Origin: Auanema rhodensis | Taxonomy: Eukaryota; Animalia; Nematoda | Length of the DNA: 64,000 bases | Reading direction: 5' to 3' | Assembly (NCBI GenBank): GCA_964057225.1 | Contig: OZ059896.1 | Location: forward strand, 14,446,001 to 14,510,000 | Part shown: piece after piece, positions 1-64,000 of the stretch | Layout of the letters: each line of letters starts with the position of its first letter | Position numbering within the stretch: the stretch's first letter is position 1 | Position numbers and translations under genes: made by a program | Notes under the pieces: generated by a model | Seen by the model: only the letters and a program-made list of their open reading frames with translations | Told to the model about the DNA's origin: nothing | The model's database searches: none

Positions 1-171
1 TGATTTAGATAGTTCAGTATCATCAAATCAAGCTTCATCCTACCACTAAGTTTTTTTTAACTTAGGTTTTTCTGTTTTCTCCGACAATCAACTGGTGCAT
101 GTACAATATTTTGTCTCATTTATATAAAATCTCTAGAAATCTCAAAGTAAAGTAGCGACTGTGCTCTTTCA

Positions 172-173
<2 letters not shown>

Positions 174-215
<42 letters not shown>

Positions 216-241
216 ATATATTTCTATCTCTTTCTCTCTCT
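174..241. repeat. (CT)n microsatellite
   Basis: Long ctctct run visible at 174-210, continuing imperfectly to ~241. Confidence 0.95.
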
Positions 242-613
242 TTACATATATATGTATGTATCCCTCTCCCTTCCCTCGTTTTCTTTTTGCCACGACGAAT
301 TCTTTTTTAAAGAAGAATCTGTTTCACGTATTTTTAAAAATGTGTATTCATTTGTTGTTATTCGCATATTTCATTATCTTAGAAATTTGTGGATTTAATC
401 CATAGTTCAAGGTCTGATATCATCATCTCAATGCTCATAATATATACATAATTTCTATTTTTAATTCCAAAAAATTAATAAAAATATTAAATTTTGTTTA
501 GAATTCTATTATTTGACGTTTAGAACTGAATATTTAAAATAATATTTGTAAAATCAACTGATAGAATCTTGATATTAACAGACAATAAGTTAAACAAATT
601 ATGATACATTGAT

Positions 614-3146
614 CTAATGACTGTCGGTTGGAAGAACTTTCATTGGTAGATTATCCATGGAGCAACTGAAATTTAATACTTAAACTTGAAAAACATACTA
701 AACTGTTAGATGTAATGAAAAATTCATTAAAACAACAAGTAGGACAAGAAGACAATGGGACAAACTAAACTTAAAAATTCGTATAATTGACAAGTAAAAA
801 GCTCACGAATCACAACAGAAGTTACATGTTAGCTCTTTTAGTCTCAATGACAAACCTGTAAAGGCACTGTTGAGCTGTAGCAGCAAGGAAGAGGAAAAGC
901 ACACAGAACTTGAAGATAGCAATCATTGAGAAATTCTGAAAGTTTATAGATTTGATTGGAGAAAGAAAAATGTTTTAGTTAACCTGTAAAAGGATAAAAA
1001 CAACAATGATGTTGAGAGGAATACGGAAGAGGTTGATGGTTGTTGAGCGAGTTTCTTCTGGAACGTACGCTCCACGTAAGCATCCCATTGCTGGCCAGAA
1101 GATTCCAACACAGACCTGACCGAGATTTAATGAATAATTTACTTAATCTCTAAAATAGTTACCTCGAAGAGGATGAAAGCAGCAAAGATGAGGGCACTGT
1201 TGTCGGGAGCAATAATGGGAATTGAAAGACAAATAGCACTCAATAAGAGAACATATCTATAAAGCTATACTTGAAAGAGACAACTCGAAAGATAATCTGT
1301 TACCTCATGAAATCCTCGGGTGGAGAATTCTTAGCAATAATCTTGAAAACAGAAGATCCTATCATAGTAGCTACCATGAATGCTGCGAAGATGAAACCAT
1401 GGGGAATGCTAGAACTTTCACCCTCGGCAGTTGCAGCCTGAACTGATAGTATTTCAAAATTATGAGAATCAGTTGTCACTCACAGCAGTAAGAGCTGGGG
1501 TCCATTCCAACACGAAAACATACATGGATCCCTCGAAGAGAGATTGAACAAGTCCCAAGCAAAGTACCTTGACATCTGAATAACGGAGCTGACATGAATA
1601 TGGATCGAAGCAATCAACAAACCACTACGAATGTTGAAAATAGCTCTAGAGAATGACTCCTGTACAGCAGCTTTTTCATTTCCATAGTTTTCAGGCCAGG
1701 TATTCATGAGAACAATACACATAAGACCAAGAATAACAAGAGCTACATCGAAAGGTGCTCTAAAAGAATAAGAAAAGTAATTAATATATTTCTCATCTAA
1801 AAAAGAGAAGAAGATACATATAATTATAAAAACTTACACATAACCAAAATGGTCAGCAACAAATTGGGCAACTACACCAGATATTATAGCAACTAAAGAG
1901 TTACCTAAGGCGGCATGTGAAAAGATATTTCCAAGCTGAGTATCAGAAAATCCTCTCTGAAATCGATTATGGTAATCTTCAATACGTTAATTATCGATGA
2001 ACTATTCTTATCTATTTCTTGTTCAAAATCTGATTGAGAAACACCGAATAAAAAGAAGATCGCTAAGATAGCCTCATTTTTGAATGAAATTTTGTCTCCT
2101 TGATTCGAACTAGAGCGGAGATTTCTATAAACTCTCACCTTATTGTGTTCGCAGACTAGCCAAGATTCAAAGGCTGAGTAAAGAATACTTGTGGCCATTC
2201 CTCCTAAGAATCGTCCAATCATAAGAATTTCGATTGAAGCAAAATGCTTAGTGATACATGATCCTCCATACAGAAGTCCATAGATAATACAGTTGTTACG
2301 TCGCCCACTGAAAAGAATCATATTTTCTCAGATTCATACATAGGTTGCTTGAGGAAAAACGTACAATTTGTCAGCAAAAGAGCCAACAATGGTACCAAAT
2401 AGTAGACTTGATCCGAAGCCGGCAATAAAAAGTATTTCGATTTGATGCTTTGTCATGCCATATGAATCGTAAAGAGCATAAACATGAGGCCCCTGAAGCC
2501 AATCACCAGCTGCAAAAGATATTTTCAGTTAACCTTAAAGCTATTTTTGTCTGAATTTTTGGAATTTGAACTGTTTTTCTCATGCACACTAATTTTGTTT
2601 TCGTAAAGCAATGCTTTGACAGTCATACAACTGTTTAAACAACATATAAATGAATTAGATTCATGTAGATGAGACGAGAGAAAGAGATTTTTATGGTCAC
2701 AACGTTGTGTTTGTCAAATATTTCATATATTATACCAAATGTTAGCTATATCAAAATTGATTTAAATAAGCTATACTACTTATATTCAAGCAAGCCTAGA
2801 TCATCCTGTAAATCGAAGGCAACAGCTAAAGTGTTGGAGCAAATTTCAAAAAGTATTGTTCTCCATCGGACGAACAAGATGAGCGATTGTGATCAAAAAA
2901 AGCCTGTCAGTTACAGTTTACCGAAGAAATGAATAAGAAAGAGAGAATAACACTCTTAGGTTAAGATAGTTCAAACAAATCAATTTTATCAAAAAAGAAC
3001 TTACCAACGGCCATTAAATATACAATCACATATGTTCTTTGGAAACTTAGAAATGAAGTTTCAGTATTACTTTCCACTTTACTTCTTGTGTAGAAGAATA
3101 AAACTCCGCAAGCAGCAGTTAGGGCATAGAAGACAAGTTGAAACAT
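614..3146 (-). CDS. samt-1: MFSD5 / molybdate-anion transporter family MFS protein (spliced)
   Basis: N-terminal MFQLVFYALTAACGVLFFY, then FQRTYVIVYLMAV-AGDWLQGPHVYALYDSYG, GRFLGGMATSILYSAFESW and CVGIFWPAMGCLRGAYVPEETRSTTINLFRIPLN, all MFSD5 motifs, joined across GT-AG introns. Confidence 0.9.
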
Positions 3147-3809
3147 TTGGCATCAATTTTGATAAATTAAGTACGAATCCTTGAAACTGATGCCCTTAAC
3201 TGTTGCTGAACAAGAGGAGTCGCTCAATGTTCAGATTCCCGGGAAAGGTCCGCCCCCTATTCAATGATTCAAAATTCGCTACCTTATCGAAAATTTAGAT
3301 CGGAGATATATTAGATATTCACTTTCTAATACAAAACTAAGGCTATTGATATTTAGAATAAACTTGCAATCACTGACGATTCTTAGCGATAAACGAAGAA
3401 AGCTTGAAGCATCTTTATAGCTTGAAAGAAAAAACATGATCCAGATTACATCTTAAATCTCAAACTCTCGATTCAAAATTGTAGATCCATGCAGGACAGC
3501 TTAAAAAAGTTTTCAGCAAAGCAGTGCTAGACATATGCTCTCCCACACATTGAATTAGAAAAGAAAAGCATACCTATTATTATTTAAATTGAAATTCAAT
3601 GAAGAAATTGCAAAGATAAAACGGTAAATCATTGAATATGATTGTTTTTAAATTGGCATAACTACCGGCCACACACAATCATTATAAGAGCTTTTTAAAT
3701 TAGAAAAAAATTGAAAGCTTAGCTTCACAAATACAAAAACAATTTATTAAATTGTAGATCTAGCAAGTCTATGAGAGTAACAAAAAATTAACAACTACGT
3801 TTTAAAAAC

Positions 3810-4029
3810 TTAAACAGCATTGGCCCATTCCTCACTGACGCTTCTAGCAATACAGATTCCAGCTGCAAATCCTACTAAACCCTTGAAGATACCCCTTAAA
3901 AAACTTTATTATAATAATCAAAAATAGAGAGACTAACCATTTGAATGGATCGTTATAAACGCTATTAACAATTTCAAAACGAGTATTAATTGGTTCTGGA
4001 CCAGATGGAGCCTGTTGCAAACGAAACAT
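3810..4029 (-). CDS. 58-aa TOM6-like mitochondrial outer-membrane microprotein (exons 4029-3938 and 3894-3810)
   Basis: Spliced product MFRLQQAPSGPEPINTRFEIVNSVYNDPFKWGIFKGLVGFAAGICIARSVSEEWANAV*. TTACAG acceptor just before the ATG and a 43-nt GT-AG intron. GFAAGICIARSVSE resembles metazoan TOM6 LFAAGVWLARNLSD. Confidence 0.7.
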
Positions 4030-4344
4030 TGTGAGATCTGTAAAACTTTCATTAAATTTTTTAAAATCAAAACAAACAATTTAAATTAAATTAATTATAA
4101 TATTAAAATAATAATAAAAGTTGTACTATAAATGATGAAAGGGCCTGAAATATGTCCAAAAAAAATTCAAAACGTAAAATTGCGACCAGAGAGTCAGTGC
4201 ACAAATAGAAGAGATATGAAAGAAAAGGGGAAAGAATCTATGTACTTTGATCAGTCTAAGACATTATCAGTGAGTTGGTGGACTTGGAACCCTACCTTTG
4301 ACGACTTCGCCTCTCAATTTCTCATATAAGTTTGTTTCAAAGTT

Positions 4345-7116
4345 ATGATTCGAACTAACAGAGCTTTAACTTTTACTCGTGTTGTACATGGAGTAAGCAA
4401 TCGTAGGTATTTTTTCTACCTTTTTTAAAAGGTTGCTAACTGATTTTCAAGTTTAGTGCTTCAACTCTGACTGGCAATGACTATCAATTCTTGCAAACCA
4501 GTGAAATTCCTTCTTACCATTTCCAAAAGAGCTTGAGAAGACTTCCGATCCCCAAGCTTGAGGACTCTGTTAAAAGGTTTATTTTAAATTACGTGGGAAA
4601 ATTTGAATTGAAAAAATTTGAGGTACTTGGCCAGTTCAAAGGCTGTTCTGTCCGAAGATGACTATTCCAACACTGAAAAGGCTATTCGTGATTTTGAGAA
4701 GAATGAAGGACCAGGTAAATTATAAATTGGCATATCTTTATATCCATTTCTTTACAGCTCTTCAAGATGCCCTTCTCGATTACGACAAGGCTCATAAAGA
4801 CACCAGCTACATCTCTGAGCCGTGGTTCGACATGTATCTCAGTTCTCGTGTTCCATGTCCCGTGAACTACAACCCTTTCATGATGTATGCTCCTGATCAT
4901 GATGCGCGTTTCAACCATCAAGTTAGAATTTTTGTTCCTGTGATTCCGTCTTTTATCGAATTTTTCAGCTCACTCGTGCTACCAACTTTGCTATTTCCTA
5001 CGCTAGATTCAAGAAGTCTTTAGATGCTAATATCTTAGCTCCTGAAGTGTTTCACATGAATCCGAAGAAAAGCGATACCCCATTCTTCAGAAAAGTCTGC
5101 AAGTAAGTTCAATAGAGTTTATAATGCTTCAACTCGGAACATTTCAGAACATTACCACCAAGCCTTTCATGGTTTGGAGCTGTTGCCTTCAAAGCTTTCC
5201 CACTTGATATGAGTCAGTACAAATCTCTTTTCAATGGAAATAGAATTCCTACTAAAGGAAAAGATATCTTGTATAGGGTAAGTCTACAGTTGCCATGAAG
5301 TAGATCTGATGATTGTTTTAGGACCCTGATGCCAAGCATTTCCTCTGTATTCATAAGGGAAGACTCTTCTCTGTTCGTATCTTTGATGACAATGGTAGTT
5401 GTTTTTAAATTTATATTATCAACAAGATGTTTTAGGTAATATTCTTTCTCCTAGTGAAATTCATTCATCTTTGGCTCATATTCTCAGTAACAGCACAGAG
5501 ATAGCCAATCAAGACTGCGTCGGTATGTCACTTGCTTACTGACTTCTCTGCAGTTGTATTTTTTGTTTTAGGTTCCCTCACCACTCTTGAAAGAGATCAA
5601 TGGGCTGCTACTCGCCTTGAGTTAGAAAATGCTGGAAATCATGAACAACTTAGAGCAGTTGATGGTGCTCTTTTCGCTCTCTGTTTAGATGATTTGAAGA
5701 CTGAGGATCACAAGAGGTATTACCATATTTGGAGCCTTACATACTTATCTTTCGCAGACTTGTTCAGTCTTTACTTATTGGTGATGAAGGAAAGAATCGT
5801 TGGTTCGACAAGTGCTTCCAACTTATCGTTGATGGTATGATGTTTTCATTGCACATGCATTAAAACTCCACTGTTCAGGAAATGGCCAAGCTACCATTAA
5901 CTTCGAGCATTCTTGGGGAGATGGTGTCGCTGTTCTTCGTCTGATGGAAGAATCCTTCAAAGATACCAATAAGAATCACTTTGTATCTCCAGATGATGTA
6001 CCAAAGCCTGTTGAAATCTCCAATGTTCAAGAAATTAGTATGTGATACTCCCTATTTCTTCTCAACTTATACTCGACTTCAGAATTCAAACTTACCGATT
6101 CAATTCGTAACACCATCAATTCTGCCCAAAGTACTCATGTAACGGCTAACTCTGGACTTGACTTTGCTACTATGGAGTACCCGGGAATGAACAGAGATAC
6201 TATCAAGAAGACTAAGCTTTCTCCTGATTCAGTTATGCAACTTGCAATTCAGGTTATTGTTAGATTATTACTATGAAACTTTAATCCTTCAGATGGCTTT
6301 CTACTCTCTCTACAAGGAGTTCGTTCCTACTTATGAGTCATGCTCAACTGCTGCTTTTCTTAAAGGAAGAACTGAGTGCATGAGGCATTTCATTTTAATC
6401 TTATTAGTTAGTAATCTTTCTGCTTAGATCGGCTACTTCAGCCACTCGTGAAGCAACTTTGGCTATCTTGGAAGGCAAAACTGATGTAAGATCTTTATTA
6501 GAGAAGTGTTCTAACGATCACAGTCAATTGGTGAAAGAGGCTTCTATGGGTTAGTTTACTGTTTGTTTTCATATCTTATCGTATAAGAGACAACCTCTAT
6601 CGTATCAGCTTGTCCTTCGTACCATGAATTGATTATTTAAGGCCAAGGTTTTGATCGTCATTTACTTGGTTTGAAGATTACTGCCCAGCGTCAAGGCAAA
6701 GACGTACCTTCTTTCTTTAATGTAAATTTCTTTTAATTTCTTTATTGTACTATTTGCTTTACACAGGATGCCGGTTATAATCGCATGGGACAGTTTGTGC
6801 TTTCAACCAGTACCCTCTCTACTGAAACCATAGTTTTCGGAGGTGCGTTCTATCTGCTCTCGTTGTTTAGTAAAATCAAATCATTCACGTATATTTCTTT
6901 TCCAGGTTTTGGACCAGTTGTTAAGGATGGATTTGGTGTGGGATACAATGTAGTCGCCTCAAAATTGGGTGCCGTCATTTCAAGCCACAAGGTGATCTTT
7001 CGTTTTTCTACTTCCTTTTTTGATACACAGTCACTTTTCAGTCTCAAAAGGATTCTGCTCAGTTCTCTGATGCCTTGTACAAAAACTTAGATATCTTGAA
7101 GAGAATTCTTCAATAA
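4345..7116 (+). CDS. cpt-2: Carnitine O-palmitoyltransferase 2 (spliced)
   Basis: HFQKSLRRLPIPKLEDSVKRYL, TSYISEPWFDMYL, AFPLDMSQY, NRWFDK, FEHSWGDGVAVLR, YESCSTAAFLKGRTE, GQGFDRHL, GFGPVVKDGFGVGY. Confidence 0.95.
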
Positions 7117-7323
7117 TTTATTCGCCAATTAATTTATTTTAAATTTCTTGTATCTATGTATAGACTTGTAGCATTACCGGTTGTAAATTCGAACAGGTGT
7201 ATGAATCATTGTGATATTCTTTTTTGTTTAATTTTTACTAAGACGTATAACCGTCTTTCATTCCCATATTTCCGTCTAAGTGTTTATCGTTATTTTTGGA
7301 CATCAATCGTTCAAATTATTTAG

Positions 7324-8262
7324 ATGGCTGATGATAGTACAAGTAACCGACCTGAAATGGTCGAAGCTGCAAGAAAATTTATGTTAACTGACAAAGTTCG
7401 GGATACACCTTTTGAGGAGCAGCGACAATTCCTCATAAGCAAAGGTTTATTATTAACTCAATAATATTCAGCGAAAATGTTTTTCCTGTTTGAGGAGTTA
7501 CCCCAGCAGAAATTTCTGAAGCTAGAGCTTCCATTCCCGAACAAGCATTAGTGTCGCCCGTTCATCACGGTCCAGCTTATTCTCCTCCTCCCCCATCTTC
7601 CGGTCCTCAAAAGTATGTTAACTGTTAAATAATAAAGAAAACAAATAATAATTTTGAAGAATAGCGTCATTTGCACAATCTGTGCTCGTCATTGGGAGTG
7701 TTTCGTACGCTGGGTACCGTTTTATACGTTCGTATGTTCTTCCTAAATTTTTTGATATTCCTGATCCTGCTACACTTGAATTAAGAAGACTTCAGGTATT
7801 ATTATTTTCTGAATAATATTTTAGTCACCTTCTTCAGTCCCAAGTTAATGAACTACAAAATTCCATGAAGTTTGTTCTTGACAGTGTTTCGCAAACTACA
7901 CAAGCATTAACTCAGATTTCTCAGAAACAAACTGATATTTCACAACTCGAGGTTATTTTTAATTTTTGCCTATTTAAACGTATTCTGTTTCCTTTAGAAA
8001 GGTATCAGTAATATTACAAGCTTATTAGTTCATCGTGATAGTTTTCCACCCATTGGAGCTCCTAAAAGAATTCCTAGCTGGCAAAGTGTAAGTTAACTTA
8101 TTGTTTCGATCTAATCATTACATTATTTATGAATAAATTTTTCAGGATGGCCCTGCCAATGCTCCAAAAAATCTTTATCCTCCAGAAACCAAGGAGGAAG
8201 ATGAGGAATACGTTGATACGGTTGCCGATAATGCAGAAAACGGAAAGATCACACCTGTATAA
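7324..8262 (+). CDS. prx-14: Peroxin PEX14 (spliced)
   Basis: RPEMVEAARKFMLTDKVRDTPFEEQRQFLISKGVTPAEI (Pex14_N), then a TM segment, a coiled coil and IPSWQ. Confidence 0.9.
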
Positions 8263-8568
8263 AGCATTCGTACTTCTATTATTTTAAAAATATTTGTTAT
8301 TTTTCTCACAATTTTTCATTTTGCCATATTACAATTTTCTTGCCTTATATTTCTAATGTGATTCGTATTTTCCCAGGTCATAGTTGTGATTCGTATTGTT
8401 TCCAGGTTACTTGTTATTTATCAAAACTATAGAGCTTACAAATGGACTTTGAAATAAAATTTTAATAATTATTTTCTTTCAGAGAATTTGCTCGGTTTAG
8501 TTCCGAAGTTTACATGAATTATAAAAACTGAAATAAAAATTTTAAAAACCTACGAGTTATTTAGAATT

Positions 8569-9640
8569 ATGAGCATGGTGTTAAGACTTTTAACACGCGG
8601 CTCCCGCATAATAAACAGAGCCTTTTCAGAAGCTTCTCGTGGTGATACAGGTTTTACTTTGGTATAGATTTTTTTTCTATATTGCATGGTTTTTAGGTAT
8701 ATTAGATGGATATCATCCAACACCTCTAGGAGACTCTGATGTAAGCCAAAAAACTCGCATTTCCATGTTATCCACTGAAATGCTCGAAGCAAAGCAGATT
8801 GGAGTGCGTGGTTTATCATGTTATGGTTTCAGAATGATTGATGGGCAATTTGTGTTAGTTTCTTTTGCGAAATTTCCAAGGTAATGAATTTTTGAAGTTA
8901 TGGACCTGTTGCATTATTCCCCAAAACAGTACTATCATGGAGAATTTTAACACCGGATGATATATCCCCAGATTCATTATCATTATTTGTCGCATTAAAC
9001 CCCAAAATAGATATTTTAGTTCTAGGAGTAGGAGACAAAAAAAATATTGATAAGTAGGTTTCAATTTTCTTTAAGGTATGTAAAAAATAATTGTAGAGTT
9101 CGTCAAAGAGTTCATCCTTTTTTGAAAGAACATAAAATTGGATTAGAGATTATGGATACGGTTTGCGCTACTGTACTTAAACATCATAGTTTAACTGACA
9201 TATTTAAGGAAGATGCTATAGCTACATTTAACTTTTTGAATGCAGAAAATCGCTATGTTGCAGCTGGACTTTACCCTCCTGATGATATGGTAATGTTAAT
9301 TACGATGATTTCTTTTGGAAAAAATAGTTTAAAGATTGTTACTAATGATGAGTATGGGCGAGCCTTGAACTTACTGAAAGGATGGGATGTTGTTGATGAG
9401 ATGCCACTTCTTACTGGTATACATGATTCCATAGATTTTGCAGAAGATTTAGTTAAAAAACTATGGAATGGTCAAGGAGATTGGGACACAGTTCGACAAA
9501 AGGTTGAGCATTACTAATGTTGAAGTACAGTAATTAAAAACAAAAAATTAATTCAGGTGTTGGCTTCTCCTGAAGAAAAGGAAGCTCGACAAGCTGCTGC
9601 ATTGGAAGCTAAAAAAGCAAATAAAATTGAAGATAAATAG
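8569..9640 (+). CDS. nuaf-3: NDUFAF3 / Mth938-domain complex I assembly factor (spliced)
   Basis: Mitochondrial presequence-like N-terminus, GPVALFPKTVLSW, PKIDILVLGVG, LEIMDT, EDAIATFNFLNAENRYVAAGLYPP. Confidence 0.9.
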
Positions 9641-11755
9641 GATCTCCTTGTATAATAATATGATATTTTTACCATCTGTCAATTGAATCTTTTTGGTATT
9701 CATATGGAATTCGTTGGCCAATTAGTACAATTAACGTATGCTTATGTAATTTCTTTGAACAGAACAATCTTCGAGTTGCATCATCTCGATTGACCGGGTA
9801 ATTCAGTGTATTTGTCTGAAATTACAGTCTTCGAGACCTAGAACACCTAGACCGTGGGCAGGTGGATATGGTACTAAGCTGTTCACGTAATCCAATGAGC
9901 TATAAATTCCTAGTTATTTCCATGACTTCCTTCTATTAATCCGATTTGTTAGAAAGTTTTACGAGATATCCAGTAGCTAGCCTAGACACACATGTTCAAA
10001 CAAATTGTTTGCCAATGTGACACATGAAACCCCAAAAATCACATCCGTTTATTCTGCAGTATAACTCCTTTCGATTCTCTCGACAGTTGTAAACCATTAA
10101 GCTCTTGAACGACTTTGATTTGCATGATTTCTCCCCCTAAGACATAATCAGTTTTCACCATCATATCCTATCGACACATTAATGGTTTATATTAGGCATA
10201 AAGACTGTAAATTTCGAGTGCATGGTGTCTGCCAACCGTATGACACCCCATTATATTGTTTGTCAACGACTTCGATAAACTAACCATATGTAGATTTTAA
10301 AGACAGAAAATCTAATGAATTTCTTTAAAATTTAAAGGAAATTTTTCCAGATTTTCCTTAAAGCAAACGATTTTCTTTCATTCCTTTGTCTTTGTAAAGA
10401 GGATTGTATTCTTAGCTAATGGCCATGCAAGCGATATGTTAACAAGAATAATGAATACTTGACCCTACAGGTAAAGACTGAGAGAGAATAGTGATTGATC
10501 TTCAAATTTGAAGTGGTCCAATCTTGACATGACGTGAAGCTTCCAGAAGTGTTTTTAAGATGATGGATCGGAAAGGTTGGAAGTCCTGAACACCCCGTTG
10601 TGTGTCTTGACCCCCACTATTGACGTCACTTCTTAAATATCGTTAATCCGATTGTGATAACCTGGAGAATACCGCTATCTAGTTATGTAATAGAAGTTTA
10701 AAAAAAAGAACCTATTCCTATTCAAAATTACATATCATTACGAATACATGTTTCTTGGACCACTTGCATGATCAAAAGTTAACGGCTATGCAGCCTTCAC
10801 AAGCCTTCTTATTACAAGGAAGATTAAGTTTTATGAAGTAGAGATAAGAATTCTGTGTCACTTTGGCACTTCAAACATATCCGCCTTTGAAGATGTACAA
10901 GAACTATGTGAAAATTAAGGGTGGCTGCAGCTACAAACAGCAGGACAGCAATTGCCGTAGGAAAACCGGCACCTTAAGAGGTGGTAACCCTCCCGACAAA
11001 AATCATTGCTTTTTCCCAGATGGCCCATAAAGAAAAATGTTCTGGATATGGAAATGATTTTTGAAACGGTTCACTCAAAAAAATTGAAAAATTCTAAAAA
11101 ACTATATCATCAGACGTTTAAACTTGTTCAACCATCTGCACGCCAAATATTTTGAATAATACTCTAGAAGAGTTTTCGTGAATTCCATGGTGACATTTCA
11201 AATATTTCTATTTTATACCATAATATTCTAATATTTTTTGAATTCATAATGTTGATTCTCATCATTTTATATTTTAAAATGTTATGAATGGTTTAAGTAT
11301 TCTTCATAGAAAATAAAAGTCATCTTGAATGAATTATAAAAACTTTGTTTTAAACGTTCAACATTTAATGAACATGTGTCAAACTGTTACATTGTATTCT
11401 AATTCTCATGTTGAAGTCAAGAAAGTGTGTCAGCTTAACCTCATCGGTCATGTTGTCGTTTACACCTATTGACCTCTGACGTAATCTTGTATACAGTAAC
11501 ATTAGCCTCATCTCATGCTATTTTAAAGACTCCTCCCCATGACTAATCCTACCAAGCTGATTTAATCCAATTTGAGCTGTCTGACCCCCCAAACTGCCCC
11601 TTATTCTACTGTACTGTTAACCCCGCCTCCTCTACCACCCGATGGTAAACTCCGCCTCTGTCCTGCTCCAAAATAAGACCAGTTTGTCTCGAGCAACTAA
11701 AGAAGTCATTTGCATCTCCTGTCTTCTACAATTATTCTAACAACTTCATTTGAAA

Positions 11756-12384
11756 ATGAGTGAAATGAGCACACCAATGACTTCCCCTAACTACCCGTTT
11801 GACTATTCTTACGCTCAAGTCTGTAGTAATCCAACTTCAGCAGTAAATGAGATGGTAAGCATTTCGTCAATATTCTTCCTCATCTTTTTTTTTAGAAACG
11901 TGAAAAGAGAAGATACAGATGTCGTAAGCGCAGTCCAGCTACTATTGAGCGCGCTCGTCTTATTAGAAGAGATAAGGTACCTAGTTTTAGTCTTTTTTTC
12001 AACAATTTTCTTTCACAAAATTGATATATTCTTACTGTTTACTTCAGGCCAATGCTCGTGAAAGAAGACGAATGAACAGTTTAAACGATGCTTTGGAAAC
12101 ACTCAGAACAATCTTGCCACAGTTACCAGATGAGCCAAAAATGACCAAAATTGAAACTCTTCGTGTAGCTCAAGGGTAAATATTTAAATCATTTTCACGT
12201 TACCCAACTATTATACTTTTTTAGATACATCCGCTACTTAAGTAATATACTTTCTCAATCAGACCCTGAAAACCAATGCCTAGCCAGCCTAGCAAGCCTA
12301 CAAGACGATCCATCACCATCGTATTCGTATTTTTCATCACCCGAATATAAGGATTTCTATAGTACCAATCAAAATAATTTCTAA
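11756..12384 (+). CDS. ngn-1: Neurogenin bHLH transcription factor (spliced)
   Basis: [63 protein letters not shown] bHLH. Confidence 0.92.
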
Positions 12385-12845
12385 GAATATGTAACACAAA
12401 TTATGATCTCCTCAAATTACATGTACATATATAAATTGCACGTTTTATGGGTTTACCAATAAAGTTTATATTGTAAATTATAGTTTTGTATCGAATACAA
12501 ACCATATTAATATTATTGAACTCTTTTGACCCTCCTAATATACGTCTTTTCTACAAAGATATCCCACAGTGAGCAATTAGAAGCTATCTTTTATATTCGT
12601 TGACTTGGATAATAGTTAGCTGTACAACTTCACAGAGGCCGGCAGAATAGCAAAGTAAAGAAGACAACAAAGAAGATATGATCAGATATAAGACATCAAA
12701 TTCAGATCCATACGAGAGTATATTTAAGCAATGTGAAAAATAACAAAATGTTGTGCACAACATACATAGCTAGCTAATAAGTAGATGAGGTAGAATTTTG
12801 ACAGACAATATTACTATTTTTTGCTTACAATGAAGTTTTTGTTGT

Positions 12846-13968
12846 CTAATAGTCAACTTTGTATTGAACATTTGTATTTACACTATGAACTGCAGTTGAG
12901 AAAGACCGCAGTTGGACCTGCAACAGAGAAATTTAATAGAAAAATAGATGTGACTCCTAACCTGCTCACTATTCTTAATCAGACATGCCCCACTCTCGGT
13001 CCAATCCTCTGGAGCTTCAGTTTGTTTACCCGTATAAATTAGTACATCGAATGAACACAATTCTTCCAAAAGAGGTAAGAAAGTGACAGACGCAGTTATT
13101 TGTCTTAAACAATACATTTTATTCACAGAAACTTGGACAGTTTTAAGGACAATAGGAATGTGTATATGGTTTATAGGACGACTCATTACACCATCTGTAT
13201 ACGGTTCGATAGATGTATAAGAGCCCTATTACTAATGGATGTCACAAAAAAGGAATCATAATTAGATAAATGATATTAGAATGTTCTAGCATGTATAATC
13301 AAAATGTAAAACATGGATTATAACTAACCTGATTACATCCGACATTTCTTGTCGAATCTTCTTCTCATCTTTATGTCGTACAGAGTTTTCCCTAAATCGA
13401 ATTATTCAACACTCAAACAACTAATCGAATAAGCATATAGTATCAATTGCTCTTTAACTATTTTAGGTCACATCTGTTATGAAAAAAATGATCATACCCG
13501 TCCTCATTAAGATCTTCAGTCTCGATATTGAACTCCCATCGCTCTATAACTTCTTTACTTTTTATTTCGGAAATAACAACAACGAGACGTTTTAATTGCT
13601 TCTTTGAAAGCCAGTCTTCAATGCGACACTCCATATTATGTCAATGAAAATTAAACATACATTCAACTTGCTTTAATAGAGGTTCTAGGAACGTATGCAA
13701 TTTTGGATCATTGGTCACAAGTAATGTTAGTCCATACTTCTTTTCTCGTTTGAAAGAATCACCGGGATAGATACCTCTTTGATAAAGGATATTGTTAATG
13801 CCATAATCTGGAAAAACAATCAATCTGACAAAGCTTACACTAATACTGCAAAGGGTTTAGAAAAGATTAAAAACGAAGATATAAAAAGCAAATCTTACGG
13901 AAAAATTCTTGTACAAGCTGTGCTGACCCTTTGAGTGAAATAGATCCTTTTGTCTTTGTGTCCGTCAT
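12846..13968 (-). CDS. mdf-2: MAD2 spindle checkpoint HORMA protein (spliced)
   Basis: ISLKGSAQLVQEFF-YGINNILYQRGIYP, ERWEFNIE, IRQITASVTFLPLL, FDVLIYT, VQLRSFSTAVHSVNTNVQYK. Confidence 0.95.
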
Positions 13969-14197
13969 TTTTAGAAACAAAACTAACTCAAAATAAGTTG
14001 GAATTAAGCTATTTAGAGTTAGAATTTTGAATTACTTGATTTTGGCGGGTTACCATACTTTTCTTTGAAATTGAAAATTAGCAATAGAGCAACTTTCATT
14101 TTGGGTACAATTTTTTATTTTCTTCTTCTTTCTTTCTCTAAAATTCCATTAAAATTTTATAGTTATAATTAATTTTCATCTAAAAATATTTTTTCAG

Positions 14198-16472
14198 ATG
14201 ACAGCTAGTAGTGACTTAGCTATTGCAGTTTACGGGTTTTTACCTAGAGTTAAGCTTGTTGAACAAGCTGGGTTATCCTATGAAGTTAGTGAAGTCAGGG
14301 ATAAACTAACTCTCAAAAAAAATACTTTACCTATTTTTAAATCAAATATAGAAGCTAATTCTAATGAGCAAGATGAGGTAAGTTGCTTATTGTTTTTTAT
14401 ATATTTACATTTTTATATAGGAGGATGCTGATAGATCCAAGTTGTATGATCCCGAAAATGAGAAGTATTGGAAGTACTTAACAAAGTTGAACCCAAATGA
14501 TACAAAAAACCAAGATCATTACAAGGTTCTGGGTTTATCCAAATTGAGATGGAAGGCTACTATGGGTGATATTAGAACTTGTTGTAAGTATTAGGCTGAT
14601 TGTTACCTTTCTTGAATTATTTAATATTTAGATCGTAGGAAAGTGTTGAAACATCATCCAGATAAAAAGAAGCACAGAGGTGAAACTCTGCCGAATGGTT
14701 CCGAAGAATACTTCACTTGTATCACAAAGGTACTCATAATGCTTCTCTTTTTTTTTAAACGAGCTATTCAGGCTTATGAGCAATTAGGTATGTCGGAATC
14801 CAAACGATTAGCTTACGATTCTGTTGATCACAAGTTTGATGATTCTATTCCAAATGAGAAAACTATTAATAAGGACAACTTCTTCAAAGAACTTACTTCT
14901 ATCTTTGAAATGAACTCTCGGTTTGATAAATTTTATCAGGATTGTATGATGATTATTTTATCAAGATGGTCATCAAGAAAGCCTGTGCCTTTACTTGGAA
15001 AAGTCGATGCTTCACGCGAATCTGTAATCGAATTTTACAACTTTTGGTTCGACTTTCAATCATGGAGAGAGTTCTCCTATTTAGATGAAGAGGATAAGGA
15101 GAGGGGAGAAGATCGTTATGAAAGACGAGAAATGGAAAAAATGAATAAGGTCATAATTCGTATCATTTCTGTTTTGAATTGAGTATTTAAGGCTGAACGT
15201 GAGAGAAGAAGAAAAGAGGAAGTTAAACGAATCAGGAAATTGGTAGATATGGCTTATGCTAAGGATCCAAGAGTTGCTCGTATTAAGAGAGAAGACCAGG
15301 AGGTTATTTATGAAATAGTTATGTTGCTTAAGCTAAATTTATTTCTTAGGCCAAGGACAAAGCTAGAGAAGAAAAGCAAAGAGCTCAACGTGAAAAGCAA
15401 GAGGCTATTGAACGAGAAAAGAGAGAGAAGGAAGAAGCTGAAAAAAAGCAAAAGGAAGAAGAAGCGAAACGGTTGAAAGAAGAGAAGGTATTATATTTTA
15501 GTAAAGTTGTTTCATAATATATATTTAGGAGAAAGAGAAGAAAGAGAGAGACATTTTGAAAAAAGCTGCTGCTGCTCAGAGAAGACGTTTAAAGAAGTTA
15601 GCTGATGAAGCCGGACATTGGACAGAAGTTCCAGCTTTGAAACTTCAAGAAATGGAAAGAATCGAACGAGTTAGATTTTATACTTAGAACAGCTTTATTC
15701 GTCTCTAAAATTGCAGGTTTGCCTTACTCTTGGCACTGATGCCTTGTCCAATTTATGTGATAGCATCGAAAATTTGAGCATTGCTGATGATATTCGTGCT
15801 GCCATTGAAGATGCGGAGGTTAGTATTTTTCGAATATTTAGTTGAATCCTTATTTAAGGACAATCATAAGAACTCTAACAAGAAAACCAATATTGTCAAA
15901 ACTGAAGAGAAAACTAAGGACGCAGAGAAAATTGTTTCATGGAGCAATGAAGAGATTCAGTTATTAGTGAAGGTCGATTTTGAAGATTATAAATATAGTT
16001 TATTCTTATAAGTTTAGGCTTCAAATACTTTCCCTGCCGGTACTGTTGATCGTTGGATTCAAATCGCAGATTACATTAATGAACATAGAAAAGATAAAAG
16101 TCTACCTCCCAAAAACGAGAAACAAGTCATCAAGCAAGTAAGTAACATAGATATTATTCAAGATTATAAATTTGTTTAAGTGCAAAGCTGTTCAAGGAAT
16201 GTCGGTTAAGCTGCCTACAACCACTCAAAATACATTAGGAACTGCTTTACCAGATGAGGATACATGGTCTCCAGAAGAACAAAAGCTTTTGGAAGCTGCG
16301 TTAAAGAAGTTCCCTTCTTCTGATCCTGAGAGATTTGATAAGGTAAGTTCTATTGTGTGTATGTAATTAATATAGCATCTTTCAGATATCCACTGAAGTA
16401 GGTACAAAAAGTAAAAAGGCTTGCATACGTCGAGTCAAATATTTAGTTCAAATGATAAAAAACAAGAAATAA
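14198..16472 (+). CDS. dnj-11: DNAJC2/MPP11/zuotin (J domain plus SANT domains; spliced)
   Basis: [47 protein letters not shown] repeats [12 protein letters not shown] and [14 protein letters not shown]. Confidence 0.95.
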
Positions 16473-17094
16473 AAAGTTGTCCTGTTCTTTAATCGTTTCA
16501 TTAAAAGCGTTGTTGAATCTTCTAAGAATCTTCACACTATTCTCAATAGTCATATTGTTTTGCTTTATTCCATTCATAAGCTCTGTGGTTGAAGAGGTTA
16601 CCTGCCGTTCGCGCATGTGTCAGAATTGTCGGTGACTGTTTTATGATATTTTACTATTTTGTTAGGAATATTGTTGTTGATTGTTAAATTGTTATGCCAT
16701 TTTGATTGTTTTCTTTTTCAAGTGAAAAGTTTTACAAACATTCTTTTTTTAATCCTGGAATCTGGATAGAAACATAAATGGATGGTAATCATGCTGTGAA
16801 TTTGCAAGCTAGAGACAATTTAACACAGTAAGATTAACTATTACAACAAAAACGAGCTAATTTGTATTCGAAACTTGTTAATTTATGCTTTTAAATTAGG
16901 CGGTTAGAGGATGAGATCTTTATCGTAAAATATTCGAATCCAAGCGAATCTTACCACATGAGAATCTATTTACTATTTATTTCATTCGTTGGATGATTGT
17001 TTTTGAACTTTCTTTTATGCATGAAATTGTGTCTTTCATATGTTGTTCATTCTAAGAATCACTTGCTTATTGTTCTCCTAAATTCTTTCCAGGT

Positions 17095-18494
17095 ATGTGG
17101 TGTGCAAATTTGAATAAAAACATCACCCATTTTCAAATCAATATCCGTAGATATAAAGTAACTATAATCACTGCTGTTATTACTTCTTTTATTATTGTCT
17201 TTATTGGTGCCTTGTTGACTATTCAACAAAGCCTAGAACGCCTCAAACAAGTAGAAATATCATCTTGGGAAGATCCACGAACTTTAGAATATACTGAACG
17301 TGTTCGAGATAATATGCGACGAATTCTAAGTACTCCATGTAAGTTTTTAAATAAAATGCCCATGTATAGTGTAATAATTGTTAAGCAGCTCTAAGCAGTG
17401 ATTACCGGCCATTTAAAATAAGTAGTGACGCATTCAAGGTACGATGCATAAATTTTGCAAAACATTCATCATTTTAATTCTCCAAAATAGGCATTATATA
17501 ACTACTTTCCATATAAATCAAATACCCTTTTGCTTAAGATTGTTCCTCATTTGAAGTTATCATATTGTGTAAATCCCAAAGTGATGTCCACAGTTCTTAC
17601 AAACAGTATGTGCTATTTGTATAATCGCGAACGATTTCTTGCTTCAAAAACAGATATCGCAACCGGTTGGTGGACTAATAGGTCAGTTTTCAATAACTTT
17701 CATAATCTTAAACAAATTCCTGAGGTCATCAAAATCATTTACAGAACCTGCGAGAACCTTAATGAGCCTTGGACTTACAATGACTTGAAAAACCGATTGG
17801 GTAATGACCATACTAACTTGGCCGTGGTGCGTGAACCTCTAGACAGATTCGTGAGTGGTTATATCAATAAATGTGTTGAGTAAGTGGAAAGTGATTTTTA
17901 TTTTCAATTAGAATACCTTTAAGAGAGCCTTTTATAACATACAAAGAATGTTTCGATTGTATTAATGGCGATATATACTGTGTTCTTGAAAAATTGAAGA
18001 AATTATTGAAAAAAGCACCCGTAGATGGATATCCAGATACAAATCCATATAACTACGAGCTTGCACATTTCGCTCCACAAACATGGTATATGAAACTATA
18101 TATTTAAATTCGTAAGACTAAACACTGGTTCAGGGTATGTCACCTCAGAAACGTTTTCAAGCAAACATATTTCGTGAAGTATTCTTCTGAAGATGGTAAA
18201 CAACATATGGTTGATGAACTCTCTTCCATTCTTCACCGGGTTAACACCCGTTATGAAGATATCCAATATATTAGAAACGCCATGTCATGTAATGTTTCAT
18301 AAAAAATATTCTATAAAACAACTTATTTTCCAGCTACCAAAAAAACGTGGCATTCTACTACAACTATTCCACAGAAAGAATTATTATTCCAAGTGATTAA
18401 ATCAAATCGAACGCTATTCAATGAATTGATTGATATTTATAAATATGACTTTGAGGCTTTTGAATTTAATGTTCCAGAAATCAAAAGCTGGTAG
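17095..18494 (+). CDS. Golgi type II sulfotransferase, Sulfotransfer_2 family, paralog A (intact motifs)
   Basis: N-terminal TM; 5'-PSB-like SYCVNPKVMST; 3'-PB-like VVREPLDRFVSGY; HFAPQTW; C-terminal YKYDFEAFEF. Confidence 0.85.
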
Positions 18495-18784
18495 TTCCCA
18501 ACAACAATTTAATTTTTATTGTAAAATCTTTATTATACATATTGTTCAGTTGTTAATATTAAATTGCAGAAATATTAATATATCATTACAGAGTTCAAAA
18601 CATTTCTATGAGCGTTGTAGTTCAATTAGTTGCCCATTTACGAAAAAAATCATTACCGTTCTTATGTTGAAGTGAATTAGAAAACTGTAAAAAGAAAAGC
18701 GCTATTTCAATTTACTACATTAACAGCTCAAACATCTGACCTACTGGAAATAATTAGTGTTATTGTCTTTAACTGGATCAAACC

Positions 18785-19072
18785 CACAAAGGCACTGATA
18801 GCTTCATCAATCCGAAAAAATCAAACTCTTTTGAGTATGCTAAATGAAATTTATCACGTAGATTATGCTATATTTGGCTATTCTCCTCCCACATAAAAAA
18901 ACCATGTTCTGTTAAATGTTTTTCGTGTTCTTTAAAGATTTGGGAAATTCATTAGCAATTTCTAATATACAAATCCAGTTGATGATCTACTTTCCTAGTA
19001 TATTTCAAGATTAGTTTGAGATAATAATAAACATATTACAAGTTTTCTTTTTTTTTTAAAGAAATAATCAAA
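18785..19072 (+). pseudogene. Inverted copy of the 3' end and flank of sulfotransferase paralog B
   Basis: Reverse complement of 21083-21370. Confidence 0.85.
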
Positions 19073-19278
19073 AAGCGCGTACGTGTTTGAAATTTTACCA
19101 TTTTCTTCATTCCACTTATTCAGAATAGTTCTATAATTATGGCTACGCTATAGTTTTTAAATTTTTTTTCTACGCTTTGTTTGCGCATCTAAAGAGAGAA
19201 GCAAACTACATTCTGAAAGAGAAAAGAACCAAAAAAACTTTTTTAAGCTTTTGAAAAAAGGTTATTTAGCCAAACCAA

Positions 19279-19603
19279 ACGCACCCGTAGATCAAAAACC
19301 TAGGAATGCTTCATGTAACTACGTGAATGCACATTTCGCTCCACAAACGTGGTATATGAAATTATATATTTAAATTCGTAACACTTAAGTAAATCCAGAA
19401 AGAGAATTATTATTCCAAGTGATTAAATCAAATCGAACGCTATTCAATGAATTGATTGATATTTATAAATATGACTTTGAGGCTTTTGAATTTAATGTTC
19501 CAGAAATCGAAAGCTGGTAGTTCCCAACAACAATTTAATTTTTATTGTAAAATCTTTATTATACATATTGTTCAGTTGTTAATATTAAATTGCAGAAATA
19601 TTA
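19279..19603 (+). pseudogene. Fragmentary relic of sulfotransferase paralog A 3' exons
   Basis: 19279-19381 is a diverged copy of ~18015-18114 (HFAPQTW exon end). ~19403-19603 is a near-identical direct repeat of ~18378-18577. Confidence 0.8.
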
Positions 19604-19616
19604 TCTGTTCGAGACT

Positions 19617-19955
19617 TTTTTGCGCAACATTTCATCTTAAAAGTTAATTATTGTTTTTACAATATTTTCAGAGACTTAAATGCTTAGAAGCTCAATTATA
19701 TGTTGTTAACTTTAGATAAGTAATTCAGCATGATTAGCATATTTCATTTTACGTGAAAATTTTCACGTTTCGTTCATCACCTACCGCACTTTTGCTTTAT
19801 GATACCTATATACGACTTATTGAATACGTGATTTTCACGTGATTTTCATGTGATTTTCACGTGATTTTTAAAATACATGAGATTTTAAAATTAAATAGAA
19901 ACTATTCGCTAACTTTTTTTTCTCCCGCGTATCTGATTTTTAGATATATTTCATT
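19617..19955. repeat. ~340-360 bp module with 18-bp palindrome and 11-bp E-box minisatellite (copy 1)
   Basis: Direct repeat of 24765-25125 lacking two 11-bp units; inverted copy at 27379-27739. Confidence 0.9.
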
Positions 19956-20189
19956 AGGAGTTTACATAAAAGCATTTACGTAAATTAAAAAAACATGTTA
20001 CATTATTCTTTTTCTCAAAATTCTTCATGTTATTTTGACGAGAGCAAGAAAAACATGAGTTTTCTTCTTCTTCCATTTATCTGATTTTAAGTTGATCGTA
20101 TAATATTATTGGTTAAAAAAGTCTTTACGTTATTATTTCAAAATCAACAGATTTAAAAAAATATTGAGATATTTTTTATTTAAAACTGA

Positions 20190-21026
20190 CTATAATAGGA
20201 ATAACTCAGGAGCATCGTTAGATGGTATTGGATATTCGAATATAGCATAATCACTTGCGTATATATTTAAAAGCATATTAAATAACGTCTGGTTTGTTCT
20301 GATTTCATTCATAAAATCTAATTTACCACTGGTTCTTAATTGTCTATAGGTATAGCTCCAAGTATTTTCTCGAGCTGGAAGCAGAATAGAATAATAGATT
20401 AATTGCTAGTGCAACATCTTACATTGCATTTCTGTACTAATGTACTTGAGCTTCCATCGCTCGACTCCCAAAAAATCCAAAATTGACAGAATTCTTTTCA
20501 TTGATATCTCATTTGCTGATTCACTTTCAGTGTTATATTGGATAAAGTATGTTCGATCGTATATGTTGCGAATATTACAAAACCTGTAAATGATATAATT
20601 ACATTTGACGTAGAGTTCACGTGAATGATAATTCATTTCCTTGTAGTGATATATCTATACGGTTGTTTATGAGTTGAGTTAACTTTATAAATTAATTGTA
20701 AACAATACCATGTATACGGAGCCATGTGTGAAAGTTCATAAGCAAAATTTTAAGCACAATGAGCAAGCTTGTAATCATTGGCTATCTATATATAAAGTTG
20801 AAAAGTTATTATCCAGCTGTTGACTTACTCTAAATGACTCGGTGAAGTTAGAGAAAAGTGGAATTTTCTTATTTCTGAGTTCTAAAACAACACACGTACA
20901 ATGCTAATTTATAAAATAAATTTACCTGAGTCAGCAAGAGCTTTTTTAAAGTTTTTACGAACTCTGTGTGTGAAATTTAAAACATCTGTAATATCGCCAG
21001 GGCTTGATGGGTAGACTAATATATAA
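20190..21026 (-). pseudogene. Deleted inverted copy (D') of sulfotransferase paralog D
   Basis: 19617-20747 is the reverse complement of 26587-27739, and 20751-21026 of 25842-26117. The 469 bp 26118-26586 and the start codon region are missing. Confidence 0.88.
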
Positions 21027-21258
21027 CGAAAATATAAGATAATTTTGTAGTACCTGACGTGTAGCCGATATCTCTTCTACTCTTTGATTATTTCTTTAAA
21101 AAAAAAAGAAAACTTGTAATATGTTTATTATTATCTCAAACTAATCTTGAAATATACTAGGAAAGTAGATCATCAACTGGATTTGTATATTAGAAATTGC
21201 TAATGAATTTCCCAAATCTTTAAAGAACACGAAAAACATTTAACAGAACATGGTTTTT

Positions 21259-22570
21259 TTATGTGGGAGGAGAATAGCCAAATATAGCATAATCTACGTG
21301 ATAAATTTCATTTAGCATACTCAAAAGAGTTTGATTTTTTCGGATTGATGAAGCTATCAGTGCCTTTGTGCGTAGTACATCAGTAGAATGTTTCCACGTA
21401 ATTTCGTCTGAATTTCATTTGAGAAAAATAACAAGCTACGGGACTTACTCTTTAGAGATTTTGCAACAAAGGCAGTTTTTTTCAAAGGAATATTCATATA
21501 ACGCAAAAAAGTAGCAATTTTTTGAGCCATAATTAATCTATCTTCACCCAACACACCATGCTTTATAAAGAATGCATTGTTATATAGACTATCCATTTTA
21601 CAAAACCTAAACAGTCAAAATTTATATTTTTCTTTCCTTCTTTTTTTGAATATACAACATAAAGACAAACTGAGCACGTACCAAGTGATCGGAGCAAACT
21701 GAGATATCTCGTACTTGTATCGTTCAGGAACGATTTCTCTCGTATAATCTTTTCTTAATGCTTCTGATAGTCTTTCTATAGTACATTGGTAATCACTTTT
21801 TGAGCAATCGAAACATGTGGCATTACGAATATCACTTCCACTATAAATAACATAAATGGTTTATAATATATGTAGACTACACTTTTTAAATGAATATGCT
21901 AAAGATGTTATTTTTATACTCACGCAATGCATTTTGTTACGAAATTGCTGAGAAAACGTTCCAATGGGTCCCGAACAACTATTAAACTTTTGAAGTTGAA
22001 GTTCTCGAAAACTTTTTCCAAATCCGAATAATTTCGATACTCATTTCGACGTCGACATGGCCTGAAACACTGAATATACAAGGACAATGAATTGCGCTTA
22101 CCTTACAGACATCCACTCCGATGCTGTACTTGGTTGGTTTTCAAAGTATTCATCAGAATCGTATAAATAGCATATCAAACTTCTCATGATACTTGACATA
22201 ACTTCGGGAATAGCACAATATGCTAATTTATATTCAGGGACAACCTTATAATAATTTTTAAATTACTCCAAAAAAAAAACAAGTACTTGGAATTCTTGAA
22301 AAATAGCTTGGAATGGGGGAACTGCTGCCTTCATTTTGCCTGTTGAAAATATTTTAAAGAGAAACTCATAAATTTTTCACCTGGATCACTTCTAACATTG
22401 TAAATATTTTTTCTAACTTCTTGTGTGTAGTCAAAAATTTCGCGTAAAACAACGCTTTCTTCACGATTAGAGAAATAATGTAAAATTCCATATAATATAC
22501 CGATATAAATTAAAACATGGGGCAGGTAATTAATCCAAAATTTTTTTTGAATAAAGAATAGAAGACTCAT
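21259..22570 (-). CDS. Sulfotransfer_2 family paralog B (spliced)
   Basis: TM N-terminus, LAYCAIPEVMSS, VVRDPLERFLSNF, FAPITW, DYAIFGYSPPT*. Confidence 0.82.
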
Positions 22571-22957
22571 GATGATAGGCAAATCTAGAAACACTGCCAA
22601 CGAAATAGAAGAGTTCGAAAGTCAAACAGCACAAAATAGTTTTAATGAACAAAAACTGAACCTTTCTCTTGAAAATACCATCAATGTATGAAATTCACGT
22701 TCTAAAAGTCTTTGCTACGTTTGCTGATTTTAATCACACTCCGGTATTGGTGTTTCAAGATGATGTTTGCCCCATCTTTAAAACTATCGAAATCTGCGAA
22801 AGATCTGCGTAACAGCAACCTTTCAATCTTTTAAAATGCATTTCAATTGTCTCATAAAATATTGTTCAATTTTAACAATATTCATATGTATAATAAAATC
22901 ATTGTTCACATGCTAACAAATACAATACTAAAAAATGCACATAATTTGCTTCAAGAA

Positions 22958-25125
22958 AGTGAAGAAATAAGAATGCTTATATAATGTTATTAAAAATTTC
23001 TTCCAAATATTTAGGTCCAGATAAGGTAAAATTAAACGTAAGCAGATCGTACTTGTATATACTCCTAAGAGTTTCTTCTACAACTGAATCGGAAAGTTGC
23101 TGTTGTATGTTGTATTTGATGTAGAGTTCTTTAGCGGTACTCGCTATTTGGTCAGTTATATTTTCATCTAAATGAGTAAATAATTATAATAACGGTCTTT
23201 TCAACAGTACATACTCTTTAAATAATCAACGATAACACCTGATAGACTAGTCGGCAAATTTCTCTGAAAGTACTTGGTCAGTTTGTTTATCATTGGCATT
23301 CTCTCTTGAGGTGAAATTCCATATCGCACAAAGTATAGATTTGGACTTTGAGCAACTAATAGACAATTCCTATAATGAGTTGAGAACCTAACTAGAACAC
23401 TTTAAAGAGTTAATACCAGACTTGAGGATAAAATTTAGTTAAATCGTTCAAACCAACTGTTGTCATTGGATCACTTGTTACAGGATTAGAAATATTTTTC
23501 TTAAGATTTTCAACAAAACATCCAAGATTTCCTTTGGGGCAGCCAAAGCATATAGAATTAGTTGTTGCTCTATAAAGCATATACCGTTTGAAAAATCATT
23601 AGTAAATAGAGATGATACTGTAGACAATGTGTAGAATAAGCCAAAAAAAATCGGAGAAATGGTTCTGTGTACACCACTAAACTGTTAAAAACATTGCTCT
23701 GGAAATGCTTAGCAACATCTTCAATACGATAAAACTCATTAAGATTTTTGCATTTTCTAAAATTATCAAATAGAGTTTTTTATAAACTAGTTAAACCTGT
23801 TTTTATTATAATTTACTTCTCCTTTCAACATTTGCTCATTATACTGAGTAGCATCATACAAATAACAAAAGCCCGCTTCTAGTACATACTCATAAGTTCC
23901 ATGTATAATGCAATATGATATTTGAAGTTCAGCAGAAGCCTGAAGTGATTAATTCTTATTAGTTAAGAATGCTAAATTTTCATACTCTATAGTATTGAGA
24001 ACGATTTTGATATGGAGCATATGGAAATGTTTTGATATCTTATAACAAATTTCATTGAAGGGCTTTTTTATACATATAACAGTACCTGCTGTTAGCAAAA
24101 CTTCCTGAATGTTTTGCTCAATTTCCTTTTTAGTTCGAATATTTTCTATCGATAACAATTGAAACATTAATATAAACAAAACACAAAACAATAGACAATA
24201 GACTCCATACTGCTTGCGAAAACTACTCAGTGATACTGGAAAGTGATCCGAGCGATCCAGCTTAGAATATCTAGCGCAAGTTACCATAATCTGTAGATGA
24301 TATTGTCTCAAAGTTAAACAAATTTGTATAGAAATTTTCAAAAATTGCAACGGGTAGCAACAGCAGGCCACAACTCAATGGCACGGACAAACTTCAGGGA
24401 AAGTAATATGGAAATCGACTGGAAATAAAGAAAGAAAACTATGCAAGTAACGAATTCATAAGATTTAGATGAATATCCTAAACTTGTAATTAATACATTG
24501 TTTAACCTCATTTCTCTTTGATTTTTAGCCGATCGTAATATCTACACTAACCATTCAATGTTATACAATTATAAAAATATGGTTGAATAATTATCAAATG
24601 CATATTCAGTGAGCTGTTGTTCATAATCATCTTTGAGAAGGAAACAGAATAATTTTGTATCTATCACAGCTTCAGTTTCTTTTTGAGAATACTGAAGAGC
24701 TGACTACATATATCATAGTTTGAATATACCAACATTCTGTTAGAGGCCGTTGGGATATGGGAAGTTTTTGCGCAACATTTCATCTTAAAAGTTAATTATT
24801 GTTTTTACAATATTTTCAGAGACTTAAATGCTTAGAAGCTCAATTATATGTTGTTAACTTTAGATAAGTAATTCAGCATGATTAGCATATTTCATTTTAC
24901 GTGAAAATTTTCACGTTTCGTTCATCACCTACCGCACTTTTGCTTTATGATACCTATATCCGACTTATTGAATACGTGATTTTCACGTGATTTTCATGTG
25001 ATTTTCACGTGATTTTCATGTCATTTTCGCGTGATTTTTAAAATACATGAGATTTTAAAATTAAATAGAAACTATTCGCTAACTTTTTTTTCTCCCGCGT
25101 ATCTGATTTTTAGATATATTTCATT
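22958..25125. repeat. Left arm of a 2168-bp inverted duplication
   Basis: Reverse complement of 27379-29546. Coordinate sums are constant (52504) at both ends and at internal ORFs. Confidence 0.95.
22977..24287 (-). CDS. Divergent Sulfotransfer_2-like paralog C (spliced)
   Basis: TM N-terminus; ISYCIIHGTYEYVLEAGFCYLY, VVYTEPFLRFFLAY, FYPQVW and YKYDLLTFNF align to paralog A motifs. Confidence 0.75.
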
Positions 25126-25767
25126 CTGTGACTACACGAAGACGGTGTTGATCTCTAAAAATAAGCCGAGAATCCATTATGTATCTTCCAAACTTTCTCT
25201 TTCAAAGTCGCTCAAATTGAAAAAGAAAGCTTCATTTCAGCTTATACATGTTTTACATACAAGTTCTTAATTATAAATCTATATACCAGCTTTCCATTTC
25301 TGGAACATTAAATTCAAAAGCCTCAAAGTCTTATATTTATAAATCAGTGTTCTATTTCTTTTAATCATTAGCAAATTCTTTGTTTGAAATTGCTACAGGG
25401 ACCTTCCAGTTGTCAAAAATGAGTCATTTGACAAAATAAAATTAAAAAATAGGTCAAAAATTTGTTTTTTTTCTCTTAGATCAGGATTAAGTTCTTTAAT
25501 ATTTTTCGCAACTCTTATGATTTCCTTCACTAGTAATTGCTAATTGACATATCCTTTCGATGAACTACTTTCCGTTCTTTGATTTGTAAAATTTTAGATT
25601 AGTTTTAGATAATAATAAACACATTACAAGTTTTCTTTTTCTCAAAAAAATTCAAAGAAGACATCAAAAACGCTTTCGTGGCTGCTATATAGTTCTCTAG
25701 CAAAACATCTAACATTGAACGTGCAATCAGCTTCTTTTAAATATTCCGATCTCTAAACTTCTTAATT

Positions 25768-27144
25768 ATGGCAATGAGAAGTGCTGCAATTAATTTTGAT
25801 TGCAAATTCTTATGGATATTTTTTATTTCGGCTATTGTTTTTTATATATTAGTCTACCCATCAAGCCCTGGCGATATTACAGATGTTTTAAATTTCACAC
25901 ACAGAGTTCGTAAAAACTTTAAAAAAGCTCTTGCTGACTCAGGTAAATTTATTTTATAAATTAGCATTGTACGTGTGTTGTTTTAGAACTCAGAAATAAG
26001 AAAATTCCACTTTTCTCTAACTTTACCGAGTCATTTAGAGTAAGTCAACAGCTGGATAATAACTTTTCAACTTTATATATAGATAGCCAATGATTACAAG
26101 CTTGCTCATTGTGCTTATCCAACAATTATCTCCAGTATGATGGAGAACATGATGTGTTATCTATATGACAATGAATTATTTGCATCTTCGGGAAATATGA
26201 TAACCGGAGGCTGGAGGACAAGCGGGTACGTTAAAGCATATTCAACATACCCAACTGACCATTACTCTACAGAGCCTGTAAAAACAGAAACGAATATAAC
26301 TATTACAAAGACACAGTCAAGCATCTTCCATTTGGTTTCAACACAACAATGCTTATACGTGAACCTCTGTCCAGATTTTTTAACGCTTTCATGCATATTT
26401 GCATATAGTAATATCGGAATTTTTTTAATATCTTTAAATATAATTACTTTACAGTGAACCAGGATTAACACGTAGGGAAAACTGTTTCAATTGCGCAAAA
26501 AGATCTCCAAACATCATGGGATGTGTTCTTGAAAACTTGGCGAAACAGCTAGAACTTGGAACTTCTTATGTAGGCGATAATCGACCTTTTGCTTATGAAC
26601 TTTCACACATGGCTCCGTATACATGGTATTGTTTACAATTAATTTATAAAGTTAACTCAACTCATAAACAACCGTATAGATATATCACTACAAGGAAATG
26701 AATTATCATTCACGTGAACTCTACGTCAAATGTAATTATATCATTTACAGGTTTTGTAATATTCGCAACATATACGATCGAACATACTTTATCCAATATA
26801 ACACTGAAAGTGAATCAGCAAATGAGATATCAATGAAAAGAATTCTGTCAATTTTGGATTTTTTGGGAGTCGAGCGATGGAAGCTCAAGTACATTAGTAC
26901 AGAAATGCAATGTAAGATGTTGCACTAGCAATTAATCTATTATTCTATTCTGCTTCCAGCTCGAGAAAATACTTGGAGCTATACCTATAGACAATTAAGA
27001 ACCAGTGGTAAATTAGATTTTATGAATGAAATCAGAACAAACCAGACGTTATTTAATATGCTTTTAAATATATACGCAAGTGATTATGCTATATTCGAAT
27101 ATCCAATACCATCTAACGATGCTCCTGAGTTATTCCTATTATAG
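25768..27144 (+). CDS. Sulfotransfer_2 family paralog D (spliced)
   Basis: TM N-terminus, LAHCAYPTIISSMMENMMCYLY, LIREPLSRFFNAF, HMAPYTW, YASDYAIFEYP. Confidence 0.82.
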
Positions 27145-27378
27145 TCAGTTTTAAATAAAAAATATCTCAATATTTTTTTAAATCTGTTGATTTTGAAATA
27201 ATAACGTAAAGACTTTTTTAACCAATAATATTATACGATCAACTTAAAATCAGATAAATGGAAGAAGAAGAAAACTCATGTTTTTCTTGCTCTCGTCAAA
27301 ATAACATGAAGAATTTTGAGAAAAAGAATAATGTAACATGTTTTTTTAATTTACGTAAATGCTTTTATGTAAACTCCT

Positions 27379-29546
27379 AATGAAATATATCTAAAAATCA
27401 GATACGCGGGAGAAAAAAAAGTTAGCGAATAGTTTCTATTTAATTTTAAAATCTCATGTATTTTAAAAATCACGCGAAAATGACATGAAAATCACGTGAA
27501 AATCACATGAAAATCACGTGAAAATCACGTATTCAATAAGTCGGATATAGGTATCATAAAGCAAAAGTGCGGTAGGTGATGAACGAAACGTGAAAATTTT
27601 CACGTAAAATGAAATATGCTAATCATGCTGAATTACTTATCTAAAGTTAACAACATATAATTGAGCTTCTAAGCATTTAAGTCTCTGAAAATATTGTAAA
27701 AACAATAATTAACTTTTAAGATGAAATGTTGCGCAAAAACTTCCCATATCCCAACGGCCTCTAACAGAATGTTGGTATATTCAAACTATGATATATGTAG
27801 TCAGCTCTTCAGTATTCTCAAAAAGAAACTGAAGCTGTGATAGATACAAAATTATTCTGTTTCCTTCTCAAAGATGATTATGAACAACAGCTCACTGAAT
27901 ATGCATTTGATAATTATTCAACCATATTTTTATAATTGTATAACATTGAATGGTTAGTGTAGATATTACGATCGGCTAAAAATCAAAGAGAAATGAGGTT
28001 AAACAATGTATTAATTACAAGTTTAGGATATTCATCTAAATCTTATGAATTCGTTACTTGCATAGTTTTCTTTCTTTATTTCCAGTCGATTTCCATATTA
28101 CTTTCCCTGAAGTTTGTCCGTGCCATTGAGTTGTGGCCTGCTGTTGCTACCCGTTGCAATTTTTGAAAATTTCTATACAAATTTGTTTAACTTTGAGACA
28201 ATATCATCTACAGATTATGGTAACTTGCGCTAGATATTCTAAGCTGGATCGCTCGGATCACTTTCCAGTATCACTGAGTAGTTTTCGCAAGCAGTATGGA
28301 GTCTATTGTCTATTGTTTTGTGTTTTGTTTATATTAATGTTTCAATTGTTATCGATAGAAAATATTCGAACTAAAAAGGAAATTGAGCAAAACATTCAGG
28401 AAGTTTTGCTAACAGCAGGTACTGTTATATGTATAAAAAAGCCCTTCAATGAAATTTGTTATAAGATATCAAAACATTTCCATATGCTCCATATCAAAAT
28501 CGTTCTCAATACTATAGAGTATGAAAATTTAGCATTCTTAACTAATAAGAATTAATCACTTCAGGCTTCTGCTGAACTTCAAATATCATATTGCATTATA
28601 CATGGAACTTATGAGTATGTACTAGAAGCGGGCTTTTGTTATTTGTATGATGCTACTCAGTATAATGAGCAAATGTTGAAAGGAGAAGTAAATTATAATA
28701 AAAACAGGTTTAACTAGTTTATAAAAAACTCTATTTGATAATTTTAGAAAATGCAAAAATCTTAATGAGTTTTATCGTATTGAAGATGTTGCTAAGCATT
28801 TCCAGAGCAATGTTTTTAACAGTTTAGTGGTGTACACAGAACCATTTCTCCGATTTTTTTTGGCTTATTCTACACATTGTCTACAGTATCATCTCTATTT
28901 ACTAATGATTTTTCAAACGGTATATGCTTTATAGAGCAACAACTAATTCTATATGCTTTGGCTGCCCCAAAGGAAATCTTGGATGTTTTGTTGAAAATCT
29001 TAAGAAAAATATTTCTAATCCTGTAACAAGTGATCCAATGACAACAGTTGGTTTGAACGATTTAACTAAATTTTATCCTCAAGTCTGGTATTAACTCTTT
29101 AAAGTGTTCTAGTTAGGTTCTCAACTCATTATAGGAATTGTCTATTAGTTGCTCAAAGTCCAAATCTATACTTTGTGCGATATGGAATTTCACCTCAAGA
29201 GAGAATGCCAATGATAAACAAACTGACCAAGTACTTTCAGAGAAATTTGCCGACTAGTCTATCAGGTGTTATCGTTGATTATTTAAAGAGTATGTACTGT
29301 TGAAAAGACCGTTATTATAATTATTTACTCATTTAGATGAAAATATAACTGACCAAATAGCGAGTACCGCTAAAGAACTCTACATCAAATACAACATACA
29401 ACAGCAACTTTCCGATTCAGTTGTAGAAGAAACTCTTAGGAGTATATACAAGTACGATCTGCTTACGTTTAATTTTACCTTATCTGGACCTAAATATTTG
29501 GAAGAAATTTTTAATAACATTATATAAGCATTCTTATTTCTTCACT
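27379..29546. repeat. Right arm of the 2168-bp inverted duplication
   Basis: Reverse complement of 22958-25125. Confidence 0.95.
28217..29527 (+). CDS. Paralog C' (duplicate of C)
   Basis: ORF 28133-28555 translation is identical to 23949-24371 (-); lies inside the inverted arm. Confidence 0.75.
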
Positions 29547-29852
29547 CATCGTTTTTTCAGTATATGAAATGTATCATACTCTATTGAATGAATTGTTTTC
29601 GAATATTAACTAAAAGCATATATTTTCCCCTTCAGTGAACATTTCGTCTCTGTTCTGTTATTTAGAACAATCGTTTTAGAATATAACTTTCTCTTTCTTA
29701 TTTTATACAATCCTACTCTCATATGTATGGCTTCAATTCGATTAGATTTTACAAGTTGATATATTTTTATTGCTATATATAAAGATATATATATATATAT
29801 ATATATAATTACTTCTGTATGTAAAACTGTAAGAGCCTTGTTTGTGTATGTC

Positions 29853-30102
29853 ATGAGATCTGCACAGCATCCCTCTCGAAATTCAGAATGGAATATACCT
29901 GAACTCATCCAATCATTTTTCTGTCCTTTAATTCTTCTTATCTTCATTGTTGATATGTTATTCTTATTCAACTATTCCTATAATTTAAATAATGCTGCAA
30001 CAACAAGAGCTTTAGAAGATATCAAAGAATATACCACATTACATGAGGTAATATATTTATTCAAATTCAATTAGTTGAAATTCCTCATTTCAGAAGTTTT
30101 GA
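29853..30102 (+). pseudogene. Probable truncated 5' remnant of another sulfotransferase-like gene, or a small TM peptide
   Basis: MRSAQHP...FFCPLILLIFIVDMLFLF...ALEDIKEYTT. The TM plus EYT stem resembles the N-termini of A (LEYTERVR) and B (FDYTQEVR); it stops right after the first intron. Confidence 0.45.
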
Positions 30103-30494
30103 AGACTATTGTTCTTTGGTAAAGATAGTATGTACGAGAACATGTAATATGTCTGTATATTTTCTTTAAATATTCGTTCGATAAATGTTTTTTATAATAT
30201 TGTTAATCATAATGAGGTTATCTTCTTCAAAATTTCTTTCAACTAGCACATTCAAGATTGCTAGAAACAGGTTCTTCCTAATCGATATAGCACAAGTCGA
30301 GTCGGTTGCGATTGAAAACGATCATAATCTTTGAAAAATTAGTTTGTGAAGCTGATAGCTTTATTTTTATTGATTAGTACTGTTTTAATAATTTTTTGAT
30401 ATTCTTATGTTTCCTGGACTAGAGTTTAAATTTTGAATATATTAATTCATTATTTAGTTCGAAAGAGTTTAATTCTGTGATTGAATCGAAAATC

Positions 30495-32194
30495 ATGTCT
30501 GGTAGAGTTCGTTTTTCGGAGGAAAGACCCGGTGTTGCCTATCTCCCAACTCAATTAGCTCCACCACCCCCATCTACTGGATTGGTTGCCGAACTCTTCG
30601 GGCGACCTATGCCTCCTCTTCACGTTGAAACTAATTTTGAGATGGATCCTTTTACAGCTGCTAGCATAGGAGATTCAAAGTTGATTGCAGTAAGTACTAT
30701 AGCAGTCCTTTTATGGAGTAAAATAAAGAAATTCCCATCATGTTTAAGCTCTTATTAAAAAAACAGCCAAGTATTGTCAGTGTGAAGAATCGATCCTCGT
30801 GGACTCCATTACTTTATGCAGCCTATTTAGGCCACCATCCTGTTTGTACAATATTGTTGGATAATAATGCTCAGGTATATTTCAGTTTATTCATCAGATA
30901 TATATGAAGTGGTATTTATTATCAGGTTGATGAGTGTAATCGTCGAGGTCAAACAGCTCTTATGCTGGCATCTGCCTGTGGAAATAAAGAGGTATTTTTT
31001 AAAGCTTTCTATAGTTCTTATAACAATTTTTTATCAGGTTGTCAGAGTTTTACTGGAACGCGAAGCAAATACTAGTAGAACAGATCGATTTGGTAGACAG
31101 GCTCTGCATTATGCCGCAAATTGCAGTCAAAACGATGTACGTTTCATTACTTTTACCGATTTAAAATAATTAATATTTTAGGTGATAGATCTTTTATTAG
31201 CAGCACGTGCCGATCCTAATGCTGTAGATGATGAGGGAATGACGCCTGTTCTCGAAGCATGTATGTCTGGACATGAACTAACTATAATTAGCTTATTGGA
31301 AAAGGTTAGATCTATTCAAACTATGCAAATAAATTTTTTTTAATAGGGAGGCGATGTTTACATTAGAAACTGTAGAGGTGAAGATGGCATGACACTAGCT
31401 GGTGATAATGCTAAAATTCAGCGGTTGATTCGTGAAAAGAAAAGAGAAAGAAGCGAAGCTGTATCCGCAGGAGTTAGTGGATTTGTAGTTGGTAAGATAT
31501 AAATATGTCAAAGTTTTCTTAGAAATTCCTCATTCTCAGAACCTGCATCTGCATCTCGTGAACCAGGATCTTTAGAAGAATTGCTCGAACGTATGAACCT
31601 TGGACGATATTATCCTCGTCTTCGGCAAGAAAATTTGGATCTGAATCTTTTCTTTTCATTGACGGAAAAGGTAAATTACTAAAATAAAAACATTTTCAGT
31701 GTTTATGATTTCTTAGGATTTGGATGAAATGGGTGTGGCATATGGACCAAAGAAGAGAATGTTGTCGGTTATAGAAAGATATCGATCCACTGGAAAAGTT
31801 ATAATAGAAAGCTATGAAAATGTATCTATAAAACAACCACAACAACTAGCTCCGTCGCCTCATTACGTATGCAATTTAGGAATTTAAGATGAAATTACTT
31901 AAGCATTCATAGGCTCCCGCTGCTTTATCACCATCTTCTCTACCTGGAACCCGGGATGAACAGTCTGAATTGAAAAGCAGTTTACGATATATTTTTGACC
32001 AAAACGAGCAAACTAAGCAATTTGCTATGGAATCCTTGGGACACCTTCATGGTGGATCCGACAATGAACGGTATATCCTTCAACTCGCAAAAGACGGCTA
32101 ATTCAAAAAGCTTTTTAGATTACGCCCACTACTTACAGCCATTATAGATGGAATGGAAAAAATTTCCACTAGAATAGCTCGTCACGCACTGTAA
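30495..32194 (+). CDS. Ankyrin-repeat and SAM-domain protein, ANKS3-like (spliced)
   Basis: DPFTAASIGD, WTPLLYAAYLGH, GQTALMLASACGN, GMTPVLEACMSGHE; SAM domain LEELLERMNLGRYY...DLDEMGVAYGPKKRML. Confidence 0.85.
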
Positions 32195-32411
32195 GAGATC
32201 GTCAATAGAATTAAAAGTTTTCTTTGTACATGCCAATAATTAATTAAAACAATAAAAATAAGAGATCTTTTCCCTACAATCATTTGTAAAATACAACCAA
32301 TATATTCGAAAATCCGTAAATGAGATCTGATATGAAGCTATAGCTAAGAGTTAACACAAGGGTATGTGCAATTATACAAATATAATGTTGAATGATGAAC
32401 TCAACAATATC

Positions 32412-34299
32412 TTATCTGATATCGATGAGGTCAAACGTTTCGCCAGATCTAGATGCCATTGAAATTGAAACCTGTTCTGATTGGATAGAGTTGTTCGCTT
32501 GAACAATATCATCATCATCATCATCATCATCGAGCTTCAACAACTGCATGTCTGGTTCAACAATAGATTTCATTTCCACGGCTTCTTCAGCAGGTTCGAC
32601 ATTGTTTTCATTAGAAACAGCGACTTTTTCTTGATGTAGATGTACCTGTGAAGGAAAATTTTAGAACGATGGCACAGCAATGGCTTTTACAAACCTTAGC
32701 CAAATCAATTTCAATTGGAGACATTACAGTTTTCTCTAAAATTGTTGAGCATTCAGTTTGGCAAGATTTCATGATATTTGCAAAATTGGTCAGGTGAGAA
32801 GCAATATCACGAACTGTTAAAACGAAAAAATAAATAAAGCAATAGTAAAATGGTATAATACCGTGTTTTTGATCAAGCAATTCTATTTTCACTATGACAT
32901 CATTACGCATTTGGACAAATTTTTGCCGTGTGTCATGACGGCATCGCAACATTAATCTATATTTGATGATTATCAAATTGATAAATAAGAAATCAAGCAC
33001 CTATATTCATAATTTCCTGTTTCAACTCTGTATAATGGCTCTTCAACACTTTGAAACTCTGCTTCTTCATCATCAAGTTCTTTTAATTTAAGGCAATATG
33101 ATAAATATTCATATTTTACATCTAGATATCTGTAAATTTGACTTCAATAGAATGTTATTACATTTGATTCTAATACTTTTTGACAGTTAACTGTGTGTCC
33201 GGAATAACTTTATTGACATACGTTTCTAAATCGGCAACCATAGGACGTAATTGCTTAGTACTTTCATTCTGAAAATAAAAATCAATTGAAACCATTCGAA
33301 TGTAAAAAAGTTGAAATCAAACCTGTCTTTTTTCAAGCTGACGATGAACATCTCCAAATATAGAAAACACTTCATTTGCATTTTGTTGAGATTCGTGAGC
33401 TGCCAATTCACAAAAGACATCCCCAAAAACTTAAAAAATAAAAAAAATAAGTAAATCAAAATAAATAAACCAGTCACAGCATAATACCACGTCAAAATTT
33501 ACGGAACATTATTTTAAATTGGCGCGTTTAAAAATTGGTTGAACTTTAATTTCTACGAATACGAGTTAACTAAAAAAATTATTACCTTTTTGACAATTAT
33601 TTAATTTATCTTGATAGTAAATCATATCAGTGAAAAATTGAATCAAATTTCGATACAGGTCTGCATTATTTTCCAAAATCTAGAATTTCATCATACTCAA
33701 TATTCAAGTAACTCTCTTCACCTTCATTTTCTTCAGAAGTGGATCATTACACAGAATTGCACGGGAGAGGCCTAGCGCATCTGCAGAATCCGCATCCATG
33801 AATTCAACAATCTTGAAAAAAAGTTAAAGGAAAGAAAATTTATACAATTTACCTTATGCTTAACCTTCTTCAACATTATATCAACAGTTTTACCTTTGGC
33901 TGAATCTGCTTCTAGCTTGTTTATTGTTATCTGAATCCAAATGAAATATTCATGAACAACGGATAAATATCACCTTTACAGGATTTGTACTACATTGTAT
34001 CAATGAAGCTACAGACTGTTTCTTTTCTCCTTTGACGTTTATTCCATTTATTGCAACTATTTCATCACCGCAACGTATTCTAAAGCATAGAGCATTAGGT
34101 TCCATATATAATTTAATCTTTAGTAAAAAGTATACCTGCCATCTGTTGCGGCTGACGATGCGTCAATAATTTGAACAACATAAACACAAGGGCAATAAGG
34201 ATATCCACCTCCAATAGTTATTCCAACCAAACCTCTTTCGTCTTTCTTAACCTCGACGGTTTCAGACTGAATGCGCATTCCTAATCGATCCTCTTCCAT
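32412..34299 (-). CDS. PICK1 (PDZ plus AH/BAR domain; spliced)
   Basis: MEEDRLG..., GLVGITIGGGYPYCPCVYVVQI (PICK1 CPC motif), ADALGLSRAILCND, YCLKLKELDDEE, KIELLDQKH, acidic C-terminal tail. Confidence 0.9.
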
Positions 34300-34430
34300 G
34301 TTGTCCGGGCTGTATTATGAACTATTCAAACAAATAACATCATAATAGAATGCGATTTTTTTTAAATTTCATAATAGTTAAAAGTATATTACGAAAAGCA
34401 TAATTTTGAAATAATATCAAAGCGCTTGCG

Positions 34431-34544
34431 TATAAAGAAGGGTCCGCAGCTTCTCGATAAGGGCAGCTGGTTGGTAGAAGATCGATAAACGTCTGCTGTG
34501 TCCATGGAGCAGTGGACGCTAGCCTTCTACACCCCTCCCCAATA
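34431..34544 (-). ncRNA. Candidate structured RNA element (three-way junction), unknown class
   Basis: Helices GGGGAGGGGU/ACCCUUCUUU, GUAGAAGG/UCUUCUAC, AGCGUC/GACGUU, UGCU/AGCA and CAGCU/AGCUG. The G-U pairs form only on the minus strand. Confidence 0.6.
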
Positions 34545-34721
34545 TTTTCCATTGCTAATGCTTCTTAGAGATATATCGTTGGACCTTAAATACACCATAT
34601 TATTCTACTAACATCCTTTTCTCTTTTTGTTTCAATTAGCTCGTTTTCCGTCTTGTTGAAAGTTTCCCTCATAAGTCATAAGAGTTTATTTATATTTATT
34701 GAGAAATATACAAGATTAAGA

Positions 34722-36175
34722 TTAATAGGAAACTGTTCTTGATACTTTCTGTTTAACCTTTTCCTCATTCAGCATTACCGTTACCTACATATAGTTTTAA
34801 ACTCTATATTTAACCGAACACAAACCTTTTTCAGTGCTACACTCATGTCTAATATGTCCTCTTGTGGTGCCCCTGAGAGCAAATTGAGTGTGCTGATAAT
34901 CTAAACATATTTAAACCACTTGTCTTCAAATTTTCCAAATATCTAACCTCATTTCTCAAACTATCGCCATGAACGCAAGATACTGCAGCACCAACTAGTC
35001 CGCAACCAAGCAACATCCAATCCATTTTAAGCCTAGCATGATCAAACCTAAATATAATTTCGAACCTAAGTCGATGTACTATTATTGTTAACCTGTTATA
35101 CTGACTTCTCGCCTTATTAGTAGTTATAGATCGTAGTAAGAAATTGTATAGCTAAACAAACGATCTTATGTAGATAGCAATTACGTACCTCACCATGTCG
35201 TGATGTAAAAAGACAATATCTAGGAATAAAACGATGTGATGCCAACATGATTCATAGTCAAGATTCGATGAGATTTTGGAAACAGAGCCTAAATTTTTTT
35301 TATTTCGGATATTTTGAATAGACATTACATAAACATTTAAGAAAACTTTCTGGGTATATCAACGGACACTCAGGGACAGTGTATCCCACAGTTTTCAAAA
35401 CTCGAACTTCGGAATTTAAAACTGCGTTTTTAGTATATGCTTGTCCCAATGATCGCAGTGTTGACGAAACTTGCTTTAATGATAAACTCTGAAAAACTTT
35501 CTTTTCGCCATTAGAAATAATATACTCACAGTATGATAATTTCCCGTTTTAGAAGCTATCTGTATACAGGAAGCAATACGTAAGGGAATTTGTCTTTGAA
35601 AATATTGGTTATTCATCAGTAGTTTTAAACTCAAACCTGGACAGATTGGCTTCAATTTTTTCCCACTCCTGTTCCTTCTTCCTTGAACTCATATCAGAAG
35701 AAACTATGAAATCCCATAGACTTTTCGTCTGGAGACACATGAATCTGTGAAAGAAGTTTCGTTCAAAAAAAAATTACAGATCATAAAGTACCTGTCAAAA
35801 AGCAATGCTGCGACAAAGCGAACATCATGAGGTAGGCGGAGACGTACACAAATGGTAAAGATGTATTGAACGCTTTCAACAGTTAGAAAATCATAAGTCT
35901 CCAACAGTGCAGAGTTGATCCGACCTTAATTTGCATACTTCATTCAAAAACTACGTGCCAGATCGATTTCACCAGCATTGTTTCTTGCTAATTGTGCCAA
36001 CCAATCAGGCCAGTAATCTCGACAGAGAGTCCCTCCGTCATAGCAAAAATTTGGGTCAGCTTCTGACATCGGGTGATCTGGCGGGTAAATTTTTGATTTT
36101 GAATCACCCTTAATGATTTTATATTAATATAACTTACCAAACCTTATGTAATACCTCATTCTGGATTATAGACAT
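34722..36175 (-). CDS. cosa-1: COSA-1/CNTD1 cyclin-like crossover factor (spliced)
   Basis: YWPDWLAQLA, VQYIFTICVRLRLPHDVRFVAALLFD, LRIASCIQIASK, YTKNAVLNSEVRVLKTVGY, WMLLGCGLV. Confidence 0.88.
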
Positions 36176-36785
36176 GCTTCGGCAGAAGTAATCTATCCGT
36201 TTGATGTAATCTTCTGTATCTGCCTTTCAATCCTAAATTCAAATTCTTACTTTTTCTGATATAACCTCTAATAAATTTGTCATATTGAAAATACTAGGTT
36301 AAATTAACGTGTGGAAAATTTCCTGCAAATTCTCTACCAATCGCAAGTAAAATGGACAAGCACTAACAGCTTGAGTGCTCAATAGAAAAATGCATGATGT
36401 TTACAAGCGTCCATGAGGCCGTTATGTTATCCATTCACACATTCAAAATTTACAGATTTGCCGATGGTCTGCTTTAAATTTTACTGCTTTTGCTGTCAAA
36501 CATTACCTTCTCCAGCATGAAGCATTTTTTTTACATCAATATTTGTATTTCAATTTTTCTTCAATGGATTTTTGTTCGGTATTGTACGGACTTCGCTAAT
36601 ATTTTTGAAAATTTGTTTTGTACTTATTTATTTTTTCTCTATACTGCTATTTCTTTTATTTTTCTTGATTCTTCCCCAAATTCCAAATTATTTCGTAATA
36701 TTGATTTCAAGTTTGAAACAGGCTATGATTTATCTTTTGTCAAAGATTATTTTTAAACGCGCTAATAAAATTTTGTTTATATAGT

Positions 36786-39700
36786 ATGGAGTCGTTGATT
36801 CCTGTTATCAACAAACTACAGGATGTTTTCGCTTCATTGGGTAGACGGGAAGATCACATTCAATTGCCTCAAATAGTCGTTGTTGGGTCTCAGGTTTATT
36901 TTCTCACACAGTTAGCATATACAACATGTATCGCAGAGTGCCGGTAAAAGTTCTGTTATCGAAAATCTTGTTGGACGTGACTTTCTTCCAAGAGGTACAG
37001 GAATTGTAACCAGAAGACCGCTTATTCTACAGTTAAATCATGTCCCTCTTGATGATCCTAGGAGACGAGTAGCCAATGGTACACTTTACTGTTTGCTCAT
37101 GTATTTACGCCTTTTCCAGGGACTGAACTTAGGGATGATTGGGCTGCTTTCGAGCACACAGGCAGTCAGATTTTTACAGATTTCAATAATGTTCGAGAAG
37201 AGATTGAGCAAGAGACTGACAGGCTTACGGGAAATAACAAAGGCATTTCTATTGTACCAATTTCTCTGAAAATCTACTCTCATCGTGTTGTTAACTTATC
37301 TCTTGTTGATCTCCCGGGAATCACTAAAGTTCCTATCGGAGACCAACCTCTTGATATAGAGGTAAGTATTAAAATTGAAAAAAATTTTGAAGCAAATTAT
37401 TATAGGATCAAATCCGTAATATGATCATATCCTTTATCTCCAATCCATCGTCTATTATTCTTGCTGTCACACCCGCTAATCAAGATTTTGCTACCTCGGA
37501 GCCTATTAAACTTGCTCGTGATGTCGACAATGATGGTAAACTTGATCAAACATTTTTGTATATATTTATATTGCAATCTGCAGGCCAAAGAACTCTTGCT
37601 GTTCTAACCAAGCTTGATTTAATGGATCAAGGTACTGATGCTATGGATGTTCTTATGGGTAATGTCATTCCTGTTAAGCTTGGTATTATTGGAGTTGTTA
37701 ATCGTTCTCAAGTATGCTTATTTACTTAATTTACCTTCTATTTTTTTTAAAGCAATCTATCATTGATCAAAAGCCTATTTCGGACGCTATAAAAGAGGAA
37801 CAGTCTTTCTTACAAAGAAAGTATCCTACGCTTGCAAGCAGGAATGGAACTCAATATCTTGCAAAGCGATTGAACATGGTACTTACTCCAAAAAAAAGAC
37901 CTTTAAAATATTATATCATCTTTTAGCTTTTGATGCATCATATTAGGAATTGTTTGCCTGCTTTAAAAAATCGTGTATCTATAATGCAGAATCAATGTCA
38001 GGCAGATCTCTTAGCGTTTGGAGAACCCGTCGAAGATAAAAGTAGAACTCTACTTCAAATAATAACAAGATTTGCGACTGCTTATACTTCAACCATTGAT
38101 GGAACTTCCAGAAACATAGAAACTTCTGAATTGTATTCATTTTTTGTTCTGTTCTCAATATTTTTCGTTTATTTAGATGTGGCGGAGCTAGAATTTTTTA
38201 CATTTTCCATGAAACTTTTGGGAAATCTTTGGAATCCATAAACGCTATGGAAAATTTGACAACGATGGATATACTTACTGCTATAAGAAACTCTATGGTG
38301 ATATTTATACTGGTTCATGTAGATGACTTTGAATTTATAGGGTCCTAGGCCACCTCTTTTTGTCCCTGTTGTTGCTTTTGAACTTCTGGTAAAAAGACAA
38401 ATACAAAAGTTGGAAGAGCCAAGTTTAAGATGCGTTGAGCTTGTTCATGAGGAGATGCAGAGAATGGTGCAGCATTGCGGTTTAACAACTCAGGTTTTTT
38501 TTACATTTGACTTGCTTGAAAGAGATGTATTTCAGCAAGAAATGGCACGTTTTCCAAGACTGTATGATAAAATTAATGAAGTAGTTAGTATGCTTTTAAA
38601 GGAAAGACTGAAGCCTACTAATCTTATGGTTTGTTATTATTAAATTTTGAAGATCAATATTAACGTATTAGGTTGAAAATCTGGTTATGATTGAACTTGC
38701 ATATATCAACACTAACCATCCTGATTTCCCTGACGCCAATCTTGCCAATCTTGTAAAAGAGGTAACAATCGAAGAACGTCAAGGAAGGTCAAGAATAAGA
38801 GCTGTATCTCAAACCGAGAGAGCTGTTTCTGCCCATCCAACTGAGGTTAGTTTTTAAACTCAAGTGTGGTGCTGTGTTCGCATGCTTTGTCTCATCTCTG
38901 TCCTACGCATGCATCGCATAGGATTACGAAGTCTTGTTGCGGAGAACTGATCCAAACATTAGCGCTGTTAAACGTTCTGAACGCCGTATGGTGAAATCGG
39001 TTCACTTCTCCGGTCTAGACTTCTTTAAGGTCAGCTTCTTTTCCATAGATGTTGTTCTGTTACTGTTTTCCCCTTGAATTCGTATGCGTTTTTCATTATT
39101 TTACGGTATTCAGGACGCCCCTGAAAAGGTGGAGCCTCAGATGCCTGTTGAGCCTGTGAATGGAGATTCTAAAGGACTTTTCGGATCATTCTTCGGCTCT
39201 AAGATGCCAGAAAAGAGTAGTAATGTTTTTGTAAATTTTCTCATTTTAACATGTTTTTGTTAGTTGTTCCTCAAAGCCCAGCTGTGAATCTTTTGCCAGA
39301 TGTTCCTGAAAAACCACTTCCAAGAAAACTTACAGCAAGTGAACAGAGAGATTGTGCCGTAACAGGTAAACAGTTTTTTAAAGCTCAATTATTGTTATTC
39401 TTTAAGAACGTTTGATCAAAAGTTATTTCTACATTGCTCGTAAAAATATTCAAGATACTGTTCCTAAGGCCGTTATGCATCATTTGGTTAATTATGTTAG
39501 GGTATGTTCTGATAATATTGCTATATTATAATGTAATTGAGTCAAATACAACTTTTAGAACTAGAACTAACGTAGTATGATCATTCTGTATTGAGTTCTA
39601 GTTTGTTAACTTAATATATTGATTTTCCTGATTTCAGGATAATTTACAATCTGAACTTGTGCGCCAACTTTACCAAACTGTACTTATCGATGATCTCCTA

Positions 39701-39858
39701 TCAGAGTCTGCTGATATGGCTCAAAGACGCAGAGAAACTATGGAAACTCTCACTGTAATTTTTGAATTTCTCGTCTCTGCGTTATCTTCACAATTATTTA
39801 GGCTCTTAACAAAGCCAGTGTAATCATCGGTGAAGTACGAGAAACTCAGCTGTGGTAA
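36786..39858 (+). CDS. drp-1: Dynamin-related protein 1 (spliced)
   Basis: [46 protein letters not shown] region, C-terminal VRETQLW*. Confidence 0.97.
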
Positions 39859-40195
39859 TTTCTGAAGTTTTGTTGTTTTATGGTGCTGATTGTTTGTGCG
39901 ACATAATTGCAGGTTCAAGAAAATAGCATTCTAGTTGATATAAGTCTAGTCCAATTAGCCTTGGTAGGTGGCCATTCCTTTTTACTGTTGTATATTTTTT
40001 TTGTTTTACCCAAATTAGTTTTATTTATGTGAACTGTTTGAAATATGATTTAAATTTTCAATAAAGCATGCTCTTACATTTTTTCAATGATGCTTCTAGT
40101 TGTACGTGTCACAATTTCATATACATGTGTAGTCTTAGTCTGTCTCTTTGTTTAATGCTTGTTTTAGTTTCTTTTAAATACCGGTTATAATAATA

Positions 40196-43100
40196 ATGAG
40201 TGACGAATACCAGGTAGAAACTATTCTCAGCCATACCACGTAGGAAATCTTTTCATATTTTTTTCTATAAACGAACTCAGATACGAAGATGCCTTCAATA
40301 ATAGAAAAACAATGGGGTTTAATCCTGATGATAAGACTCATTATAGTCACAGTATGTATGTCTATCTCGTAAGTTTCGGAGTTTGTTTTGGCAGATACTA
40401 AAACTAAATTGTAATTGTAGGTTAAATGGGAAGGGTATGAAGAAATGACTTGGGAGCCCGAATCTAATTTAGAAGATAACATTGAACTTACCAAATACAA
40501 GCAAAGAGTGGAGATGGTCGATGATCATATCAAGTTTGATGAATACTTCAATTGGGGTCTTATTTTAAATTGCTCGACTGTTTTCAAAACTGTCGTCGTT
40601 CAGATAGATGCACTACCCCCATTGCTGAACCAGAACTTCCTCTGCCAAGTTCTATGCTTATCCATAATGCTTTGAGTGGAAGAAAAAATAAGGTTTACAA
40701 AGTTCATTATTGTATTTATTTGAATCTTTCAGGACCGACGTCGTTCGAAGCGCAGGATTGAAGATTACAACGACATCGTTATTGAAACAAAAAAGAAAGT
40801 TACAAAAAAAGTTATTGTTAGTTGTTAAGTGATTGGCTAGTTTCCAATTATTGGTTTAGATTGATACGGAATCCAGTGATGAGGAAAGTACTGTGGTTTG
40901 TTTTATTTCATAGGTTTTAAACCAGTGTTTAACTGATACCTTTCAGAATTTACCTAAAAGAACAACCCGAAGTACAACAGGAAAAAATGAGGTAAACATT
41001 TAATCAATATTATTAATATTTTGAGCTGTTTACAGACGTTTATGAGCCTCGACCTTTCATCATCTAATAACTCTGTTTTTGACTAATTCATAGTTCTATT
41101 AAATATTATGAAATTCAGGATTTTGAAAGATCTGAAGGACGAAAGAAGGGAAATGATAAAAAGAAAAAAAAGAACTCATCAAAAAAGCGTCATTTGGTTG
41201 GTCCCCTCAGTGTATATTAATGTATGAATTAACTATCTCAAACAGAATATGTCTGAAACCGAAGAAGATATTGTGGATGTCAATGATGCTGTTGAAAGCT
41301 GCAGTACATCTGAGCAGCCTGAGCAGAAGGTAATGACAGCCATTTGTTTTTTTATCAAATTTTATTGTTATAGAAGAGCTATACGATCTCCGTACCAAAG
41401 GACAAGGATGGTAAACAATTGGTCTTTATCTTTAAACGAAACAGCGATGATACCGTATCTGAGATGGAAGATATGGGAATACATAGGGTGAAGGAAAAAT
41501 CAAAAGAGGAGGGAACATATAAACAAAAAGGCAAACATAAAGGTGTAAAGGACAAAGAAAGGAATAAACATGGGGAAGAGGAAAAGGAATTCGAAGAAAG
41601 ACCAGAAAAGAAAAGGAGGGTTGTCAATGAAGTAAATCAGAAGAATATGGCACATGTTTCAATAGATGATGACAAAAAAGGAAAACAAAAATTCCTAAGT
41701 AACAAGAAGCAAGATATGGACAAGAGCTCCAGAGAAGTAATCGTTGTTAGAGTTTGATAAAACTAGATATTGACTTGCAGAGTTTACCTCCTAAAACAGT
41801 TTCAGGAGATCTGACGACGCCTAGAAGAAATAAAAAAACGGTATTTAACAATGGTTGGAATGCTTTGATGGAATTTTTCAGCAATTTGATATTGATATCA
41901 TAGATAAGGATTACTTTCGAGTAACGTTTAAAGTTCATTGCAGTCGATAAAATACCATTTAAATCATATCTTAGAGGAGTAAATCGGAATGTTATCCCGA
42001 AAAAGCGAATCCTCGACGTGCCAAATTGCTTGACTACCACGAAGTTCCACGAGATGCACGTGCTTCTACTGCGAGCTCTACGAGTAAGACAACAGAGAGA
42101 CTTACTTCTAAGCTAAAAGCTGTTAATGAGAGGTTAAAATGGAGAATTACTCAAAATGTTTGTATGTTAAGATTAAAAACTGCGGAAAATGAGAAATCTG
42201 TTAAGCCATCTGAAAAAGTTTATTATGAAGAATGATTTTGGATTATTCTTTTTTTTTAAGAAAATCCCAGTGTATCGTTATGGTTTGGATACAAAAAGAA
42301 ATGATTTTTTGGGGCGACACTTGCTGAAATCAAGAAGGTGAGATATTGAGAAACGCTGTTCTTTATTGGATGCATAGATGGCGTTCTGCCGAAAGACTAA
42401 ATGACAGATGGGATAAGCATTCTGAGCAATATAAACGGAACTCAGCTGTGGAAGACTGTGCATTCAGAGTTTCTCATTTGATTAAGTTAGTGTGAAAATA
42501 CTTGTATTGGTATTTTGTGTGCTTACAGCTGTACGAATGCATTAGATGGTGGTCCCAATAGCATGAGTGTGTTCTTGCGGGCGTCTAAGGTTAGTAAATG
42601 TAGCAGTATCACTGATCGTTTAAAAATGATCTGTTTTACTATGAATTCATTTCAGAAATCCAATAAATTTAAAACAAGCGATGACGACATGAAAGCTTTA
42701 TTAAAAACTCACTCTCTGCCTACTACTGTATTGTTTGATTTTTACATATGATTATAAATTACCTTTTAAGGTGATATCCAAGTCATCAGCTACGGAAATA
42801 GTTAATATCGGAGAGGATTCACCTAAAACGAGCAAAGAAGATTCACCTAAAACGAGTAAAGAAGCTTCATCTAAAACTAGCAAAAAAGCTTCATCTAAAA
42901 CGAGCAAAGAAGCTTCACATAAAACGAGTAAAGAAGCTTCATCTAAAACCAGCAAAGAAGCTTCACATAAAACGAGCAAAGAAGCTTCACATAAAACGAG
43001 CAAAGAAGCTTCGCCTAAAACGAGCAAAGAAGCTTCACCTAAAACGAGCAAAGAAGCTTCACCTAAAACGAGCAAAGAAGCTTCACCTAAAACGAGTAAA

Positions 43101-45158
43101 GAAGCTTCAACTAAAACGAGTAAAGAAAATTCATCTAAAACGAGTAAAGAAGCTTCAGCATCGTTACCAAATCTACCTTCGTTACCAGTTGCAACTCCAT
43201 CACCACTTATATCTCAATTTGAACCTCTATTACCACTTCCACCTCCACCTCCATTACCAACGCTGTCTCCGGTACCTCTCCCACGTTCGTTACCAACTTT
43301 AAAAAAACGGGAGTTGAAATATGTGCGAAGTAAAGATTGCCCTGTACAAAACGGAATGATCATCAATTTAAAAACGGTGGGATATATTTCTTCTTTTTGA
43401 TAAACGGCGAATTTTAATGTTACTGTTTTTGCAGGACGATATTCAGCGGGAGAAAGCTTTAGATGTAATTTGTGCTTATTGTTGTTGTAAGCCAGATGAT
43501 GTCGAAAGAGGTCTGGCCAGTATACCCTCCAATGAAGTACGCTTCCAAACTATAAAGGTAAACTATTAGTTAAAGACTGCTGTCAAAAATATGTTGGTTT
43601 TAGTTGGCCTGTACTCAGGGTGCTATGTCTCCACTTTTACCTAGTCCATATGTTATGAAAAATCTCGAAAGCCTCTATAGTGCTGATCTTCGGGATCCGA
43701 ATACAGTGCCAAGTCTATGTTCTCCAAACCACATGAAGTGCAGGTATTATAGTTCGAAAAGATGATTCCTTTTTCATGAAAATTATAGAATGATGAGGAT
43801 TTTCATGGATTATTTAACTCCGAAAGATCGTTTTGTACACGAAGACTCACCATTTTATTATCTCAATTTCTTGAAATGCATGAAGGCTGGTGCTCACTGT
43901 CAGAAGCTAGTATTCTTATTAGGAGGTTGTTTATTATTATTTTATATTGGAAAGAATGATAGTAATTAGGAGTCCCATTTGGATGCTCGTATGACAATTC
44001 CATTCTTGGAAATGATACTTACATAGATCATGTCCACATTAGTCTCTTACAACAACATCCCCTTTTCGTACGTCCTTTTGATTTATTTTAATTTTTTTTC
44101 TTATGTGAAATCATCTTTACAGTTAATTGATTTCTTGAAAATGGGTTTTGATATCAATGCTTATGGCTTTAAGCTATTGCAACCAAAGCCAATGCAAGTG
44201 ACTCCGAGAGAATCTGTCCCTTTGCCAATGATTCAATTTTTTAGCGAATGTGTTAGTTTTTAAAGTTTTTTTCCTATCGTTGCTTCAATTTCTAGGAATT
44301 TATTCAAATTAGAGATACTAGGAATCTTTTTCTATCATATTTGAATAATCTGCGATCCGTAGTAATCCCATATGCAACACGTCTGGAGTATTTCTGCCGA
44401 GATCAGACCAAAGCTTTTTATAGTAACCGTGGAGCTATTATTAATTACATAGGTTTACTGCCATCACTCTGTTTGTATTATGGTTGTTATTTAAGGTCCT
44501 CTTACACCTGCTCATGTGTTCCGTTCTATTCCTGTGGGAGATGTAAGATTCTTTATTTCGAATTTCGAAAAATGAAACTTTTTAGATCTATATTTTGAGT
44601 TCATTGACTGGCAGGCATGTAAACTATGTGAAGTCCGAACTCCAATTCCCTGAAAATATTGTAAGCCTATCTATGCTTCCTAAACATGCTTTAATACGTG
44701 AGCAATGCATTGTGGTATGTGCTATTGGTAAATATTTCAACACTTTTTCCATTTAAAGCTACTCGCAATCAATCATATAAATGTTGTTGGTGGATCTGTG
44801 ACCGCGGACAAGACTTTTAATCATCTATGTATTGCCAAGCGTAACAATTGCACTAATATAATAACTTATGCTAGGTGATTATCTGTTTACTAGTTAACTA
44901 TTCAATATCAAAGTTGCAGTATTACTTTCCAAAATACCATGAAGGAAATTGTACTAGAGAAATTACATTACGCTGATTCCCTGACTATATTTAGATTCCC
45001 AAAAGAACATCAAGGTTTGTTCACCACAAAAAATATCGATAATATTTTCTTCTATGTAAGACAGCCTCGCACTGGATATGATACAGATAACTATTTCTGT
45101 ATCTGGTGCTCCAAATCGCGTTTTTGCCGCACAATTGCAGTTAGTTGAGGTTCCTTAA
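40196..45158 (+). CDS. cec-6: Chromodomain protein, CEC-6/MPP8-like (spliced; internal exon structure uncertain)
   Basis: EYQVETILSH...YLVKWEGYEEMTWEPESNL chromodomain with an insertion, long charged linker, ankyrin-like FLKMGFDINA. Position between drp-1 and ariadne-2 matches the C. elegans neighbourhood as recalled. Confidence 0.65.
42813..43157 (+). repeat. Coding 24-bp tandem repeat, ~14.4 copies, E-A-S-[P/H/S/T]-K-T-S-K
   Basis: gaagcttcacctaaaacgagcaaa units are directly visible. Confidence 0.95.
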
Positions 45159-46170
45159 ATAGGATTTGGGAAGAAATATTTGCCATGTATTATTCATTGT
45201 ATTTCATTTTGTGAAGCATGTTACATGTCTGAATCAGAATATCATATAGAATTTATTAAACTTTTATCTATTTTAATTCACTTTTATTTATTTAGATTTT
45301 GCGAACATGAATTATCTTTAACAGATAAAAGACCAGAAATCATAGGAGAAGCTAAAAACAAACTACTACAAATAAAATAGGATATGATTTTGGTACTGAT
45401 CTGGTCTTTGATTTCACGTAAAGCATACAAACAAAACACCAAGTTTAATTTCGTTAATTGGATAAAGAAATTCGGGAAGCTAAACTTTGAAGCACTGATA
45501 TATATATGGTTATACGGTTTTTGAAATCACAATTACCCTCGCCGTACGCTCGTCATCGTAAATATTCAAAATAAAACCTTTCAGTCCATTGAGTACTTTC
45601 CATTGTCCATGACTTATCATTTTGGTTAATGTTTCATGCTGTTACACTAAATTGAAGTTCAATTTTTGAACTCTTGGAATTTTTGATTAGGCGTTCATTC
45701 AAATGTCATAACGTAAAGTTCAAATATTGCTGTTATTCCTAACAAAACATTTTCAATACGTAAAAAAAAATCTAAAAGTTCATGAAAATGTAAGCACAAT
45801 TTTTCTTAAGAACTGCATAGCACCTTTGTCACAAACAAGAAGTTCTACATATAGAGCAAATTATTGTTGTGCATATTAGTCCGACCACGACAAAAACTAC
45901 GGTAGCTAGTATTTTCTCTAATGTCTCTTGTCTCTTCTGGCTCTACACTATTTTCTGAGAAGCATACTTTGTTATTTGTTATTTGTTATTTCCCAGGAAA
46001 CTTCTTGTTTTTGTTAGACTTCCTCAGGTTTTGATCAGTGCCAGCTTTTAGATAGCGTTTTCACTCAAGAGTATTTTTCTATGTTCTCCGTTATGTCACA
46101 TGTTTTTGGCAAGTATTGATTTGTTTTGCTAAAATTTAATTCATAGAAGTGTATTGGATATATTCTTTAA

Positions 46171-48762
46171 ATGGATGAAGATTCTTATTGCTCAGGTGAC
46201 GATGACTGTGATTTTGATTTTGACAATGGTAAGTAAAAAATTAAATAATTTAGAAACTTTTTAATTTTTAGACTATTATGGCGACTGTGATATGGACTTA
46301 GTTTCTGATGGCGAAGCTCAAAATACAACTGATCCTGAAGACGCTGAATTCGATTGTCTTTCATTGCACGAGGTTTTAATAAAAAAAATTTTTTTTTCTT
46401 ATTTGTTAATGCTTAGGTTGAACGTGTCCTTAATGAAAGTGTAGCATCGCTGGTTGATCGTGCCAATATTACTCCTTCTTTAGCAAGGATGCTTTTACAT
46501 GTCCATGAATGGGATTCCGAAAAAGTTTGATAGATTTCTATTTCATCACTTTCAATTTTACATTTCAGGTAGCATCTTTAATTGCATGTGATTTAGAAGG
46601 AACATTAGTTTCTTCTAATATAAAACCCAAACAATGTTCATTTAATAAGACAATGAATTATTGCATTGTTTGTGCGGAAGACACTGGCCTTCAAATGGAG
46701 ACTCTATCTTGTAAACATGAATTTTGTATAAATTGTTGGAGAGCACATATTGAATCAAGGTAATAATTAAATTGTTCACTTTACTGTTAATTATTTAATT
46801 CTAGGCTTTCGGAAGGTGTTGCCTCTAAAATAGAATGTATGGATTCTCAATGTAATCTTCTTTGTCCTAGCGAATTTGTTGTTAAAATTTTAGATAAACC
46901 TCAATTAAGAGCCAAGTATATCAATTTTTTAAACCATACTTTCTAGTTTGTATACTATTTAAGATATGAGCGGTTTATCTTCCGCGATTATATCACTTCC
47001 CATCCTGAATTGAAATTTTGTACTGGAAAAGATTGCCAGGTAAATTTTTTTTTTGCTTTTTGTCTTCACTTCCTCACTCATGCTTAAGGCTGTTATACGA
47101 TCGCGTGAAAAACAACCCAAAAGGGTGACTTGTAAAAAATGTAAAGCTTCGTCATGGTCAGTTGTCTTTGTCTATATGATTTTACTGAATTTTTAATTTT
47201 TTTAGTGTCTTGTGTGGTGTTGATTATCATGCCCCTACCTCTTGTGAAACTATTCGTATGTGGTTAGTAAAATGTGCTGATGACAGTGAAACTGCGAATT
47301 ATATCAGGTTTCCCATATTTGTCAGCGATATAATTTATTGATACCCGAATTTTAGTGCTCATACGAAGGATTGTCCTCATTGTCATACATGTATTGAGAA
47401 AAATGGAGGATGTAATCATATGCAATGTGCGAAATGCAAGCATCACTTCTGTTGGATGTGTTTTGGAGGTTGTTACTTTGCCATATCCCGCAACTAATAT
47501 GCTTACTATAGATTGGAAAACACATGGAAGTGAATATTATGAATGCAGTAGATATAAGGTTTGCTTTGCAATGCTAACATTTTAATGTTACAATATTTTA
47601 ATGTAGGATAATCCATCGGTAGCTGCGGAAGCTAATCATGTCAAAGCTAGAAGGGCTTTAGAAAAATATCTTCACTATTTTGAGCGTTTTGAAAATCATA
47701 GTAAATCTTTGAAATTGGAAGAACAATTACGAGATAAAATAAAAAAGAAAATTGAATCAAAGGTACTTTCGTCAAGGAAACTTTATAAAATGCTATCGTT
47801 TTTTAGGTCAACGATCATGATGGCACATGGATTGATTGGCAATATTTATTGAATGCAGTCTCCTTACTCACAAAATGCAGATATACTTTGCAATATACTT
47901 ACCCATTCGCTTATTATATGGAATCAGGTGGCAACAAGCATCTAGTAAGTTCATATTTCAATTTTTTTATAACTTTTGTACTATATCATTTCGTTTTTCG
48001 TGTCCAACTATACCATTTCTTTTTTGTATTGCTGATCCTTATAATTAACTTCTCTTCATTTGCTACTCATTTTCTATTTCCCCTCTTATTTTCAATTGAT
48101 GCGATAGTTATGGGTGCTGTAGTTTCCCGCGGCGACGGATTGCGCGTTGATCCGTATTCAGTGGCAGGTACCCATGCCGGCCATCAAAAGATTATCTTCA
48201 TGTGGAAGATTATCCGTCTTTCTATATCAGCTATTACATGATTGCAATCCCATGTATACGGTAGAATTATTCGAATGATTCGTTTCCAACTCGGCTTTCA
48301 ATAAGACTGAATAAGAACGAGTAATTAGGATATACAAGGTTTTACATTATTTTTCCTGATAATGATTGGAAAGAAGATGAGTCGAAGCATGATATGGGAG
48401 GGTATTCTTCAAGTTCAATAATTCATAAATCAATCATGTTTGTAAATATTGTTGTAATTCGAATTCTTAATGTTGGAGGTTTTGCCGGTTGTTTCACGGG
48501 TCATCAGATCTTTTGCTTGTTGTGCGTATGGTCACAGGCTGTAAATGGAGATTTTGGCTGACAATATCTTTGTGTATAACGATGTTGGTTTCAGTTCGAG
48601 TATCAGCAAGCACAATTGGAGAAGGAAGTGGAAGAGTTAGCTTGGGCCGTTGAAAGAGCAGAGTCAACGTCGAGGGGAGCTCTGGAGGCTCATATGCATA
48701 GGGCTGAGCACAAAAGAGTCACTTTACTACATAGTTTTTCAGCATCTCGTAATAATGTATAG
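46171..48762 (+). CDS. ARIH2 / ariadne-2 RBR E3 ligase (spliced)
   Basis: Acidic N-terminus, RING1, [84 protein letters not shown]. Confidence 0.93.
48096..48339 (+). ncRNA. Candidate intronic H/ACA-type (sno/sca) RNA
   Basis: Long hairpin 48096-48187, AGAUUA (ANANNA) H-box-like motif, second domain closed by UAUCC/GGAUA, then ACA at 48334-48336. Confidence 0.5.
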
Positions 48763-49819
48763 GATTTTAAAAACATAACATCATAATTTGTGCTTTTTCT
48801 GTGGATTTGTAACTAATTCTGTAAAAATGTGTATGTACCCTTTAAATGTTCGCTAGAGATTGATATCATTTTTAGAATAGTGCCTTCATAATATAATCGA
48901 ATTTTCATTAATTTCCCCAAGTCATTTTTCAAAGACAATTTCTCACATTTTCTGTGATTATATACTTGTATTTAATAAAAAAAATGCGCACTAGTTATTG
49001 CTGCTAATTCGTTTTATGTTGGAAATATTATTAGTTTACCATGCGAATTCCCAGAAAATTCTGAAACTATGTATTTATATACATAATGGAAATTCAGTCT
49101 AATCTATATATCAGGCGGCATGTTATCAGCTATAGCTTTCCTTTTCATAACTAATCCGTAGCTAGGTAGGATTTCCATTCAATATGTGCCCATTCAACGG
49201 AAAGAACAATGGGTGGGATTGCTTCAAACTTGCTGCTGCTATCATTAGTATTTCGATTACTGCTATCAGATGTGTTGCATCAGAAGAAAGAGAACTAACA
49301 ACCGCAAATGTTATATCTACCCTATCATCCGGCGCTATTCCAGCATTTCCAGCCTGATAACACTTCATGATGTCGTAAGTTTTCGCTAAGTGTTTTATCT
49401 ATTCTGAAATATTAAAATCCCATATTGCAAGTTTATAAATGTATAGCCGTTTTGGGTACATATTTGATTTATTCTAATTTTATTTGTTTTAAATTTGTAT
49501 TAATAGAAGACAACTTCATTATATTCAGAGAATTGTAGTTATTAAAATTCTTTGTCCGAAACATGAAAATGTTAAATTGAAGTTAGAAAATGCAATGATG
49601 CTAACTGACGCGCGATTGGCGTGAGATGTTTTTCATTAAAAAAATATCACGTTTGTTCGTCTTCACTGATATTCCTAGCTTGTCTCGCTCTCATCAAGTT
49701 TCATCTAAAGTTGCTGTTGAAGGTATGGTGTTTTATTTCCATTAAATCATGTAGTATTCACCAGTTTTTTATCGGTTGGAACTAAGCTTGAAAAACCTTG
49801 TAGAGATAGTTATGTTGAT

Positions 49820-50010
49820 GAGTGGGCGTGGCCATTGAGGGTGTCGAGGGGCGCGAGCGAGCGCGAGAGGGCGGAGGCTGGTGGAGGACGACGATCACCA
49901 GACCCTACCGTCAAACAGACTGTATCCTCGCAGACACACGGGTCGGTGGAGCGGGCAGCCAATGAATGCGACGGCCATCGCTTTTCAGAACCGCCACCCC
50001 ACGCGTTACA
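49820..50010 (+). promoter_or_regulatory. GC-rich putative promoter of the mir-228 primary transcript
   Basis: GC island with GGGCGTGG and GGGCGG boxes and CCAAT, ~250-400 bp upstream of mir-228. Confidence 0.4.
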
Positions 50011-50247
50011 TTGTCCTCTCTACCCTATTCCTTCTAGAGTTCAGCTGACTTCCTAATGCATATTGGATCTAATCTAAGCATTTTCTCAAAAATAAAGTCC
50101 AGCATTCATTTGCTTCCTGGTCCTATTTACCATTTTTCGGATACTCTGTACTAGAAATTCAAGTAACGTCTGTAGCTGCTCATTCGACCACAGCCTGGGC
50201 TACCAGCGGTCATTTTTTTATTCAGCTATAGCTTTTCTACGCTCGTC

Positions 50248-50320
50248 GACCCGAAATGGCACTGCATGAATTCACGGAATTTCAGATGCACCGTGCTTCC
50301 TGTGGTGACATGCCGGGACA
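50248..50320 (+). ncRNA. mir-228: pre-miR-228 (miR-183/263 seed family); mature 5p at 50255-50277
   Basis: AATGGCACTGCATGAATTCACGG matches the recalled nematode miR-228; complementary arm ccgtgcttcctgtggtgacat follows. Confidence 0.93.
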
Positions 50321-50988
50321 CGTGCGTTACGGTTCCATCTCGATTTTTGTATTACATTGAATACTGTAAAACTAACTTTCATAATATTTTTTTGTAACTT
50401 TTAATGGAAAAATAAGACAGAAGCAGCTTTGTTAGTTTGTTTCCAGAGATGGTTGTTCAATTCTATTGATTATTTTTGCTAAAATCATTACACCACGGTG
50501 TTAGTATGAAATTGAAATCGCAATTCATCGTAAGTTATTTCCATACTACGCCATTGAATTTTAAACAAAAATTTCGAAAGAGAAAATCTCTCTGTTACCA
50601 CATACATGTATATGCATTATCATATAAATTGCTTTGGTTGTGAGCCATGTAAATACATAAATATATTTTATTTATATTTATATCTACATATATCTATATA
50701 CCTATATCTATATACATTTATATATAAATCTCATAATTCTTTCTCTCGCTCTCTCACACTCTTAATTCATTAAGCTGTTTTTGTTAGTAAAACGTAGGCT
50801 GGACATAGATAGATCGGAAGTCAGAACAAAATTGTAATCTACAGCTATCTGATGAATTTTGTAACTTCATTCCAGACTGTATTTTCTAAGAGGATAATTT
50901 TTCTCCGTTAGCACTTCTACTTCATTTATGTTTTCTTTTTTTTCTCATCAATTATAAGGGCCTTGTCAAAGTGAAAGAGGAAGAGGAA

Positions 50989-51122
<134 letters not shown>

Positions 51123-51861
51123 AAAGAAGAAAGGTAGAGCGAAAATTGAAAAAGACAGTGTCTAGTTCTTTTTTGAATTGTCCTAAAACGAGAAGACATA
51201 CATACACACACACCACACACACATACACACAGATGGAGAAAGGGAATGACTAGCTGAGGCCTCGTACATGACGTAATCGATTCGATTTCCTCTTTTGTAA
51301 ATGCAAAAGAGAAGAGAACAGGGAAAGGGAGGGAAATTCGGGAAACAGAGAGTAATACAGTGAGTAGAAGAGATTGAATGGGAATTTTCGTGAAGCCAAT
51401 TTAAAAACTTCAAAGAAACAAAAAAATCTAAATATTATATGAAATAGCAAAATCTTTCGATACATGTAGTAGGTTTCATTCATTTTGGGGCTTTATCATG
51501 TTTATTTCAAGTTTTCATTCAAAATATAGCTGTTGATGGGAATGCTTTGAAAATTTTTCCGACTTTGAAAATGCTGTACTGTGTATATATATATATGTAT
51601 GAGGCTGACCCAATAATATTATAGTGAGGTGGCTGAATTAAACCATTGCTGTATTTACATATATAACCAGTGAAAATTCATAAATATGCTGCACGTTTAG
51701 TTGAGTTTCAATGATAACATACATTTCCTGTATTGCTTATGTGACTATCAAAAGATTTGTCGCTTTTCAATGTTGCTGCTAATCACCATTGTCACCAACT
51801 TTATGTTGTTTCGTAATCCGACAAACGATTTGTATGTCAGACATTTAAAATAAAATACTCA

Positions 51862-51864
<3 letters not shown>

Positions 51865-51898
<34 letters not shown>

Positions 51899-51908
51899 TA
51901 TATATATA
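51865..51908. repeat. (TA)n microsatellite
   Basis: tatata run. Confidence 0.9.
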
Positions 51909-54900
51909 ATATGAAGAAAACACTTCAAAATAAAATTTCTTCCTCTTATATTTCAACAAATCATATAGCATACGTGATCCATTCTTCGTTGTGTACACCC
52001 ATTTTAGTAATATGACTCACATTTCTCAATGAAAAGCGTGATTGAGCCAACAAGCCATAGCAAGTTTGTTGATCATATGTATTTTAAGCTTTATATTGGA
52101 TACATTTCAATCGTATTGCCTCGAGAAATAAAACTTCATGAACATATTTAATTGATTTCACTCATATATCTTACGTCGACGGCTCTTACCGCACAACGTT
52201 TCTGATTTTTCAGTTTGAGTTTCCGACTGAATAGATTGAGATTGAGAGAATAATCAAAATACCGTTAGATATTATTAGAGATCAGACAAAAAACATTGGA
52301 GAATTGAAAAGGAAAAGGAAGAAAATGGTTTGATTTGAAACAATGATGGTATGCTGATGTTGGGCTAGTTGCAAACCGTGAAGGAAACCCCAAAATTTGA
52401 ATTTTTAATTCAAAATATGCTTAAGTCTGACCGAGATTTATATATAGGACGATCAAATTAATGAATCTCGCTGATAGATAAGAATCTTTGAAAAACTAAA
52501 ACGTGTCTCATCTCTTTTGCTCTTAAGTGACTCCATGTGGATGACTAGCATGTAACCAATGTGATCTTCTCTTTCAAAGTTCATTTATCCTCGTCCTTTT
52601 CCAATTTTCTATTCCATACTATTAATAAGAGGTAGAAGAGGACAAGAGATAAAGAGAGATATGAGAAGAAAGAGACAGAGACGAAAAGTGGAGGATAAAG
52701 AGAAACGAGATCGAAGGAACCTTTTCTCGTATGAATTAAGAGTTGAAGGGTCCAAACAGGGGTAGAGAATAGGCTATTTGCATATGCCGGAGAAAAAGAA
52801 GTTATACAGTACACTGGTCTTTTCTATTTTTCCTCTTTGAAGTAGTAGATTATTGTATGAAAGGTGAAGAGGGAAGAGGAAGAGGAGGCTTTGCTAGAAA
52901 AGACACCATGAAAGACCCAAATACATATAGAAGGACTGTTAGAGGGAACTGAGAGGTAGAGAGAAAGGCACATTGTTTGGGACGACCTTGAAACGAGGCA
53001 ATTATCATCCCAGTCCTCTCCCCCACCTTTCGCTCAACCATCATTCGCAACCTCTTTCTCTATCTACATTCATTGAGAGGTTAAGAGAAAGTGAGAGAAA
53101 GAAGGAACAAAAACTAGAGAGGCGAAGAAGAAACAACGAGAGGAGGAAAGGAGGGAAAAGAGAGAGAATGAACGATAGAGAGAGTGAGAGACCTACAGCA
53201 GCATTTCGTTTCTATTTCGGAGGGAGAAGAAGACCGAATTCGTCGGCATGAGGCCCGACGGCTACCAAACTTGAAAATTCATGCAAACAGACTATCTAGG
53301 GGCTACTCTTCTCATGAAAGTTCGCAAGTAAAGGATTAAAAATCCTAAAATACTCTGCGACTTGCCAAAGAGTTTTGATACATAATCACCTGAAAAAACT
53401 CTTTAATCTCGATATATTTATGGAAAATTGTATGTGAAACGAATAAACAACTAGTATTGAGACCTAACACTTGATTTTCTGTAATATTTTGCATTTTATA
53501 AGGCTGTAAAATAGGGATTTAGCAAAGTTTTGCTAGTTTTACTTGGTTAAATAAATACAAAAGCGGAGAACCAACGTAAGATTGCATTTTCAACAAAACT
53601 AAAAAGATCAACTACAACTTAAAATGGCAATAGTTTATGGTGTATATTCCTTTTTTTTCTCAGAATTTCGATATTTTCTGAATGAAAGAGAGCAACAAAA
53701 CCTCAGAGGTCATTGGCAAAACTTCTCTGATGTTGCTGTCAGCATGTGCTGACTCAATAACATTTCATCTGGTCATCTGGTAAATAGAATATAAAATTCT
53801 GGAAAGTTCCACTGATTTATTATTTCGAAACATCAAATGATGGCTAGATCAATGCCGTGCTCTCTTTTCGTTTCTTTAGATGTTTTCTTGGCATATTATT
53901 TATCTTATTAGACAATGTGTACTTTAAGAAGAGGCTATGCATGAGGGATTTTGGGTTTTTACAATTTTGTCTCGCAAAGTAAAGTTTTTTGCGTTGTGTT
54001 TCACTAGTCTTATATAGGAAAAAGGCCTAGAAAAACGTAGTGAACATCTAATGCCTTGATTGTGCAGGAGAGTTGAAAGAGAAGATACCAATGAAAACAA
54101 CAAAGATGGGAAATGTCGTTTTTCATTTTCTCTTATCCACCAATGTACAGTCAGTGCCAATTGGTTGGAGCGCGAATGATGTTCAAGAATAAATCTGGAA
54201 TCAGTTATTCGCTCCCAGCAATTGTTCGTAAATCAATTTTAATGGCAAGAAAAACGATAGATAATTGATTTGGAGGAATAATTATCATTGGAACTGAAGA
54301 AATGTATAATTCATTCATATAAAAAGTACATGAAATACATTTAATGTTATAAATAATTACTATGGTTCAACTTTATACATAGATATAACCCAATTTACTA
54401 TGTTTTTTTCGCTGGAACCTAACAACAACAATTAAAAACAAAAAGGTTTCAAACAATGCAATTCAGAAGTTAGTTGATAATCCCCTCAAGCACATACAGA
54501 ATTGTAATTGCATTGGCCTAGTTTACTATTGAAACCAATACGAATAGCTAGTTATATGAAGATTTAGCAAAGACAGACTAACTACTTTTCTCGCAATTTA
54601 GATCTCTTATGAGAGAGATCAAAGATTTGACATATTGTACCAAGCTACCTGTGGAATATATTTTCTTGGTGTCCAGTTGATGACCCGCTCACAGAAACAT
54701 TGAAACTTTTTTGAATTGGTAAAACTTTTGACTTTCGAGTGCCACACAGCGCCAGCTCAGTCGACAATGTTATCCAGACATTTATGTAAATGTCATTTCA
54801 TTGTCATTGATTTGTCGCCTAAAAACAAATAAATAAGTACGACAGGCAATGATCACCAGATTTTGTTTTTCATCCATTTTCTCTGTTCTCCTTTCTCTAA

Positions 54901-56101
54901 TGTTTCCTCTTAGGTCTCTCACGATAAGACAAAGGAAATGAAGAGTATGGGGGAGCCGTGCATGCGACTTGATTCGTGTGTCGCCCAAGCCTTAACGGCC
55001 CTGGAGACACAGCTGGCAGCAGTGGCGATTGTGTCGAACGATAACGCTCTTTGTCTAAAGAGAGTATGAAAGAAACACAGATTATGAGAAAGAGGGAAGA
55101 ATGGTAGGATGAAGAGAAAAGAGGGAAATTGAGCGCAGGGAGGGAATGGGGCCAAAGGTAACATAGAAAAGAAGAAAACTTAGCAGATGAGTATATGTCA
55201 GTCTGTCGCGCCCATACAGCCACACGTCAAAAATGAATGGTATTTGAGGGGATTACGTTGTACATCTTAGAAATGTAATTTTCGGCTAAGATACGGTAAT
55301 TATCATTCTATTCGGCCATGAAAGGACACAAAAGCAGAATAGTTTATGATGACATTTTGAAAGAAAAAAGGATTGAACATTCTAATCTATTTACTTATTA
55401 TATTATTTGAGAAAAACTAAATTAGATATATCTGAGCAGCTTGAAATTTCAAACTAGTTTATAACATACCTTTCTTGTTGTACATATGTAATTCTTTCAG
55501 ATAGCTCCACCATATCCAATAGAAATAATTCATCCATCTTTAAACATTTCCTTTTAAATTCTTCTCCTAATTCTGGGGGCACAACCGCTCTCGTTAGATA
55601 TAAATTGGAAAATAAAAATGAGCGTGTGACGTATTTCACGTAATTTAATTCACATATTCACTCAATTATCCAATTTCCTTCTATATATTTATGATATATT
55701 TGATTTCTAAAATAATAAAATTGAAAGTTCTATGTTGATGAATGAATTGTATTATATTGTTTCCATGTCTCCTGATCCACTGCTGCATGTTTAATCCGTA
55801 TTTTAAGGATTTCTGAAAAAAATAATCCGTTGAAGCCAAAAAAATCTGCCACTTTAACTTCATGAAATCTTTCTTATTCAGAATCATGCCCAAGATATCC
55901 TCCAGCAGCTATCTTCGAACAAAACTTTTCTTTTCACATATGCAAAAGTTTGCCATCACAACGCATTCTCATGCAAAATATTGTATTTGTATAACTATTT
56001 TTTTACACTTTTTATAATTTACTATACTCCCATGCATTTAAATTTCTTACATCACCATATAGAAGCACACCAACAAGCATTAGTTCGTGAGATGGATCGT
56101 A

Positions 56102-56162
56102 CTGTTTGGCACTTGCGAACGCTCGGGCTATAAGAGACTCGACGGTCCTGGGTGCCAAGCAG
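56102..56162 (+). ncRNA. mir-790: pre-miR-790-like (miR-96 seed UUGGCAC); mature 5p at ~56105-56126
   Basis: TTTGGCACTTGCGAACGCTCGG resembles recalled miR-790 CUUGGCACUCGCGAACACCGCG; ctgtttggcact pairs with gggtgccaagcag. Confidence 0.82.
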
Positions 56163-56312
56163 AAATATTCCAAAATATCATGAAAATTGCTGTAATAATC
56201 GCTTTATGTACACCAGTCATACACACTGTATATAAAACAACAAAAACATTGTAAACAATATAAAATACTTTAATAATAAATAAGTCCAAGTAAACATAAA
56301 CAGGAGATCTGA

Positions 56313-57814
56313 TCATTCATCTTCCAATGTGTTATTAGGAAGCCATAAACTCTGTAAAGTAAGTAATTAAAATTTTAGTTGTGTTCTTCTTTTCATATAA
56401 GACAATGATACTTACCAATTTACTACAAGCTGTAGCGAGCATGAAAAATTTAGGATTAAACCTTGTAATACGCATAGATGAATCATGCTCTGTTAATGTT
56501 CGGAATACTAAGTTACCTAAGAAAAAAAAACAAAATTTAATTTTAACAAAAAAATGCTTACCAGTCTCAGCATACCAGCAATGTAAGTTAGAATCAGAAG
56601 ATCCGCAAAATACAAATTGGGAGTCGGGGGTGAAAGTAGCCTCCATTGTCTCACACTTAATTAAACAGTATTATAGAAAAAATATAAACAATTAAAAGTG
56701 AATATCTGGATAAAAATTATATAAATAACTTTTCTACTATATTTTAAATCAAAAGTTAATAAGTTAGAAAGTTCAGGACAATCAAAACAAACCTTTTCAT
56801 TGGTATGACCTCGTAATACACATTTAGTATCACCGTGAAAAGCATCAACTATCCTAAAAGGTTAAAACAACAATTTCAAAATCATTGACACAACTTCACA
56901 TACTTAATATGGTCACTATTCGTATTTAGCATAATCAATTTTCCATCAGGAGAGAACTCTAATCCGGTCCACTCAACATGATCAGGCTCTTTTCCAACAA
57001 CAAAAGTCATGAAAGGGCCCTATGAATATTATTTAATAAAAAATTATAAATATACTCATGTTACCTTATCAAATGAACGAAGATCGTACAACTTTATATG
57101 CTCATTGTTTATGCCTGCTCCGAAAATAAGGCCTTCAGGATCAAAAGCAGCAATAGCTCTGCCGTTTACTTGCATCAGACCCTGGAATTAAAACAAATTT
57201 AGGAGGTTATAGACCGATTAAAGGCAAAAAAGGACCAACCTGACAATTTTGAGATCGTAGATCCCACAGACGTATGGTTTTATCTAAAGAACCGGAGAGG
57301 AACATATCATCTTGTGGGGACATACATAAACATGTTACTCTAGAATTAAAGAAATCAAATAAGAACTTGATGCTCTTCAACGTCTACTTACTTTTTTGTA
57401 TGACCCGGGAAGTACCTGAGATACTTGTTATCATGTAACGATAAATAGCGCAAGGAATCTTGAAAAATGGTTTATAATAAATATCTTAATCGTTTCTATT
57501 TACCATCTACTTTAGTGGAACTATGGATAGCTGTACTAGGATTATGGGCATAACGTATTAATCCTACTCCATATTTTTTACTATTAACTTGCTTAAATTG
57601 TAATTTTTTTATATTGAAATCATTAGTCAATACTCACAATTCCTTTGTCTCGAACTCCTGCGGTTAAATTATAAACCACAATACTATCATCGTCACTAGA
57701 AGTAATCATAGAAGTTCCATCAGGACTAAAATCAATACAGTTTATCTTGAAAGCATTTTCTGTAAAAGTTTTAGCACAGTCAATATTGCGTATTTTCGCT
57801 GCGTCCAGCTTCAT
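56313..57814 (-). CDS. swd-2: WDR82/Swd2 WD40 protein (spliced)
   Basis: [83 protein letters not shown]. Confidence 0.93.
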
Positions 57815-58312
57815 CTAAAATAAGCTTATCTAATATAAAAAATTTAAGAACCATGATACGAAGAGAAAAACGTTTTCAAGTGAAGTAACTATTATTTAAA
57901 TTCAAATTCTAGTTGCCCTTACAAAAAATCTTCAATTAAGAAAATTGGTAAACAGAGGTCGCACATTTTTTTAAATACAAATGTAACTTCCTTTATGTTA
58001 ATAATTGTTTTGTTTTTTTAAAATAAGAAGTGTAAAACAACTTTAGTTTTATGTTTCATAAGGCGGCGGAACAATTTGTTTAAAAAAGCTTTAAATAGCT
58101 TTTATTTAAAGCGTTTAGAGACTCCTTTGGTGAGTTAGATGTGCAGGCAAGGGGGCGTGGTTTACTTGGTTGCCAGCGTTGCGGCTATTTTAAGCATTAA
58201 TTATTTAAATTCTATATTTATGATAACTTGTATTAATATCCTAGTGATGAAAATTAACTATATAATTTTATTTCAATTTTGTACTAAAAATTTTATTATA
58301 TAACTACAGTCC

Positions 58313-61300
58313 ATGGGTGACTCAGCGAATTCTCCTTCTGATGCTATTCCGAACGTAGTACCGGAAATCGACATCAAGACAGAGGTATAGTGTATAATGA
58401 TGTTGATTAAATAAAAATTTAAAGCTTGAAAAATTAAAAAAATTTTTTCTGTGAATTACGATATTTTTTGGAATTTTGTTCCTGTCCCTCGGTTACTATT
58501 AAAATATTCAAATGTATATTGCAAAACATAAGTCATAAAAGGATTATTATCAATACCTATAAATAAAATAAGAAAATATACATGATTAGTCTTTACATCG
58601 TTAACCTGCAAAATTTAGCCTGATTTTCGAGACGCGATCACAAGTCCTCCTGTGAAATGGAAGAAAGTAACCAGTAGCCAAGGTGCAACCCCAAGGTAAT
58701 TCTGTTAATGAACTTAATATGCTAGTTTTTAAAAACTATTCAGACCTAGGCATGGTCATCGAGCAGTTTCTATCAAAGATTTAATGATTGTTTTTGGTGG
58801 AGGAAATGAAGGCATAGTTGATGAACTACATGTCTATAATACAAGTATTAAAAAAATTATATTATCGTTTGTTATTGAACTTTATTAGCCACAAATCAAT
58901 GGTTTGTTCCATCTGTTCGAGGTGATATCCCTCATGGTTGCGCTGCTTACGGTATTGTTTGTAATGGTACTTCTATTTACATTTTCGGTGGGATGGTTGA
59001 ATTCGGCAGGTACGAATTGTGAGATATTTTGAAAACAATTTCTCACTTTCTAGGTATACTAATGACCTCTATGAATTGCAAGCTTCTCGGTGGGAATGGA
59101 GAAAACTTAGACCAAGACCGCCACGTGATGGATCACCAGCTCCTTGTCCACGCTTGGGACATACTATTGTTTTAGATAGTGCCCAGGTACTTCACATCAT
59201 ATGTCTGCTTATTCACGAGCTTATCTTCTAGTGTTGTTATGTTTTTGGTGGTCTTTCAAACGAATCATCTGACCCTAAGAACAATGTTGCTAGATATTTA
59301 AATGATTTATATATTTTGGATATGAAACAATCATCCAATAACTTGCAATGGCAAAACCCAAAGGTGATGAAATATTATGACATGAGGTTGTTATCTTCGG
59401 TCTTCAGACATACGGTCCTGAGCCTTATCCAAGAGAATCGCATTCTGCTATCCTTTACGAAGGTAACGGCAGAAGGCAAATGATCGTATATGGAGGTATG
59501 AATGGGTGTCGCTTAGGTGATGTATGGATTTTGGATCTGGAAACGATGCACTGGTCGAGCCCAATTGTAACAAAAAACAATTCTTATTAAATTTTAAATC
59601 TCATGTTTTAGCCTGATGGAATCGCACCACTTCCACGTTCTCTCCATACTGCCAACATAATTGGCGATAGAATGTTTATCTATGGAGGATGGGTGAGTGG
59701 ATACATTTTCTTCATTTTCAAAGTTATTTTCGTCAGGTTCCTTTGACATTTGATCCTGACAACGATGAAGGCCATATTGAAAAGGAATGGAAATGCACAA
59801 ACACTTTGGGAGTTTTAAATATCAGAGAAATGATCTGGGAAACTGTTAATCCACCTTTCTATGAAGGTTGTTCTTTCTATACTATATATTTATCAACATT
59901 GTAATTGTTATAGAAGGACTACCTCGTGCTCGCGCAGGTCACTGTGCTGTCGTTGTTAATAAGAGAGTTTGGGTCTGGTCCGGTAGAGATGGATATCGAA
60001 AAGCATGGAACAACCAGGCATTTCATAATTCTTGAAAATTTTGATCTATATTTATTGTTCAGGTATGCTGTAAGGATATGTGGTTCCTTGAAACGGAGGT
60101 TCCTGATAGACCTGGTAAAGTTCAATTGATCCGTGCTCAAGTAAATGCTCTCGAGGTTTGTATTTCCTTACATTTTTTCTATTTATTTATAATTAATTCA
60201 GGTTAGCTGGGTGGGGGTTCCTACTGCTGAAGCGTATCTTTTACAATTACAAAAGGTTGATATGAGTAAAGAAGATGAGAGTAAGTATTGAAGCATATTT
60301 CTTTTTTGAGTTTGGAATTTCAGAAACTAAAGTAGCTTTAAAACCCAAAATGCTTGTGCGTGCTGGTGTTGGTCCTACGTATATGAAAGTAGTGAAGAAT
60401 GGAAGTCCACAGGTTCTGCGGGTGATGAAGCCTGGTGGCCCAGCTATGTCTACGGTTAAACCTGGTGCAAAAACTATAATTATTACAAAGCCAAATCCTG
60501 CTACGGGTCAAAAGTCTTTTTTTTTACCAAGAGGCAAATGGAGGAATTCAAATTTTGCAGATTAGTATATGTCGCAAGCGGAGGTAGTGGTGGGCCAGAG
60601 GGCGTATCGCCTCTCTCAACACAAGGAACGACATATACTGCTCCCCAAAATTCTGCTAGCCAGGACGAAGGAGGTCTTCCACAAAATTTATTCGATGAAG
60701 GCAGTGGTGATGATAATACTCCGCCTTCTCCTTCCAAAGTTGTACATCCCGTAATCAGTTTTTATAAAAACCGAGTAAATGTTTGGTTTATAGGCTGATC
60801 CTGAGCATTCTCAACCCCACAATGAACATCAGGGATCAGAATCAGATGCTCTCAATTCTGAGCCAGATGTTAACAACCTTCCCGGACTTAGTCCTAGAAA
60901 CAATGTAAGTTCTGTTAAAATTCTCATCATTTCAAATATTTTTCAAATTCAGAGTAGTCAAGCAGATTGTGAAGATGTTTGGTATGATGTTGGTATAATA
61001 AAAGCAACCAACTTATCTATTTCTCATTATTATTTACCTGGTGACATATCATTAGAGAAAACATATGGAGTATGTTAAAGTAAATATTTCTTTCCTAAAT
61101 TAGTGTTTAAGACCATGGAGTTTGAAATGCAAGGGTACCCAGACATGTGCTTATCAAAGAAGGTAGAGTTGGAGCCGGGACATGCATACAAGTTCCGTGT
61201 TGCCGGTTTGAATTCCCTTGGAAGAGGGCCTTGGTCTGATGTCGCTTCATTCAAAGTAAGATCTTGAAATTTGTTCTGTTTCTATTACAATTTTTAGACC

Positions 61301-62030
61301 TGTCTTCCTGGTTTCCCAGGTGCTCCATCATCCATTAAAATTACAAAAAGCCCCGATGGAGCTCATCTTACCTGGGAAGCTCCAGCTAATGCATGTGGCA
61401 AGTTTAAATAAGCTATTTCTTATGATAGTGTTGAGTTACAGGGCGTGTTACCGAATATAGTGTGTACTTGGCCGTTAGGAATAATTCGGCAAACCCAGAC
61501 TCAGCGTTAGCTTTTATGAGGTTAATGAAAATAATGTTTTTTCTTCAGTTAAAGCTTCAAATCAAAAATAAAAACCATTTAAAACCATTTCGTGACTTAC
61601 TCATGTTTATTTTCCTTTCCCAAAATATAAAATGTAGAATAAGATTTGAATGTTTTCACGTAAATTAGACGTGTAAATTGATCTATTTTGTCTTTCTTTG
61701 TATTGAAGCAGCATTTTTTTGTTTCTAGAGTTTATGTTGGTCCTGAGCCTTTGTGTATTGTTGGTCAGAGCAACTTGGGTGCAGCATTTGTTGACACATC
61801 TTCTAAACCAGCCATTATTTTCCGTATTGCAGCCAGAAATGAAAAGGTAATCCTTATTTTTTTTTGATAGCTCTGTTAAAAAAAAACATTTTTTCTAGGG
61901 TTATGGACCAGCTACACAAGTAAGGTGGCTTCAAGAACAAAAGCCTGCCGTTATGTCAAGGTACCCAGTCAGTAGTATTCATAACCCTACTGGTTTCTAT
62001 GCCGCCGTTAAGCGAGGCCGCTTGGATTAA
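58313..62030 (+). CDS. hcf-1: Host cell factor 1 (Kelch plus Fn3; spliced)
   Basis: [85 protein letters not shown]. Confidence 0.96.
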
Positions 62031-62262
62031 CTTCACAAGTTATGTAATATTAATATTCCTGTGCATTCCGTGCATCTAAATTACGGATCTCTATTTCATC
62101 TTAATGTGCTCTTATGGCTTCACGGTTGATAGTTAAACTATTGTAGAGTGACTGTGTTAATAAATACTATTTATGAAATTTAAATCGGACAATACGAAGA
62201 CATTTTGACTAGAATAAAAAAAAAATAATCATCCTTATGATGCAAAATAGTATTAATTAGTT

Positions 62263-64000
62263 TTAAAACAGCGTATAACGCCCTGTGTTGTGTTTTCTCA
62301 TAGCATAGTAGTGAGGTCTTCTTGAAGCACTTTCTCTAATTTCCCTTCCCAAAGATTTACAATTCAGTTTTTGAAACTGATGGATAGCTCTTTTGAAGTT
62401 CTGAACATCATAATGAATACAAATAGTGATATTATCATCCATACCTTATCCTTTTTCCATGGCAATACCAAATTTGCAGTCAAGTGACCGTCAGCAGAAC
62501 TGCTGGCCATAATCAAAAATCTTTTGTCATTATCACCAGCTACACTACAGGGGCACTCACGATAATCAGAAGTAAGTCTAATTTCTAAAAATTTTCTATT
62601 TGAGAAAAGAAATAAGAGAAGAAAAAAGATATTCATAAATATCTTACCAGTTTCTGGAACATTTCTTCTGCGATCACCCTTCTTCAGACTACGTCCGCCT
62701 CTTACAGTAATGTGAGTTCCACTCAATTTTCCAATTTTGCCCTTGAGCACTAAAATACTCCATGTTCCATAGCATTTACAGGGTATGAATAAATTATTCT
62801 AACCTAATGTGCTTCGACAAAACTGGTCGACAAGATTTTCGTATGTAGAAACTTGATTGCAGGCTGGACAGCTGATGTCAGAAGCTGAAATTCGATATTT
62901 GAGATAAAAGACTACCGACACCACGTATGTGAGCAACACTAAGAAGTCGAAGGAAAATTAGACGAAAATCCCTCGGGCTAGAACATAAGGCTGGACATAG
63001 GACGAAAACAGGGAAGGTGGATAAGGACCAAAACCTGGCTCATATGCCACAACAATCGTTAATATAGATGAGCCAGCCGAGAAAAGAATAGCGTAATTTC
63101 ATAAAATATTTCAGGAATCGCGCTTAGGTTAAAGGAAATTTTTGATTCTTAGGATTTTCTTTTTCAGTTCTTGTATCTATTGACTACTGTGAAAACACAA
63201 AATAAACTTCCACAAAATATATAAACCAAGAACTTGATTGAACGATAAGACGAGCTGAGAGCAAGCTTCAATGCAATATAAAAATGAGAGAAGAAGACAA
63301 AAAATCTATAATAGGAAACAATGACGGAACTCAACAAGTTATTAGAGCAGAAGGAAATTTTTTTATAGTTTATACAAGAGCGCAAGCAAGAAAGTAGCAT
63401 AATGCTGGCAAGTAATACCCGAATATATATACAAAATGAGATTAAAGCAATTGACTAGGTCAAAAAAAATGAGAAAAATGAAGAAGCAGTAAAGAAAACA
63501 AACTTTTTTGTTGGCTAACTTGTTCTATGCACATGTTGTTATCTTCTGGATATTTCTCGCATGAGAGCATATCCGGCCATGGAAAACCATAATTTCTCAT
63601 TCTATTCTCACATCCCTATAAAGGAAAAGTTAAGACTCTGAATACTTGATATCTTATACCTGCTTGACAGCTAAACATAGAGATCTACAAGGTAAGATTT
63701 CTCGATCCATTGATGGAATACAAATCGGAGCAAATAGGGAACAAAGAAAAAGCTAAACAATCTTATTCGGAACGAAATTGAAAGATGAATGGATGAAAAA
63801 GGATAAAAATTCGGAAAATCAGCGCAGAAATTACGAGAACTTGATTTAATTTGAAATTCATAAGAACTAATCTGTTTCTTTATCGCAGTTATTCATCTTG
63901 AGAAAATGATATTAAGATTACTGACCTGAGTATCCGGGTGGCAATTGAGTTTCAGAAGGGATTCCCAGTCCCTTGAAGCATGAATAGCTTCATTTAGAGT
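62263..64000 (-). CDS. sfrp-1: Secreted frizzled-related protein, 3' part (Fz CRD plus NTR); 5' end lies beyond the window
   Basis: WESLLKLNCHPDTQLFLCSLFAPIC...PCRSLCLAVKQGCE...GFPWPDMLSCEKYPEDNNMC (CRD), then CPACNQV...FCRS...CPC NTR domain. Confidence 0.9.

What the first reader, a model, noticed from the sequence alone, without database searches (positions are those of the whole stretch)
3810..4029. Hidden two-exon TOM6-like microprotein
Seen: a trans-splice-like acceptor, a typical 43-nt intron and a 58-aa product with one amphipathic TM, WGIFKGLVGFAAGICIARSVSEEW. The ORF track mistranslates it. Known: TOM6 C-termini carry an F-A-A-G-[VI]-x-[LI]-A-R-x-[LV]-S-[DE] pattern. To my recollection, nematode TOM complexes are annotated with TOMM-7/20/22/40 but no TOM6. 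Inference: this is a missed nematode TOM6, transcribed divergently from the mitochondrial/peroxisomal cpt-2 operon.
Basis: partly seen in the sequence, partly recalled or inferred. Interest (0 to 1): 0.7.

Follow-up and report, generated by a model that had tools for sequence, protein, structure and literature searches.

The report
Unnamed nematode TOM6 import-pore subunit
A real, expressed two-exon gene for a 58-residue membrane protein sits here; it is the counterpart of the uncharacterised C. elegans gene C08F8.9 and is most likely the unnamed nematode version of TOM6, a small subunit of the pore that imports proteins into mitochondria.

Summary
On the minus strand, exon 1 (4029..3938), a 43-nt GT..AG intron (3937..3895) and exon 2 (3894..3810) encode 58 aa. 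Transcriptome contigs from four samples of one study carry the spliced form. One contig ends in the last bases of the SL1 leader, joined at the predicted acceptor 8 nt before the ATG.

The gene is not unknown everywhere. Collinear proteins of 54-58 aa are deposited for strongylids, Pristionchus and Caenorhabditis. They include C. elegans C08F8.9, all named "uncharacterized" or "hypothetical", with no Pfam domain. In C. elegans and C. briggsae the gene is also head-to-head with cpt-2, and the intron splits the same Trp codon in C. briggsae.

The TOM6 reading is supported but not proven. The only PDB match of the nematode proteins and profiles is Drosophila Tom6 (9ETM chain G, E 4.6e-4 to 6e-3). 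The three Tom6 residues that hold a lipid against Tom40 (Tyr15, Trp21, Lys25) align with conserved Y25, W31 and K35. Pfam TOM6p does not detect the family, and no human or fungal TOM6 chain was matched. The matched core straddles the intron, so exon-by-exon searches found nothing. The joined sequence was never submitted; database orthologues stood in for it. I put TOM6 at about 0.75: a new member of a known kind, of moderate interest.

The parts
4038..4045 (-). SL1 trans-splice acceptor (ttttacag); the mature mRNA starts at 4037
   Evidence: Searches give the sequence. In one search the loose end at 4039 in X1 and X4 contigs reverse-complements to CCAAGTTTG, the SL1 3' end. One search finds the SL1 22-mer 1,267 times in the own genome.
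4030..4037 (-). 8-nt 5' UTR between the SL1 junction and the ATG
3938..4029 (-). Exon 1 coding part: residues 1-30 plus the first two bases of Trp31. It holds the conserved MFR start, a Pro-rich stretch and the juxtamembrane motif with Y25.
   Evidence: aligns to columns 1-30 of orthologues; 59.3 bits, E 6.5e-14, to the family profile.
3895..3937 (-). 43-nt GT..AG intron, phase 2, inside the Trp31 codon
   Evidence: One search gives the sequence. One search gives the contig arithmetic 202+103+9=314, with the piece ending at 3893/3894. One search shows the same position and phase in C. briggsae.
3810..3894 (-). Exon 2 coding part: last base of Trp31 and residues 32-58 (K35, a Gly-rich transmembrane helix, A47-R48, an acidic SEEW tail), then the TAA stop at 3812-3810
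   Evidence: E 2.2e-4 to P0001; 49.8 bits.
3692..3809 (-). 3' UTR, at least as far as the RNA contig reaches
   Evidence: X1 record 2 covers 3692-3893.
4046..4249 (.). Short shared upstream region between the microgene and cpt-2; a presumed bidirectional promoter (inferred)
   Evidence: RNA contigs for cpt-2 begin at 4250-4295 and the bins over 4076-4259 have almost no depth. One search shows the same head-to-head layout in C. elegans and C. briggsae.
4250..7100 (+). Divergent neighbour: carnitine O-acyltransferase (cpt-2-like), multi-exon. The end coordinate is approximate.
   Evidence: spliced contigs; Carn_acyltransf hits on three exon ORFs.
1300..3233 (-). Downstream same-strand neighbour: MFS_5 (MFSD5-like) transporter gene. 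The lower coordinate is approximate.
   Evidence: PF05631, E 1.8e-28, 2.6e-12 and 3.3e-6; contigs. One search shows the same microgene-then-MFS_5 order in Pristionchus pacificus.

Best explanation
The locus is a small housekeeping gene transcribed from the minus strand. Its mRNA is SL1 trans-spliced 8 nt before the ATG and cis-spliced once. It encodes a 58-residue tail-anchored protein, the nematode orthologue of TOM6.

Shown:
- The spliced, SL1-capped mRNA exists.
- The protein is conserved at the same length across clade-V nematodes.
- The locus is orthologous to C. elegans C08F8.9 by position and by sequence.
- There is significant, unique sequence similarity to Drosophila Tom6.

Inferred mechanism: after translation the C-terminal, moderately hydrophobic, Gly-rich helix (about residues 31-47) inserts into the mitochondrial outer membrane. 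The Pro-rich N-terminus faces the cytosol and the 11-residue acidic tail faces the intermembrane space. The helix packs on the outside of the Tom40 beta-barrel next to Tom22. Y25, W31 and K35 clamp a phospholipid at the Tom40-Tom6 interface, as Tyr15, Trp21 and Lys25 do in the fly complex. This stabilises assembly of the TOM core complex.

The compact head-to-head arrangement with the mitochondrial enzyme gene cpt-2 may allow shared promoter control. That point is inferred only.
For: Gene reality:
- Searches show the spliced and SL1 trans-spliced RNA.
- Searches show the two exons collinear with 58-aa orthologues, with W at the split codon.
- One search shows the same intron position in C. briggsae.
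- One search shows a single copy in the genome.

Orthology:
- Searches find orthologues in Cylicocyclus, Ancylostoma, Necator, Haemonchus, Ostertagia, Parelaphostrongylus, Pristionchus, C. remanei, C. brenneri, C. briggsae and C. elegans (C08F8.9).
- Searches show synteny with Carn_acyltransf (cpt-2) and, further along, DUF498.
- Searches show synteny with MFS_5.

TOM6 identity:
- The only PDB sequence matched at E below 1 is 9etm_G, 'Mitochondrial import receptor subunit TOM6'. Single sequences give E 0.006 (P0001), 0.007 (P0015), 0.45 (C. remanei) and 0.96 (Pristionchus). Profiles give 4.6e-4 (A2) and 1.3e-3 (A3).
- The register is ungapped and the same every time (query 19 to chain 3). No Tom5, Tom7 or Tom22 chain was hit.
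- The 9ETM paper (PMC11707698) shows Tom6 co-purifying with Tom40. It names Tyr15, Trp21 and Lys25 as the lipid-binding residues. In the alignment these fall on Y25, W31 and K35, which are 90% or more conserved in A3.
- The language-model neighbours of exon 2 and of the full-length orthologue are all small tail-anchored outer-membrane proteins. Three of the top five clusters for the full-length query carry TOM6 Pfam families.
- The AF2 model is a short helix, a kink at Pro28, then a long helix 28-57. The hydrophobic segment and the short tail are consistent with a tail anchor.
- Tom7 is found elsewhere in the genome. An earlier scan note reports a separate Tom5 candidate. That leaves the TOM6 slot open.
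Against: - Pfam TOM6p (PF15184) and fungal Tom6 (PF17112) give no hit at E up to 10. This holds for either exon, for six full-length orthologues and for the six-frame genome.
- Human and fungal TOM6 chains in the PDB are not matched.
- The Drosophila match is short (30 columns, 20-23 bits).
- The four single-sequence hits are not independent of each other.
- The best language-model neighbour of the full-length orthologue is fungal Emr1, tied with TOM6p at 0.89. All scores are under 0.9, which the tool calls a lead only.
- Fold searches are uninformative for a single helix.
- There is no localisation or interaction evidence.
- The joined protein of this window itself was not searched, by rule.
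Confidence: 0.75

Rival explanations
1. It is a conserved tail-anchored microprotein of the mitochondrial outer membrane, or of another organelle membrane, that is not a TOM subunit. Its resemblance to fly Tom6 would be convergence between short juxtamembrane-plus-helix peptides.
For: No Pfam TOM6 model detects it. The top language-model neighbour of the full-length orthologue is Emr1, an unrelated fungal tail-anchored protein, and all scores are below 0.9. The PDB match is only 20-23 bits.
Against: The PDB match is unique, with the next best at E above 1. It lies largely in the non-membrane motif (I-V-x-S-I-Y-N-N-x-F-x-W), so composition does not explain it. It keeps one register in four divergent orthologues and hits exactly the three residues with a described role in fly Tom6. 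ERMES and Emr1 are fungal, by established knowledge.
Confidence: 0.17
2. It is a different small TOM subunit, namely TOM5, rather than TOM6.
For: The exon-2 piece's nearest language-model cluster carries TOM5_2 (0.87, 200 of 256 features).
Against: No Tom5 chain in the PDB, fly or fungal, is matched by any family member or profile, while the fly Tom6 chain of the same entry is. With the full-length orthologue, TOM6 clusters outrank TOM5 clusters. PF27930 could not be run because it is not in the local library.
Confidence: 0.05
3. It is not a protein-coding gene: a chance ORF on a non-coding or UTR-like transcript.
Against: The ORF is the first AUG after the SL1 junction. It is kept at 54-58 aa, with about 69% mean column identity, across Strongylida, Caenorhabditis and Pristionchus. 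The intron phase is conserved.
Confidence: 0.01

Closest known systems
Drosophila melanogaster Tom6 (PDB 9ETM chain G; PMC11707698)
   Same: A small single-helix subunit. It gives the only significant PDB match, over 30 ungapped columns. The two share I-V-x-S-I-Y-N-N-x-F-x-W-x-x-x-K, then F-x-x-G-V-x-x-A-[KR]. The lipid-binding Tyr15, Trp21 and Lys25 align with Y25, W31 and K35.
   Different: By the alignment offset, the nematode protein carries about 10 more N-terminal residues: a conserved MFR start and a Pro-rich stretch. It has Pro28 where the fly has Glu. Its helix is richer in Gly (G36, G39, G43), and it ends in a conserved acidic S-x-S-E-E-W tail. Complex membership is proven for the fly protein and only inferred here.
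C. elegans C08F8.9 (UniProt Q7YX96) and C. briggsae CBG06026
   Same: Orthologue by sequence (about 70% identity on exon 1 and 59% on exon 2, counted by hand), by intron position (C. briggsae) and by head-to-head synteny with cpt-2.
   Different: It is annotated as 55 aa from the second ATG, while an in-frame upstream ATG restores the family-wide MFR start. It is named only 'Uncharacterized protein'. No paper in the searched library mentions it.
Vertebrate TOMM6 / Pfam TOM6p (PF15184)
   Same: The same proposed role and a similar size. TOM6p-bearing clusters are among the nearest language-model neighbours.
   Different: There is no HMMER-detectable similarity. PF15184 does not hit the exons, the orthologues or the genome, and human TOM6 chains in the PDB are not matched.
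Fungal Tom6 (PF17112) and Tom5 (PF10642, PF27930)
   Same: Small tail-anchored TOM subunits that appear as language-model neighbours.
   Different: No sequence-profile hit and no PDB Tom5 chain matched.

Membership tests
TOM6 (small subunit of the TOM core complex) | Detectable sequence homology to an experimentally established Tom6 | tested here: met
   9etm_G, Drosophila Tom6, is the only PDB hit below E 1. Profiles give E 4.6e-4 (A2) and 1.3e-3 (A3). Single sequences give 0.006, 0.007, 0.45 and 0.96. All use the same register. The test used orthologues and exon rows, not the joined window protein.
TOM6 (small subunit of the TOM core complex) | Match to the curated family models (Pfam TOM6p PF15184; fungal Tom6 PF17112) | tested here: not met
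   No Pfam family at E up to 10 for the exons or for seven full-length orthologues. The PF15184 six-frame search of the own genome was empty, while the same method found Tom7. A Pfam match is a detection aid rather than a biological definition, and the model may be vertebrate-centred.
TOM6 (small subunit of the TOM core complex) | About 50-75 aa with a single C-terminal transmembrane helix (tail anchor) and a short intermembrane-space tail | tested here: met
   The product is 58 aa. AF2 gives helix 28-57 after a kink. The best 17-aa hydrophobic window is residues 31-47 (Kyte-Doolittle 1.5-2.1), followed by an 11-residue tail.
TOM6 (small subunit of the TOM core complex) | Conservation of the residues that contact lipid or Tom40 in a solved complex | tested here: met
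   Fly Tyr15, Trp21 and Lys25 align with Y25, W31 and K35, which are conserved in 90% or more of family rows.
TOM6 (small subunit of the TOM core complex) | Physical association with Tom40 and Tom22 in the outer-membrane translocase | not testable with these tools
   This needs co-purification, cross-linking or multimer modelling. Structure prediction folds single chains only.
TOM6 (small subunit of the TOM core complex) | Mitochondrial outer-membrane localisation | not testable with these tools
   This requires tagging and imaging or fractionation.
TOM5 | Sequence homology to established Tom5 proteins | tested here: not met
   No Tom5 chain or Pfam Tom5 model was matched. There is only a sub-0.9 language-model neighbour. 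PF27930 is not in the local library.
SL1 trans-spliced nematode mRNA | SL1 leader joined at a 3' splice acceptor upstream of the ATG | tested here: met
   Nine non-genomic letters on the RNA contigs, plus the genomic AG, equal the last 11 nt of SL1 at acceptor 4039/4038. SL1 genes are abundant in the genome.

The most novel reading that the evidence does not exclude
The C08F8.9 family is the genuine TOM6 of nematodes, so far unnamed. It belongs to a short ecdysozoan-type Tom6, marked by a Y-N-N-x-F-x-W...K motif, that current TOM6 family models do not recognise. Together with the separate Tom5 candidate it would complete a five-subunit TOM core in C. elegans. Its conserved head-to-head pairing with cpt-2 might also couple import-pore biogenesis to fatty-acid oxidation genes.
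Probability: 0.65. Interest if true: 0.5.

Novelty: new member of a known kind. Interest (0 to 1): 0.45.

Why it matters
C. elegans is a main model for mitochondrial import stress and the mitochondrial unfolded-protein response. Yet in the sources I could search, its TOM complex is described with tomm-7, -20, -22, -40 and -70 and no TOM6. Assigning C08F8.9 and its orthologues in parasitic strongylids to TOM6 gives a testable gene for TOM assembly and stability studies. It improves annotation of a conserved microprotein, including several wrong gene models. It also shows that the Pfam TOM6p model fails to detect this nematode family. It is not a new kind of biology: TOM6 is expected in animals.

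Tried and rejected
Exon-by-exon searches failed because the conserved core (residues 19-48) straddles the intron:
- Pfam on exon 1, exon 2 and the unspliced 61-aa ORF gave nothing.
- PDB phmmer with exon 2 gave nothing, and with exon 1 only a chance SLC12A2 hit at E 1.4.
- A word-indexed protein search with the unspliced ORF gave no candidates.
- The PF15184 six-frame search of the own genome gave nothing.

Other dead ends:
- PF27930 (TOM5_2) is not in the local library.
- The second hit of the exhaustive search, P0002, is a 208-aa repeat protein and was judged spurious.
- Foldseek against the PDB returned one hit at E 7.5, and the Atlas shape search returned unrelated helices from large proteins. 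A single helix carries no fold information.
- P0005 had no contig on record.
- Literature searches for 'tomm-6' with elegans, for 'C08F8.9', for Tom6 with nematode, and for lists of TOM subunits found no statement on a nematode TOM6.

Full report
**1. What is in the sequence.**
The feature lies on the minus strand.
- The ATG is at 4029. It opens a frame of 30 codons plus TG.
- A 43-nt intron follows at 3937..3895, reading GTTAGT...TTTAAG.
- Exon 2 runs 3894..3810. It completes a Trp codon, adds 27 residues and ends in TAA.
- The total is 177 nt, or 58 aa.
- Eight bases upstream of the ATG is a ttttacag acceptor.

**2. Is it expressed and spliced as predicted?**
When laid on 1500-7000, their contigs lack every cpt-2 intron, so they are transcriptome assemblies.

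X1 record 2 is 314 nt. Its listed piece covers 3692-3893 (202 nt). The remaining 112 nt equal 3937-4039 (103 nt) plus the 9 loose letters reported at 4039. The one-base shift against my intron coordinates is the G shared by both sides. This is arithmetic; the joint's own row was among the 7 joints not shown.

The loose letters reverse-complement to CCAAGTTTG. With the genomic AG they make the last 11 nt of the canonical SL1 leader. The leader's sequence is from established knowledge. The full 22-mer occurs 1,267 times in this genome against 0 for the control, and the repeat unit shows a donor GT, an Sm site and a terminal hairpin. So the mRNA is SL1 trans-spliced at 4038/4037 and cis-spliced once. 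The 58-codon ORF starts at the first AUG.

**3. Finding relatives under the exon-by-exon rule.**
Each exon alone found nothing in Pfam or the PDB. The unspliced ORF found no candidates.

The longest stop-free reference containing exon 2 is window:3813-3905:-, 31 aa, of which 4 residues come from the intron. It went to the exhaustive HMMER search. That returned a 58-aa Cylicocyclus nassatus 'uncharacterized protein', P0001, at E 2.2e-4.

Searches from P0001, and then from a profile, gave further orthologues:
- Ancylostoma, Necator, Haemonchus, Ostertagia and Parelaphostrongylus
- Pristionchus pacificus
- C. remanei and C. brenneri
- C. briggsae CBG06026 and C. elegans C08F8.9 (Q7YX96)

All are named hypothetical or uncharacterized, and none has a Pfam domain.

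In alignment A3 the window's exon 1 fills columns 1-30 and exon 2 fills columns 32-58. Column 31 is W in every full-length row, which is the split TG|G codon. This validates the splice model independently. The gene is single-copy in its 181-Mb genome.

**4. Orthology by position.**
In C. elegans chromosome IV and in C. briggsae, the gene lies head-to-head with a 646-aa carnitine acyltransferase, followed by Pex14 and, in C. elegans, DUF498. In the window the + strand gene starting at about 4250 is Carn_acyltransf, and a DUF498 fragment lies at 9047-9514.

On the other side, an MFS_5 transporter gene follows on the same strand, exactly as in Pristionchus. The C. briggsae intron interrupts the same Trp codon in the same phase.

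**5. What the protein is.**
Every family member tried, and both profiles, match one PDB sequence and no other below E 1. That sequence is 9etm_G, 'Mitochondrial import receptor subunit TOM6':
- Single sequences gave E 0.006, 0.007, 0.45 and 0.96.
- Profiles gave 4.6e-4 and 1.3e-3.
- The alignment is always ungapped, query 19 to chain 3.

9ETM is the Drosophila TOM core complex purified from fly retina. In that work Tom6 co-purified with Tom40 and was confirmed by mass spectrometry. The paper describes Tyr15, Trp21 and Lys25 of Tom6 holding a phospholipid at the Tom40-Tom6 interface (PMC11707698). The chain starts at residue 7, so those residues align with Y25, W31 and K35 of the nematode protein. 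All three are conserved in 90% or more of A3 rows, and all are present in the window: Y25 in exon 1, W31 at the splice and K35 in exon 2.

The matched core (residues 19-48) straddles the intron. That explains why the exon-wise searches were blank.

Supporting evidence:
- Language-model neighbours are exclusively small tail-anchored mitochondrial outer-membrane proteins: TOM6p, Tom6, TOM5_2, Tom5 and Emr1. All scores are below 0.9, so they are leads only.
- AF2 predicts a short helix, a kink at Pro28 and a long helix to residue 57, with mean pLDDT 76.
- The most hydrophobic 17-residue window is 31-47, followed by an 11-residue net-acidic tail.
- Tom7 is found elsewhere in the genome by the same six-frame method.
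- An earlier scan note reports a distinct Tom5 candidate (not tested here).

**6. What argues against.**
Pfam TOM6p and fungal Tom6 models do not see the family. Human and fungal TOM6 chains in the PDB are not matched.

The fly match is short, at 20-23 bits. Fold searches with a single helix are meaningless. Localisation and complex membership are untested.

**7. Verdict.**
The main rival is an unrelated tail-anchored microprotein, at about 0.17.

The gene is not 'hidden' in general, because models exist in C. elegans and several parasites. But no source or paper I could search names it TOM6. It is a new member of a known kind and of moderate interest. No protein of this species was returned by the database searches.

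No step needed referral.

Noticed in passing
L002:5985-6010 (C. briggsae); P0012 against P0007 and P0011: The annotated 55-aa C. elegans and C. briggsae proteins start at the second ATG. An in-frame ATG three codons upstream, right after a tttttcag acceptor, restores the MFR start that all other nematode orthologues share. The deposited start is probably 3 residues short.
   Followed up: partly
P0006, P0003, P0004, P0014, P0016, P0017, P0018: Several parasite gene models look wrong. Necator NECAME_16844 has a wrong second exon. The Ancylostoma, Necator and Ostertagia models carry unconserved N-terminal extensions (66-104 aa) ahead of the conserved MFR start.
   Followed up: partly
G000:C3:6741531-6768501 and beyond (L007, L008): There is a very large tandem array of SL1 RNA genes with a period of about 252 bp. 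The 22-mer occurs 1,187 times forward and 80 times in reverse. The unit shows a donor GT, an Sm site and a hairpin, but no Rfam family, neither SL1 nor 5S, reached gathering score on 900 bases of it.
   Followed up: partly
window 1300-3233 (-) and L009:9260-15261: An MFS_5 (MFSD5-like) transporter gene follows the microgene on the same strand, about 460 nt downstream. The order is the same in Pristionchus pacificus. This could be a conserved operon; SL2 usage was not tested.
   Followed up: no
window 6385-6427 (+): One cpt-2 intron is reported with ends AG..TT and 2 ambiguous bases. Shifted by 2, it is a 43-nt GC..AG intron, a rare but known splice class.
   Followed up: partly
window 120-310: A CT/GA-rich simple repeat gives the runs of SLSLSL and RERERE in the ORF list.
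   Followed up: no
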